DNA of 64,000 nt from Pavona decussata. Its lineage: Eukaryota. Positions 1-64,000 of this stretch are shown piece by piece (within the stretch, counting starts at the first letter, position 1; each line of letters opens with the position of its first letter). The position numbers were made by a program, and so were the translations under genes. Where the stretch lies: NCBI GenBank assembly GCA_977016875.1, contig CDRNST010000025.1, positions 2,542,001-2,606,000 on the forward strand, read 5' to 3'. Under the pieces are notes generated by a model that was not told where the DNA came from, did not search any database, and was given only the letters and a program-made list of their open reading frames with translations.

Positions 1-989
1 ATAGTTTTTAATTGATAATGAGTACTAATATCCTGTCAATTGAGGTCTAAGCCCATGATTAGGAACCTCTATCTGTATTAACTGACAGACGCGAGACAGA
101 TGTAGTATTTTTTTTATTGTTCAGCACTAAAATAATTTTTCCGCATAAATTAAAAGTCACTCAGACTGGTATTTCCCATTTTACTGCTTTCCAATTTAAC
201 CTCAGTTTAAGTTCAGGTGAAAAGTTGAAATATGAAGAGACGAACATAAAACGTACAGGGGTAAAATAAATACAAGGAAAATCCCCTTTTCGTTACTAAG
301 TAATAAATTCGGGAACGAGTACAATGTCTACAATCCATCCTGGCATTTTCGACCGATGGACACTTTGCCCTGATACTCACAATGCTGATAATGTCTCTTC
401 GCGGATGGATGTATCACATCACATGATCAATTTAAAGCGATCGGGCTTGGAGAAATTTTTGTAGTGAACGATACTTGATGTTATTGTCGATCGATCAGTG
501 TAAGGACAATCACAATCAGCAAATTTTCCATGTCTCCGCTGGTGTTAGGTTGTGTTTACAGGATTCTGTGATGTTCGTCCGCAAAGGAAAGCTTTCAGAG
601 GAAAGTAAGCGTTCGTTACCACCAACACTTCTTGTCAGGTGAAAAACCCGTTATATACAACTAACAATTTCTACTAACAAAATTATCAGATTCTCTTTTG
701 ACGTTTGTAAATGCGGGGAGAGAATAAGTCTTTCTGCTCAGAAAGTGTGTTCTTCCTGCCAGGAGTCCAGTCAATAGATACAGTAGAGTGTTCAAGAAAC
801 GTGAAATGCACGAAGGAAGACTAACTTATACGTCAGGGAGAAATTATAAATTTAACCTAGGATGAAATGAGAAGATAAAACTCTCCAACCGTTTCAAACT
901 GTGGTTAAATAGTTACAACGTTTTTTAAAGCATCTACTAAACCATGTGTGTATTATGTATTTTTTTATAACTAATTTCTGCCAGATTAG

Positions 990-1375
990 TACCAAGTGAG
1001 ATTAAAGCACGAGGACCAAGAGCGCAGCTTGCCTATGTAAATGCGTTGAAGACTGGAAAAGTAAAGGTGCACCGTGCTAGAATCATGCTGATAGGCCAAG
1101 ATCGAGCGGGAAAGACGAGTTTGAAGAAATCCTTCTTAGGTCTGCCATTCGACCCTTATGAGCAAAGCACTGATGGAATAGAGGTTGACCCTTTAAAGTT
1201 ACAAATTGACGTTGATCAAGTGAAGAACTGGCAACGAACTGACGAGAAGTTAAGTGTGTCTCAGTTTGCAAACGACCTTGCAAAGATGGTGGCTGCTCAG
1301 ATTGGAATAGATGAAACAAGTGTAAACCCAGAAGCTCAAGATGAACCAGAGGAGATGACATATCAAAAGAATGAG
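990..1375 (+). CDS. Copy 1 exon: Roc N-terminal half
   Basis: tag|TA CCA (phase 1) gives (V)PSEIKARG...IMLIGQDRAGKTSL (P-loop GxxxxGKT) and STDGI (G2). Donor GAG|gttggt. Confidence 0.92.
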
Positions 1376-4300
1376 GTTGGTATCCTAAGATAAGATAGAC
1401 AAGATAAGATAAGAACTTTATTTTGCGTGGCACTCCACTTAGCTAAAAGCTACTTTACAGGAAGCCCACAAATAAACAGATAAAATTACAAAAACAAAAA
1501 GAAAGATAAAAACAAGATGCTTGCTATACTGGCATTACGCGTGATGCTGGGGCTGATTCATTTATTCCAACTGTATGCTTCGCCGATTGATAAAACTATC
1601 CTTGCTAATGGAATAGTTTGAGTCACGACGATCACGTTACGTTGTTTCCCTTGTGTTACGCGACTCAGACTATCAGCGGAAATTTGTGAAACTCCATTAC
1701 GATAACGTAAGCTTCTCAATGACCTCTTTTCAGTCTCGCGTCGTGGTCTAAGACTGTCAAACAAAGCACGATTCCTTCGCCAGGAATTCTCCAATTTCCA
1801 CCGTTTTAAATGTCGGGTGCTTCTTAGAAGTTATTCTTTCGATTCACCGCTTCAAAATGGTGAAATTTCCGTTTGAAAACAGCACACTTGGGTCCACAAC
1901 ATGTTGACAATATGGCGCGACAATTTAATCCGTTTTTAATAAATATATCAAATGATGCGTTGACGTCACACAGGTAGGGGTGAGTGGGTCCCCTCTCTCG
2001 CGATATACGCGACAAGAATGGATTTTGATTGGCCTGCTTTCGTTGAAGACACTCAGAACAATACATCCCGAGTAGGAGAGGGGAGAGTTTAATGAATAAA
2101 TTAATGTACCGATTTGTAGCTACGACGAAGAAAAAAAAGAAATCGACCCGTTTTTAGACACGGTGTGCCCCTTCAGGGCATCCCGCGTAATTAGCTAACA
2201 ATCTAAAATCTAAAAATTTAAAAATGTAATATATCCAGAAAATCCAATCATTCATGTATCAATACATGTGTGAGTACAAATTAAAATTTACAATTTCAAA
2301 AGCTAACCACGATAATAACAATTTTAAAATGCTGCATGACGAATTCTTCTTAAAAATTCCCTTGTACCGGCCATGGCGTGATCGAGTCCGGCAGCGCATT
2401 CCATGTCTTTGCAGCGAAGTACCGAAAAGACCTAAGACCGTACTTGGTGCTTCTTACTTTGGGAAATGAGAGCATGTTTGTGCCCCTTAAGTTATATTCT
2501 GTGTCCTTTACTCTGACATACATAGATAAGAAGGAGAACTTTAAGACTGAAGTAAGGTAACTGTACAATGCAACAACAGCACAATACAACACAATGTAAT
2601 GAATACGTTACCGCCGACACAATGCAATACAGTACATTAATAGTTTAAAGATTTTTGTTTATTATTTTTACCCAATTTGTCAAAGCCTAGTTTAGCAGCC
2701 AACATTTTTTCCTTTATGAATGCTACTACTGAAGTAGCCTGCAATGCAGGCGTATTTTTGGAGCGGGAGCGCTGAATAATCCTTCGTTGCTGTCATCTTC
2801 GGCGAGGAGGCGCGAGAGGGCTGGAGCGATTCAAAAGTGACCCTAAGGGAGAAAACGACTGCTCTCATTTCCTGCCCCCCCTCCCCCCCTCCCCCTCAGC
2901 CTCCTTCAAATACGCGAACTGAATTTATTATTCAGCGCTCGCCCATGAAAAACGCCTGCACTGCAGGCTACTACTGAAGGTTTGTTCCGTTATGTTGATC
3001 AAAGTAAGTTTCTATGATAACGTTGGTAACCAAACTGAGGTCTTATTTTTCTGATCGAATAGTCTGGTTTTACCGCCGCTAAGAAAGATGTGTCTATGGA
3101 GAAAAAATCTCAATTGAATCAGGGGTGTTTACATTATTTGTAAAAGAAAAAAAAGTAAGCACAGAAACTGTTGTTAGTCTATATCGGAACACATTTTTTC
3201 GATTTCAGTCAAGCTCGATGGCCTGAACACGAACAATATGTGCTATAGAAGTACAATGAAACTAAAGGGGCCATAACGGTGAAAACAAACAAACAAACAA
3301 ACAAAAAAAAAAAAGAAACACAAGCAAACAAACAAAAAAAAAACATAACAAAACAGAAAAAGCTATGCATCAGCGTTTGTTTGAAATTCATATTTCACCC
3401 TACTAAACTAATACGTGAATTGACTTCATCAAGCTACTGTCAGGACAGTCATCATAGCGTTGATTACAAACGAAGCACTTCCGAAAGGATGACTTGTATT
3501 GCGAGGGTCTCAAGTTTAAACCTTCCTGATGGATTGCTAACACATGAGACCCTGCTTCAAATCCGAGGCGACCCTTTGGGAAAAAAAAACAAAGTAAAGT
3601 GTTCAANNNNNNNNNNNNNNNNNNNNNNNNNNNNNNNNNNNNNNNNNNNNNNNNNNNNNNNNNNNNNNNNNNNNNNNNNNNNNNNNNNNNNNNNNNNNNN
3701 NNNNNNNNNNNNNNNNNNNNNNNNNNNNNNNNNNNGCGAGTGGCGAAAGTAGTCGCGTTTGCTTTGGTTTCATTCCATCGTACCTTATCTCTAACTAAGA
3801 CCAACTAATAAAACTCGCGTTACTTTTCTTAGAAGAAATACCAACCCTGACTTCTTCGCACTCGTTTTCTCACTCTTCTAAAAAGTTAGATGCATGTTCT
3901 GCCTTCGGATTTTTTTTTTCTTTTTTTGTGTGTGTCATTTTCCAACACTAGCACGTTTATTTTGAATTCTTCTTTTTTTTATGTTTCATTATCTTTATTG
4001 GAAATAACAAGATTACAATTTGTAGTTTTACATTTCAAAAATAAAGTTACAAATATCTCTGGGAGTGCTGACACATATAACGGTTCGTTTGCATTATTTT
4101 AAACCACATGCACACAGTTACACAACACTGGACACATGCACAAAAACGTACACACAAACACAAGTTATAATAGGCATGTTAAATATAGAGTAAGAAAATA
4201 ATGAATATTAAGGGGCAATTTACCTAAATTTGAATGAAATTTGAAGAGGTTTTAAGAAGGGATAGAAGAAAGAAAATGATTTTTGGAACACCAACAGACA

Positions 4301-7300
4301 GTTGATACCCACGCAAGAACACCCCGGGTTGTTAGTGGACTAACTTGGTATCCGTCTATTAATTATTAAATACAAATTCTAATTTAAAACTTCACTAAAT
4401 CTTCAATATTTCTTATTTCTCTTAATTTAACCAATCCTTCTAAAAAAAATACTCCTCCCAAATATATCCAAAAATCACCCAAAAATTTACAAAATACCCC
4501 ACAACACAGATTCACGGGATATTGATAGGGTTTTTGGATTGCTTGAAACGTGAATGAGAAATTGCCATTAAAGCCAGGTCAAGTGGCAGAAAAATGGCGT
4601 TTAGGTGAATTGTCCCCTTAAAGAGATTGAATTATGAAGGGCCTTCAATGCGAAGTTTGAAGGCAATACGTTGCTTAAACTCATCAAAATTGATTTCTTC
4701 TTTGTTCAGTTTTTGACAGTATAGATAATATTTTGCAAATAACAAGCAATAATTAAACTTTTTAAGCGACATATCTGAAGACATCTACAATGACATTACC
4801 GTCGGGATCTGGTTTAAGTTCCGCAATGACCTTCGTGTTAAAATTCCCTTTTTCTATGTTGAAGAAGTATTTGGTCTGCTTCTCGTCTTCCTCCGTCCAA
4901 GGCACTTTAGAACGAAATATTGCCCCTTTTCCTCTAGTGTCATAAATGGCCTGAAGATCGCGTTTCAACCGATTGTATTCTTTTAGTTCCAGGTCGATGT
5001 TTTGAAGGCCATTACTGTTTGTAATCAACGTATCAATTTCATCCAAACGTTTTTGAATGGCTGTTTCCACATTCCTACTCTGCTTAGCTTTGCATTTTGA
5101 TTAACTCCCATTTGAGTCTTTTGTCTAAGTTATTAGGAGCATAAATGTTACAAATAGAACGTTTCACCTTATGAATAATCAAGTTGATGATTACGATCCT
5201 TCCTTCTGGATCACTGAAATGGCTGGTGACGGATAGATCATAAGAAGGGTTAATCAGAATACAAACTCCTTTCTGACGATTGGTCCCATGGGAGAAAAAG
5301 ATACCACCTCCCCATTCATTTTTCCACACTACTTCATCTTTTGGTTCAGAGTATGTTTCTTGTAGGAGATAAAATAAACATTTTTGGCTCTTCAAATAAC
5401 TAAAAGTTTTAAGTTGGCTTTTCAAGCCTCTCACGTTCAAAGAAAGTAAACTGCACTTAGATAAATCTAACATGTCGGAGAAAAAACAATATTATATCAA
5501 CACCTAAAACACAGGTACACAAACAACCCAATAATAGGACGCTAGGCACAAGAACACAAACATAAAGTCTATGAAATCAAGAGGCAATAAACCAACCTAT
5601 CACTACCCTTCGAGCAACAGCCTATAAATCGACATATCCGCTAGACACATATATGCTAATAGTACACTCTTCAAGAATACAGGATAGGTAATAGTAATAA
5701 ATGGCATCCTAGAGTTGCTTTACGTCTTTGATGGAAAGCATTTTCCTTGGTCTCCCCGAAGGGGCCGTTTTGATAAATACTTTCCCATCCAACGACCAGA
5801 AACTTATAATCTTGTCATCTTTCTTCTTCTGTAGAGCCAAGGACATCATTTCCCTTCTGTAATTAGTCAAGTTTTCATTAATAAAGATGCGGTGGTTCCT
5901 TTGTCCGGAGGACAAGGAGCTCGGGAAAATACTTGAGAGGGTTACATTCTTGAGATGAGTGCGAGCTTTGTATAATTTAGTTTTGTCTTTGTGATTTGCA
6001 AATTTAACAATTATTGGCTTTATTCCCTGTTTACTTTATTGACGATGCGATATCTTGATCTTTTCAGCCGTCATTTCCACTCCAACCGCCTCAGCCACTT
6101 TGCACACAATCTCATCGGTCTGCGGGAATGCCGTGTATTTCCACAGAGTTCTTCCTAGAATATTGCTCAAGCTCTTCAAAGCTTACCAGCAATTCTTCAA
6201 TGTTTTGCTTCTGTTCCTTGACGGTATTTTTAACCCTGTTTAACTCGATTTCCAGTGACGCTACGTATGTGTTTTCGTCCTTGAGTTCTTTTTGTAGTTT
6301 AGTGACTGCGCTGTTACTCTTTAAGATTTCGTGTCGAAGCTCCGCAACCTCCTCAGTCAGTTTGCCGTTATCTTTAGCTAATGAAGTAATAGTGCCTTGA
6401 ATAATGTCGATGGCACCCTGAATATTCTTGAGGAGGTTGTGTATATCCTTTAGATTCGGTTCAGCTTCGCCTAATTCCACCCGAAGTGGTTCGTTGCAAT
6501 CAGAAGGAGACTGCCATGTTCAATTGGTCACCACGTGGATGTTTGTGGTCCGGTAAAACAATTTCGTCGCCAGATCCGCGTTCAGCTCGCTTCATACTTC
6601 TTAGCAACAATTCTGCGATTCAAGGAAAATGTTTGATGGACTTCCTACGCATTTTTTCTTTCTATCCTGACTGTTTCACGAAGGGCGGTACGGAGCTCAA
6701 TTACACACGTCCTGCCATGATAGTGGCCCAAGCTCTCTCTCAAGCCTTTCTCTTGTTCGGATTGGATTATTGTCTCGCTTGCCATTGTTATGATTGATCA
6801 CAATGATGACTTTGGCTTTGCTTTAAAAAGTCCTTTTCAAATAGCTGTATTAGACGTAGCAAGGTCTTCTTATGCAAATATCGGGGCATTAGGATTAATG
6901 ATTGCAAGCGAGATTGACTAACAGGTATACAGACAGTATTTTCTAGAAAATACATATTCCTAACGAGTGTCCTTTTTTTTTTTTTGTACTAATAAAAACG
7001 CAAAACGGTGTTATAAAACTGGTTTAAGAGTAGTTTTACCTTTAGAGTCATGTAACAGACCAAGATCAACGATATCGTAACCAATTTTAAAAATTGCTTT
7101 CAGGATCCTATCAGGGACGGAACCACACCTAACTTTGCGAAAGTCCATGAAGCTCAAACTGGGCGCCTCAGCGAGAAAGCAGCTAAAGAATCTGCATTGA
7201 ATTTCGACCCTACTTTGCCTCCGGAGGAATTCACAGATCTTCTCGTTCAACATTTAAAAGGTTTAAATCTGCCAAGTGATTCAACATCAGTGAAAAACCA

Positions 7301-10300
7301 CATGACTCTAGACCTTTGGGACTTTGCGGGACAGCATCTTTATTACGCGTCCTATCCAGTGTTCTTGTCATCACGAGCAGTTTACATGCTGGTGTACAAT
7401 CTCAGCAAAGGACTAAAGAACATTGCTGAGCCCTGTGTCAGACAAGGTGTTAATAACATTCTTTTAAGAAACCCAAATGGCGAAACAAATTTGGAGAACT
7501 TGTTGTCGTGGCTTGTTTCAGTCAGAACCATGTTTTCAGCAAAACCAAATTTAGTGAATGACAGAGAGGAGGCTGGCAAAGAGCCATCTTACCTTCGTCC
7601 CCCTGTATTTGTTGTAGGAACACATGCTGACAAACCTTTCGAGGACATTAAGATAATGGAACAGCTGATCCAGACGGTGCTTTCTCGAAAAGACTTTGAT
7701 GGTCACGTGATCCGGCCATTTTATTCAATTGATAATACGCAAGGGTCATCAGGGGCTGGCGTTCGTGCACTTCAGGAAAAAATGATTGAAGTGTTACAGG
7801 AAGAGCCATACATGGGGGAGGAGATACCACTTCGGTAAGTTTACAAAATAAGAACCAGTTGCAAACTCACGCACTCGGCTTATGAGTGCATTAAAAGCGC
7901 ACATAGTTGACCGTTGTTTTCCTTGATTATTCAGTAACTGAATACCAAGGTGAAAGTTGAGATATCTAGAAGCTGTCTTTAAATTACAATGTAATAGTAA
8001 TAGGGAATGGACGTCAAAAACTTGAAAAGTTGCATGTGGTAGGAGAATGAAAAGGGTACTTTTTCACAGAATTTGTAGTTTCTATTGACAGAAAGCGTAC
8101 CATAAGGGCAAAAACATTCCTCTAATTTACATGCTAAGACAGCTAAAAAGTAAAAGCTACCAATATAATATTTATGTGTTGCATGGATTTGGACTATCTC
8201 CCTTCTTTGCCCTCCAGGTGGTTTAACTTTGAGAAGATCATTAAGGCTTTGATTGCCAAGAAAACGTATTACCTGAACCTGGAACAACTCCAAACCATTA
8301 TCCAGGAAGTGTGCTTTATCAGGAATGAGAACGAAATTGCCACCATGTTGGATTTCTATCACGACCTCGGAATCATCGTAAAACACCACAACACTGTTGT
8401 ACTACAGGCCCAGTGGTTGATTGACGTGTTTAAACAACTCATAACCATCCGTCCTTACAACGAAATGGTAAGAACCTGACAGAATGTTAAGTCTAAAAAG
8501 TTAGCAGCCGCGTGCCTTATTCTTGGCTGCTTTTTACCGTTGGATACCAAGGGGTGTTATCTCGGGGGAAACCCAGCAGGTTAAAAGTTTTCCCAGTGGA
8601 TTCTGAAAGAATTTTTTTGGTTGGAGAGGTTTCAATAATTTTTTTCCATGTGTAACATTTTTTAGAACAATTCGTATTTCAAATTTCTCGCACGATTATT
8701 TAAAAGTCTTGTGATAATTTGCCTTACACATTTCTATAACGACTTTTTTTTTTTGCATTTTGTACCAACCTTTTTTTTTTACTTTTCTTTAAAAGTACGT
8801 AAATTATGATCATCCGGGTGAGTGAAGTCCTGAGAAGGAGTGTTTGGGGTGACTTTGACTCACGTCAAGTGAATCGTGGAACGTCAGTAGGTGGCATATA
8901 TGTCTCTGGTTGTTATCCTGATTGGTTAACGAAGTCGAGATGTTTTTGGCTGTAAAGACTATAAAAAATGATTGGTGCGTTTCGATCCGTCTTTTGTTAG
9001 TCAAAGTCAAAAGGTCCGTGGGTTTATTGTTTGCCTGTTACGTTGACTCCTCGGTTCAAACCATTTACAGTTTTATCTGTGTATGTTACCCGACGAGTAT
9101 TCGCAAACAAACTTTTCGTTCAAGTTCTTCTTAACCCTATCTAGCCCGGGTTTTTTGTCTTCTTCATAGCTTCTCAAGTATAAAACGTATAACAGTGAGA
9201 GTAAAAGGATAGATGTAAGTCTGAAGATGATTCCTTTGAGGTCCGTGGTAAGAATTTATTACGTCACACGAAGCGGGAATTACACGACGATTTCAAAGAA
9301 TTGGTAATCTAGGAACCGCCACCTTAGATGTCTTGATTTCTCCCAAAACCTCAGATTTAAAAAATATGTTAGATGACTTAATCTGCAAGAAAGTTAATTT
9401 TGAAACATTAAAAACCGAAATCTTCCTGTTTCTTAAGGTATCAGCCACCCTTCAGGACCGTCTGCGCGCGGATCGCTACCATATTTGAGGTTTCAACGTT
9501 TTCAAATAGATATGCTTGAGAGCTTTCTTTTAAAAAAAAAAAATCAGAAGAAAATGTTATTTCTGTCGAAAGATATCGGGGGTAAAAGATTTTTTCTCGT
9601 TAATTATCTTAATTGATCGTTGACAAGATCTGTCATTGAACTAGTAACGTGATACCGAGTGCGTGCTTCGAACGACACAACACGTGCGAATTGTCTTCGT
9701 GTTATTTATAGCCTTTAACTCGATATTTAGCGTTTGTTTCGGTGAAAATGCCGCCAAAAAAAAAGAAAAGATCGTGTCCGTTTTCCTCATCGAAACCGAG
9801 AGCGAAAAAGAAATCGAAGAGCGAGTTTGTCAAAGAATGGGCTGCAAAATTGGCAGAGAGCGACAAAGGCTCATTTTATCGGCAAGAGAAGTTGGAATTC
9901 AGAAAAGCGAAAATGCTACAGGACCTACAGTTGCTGAGAGTGCAAGCCGCTCCAAAATTTAGGTTGAAGAACCAGAAGAAGAAAGCCAATTAAGCTCATC
10001 GACCCCATCTGCTGATGGAACGTGGAAAACAATAAGCGGTCGAGCTATCGTATCGAGTGAAATTCTCCTTCAGAAACGGGACGAGTCTGTATCTTGTCGA
10101 TTTTGCCAGGAAAGTGTCCAAGTCGTGGAAAATGTAGCGACTAAGCATGGACTTGGTTCTACCTGGAGAATCCAGTGCGAGAATGAAAGCTGTCCGTCGC
10201 ACAAGACAAATTCTGTTTTTAATTCTTTCGAGAGGAGCAGAGCGTTTGAAATAAACCGGGCCTCAGTTCTTGACCTTCGAGCAATCGGTGGTGGACATTC

Positions 10301-13300
10301 GGCGGCTTCGCTTTCGTTCGTGTTGATTTCGCACTGGTTTTCGGCATCTTTACCAACTTAGCCAACCTTTCAAGAAATAAACACAATATATTTTTATTGT
10401 TACATGAAAAGCGTATTGCTGTTTGTAAATTAAACGATTCCTATGCATGTACATTCACTAACCTCAACAAAAATTTTGTCTTTTGTCCACACGCAGTGTA
10501 ATTAAACTGACTGGAAGCAAAATAGTTATTTCCCGCTGCTTGCCGCGAAAGTTTGTTCCTGTTACATGTTACCTGTCAAAGTCCTATTGTTAAAGAAAAT
10601 TGAGCCCTCTCTGATATCAATCAGAATAAACATTTAGGTGTTATAATCTCATTCCAGGTAGGATGCCGCCAAAAATGTATTTTCTATTTTATCTCCGAAC
10701 GCAAATTTTGCCGATCGACTCGTACGTTTTGAACTCCAAGTCGGCAGCCTTTCAATCAAATTGGCTCAAATTTGGCCAGAGTGATGCCATATATCTCTTC
10801 TACAAAACTGTGTCTGCGAATTTTAATACTCCTTTTGATTTTAAAGCTAGAGCCTTTTTTCCACAGGGAGTGTTGACTAATTGCCTCCCCCAACTTCATT
10901 TGCTAATAAAAGAGAAACAAACGCACTTGTCAAAAATCTGAGACACGGTTTTTTAGTGAAACGTGTTGAGAAGCGAATGCGGTGTCAATTGTTTTCTTCC
11001 GTTTATTTCCGGCGGGAGTGGAACATGATTTATAGAGACGTGTACTTTTACACAAAGCGTTCCAATTTCGAAACACATTTAAGTAAATAGTTTTTGTTAG
11101 TTCAAATGCATAATCTGGAATTATTAAGCTTTTGAAAAATATATGGTTTATAGGGGTTTTTATAAAAACAACTAACGCTACAGCGATCCGCGCGCGGACG
11201 GTCCTGAAGGGTGGCTGATGCCTTAAAACCAGGTCTGGCAAAAATAGGTTGCTATTGTAACATCAAATTCAGTGAGCCTGATTTACCATGCAAAATCGTT
11301 CCCAGATAAATTTCTTGAAAAGCCACATGTACAAACTTTCGTGGCATTTGTGCAAAAATTAAAAAAAGTGTTGTTTGCTTGAAGTGCATACTTAACTTGT
11401 TGCGATCATTTTCTCGTTTTTTTGTCTTCCACCTTTGCACCAGATAAAGGCAAATTTATACAGATCCTTACCAACAAAAGAAGATCTGTCTGTACTTTTT
11501 CCCCAGGAGTGCTATAGCCTTAACGAAGTGTTCACATTCTCTGCTTCTCATAACCAGGCTTTCCTATAGTTGCCTGAATGCTACAATAGGCTATTTTCTG
11601 AAACAAATTGCCGTCATTCTTCCCGAATTTGGCCCGACGTTCCCATGAGGTAAGTCAGGTGGTTGTCTATGTGTCTTGCTTCCTTTTTCTTTTTCTTTTT
11701 TTTTTTTTTTAACAATTTTTATTTGCATACATGACATGAGATTTACAAAAGTGAACACTATTAACATTACTTACAATACACAGGGTACTAACCACAATGA
11801 CTATATCTACATTGTTAACAATACTTACAATACTTACAAAACTGAAAGTGCTTACAATGTTCACACTAGTTTCGGGAATAACGCTATGTCTTTTAGTGAA
11901 CACTTTTTCTTATTTTTACTAACAAAACATTACTTTACATCAAATACAATTTTTACAAATTTTACAGTGATTCCGTACAAAATGATCAAGCTAGAAAGCA
12001 ACTGCTAAAGATTCTTACTAAATTAAAAGAAAAAATATATATATTTATATAAAGCAATTTTTAAGGAAGAAGAGCTGCCCATCTAAGTCTAAAATTTGAC
12101 AAACACTTATTAGCGACAGCAATCTGTTGTAGAGTCTGAATTTTATCGGAAAGTCGTAAAAGGAAGCTCTGGAAACTCAGTACACCCCCGCCTTTGCTTG
12201 TACAGAAGATGTAGTATTTTGCTATGAGTATTGAGTAGTTTAATGCCTGCCAATATGAAGATTTTTCGAAAAAGCCATAAAGTATATTACTTTGATTTAA
12301 AGAAAGCTTAACATTGGTCTTTTGTAGCCACCAGTCTTGAAATGTATTCCAGAAGGAGTGCACTTCGGTGCAAAGGACGAACAAGTGGTATAAGGTTTGT
12401 CTCTCATTTTTGCACAGAGGACAGATGTCACTTTCGGCTATTCCATCGCGGTGTAAGCTAAATTGGGTGGGTAGTATGTTATGTATAATTTTATACTGAA
12501 ACATCACTAGTTTGACCTCTTTTGTAATTTTAAACGGTAACTGGTATACTTTGTCAAGTGTTTTTTCGGTAAAGCCATGTCTCAAAATTTTATTCTGGGA
12601 GGTTGGTGGTTCAAATGTATCTATTAAGATTGACGAGTATATAGAGCTAGTGGACAAGTTGGCCACGGAGTTTTCTTCAGCGTTGGTATGATTCTGCGGA
12701 GTTACTGTTTTTTTCCACAAAGATGGAATGGCATTTAACAAACCATAAAATGTTGTAAAGGGCACCTGTAGGTTATACAAAGTCTTAAACTCAGAGTAGC
12801 TGCAGAGATTTCCGTGTCTGTTAAATAAATCACATACGTAGACGATGTTGTGGGAAAACCATCTTTTGTAGAAAACTGGTTTCTTATCAATTAAAATATT
12901 GCGATTGTTCCAAAGAATTTCATTTTTAAAGTCTACCTCATTTTTCTTCGACTTTTTGAAGTCATGCCAATACAACAGAATTGAACGGTAGAACGGGGAA
13001 AGGTTTTCCAGCGAGAGCATCTTAGGATCGTAATTGCATCTGGTTAAGAAAAAGAGGTTACTGTGTTGTTGGACCATAACATCAGGAATAATTTTCCAAG
13101 AAGAGGGTACCTCGTTTTGGATTCTTTTAATCCACGCAATTTTCAAAGCTTTCTCCATGATTGCGAAGTCGCACATTTTTAACCCGCCTTTCCTTCTTTC
13201 TCCTATGATTGTGCTTCTTTTAATTTTCGCGGGCTTGCCGTCCCAGATGAAATTAAAAGTAATCTTATTTATTTGTTCTACATATTGCTTGGGGACATTT

Positions 13301-62000: not shown

Positions 62001-63562
62001 TAAATTATTTATCTTGGTGATACCGACGTCATACCACTTTTTTATTTTTTATTATTTTTTTTTTTTATAAAAAAACAGTTTTTTTTCCTACTAGAATTTT
62101 CCTATTATTCCACAGTATTTCGTTTTTAGGATTAGTTTTGGAATCGATGCCCGTTGAGGGAAGCTTATCATCAAGGTTTAGTATATCTGTTGTAAAGTTG
62201 CATTTTGTTAGAAAGACGAGACCACCATATTTGTGCAAGAGCTGGTTAGTTTGTATCGTTTCATATTTTGTGTAATGAAACAAAGAAGTGTTAGCTAAAT
62301 TCAGTACTCTCTATTCACAACTTTCTTTTGAGACATTATGATCATGTCACAAACTCGGACTTCTTGCTTTATCAGGTGTTTCAAACACCTGGAAACAATA
62401 AAAGCGCTTAGCCTGCGGCCTCATGCTTTCATCTGTTTCTCGGTTTCTGGAACCCCTGATTATGATAAAGCACCTGAAGTCGCTTTTGAAAGTACCTGAA
62501 ATTCAGCTCGCGTCAGCCATTCATAATTTAGAAATTTTTCAGCGAGTAGTATAATATCTCTGAAACGGACCTAGATATAAATGAGATTGACGTATAAACT
62601 CAACTTGCTGTGTAGCACATTACTAACAGGATGCACTGCGGGTGTGCATATTTCTCAGCGTATATTACTCATCAGTAAACATGCAAGAACGTTTCCTTGG
62701 TGTTTTTAGATGTCAAAAAGGCCGCGAAAGAGCGTCTCAAAAGGACCTTCTTATTGATGTTGTTTTGATTTTTGACAGGAATCTAGACATTCCAAGTTGT
62801 GGAAAGACATGGAAGAAACAGGCGTCCTTAGTATGCAACTTGTTGAACACGTATTTTCGAAGTATTCTCAGCAAGGCGTACCCAAGGAGGACATTTTGAA
62901 TATGATGGAGCATTTCGGATTGATAGTCAAGTTTGCGAGGTCTCCAAGTGATATACTCTACTTTGTACCAGCGCAACTGAAGACGCCACCTAAAGCCCTT
63001 CGAAAAATGGAACCTTCGTTGTCCGACCCATGTCCACTGTATCTTCACTTTTTGGAGGGTTTTGTTCCTCATGGCCTCTTCTTTCAGCTGGGGTCAAGGT
63101 GTTCTCGACGGTGCCCCGCTAATAGATTCACGCAGCCTCCGAAATTTTATGAGGGAGCTGCGACGTTCTTTCTCGAAAAAAAGTTCAGGTACCAACTGAC
63201 TCTTTTGTGCAAGAAAAGGTTCATCAAGGTTGTCCTGAAAAACCAGACAAAGCAAGACGATCAACTCTCTCGGACTGAAAAAAAAGAGGTAGCAAGTTTG
63301 GTGCGATCGTTTCTAGAAGGTGAATTAGAAAATATGAAACAAGAGCTGCCGTGGTTGAACAATTTAAAGTATGAATTGTGTGTAGAGTGTCCTTGCTGTC
63401 CGGAGGAAGAAACCAAATGTGGAAACCACAGTCAAGTCTTTTGTGCACATGAAGACTGCATAAGCCTTGTCAAAGTTATGCCTAGAGGGAGTTTAAGCTG
63501 TTGCTCAATTTGTTGTCAAACACCGAGCCTCCCCAGACTGGAAAAGTGGTTCTCGGCAAAAG
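48807..63562 (+). CDS. ROCO gene copy 2 (3'-partial): TPR-Roc-COR-Cys-rich. Exons 48807-50001 (contains gap), 51750-52135, 54224-54954, 59777-60026, 62779-63562
   Basis: Phase-compatible GT-AG junctions and no stops in the visible exons. Exon lengths equal those of copy 1. Confidence 0.87.
48861..49700 (+). repeat. Coding tandem repeat, 7 x 120 bp
   Basis: TGGTC(G/T)TA...CTTAAAGACTACCAAC recurs at exact 120-nt spacing (48903, 49023, 49143, 49263, 49383, 49503). The seventh unit is diverged. Confidence 0.97.
51750..52135 (+). CDS. Copy 2 exon: Roc N-terminal half
   Basis: About 17 substitutions in 386 nt versus 990-1375 (counted by eye). P-loop intact. Confidence 0.9.
52838..53444 (-). mobile_element. 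CR1/L2-type LINE 3' fragment
   Basis: (CAA)n tail with AATAAA on the minus strand. Remnant HSYSTRFS...SFSRVGAKIWNGIP. Absent at copy 1 position 3478. Confidence 0.8.
53625..53697. repeat. (ATTG)n microsatellite
   Basis: About 18 imperfect ATTG units. The homologous position in copy 1 is the N gap at 3607-3735. Confidence 0.9.
54224..54954 (+). CDS. Copy 2 exon: Roc C-terminal half
   Basis: WDFAGQ and VGTHAD motifs, same splice sites as 7104-7834. Confidence 0.93.
55318..59753 (+). mobile_element. Academ-superfamily DNA transposon, decayed
   Basis: TAG...CTA termini, about 190-bp TIRs, and 3-bp TSD TAT at 55315-55317 and 59754-59756. Empty site at copy 1 8195-8197. Confidence 0.88.
56488..59209 (+). 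pseudogene. Academ transposase pseudogene (XPG/PIN-like nuclease region, Cys-rich C-terminus)
   Basis: Fragments GNWSLHL..MLPYFAAAGH..YAKS, VLDGGALLH, VVFDG, GDADLMIV, GDDTDLLVLL and LPPT..RVY.QVQQW..DWGW occur in shifting frames with stops. Confidence 0.85.
59777..60026 (+). CDS. Copy 2 exon: COR N-terminal part
   Basis: Near-identical to 8218-8467. Confidence 0.92.
60577..60630. repeat. Perfect 26-bp inverted repeat with 2-nt spacer
   Basis: GAGTGCTATGGCCTTAATGAAGTGTT-TT-AACACTTCATTAAGGCCATAGCACTC. Confidence 0.95.
60978..62270 (-). mobile_element. Decayed 3' fragment of an L1/Tx1 LINE
   Basis: Poly(T) at 60978. Remnants EILWNNRKIL, LKVPFTTHYGL, TSSIYSSLL..FVPPT and a CPIC knuckle are homologous to 12061-13100. 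Confidence 0.85.
62779..63562 (+). CDS. Copy 2 exon: COR C-terminal part plus Cys-rich segment
   Basis: Same 784-nt length and splice sites as 18328-19111, with an open frame. Confidence 0.9.
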
Positions 63563-64000
63563 GTGAAGGCGATGTGTCCTATTAATGCTTAAAATAAGAT
63601 GAGCTCTAGGTCAGGTATTGAAATGATTAAATGACAGGTTACTGCCAATCAGTTGAAAGGTACCAGGAAAAGAGCTATCTTCCCAGTGCTCCTACTTGTT
63701 ATAATTAATAACAAGAACCGTTATCAACGAAACTGACAGGTTCATGCGTACGTCCGCTGTGAGTCGTATATTTGCGAGAACAAGCAATACATTTAATCTT
63801 GATTGTGATGAATTAGGTATCCCTAAGTCTTATGAAGTTCCCAAAGTGCACTACTCTTTGACATTGTCCGGCGCATGAATACTGATAATTAAGAAATCAG
63901 AGCTTAACGCAAGGTTGATGGCCATAGCAACCAATTTGACAGGGAGCAGGGTACAACGGTGAGGTTTCAGATTCAACAATGATTTCTTTCCCTCCTGGGC

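Follow-up and report, generated by a model that had tools for sequence, protein, structure and literature searches.

A tandem array of candidate TPR-Roc-COR-OTU-Death ROCO genes in the coral Pavona decussata

The human ROCO protein DAPK1 resembles the genes described here in combining Roc-COR with a C-terminal death domain, but is a CaM-regulated kinase with ankyrin repeats, lacks TPR, OTU and GT4 modules, and comes from one conserved gene, not from an array. Relatives of the P0019 type, with a kinase-Roc-COR-Death architecture, were also found. The bacterial AP-GTPase (Roc)-COR conflict systems, in the parts of their description drawn on here (PMC8195603), combine Roc-COR, like the coral genes, with repeat sensors that vary and with an exchangeable effector at the C-terminus, which may be GT4, and occur as multiple paralogues with different effectors. 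In contrast to the coral genes, these systems are prokaryotic, single-ORF and devoid of intron-phase cassettes, and OTU is absent from the effectors quoted there. Kaur et al. 2021 (PMC8195603) assign a counter-invader role to Roc-COR proteins that carry repeats and differing effectors, and likewise to GT4, and catalogue related architectures (supplement 20). Tandem birth-and-death amplification has been described for coral innate-immunity genes (Noel et al. 2023, PMC10236652).

The window, that is, the whole 64,000-nucleotide stretch of Pavona decussata DNA that was analysed, holds parts of two units of a tandem coral gene array, both on the + strand: copy 1 at 990-30156, starting with the acceptor of Roc exon A, and copy 2 at 48807-63562, ending with the donor of the COR exon. 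It is likely, in our judgement, that these are members of a birth-and-death ROCO array in which an intact unit encodes one protein that works as proposed below. The sequence-only reading had recognized two paralogous copies, and self-BLAST (80-19149 against 50865-63602, collinear blocks, 78-94% identity) and Pfam bear out their paralogy; the number, however, was too low, given that the contig carries at least 10 collinear units, with at least 10 COR+OTU pairs at 2.33-2.69 Mb (C25). Pfam places Roc, COR-A, OTU and Death exons in copy 1 and TPR, Roc and COR-A exons in copy 2, in agreement with its Roc-COR, OTU and Death for copy 1 and its TPR and Roc-COR for copy 2. The features of copy 1 are as follows.

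990-1375, + strand: Roc exon A with P-loop GQDRAGKTS (acceptor phase 1, donor phase 0; Pfam Roc, E=3.9e-6)
3607-3735, no strand: assembly gap in the RocA-RocB intron (run of 129 N)
3907-6750, no strand: copy-1-specific intronic insertion of a repeated element, absent from copy 2
7104-7834, + strand: Roc exon B with G3 WDFAGQ and G4 GTHAD (phase 0 to 2; Pfam Roc, E=3.8e-7)
8218-8467, + strand: COR-A exon (phase 2 to 0; Pfam COR-A, E=3.6e-7, profile positions 1-84)
12061-17059, - strand: LINE retrotransposon in the COR-A/COR-B intron, absent from copy 2
18328-19111, + strand: COR exon with the end of COR-A, COR-B and a Cys/His-rich tail ending LEKWF (phase 0 to 1)
19268-20617, + strand: Harbinger-type DDE transposase ORF in the COR-to-linker intron (Pfam DDE_Tnp_4, E=6.6e-33)
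24344-24412, + strand: linker exon X1, 69 nt, with an in-frame TAA (phase 1-1; homologous to X2, AG and GT retained)
24850-24963, + strand: linker exon Y1, 114 nt, Ser/Lys-rich, open frame (phase 1-1; RNA-like joints)
25696-25764, + strand: linker exon X2, 69 nt, basic, open frame (phase 1-1; RNA-like joints at both ends)
25941-26054, + strand: linker exon Y2, a duplicate of Y1 (local tandem duplication)
27236-27486, + strand: OTU exon 1, catalytic Cys in DNEGSGNCMF (phase 1 to 0; Pfam OTU, E=3.9e-4; RNA-like joints at both ends)
28065-28338, + strand: OTU exon 2, catalytic His in HLHEHHYVSL (phase 0 to 1; RNA-like joints)
29885-30156, + strand: Death-domain exon ending in TAA (acceptor phase 1; Pfam Death, E=1e-13)

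The Pfam matches in copy 1 cover 971-1390 and 7056-7835 for Roc, 8147-8476 for COR-A, 27169-27495 and 28113-28343 for OTU, and 29818-30153 for Death. Roc exon A aligns collinearly with Roc in P0009, P0019, P0021 and P0388, and the COR-A acceptor, CTCCAG followed by GTGG, is kept in all copies. A Pfam search of the exon at 18328-19111 gave no match; nevertheless, this exon lines up collinearly with COR in ROCO homologues, and its AlphaFold model (pLDDT 87.5) has its best PDB matches in the COR of C. tepidum Roco (3dpu/3dpt), LRRK1 and LRRK2, so that, as modelled, it folds as a ROCO COR domain. The two OTU exons align contiguously with coral OTU domains, and among solved sequences the Death exon is closest to the death domains of RIPK1 (E=3e-7) and FADD. 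Small linker exons and, in other units, a GT4-conflict exon lie between COR and OTU; the sequence-only reading had overlooked both.

Copy 2 comprises the following features, the last of which lie beyond the window.

48807-50001, + strand: TPR exon from a conserved ATG, with 40 aa (120 nt) units and a tail (Pfam TPR_12, E=2.1e-28)
49791-49982, no strand: assembly gap (N run) in the tail of the TPR exon
51750-52135, + strand: Roc exon A (Pfam Roc, E=2.5e-6; splice sites)
54224-54954, + strand: Roc exon B (Pfam Roc; splice sites)
55318-59753, no strand: transposon-like insertion of 4.4 kb, absent from copy 1
59777-60026, + strand: COR-A exon (Pfam COR-A, E=1.2e-6; splice sites)
62779-63562, + strand: COR exon with a phase-1 donor at 63562 (84% identical to the copy 1 exon; splice sites)
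65194-66441, 71756-72006, 72589-72862 and 75339-75619 (window coordinates): downstream GT4, OTU and Death exons

Here the match areas are 48789-49790 for TPR_12, with a repeat period of 120 nt, 51749-52159 and 54137-54955 for Roc, and 59673-60035 for COR-A. The ATG of the TPR exon is conserved in copies 4 and 5 and aligns with the N-terminus of P0388, and Roc exon A is 64% identical to P0388 residues 424-555. Beyond the gap, 19 nt of the TPR exon precede a GT donor at 50002; these are identical to the last 19 nt of the TPR exon in copies 1, 4 and 5, where the frame gives a phase-1 donor, and the donor of copy 2 would likewise be phase 1, provided that the gap keeps the frame. The gap in copy 1 is intronic and affects no exon, so the coding frame is independent of it; its flanks (3479-3606 and 3736-3906) are collinear with 53445-53582 and 53718-53888 of copy 2, where 135 nt lie between them.

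Splice sites are canonical in both copies and intron phases match: donor and acceptor phases agree at all junctions, and module boundaries are phase-1 introns throughout, which would allow cassettes to be gained and lost between units. The P-loop, DxxGQ and THxD motifs and the OTU Asp/Cys/His motifs are intact. Six units spread over 184 kb share strand and the order TPR, Roc-COR, OTU, Death, and half of the units, copy 2 among them, carry a GT4-conflict glycosyltransferase exon; the window thus holds one GT4-less unit of type B (copy 1) and one GT4-bearing unit of type A (copy 2). The number of TPR units is about 7 in copy 2, about 10 in copy 4 and about 7 in copy 5. Extension beyond the window, which the sequence-only reading had recommended, recovered both missing parts: copy 2 continues into a GT4-conflict exon, linker, OTU and Death, and the TPR exon of copy 1 was found upstream, although broken. 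The architecture which that reading had composed from two partial copies is realised in whole units elsewhere in the array, with copy 4 uniting all modules.

Whether the modules belong to one gene was addressed with RNA-like contigs, from runs whose type is guessed to be RNA, aligned over 24301-30300 only. In these contigs, a linker exon, OTU exon 1, OTU exon 2 and the Death exon are joined: the joint from 24963 to 27236 is present in 6 contigs from 3 runs, that from 27486 to 28065/7 in 3 runs and that from 28338 to 29879 in 2 runs, and a joint from 24963 to 25696 is also present, whereas linker exon Y2, which stems from an internal duplication (24839-25446 against 25929-26522), has no joint in this interval. 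Runs X1, X3 and X7 contain exons only, with GT..AG joints at 24963 to 27236, 27486 to 28065 and 28338 to 29879, whereas run X15 spans the introns without those joints. The joint at 28065 moves the start of OTU exon 2 from the previously suggested 28131. Over the OTU exons, 4-8% of contig positions deviate from copy 1, and the contigs derive from paralogues, so they demonstrate the splicing of the family rather than that of copy 1.

The interval covered leaves room for an alternative, under which two or three adjacent genes (TPR-only, Roc-COR, and OTU-Death starting from the linker exons) form a co-duplicated block that predictors have merged in other corals. The joints observed include neither TPR to Roc nor COR to linker, the COR-to-linker intron is 5-8 kb long and filled with transposons, some non-RefSeq models such as P0207 look chimeric, and P0387 lacks TPR and most of Roc. 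However, the linker exons are phase 1, as are the COR donor and the acceptor of OTU exon 1, no conserved start codon precedes the acceptors of the linker and OTU exon 1, and in copies 4 and 5 the TPR exon runs without a stop codon into a phase-1 donor. Moreover, the RefSeq model P0388 runs unbroken from TPR to OTU, collinear with copy 2, and independent RefSeq or Tara models in Pocillopora and Porites join Roc-COR to GT4-OTU. Separate genes are therefore unlikely, and we infer that TPR and Roc-COR share a transcript with OTU-Death in this genome.

A further explanation holds that the units in the window are non-functional pseudogenes, the transcripts being residual or coming from a few intact paralogues elsewhere, so that no working receptor is encoded here. 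Copy 1 is the sole copy that shows OTU and Death within the window, and it is probably a transcribed but decaying copy, considering the in-frame TGA in OTU exon 2 (28110-28112; TGG in copies 2 and 4), the TAA in linker X1, read directly in the sequence, and the interruption of the TPR exon by about 3.9 kb. Its introns contain four transposon insertions, among them the element at 3907-6750, which has at least 60 genome-wide copies with 90-97% identity and whose edges, 3906 and 6751, map to adjacent bases of copy 2 (53888/53887), and the LINE, with ORFs for endonuclease plus reverse transcriptase, zf-RVT and a coiled coil (Pfam RVT_1, E=8e-41; Exo_endo_phos, E=3.6e-12; zf-RVT, E=4.7e-8). In copy 2, the 4.4-kb insertion, with inverted repeats (55350-55513 against 59567-59731, 93%) and perfect 13-nt terminal inverted repeats, ends 23 nt upstream of the COR-A acceptor, and the TPR exon contains the gap. 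Elsewhere, OTU exon 2 of copy 0 is split by a 4.8-kb insertion, copy 3 has frameshifts, and the GT4 of two type-A units contains a TAA. Against general decay, all exons of copies 2 and 4 have open frames and intact motifs and splice sites (one copy 2 exon spans the gap at 49791-49982), and one RNA-like contig matches the Death exon of copy 1 at 149 of 149 nt. The contigs aligned at 28110-28112 all read G at 28112, that is, TGG, and the TGA of copy 1 may be a private allele or an assembly error. Live and dead copies are normally mixed in birth-and-death families, and a locus of pseudogenes alone appears improbable.

That the family functions in allorecognition (colony fusion or rejection) or algal symbiont control, not pathogen sensing, would fit a highly variable tandem array with differing TPR unit numbers, and allo-incompatibility in colonial cnidarians is among the roles given for such apoptosis-linked systems by Kaur et al. 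2021 (PMC8195603), but the more usual reading of GT4 and OTU is as effectors against invaders, and we regard this explanation as very unlikely.

Under the preferred model of a single protein per intact unit, this protein would have about 1,500-1,850 residues and comprise, from N to C terminus, 40-residue TPRs, Roc and COR, basic linkers, an optional GT4 ('conflict-system' glycosyltransferase), a predicted OTUD-type cysteine deubiquitinase and a RIPK1/FADD-like death domain. The TPR array would serve as ligand sensor, while the Roc GTPase and COR would together form the nucleotide switch and mediate dimerisation. Once the TPRs bound a non-self or danger ligand, the state of Roc-COR would shift, exposing or clustering the death domain, which would then recruit death-domain adaptors, while OTU, with GT4 if present, would act on ubiquitin conjugates or other targets, at the death-domain complex or on the invader. 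The immune or cell-death role, for which the sequence-only reading had made the gene a candidate, is purely inferred, as are the ligand and the signalling partners.

Among the closest known proteins is P0388 (Oculina patagonica LOC144666872 isoform X3, 1776 aa, RefSeq, uncharacterised), a TPR-Roc-COR-GT4-OTU protein like copy 2, with which it is collinear exon by exon from the start of TPR to OTU at 50-69% identity; only 12 residues separate its TPR from Roc. This isoform, from another coral, lacks Death after OTU, unlike the units of the array, and its level of identity falls short of that of a one-to-one orthologue. P0387 (Oculina patagonica LOC144659573, 844 aa, RefSeq; COR-OTU-Death) and P0396 (JGI, 965 aa; OTU-Death) follow the module order of copies 1 and 4; OTU is 57-66% and Death about 50% identical, but the COR part only about 25-33%, and the models lack TPR and most of Roc. 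As judged from these sequences, the C-terminal order appears to vary between species, since P0388 lacks Death and, in the non-RefSeq, chimeric-looking P0207 (Roc-COR-Death-Death-OTU-SPOC), Death precedes OTU. The Pocillopora and Porites models P0203, P0200, P0204, P0215 and P0390 (LRR-Roc-COR-GT4-OTU) share with the array a ROCO core followed by a GT4-OTU cassette. In these, and in the amphioxus LRR+sGTP+OTU+GT4 protein of the list in Kaur et al. 2021 (PMC8195603), OTU motifs are highly conserved, but the sensor is LRR rather than TPR and Death is lacking.

The parallel with NLRs drawn in the sequence-only reading is strengthened by NACHT NLRs of Porites and Pocillopora (P0391, P0393-P0395), which share with the array the GT4-OTU cassette and coral tandem expansion, although they use a STAND ATPase as switch in place of a Roc GTPase, and P0394 carries the cassette at its N-terminus. 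The OTU fold, on the other hand, is nearest not to A20 or OTULIN, the OTU proteases named as examples in that reading, but to OTUD5/DUBA, OTUD3, OTUD1 and bacterial or nairoviral OTUs (Foldseek probability 1.0, TM 0.5-0.69), with shared Asp/Cys/His motifs at only 14-22% sequence identity; A20 comes in 41st place, and the 50 listed matches do not include OTULIN. The absence of a characterised protein with this architecture stands insofar as the models from other corals are uncharacterised, but the design is already present in databases, with related ones in Kaur et al. 2021. The TPR-Roc-COR-OTU-Death design is real, yet it already exists in uncharacterised gene models of other corals.

Whole units were found when 40 kb of upstream and 80 kb of downstream DNA were added to the window, which bears out the architecture that the sequence-only reading had pieced together from two partial copies. 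Across this region six units lie on the forward strand, each in the order [TPR]-RocA-RocB-CORA-COR-OTU1-OTU2-Death. Copy 4, about 41-57 kb past the window end, holds all modules of the composite and lacks the GT4-conflict glycosyltransferase (GT4, PF20706), and copy 2 continues past the window into a GT4 exon, a linker, OTU1, OTU2 and Death, all with open frames. The original observation is confirmed, and the architecture of each unit very probably represents one gene. All domains named at the outset were matched by Pfam: Roc, COR-A, OTU and Death in copy 1, and TPR_12, Roc and COR-A in copy 2. Exon ends were placed at canonical AG/GT sites conserved across copies, and profile and fold searches were made exon by exon, on single exons rather than on the joined protein.

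Exons of copies 1 and 2 in the window
990-1375, +, copy 1 RocA
7104-7834, +, copy 1 RocB
8218-8467, +, copy 1 COR-A
18328-19111, +, copy 1 COR (784 nt)
24344-24412, +, copy 1 linker exon X1
24850-24963, +, copy 1 linker exon Y1
25696-25764, +, copy 1 linker exon X2, duplicate of X1
25941-26054, +, copy 1 linker exon Y2, duplicate of Y1
27236-27486, +, copy 1 OTU1
28065-28338, +, copy 1 OTU2
29885-30156, +, copy 1 Death, ending in TAA
48807-50001, +, copy 2 TPR
51750-52135, +, copy 2 RocA
54224-54954, +, copy 2 RocB
59777-60026, +, copy 2 COR-A
62779-63562, +, copy 2 COR

Donor and acceptor phases match at all junctions. Within domains the intron phases are 0, 2 and 0 (Roc-COR) and 0 (OTU), and phase 1 is found at all module boundaries (TPR/Roc, COR/linker, linker/GT4, GT4/OTU and OTU/Death). 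A COR-A acceptor at 8157 was rejected for its wrong phase; with the conserved CAG at 8215-8217 the phase is 2, as at the donor.

RNA joints reveal the small phase 1-1 linker exons and place the OTU2 acceptor at 28065. Joints were sought in window positions 24301-30300, in public sequencing runs of guessed type that were found with the copy 4 COR exon: runs X1, X3 and X7 (distinct from the linker exons) show depth on exons and none in introns and were therefore taken as RNA-like, and run X15 covers 29 of 30 bins and was taken as DNA-like.

RNA joints, all GT..AG
24963 to 25696
24963 to 27236, 6 contigs from 3 runs
27486 to 28065/7, 3 runs
28338 to 29879, 2 runs; 6 nt 5' of the 29885 acceptor and in frame, contig about 91% alike

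Contigs on the OTU exons show 4-8% mismatches to copy 1 and are therefore paralogue-derived, so that the joints document splicing of the family; one 149-nt contig is identical to the copy 1 Death exon. A stop-avoiding OTU2 acceptor at 28131 was discarded, because the joints reach 28065/7 and the homologue alignment is contiguous only with 28065. The linker duplication is a local tandem one (24112-24570 against 25427-25922, and 24839-25446 against 25929-26522). Besides the forward joint from Y1 to X2, RNA contigs show a joint going back 915 positions, which we read as paralogue reads placed on the best-fitting duplicate.

The proposed tandem duplication of two copies holds as a duplication, but there are at least 10 units of several subtypes. 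Genome-wide, pairs of COR and OTU1 exons occur in at least 10 places on the contig of the window (2.33-2.69 Mb) and in 4 more on another contig, C144. Type B, with copies 1 and 4 among its members, has COR exons 92-100% identical to that of copy 1 and no GT4; type A, with copies 0, 2 and 3 among its members, has COR exons 84-86% identical to copy 1 and carries GT4; in type C the COR identity to copy 1 is 52-53%. The three subtypes are interleaved along the contig. Because copy 1 belongs to type B and copy 2 to type A, the two window copies are non-equivalent, and the composite joined a type-B 3' half to a type-A 5' half. The GT4 exon is found in type-A units and is absent from copies 1 and 4. 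In copy 2 it is a single, intact exon of 416 codons, phase 1-1, between COR and OTU at L005:1194-2441 in the DNA just downstream (window coordinates 65194-66441); L005:1100-2488 matches PF20706 with 299 bits (E=6.6e-89) over profile positions 2-384 of 385. In the whole genome, OTU1-like exons number at least 78 and GT4 exons at least 101. Contig C64 carries more than 35 OTU1-like exons on its minus strand (0.27-3.18 Mb). Many of them are preceded, 3-4 kb upstream, by a GT4 exon in the same orientation, and no COR match lies close by; the cluster probably forms another large array, of NACHT-GT4-OTU type.

Both Roc exons of both copies match the Roc GTPase profile (Pfam PF08477, 27.5-31.5 bits against a cut-off of 27), and the G motifs of copy 1, GQDRAGKTS, WDFAGQ and GTHAD, are intact. 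COR lies directly C-terminal of Roc: COR-A profile positions 1-84 fall on the short exon with 30.6 bits, below the cut-off of 35.3 because the domain is split across two exons. Taken together, the four exons span the whole Roc-COR region of full-length homologues. Exon 18328-19111 has no Pfam match; its predicted model (pLDDT 87.5) has 28 best PDB matches that are all COR regions (C. tepidum Roco, LRRK1 and LRRK2). The final 60 or so codons of this exon are Cys/His-rich, with C204, C207, C214, H217, C222, C227 and C242 near-invariant in 84 relatives, and look like a zinc-binding knuckle added to COR-B, right before the conserved LEKWF.

The repeat module matches TPR_12 in 6 stretches (98.7 bits). 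In copy 2 the array (48855-49634) repeats exactly every 120 nt (40 residues) and its units share 77-85% identity; the number of units differs by copy, at about 7 in copy 2, 10 in copy 4 and 7 in copy 5. An assembly gap (49791-49982) falls within the non-repeat tail of the copy 2 TPR exon, with 19 nt of exon left before the donor. In copies 1, 4 and 5 this exon ends with the identical 19 nt, read in the frame of a phase-1 donor; since the sequence across the gap is missing, the frame of the copy 2 TPR exon and its phase-1 donor are putative.

The window OTU exons score 21.4 and 25.0 bits against the PF02338 cut-off of 23.3. The fold was recognized on a homologue, the Porites domain P0215:1045-1226, which aligns to the window exons and whose model (pLDDT 78.8) has OTU deubiquitinases as all of its top 40 PDB matches; phmmer, run with the OTU domain on PDB sequences, gave no match. 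By fold search the domain is nearer to OTUD5, OTUD3 and OTUD1 than to A20, the comparison drawn earlier. The catalytic Cys (GNC[ML]F), upstream Asp and C-terminal His (HxHYVSL) are present in copies 1, 2 and 4 and nearly invariant in the homologue alignment, and the module is strongly conserved among coral lineages. The Death exon matches PF00531 with 51.6 bits (cut-off 22.6, E=1e-13) and is closest to the death domains of RIPK1 (E=3e-7) and FADD (4e-4) in a phmmer search of PDB sequences.

Several units are damaged. Read from the RNA-defined acceptor, copy 1 OTU2 contains a TGA at 28110-28112, between its Asp/Cys box (DNEGSGNCMF) and its His box (HLHEHHYVSL), where copies 2 and 4 have TGG. 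Position 28112 is A in the reference and G in all contigs of the four public runs, the DNA-like run X15 included; the TGA may be a private allele, an effect of paralogue-only coverage, or a consensus error. Linker exon X1 of copy 1 has an in-frame TAA, and the TPR exon of this copy, 5' of the window, has about 3 repeat units followed by an insertion of about 3.9 kb before its last 19 nt and donor. Copy 1, the OTU/Death-bearing unit of the window, is probably decaying. Elsewhere, a 4.8-kb insertion interrupts OTU2 of copy 0, RocB and GT4 of copy 3 are frameshifted, and two other type-A units have a TAA in GT4. This pattern fits birth-and-death evolution, which has been described in coral tandem arrays (PMC10236652).

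The genome measures 602 Mb, and the window has a G+C content of about 38%. Comparison of the window with itself shows collinear paralogous blocks (80-19149 against 50865-63602, 78-94% identity), broken up by transposon insertions each private to one copy.

Insertions in the paralogous blocks and copy 1 introns
3907-6750, copy-1-specific, intronic 2.8-kb repeated element, 60 or more copies of 90-97% identity
9963-10358, +, Mutator-like fragment in a copy 1 intron
12061-17059, -, apparently intact LINE in a copy 1 intron, with an endonuclease and RT ORF (796 aa) and a zf-RVT ORF (482 aa)
19268-20617, +, Harbinger-type DDE_Tnp_4 transposase ORF (449 aa) in a copy 1 intron
55318-59753, 4.4-kb element with terminal inverted repeats, private to copy 2

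Perfect inverted repeats of 13 nt (TAGTCCAGTCATC / GATGACTGGACTA) form the termini of the copy 2 element, which also has a longer, imperfect pair (55350-55513 against 59567-59731); none of its ORFs matches Pfam. It lies 23 nt 5' of the copy 2 COR-A acceptor, and the branch point may therefore be disturbed. A piece of the 2.8-kb element (4208-4622) forms a tandem array on contig C194 with a spacing of 915 nt. The spacer between the units (36548-46438) contains large inverted duplications, 36548-37444 against 39456-40354 (96%) and 40351-41241 against 45553-46438 (92.5%). A second gap (3607-3735, 129 N) falls in the RocA-RocB intron of copy 1, where copy 2 has 135 nt between collinear flanks; the reading frame of copy 1 is independent of it.

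Relatives in other genomes were collected by profile and region searches followed by Pfam; for some, the domains were taken from a precomputed Pfam column.

Architectures of relatives
P0203, Pocillopora verrucosa: LRR-Roc-COR-GT4-OTU
P. meandrina and Porites proteins: LRR-Roc-COR-GT4-OTU (precomputed column, order not rescanned)
P0215, Porites evermanni: Roc-COR-GT4-OTU
P0388, Oculina patagonica, RefSeq (LOC144666872 isoform X3): TPR-Roc-COR-GT4-OTU
P0387, O. patagonica, RefSeq (LOC144659573): COR-OTU-Death
P0396: OTU-Death
P0394, Pocillopora verrucosa: GT4-OTU-NACHT
P0391 and P0393, Porites: NACHT with GT4 and OTU (precomputed column)
P0398, amphioxus: Ank, Roc, COR, GT4 and OTU together (precomputed column, order not checked)

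P0388 and copy 2 are collinear from the N-terminus through OTU, and the links from TPR to Roc and from COR through GT4 to OTU are therefore supported across species. Its TPR match came with tblastn; BLASTP of the TPR exon against the relatives first collected gave no match. As a query on its own, the COR exon retrieved no transcripts, all results being single-exon ORFs from genome assemblies. A whole-library search with this exon found mainly such ORFs, plus full-length anthozoan ROCOs with shuffled ends, N-terminal NACHT, kinase, HEPN, Neuralized or Ank and C-terminal Death, caspase or TIR. Two candidates were dropped: P0207 (Roc-COR-Death-Death-OTU-SPOC), considered as the closest architecture, is probably a merged model, and Logan contig L013 (source of P0278) proved to be genomic DNA, unspliced, from a paralogue or relative.

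Roc-COR proteins are best known from LRRK2 and DAPK1, and support for their ancestral role, as a sensor-coupled switch in conflict systems, comes almost entirely from comparative genomics. Kaur et al. 2021 (PMC8195603) describe Roc ('AP-GTPase')-COR proteins in which the repeats vary and the effectors, GT4 included, can be exchanged, and report that GT4 has expanded to more than 500 paralogues in Acropora; their supplement lists amphioxus LRR+sGTP+OTU+GT4 and DED+DED+OTU+GT4+DEATH. Teng et al. 2024 (PMC11378527) see ROCOs as immune-receptor candidates and describe Trichoplax Roc-COR flanked by TPR, CARD and death domains. Our literature search found no paper describing or testing coral TPR-Roc-COR-(GT4)-OTU-Death proteins. 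RefSeq already contains predictions of this architecture from other corals, and the underlying concept is in the literature. This is a known yet uncharacterized kind of protein.

A reasonable functional reading would be a sensor, a switch and a death-fold adaptor combined with enzymatic effectors, in agreement with the published inference. A bolder reading, to which we give rather little credence, is that corals possess a second class of intracellular receptors, GTPase-switched and parallel to NLRs, in which phase-1 exon shuffling would move the same effector cassettes (GT4, OTU and Death) between NACHT and Roc-COR chassis, the TPR array would supply fast-diversifying specificity, and OTU would edit ubiquitin on the death-domain complex nucleated by the receptor itself. 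If this were true, it would amount to a self-limiting 'ROCO-some' without a vertebrate counterpart. The array overturns nothing established. It does provide a compact natural experiment, with the same chassis with and without GT4, varied Death subtypes, varied numbers of TPR units and intact beside broken copies in a reef-building coral type of genome, and it may be of use as a marker in the genetics of coral disease or allorecognition. Its OTU, whose catalytic residues are clear, its RIPK1/FADD-like death domain and its Roc P-loop are testable reagents, and the question that they open is whether a GTPase can stand in for a STAND ATPase in death-fold signalling.

Comparison with known systems sets these genes apart from two of them. 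DAPK1 orthologues carry a CaM-dependent kinase and ankyrin repeats at the N-terminus, whereas here neither a kinase nor an Ank exon occurs between TPR and Roc, and P0388 aligns at the TPR exon from residue 17; the kinase-Roc-COR-Death relatives (P0019) are separate genes. With respect to NLRs, Pfam gave no NACHT or NB-ARC match on any exon. The central switch of NLRs is a STAND ATPase but that of the present genes is Roc-COR, so that these proteins may work in an NLR-like manner while belonging to a different family.
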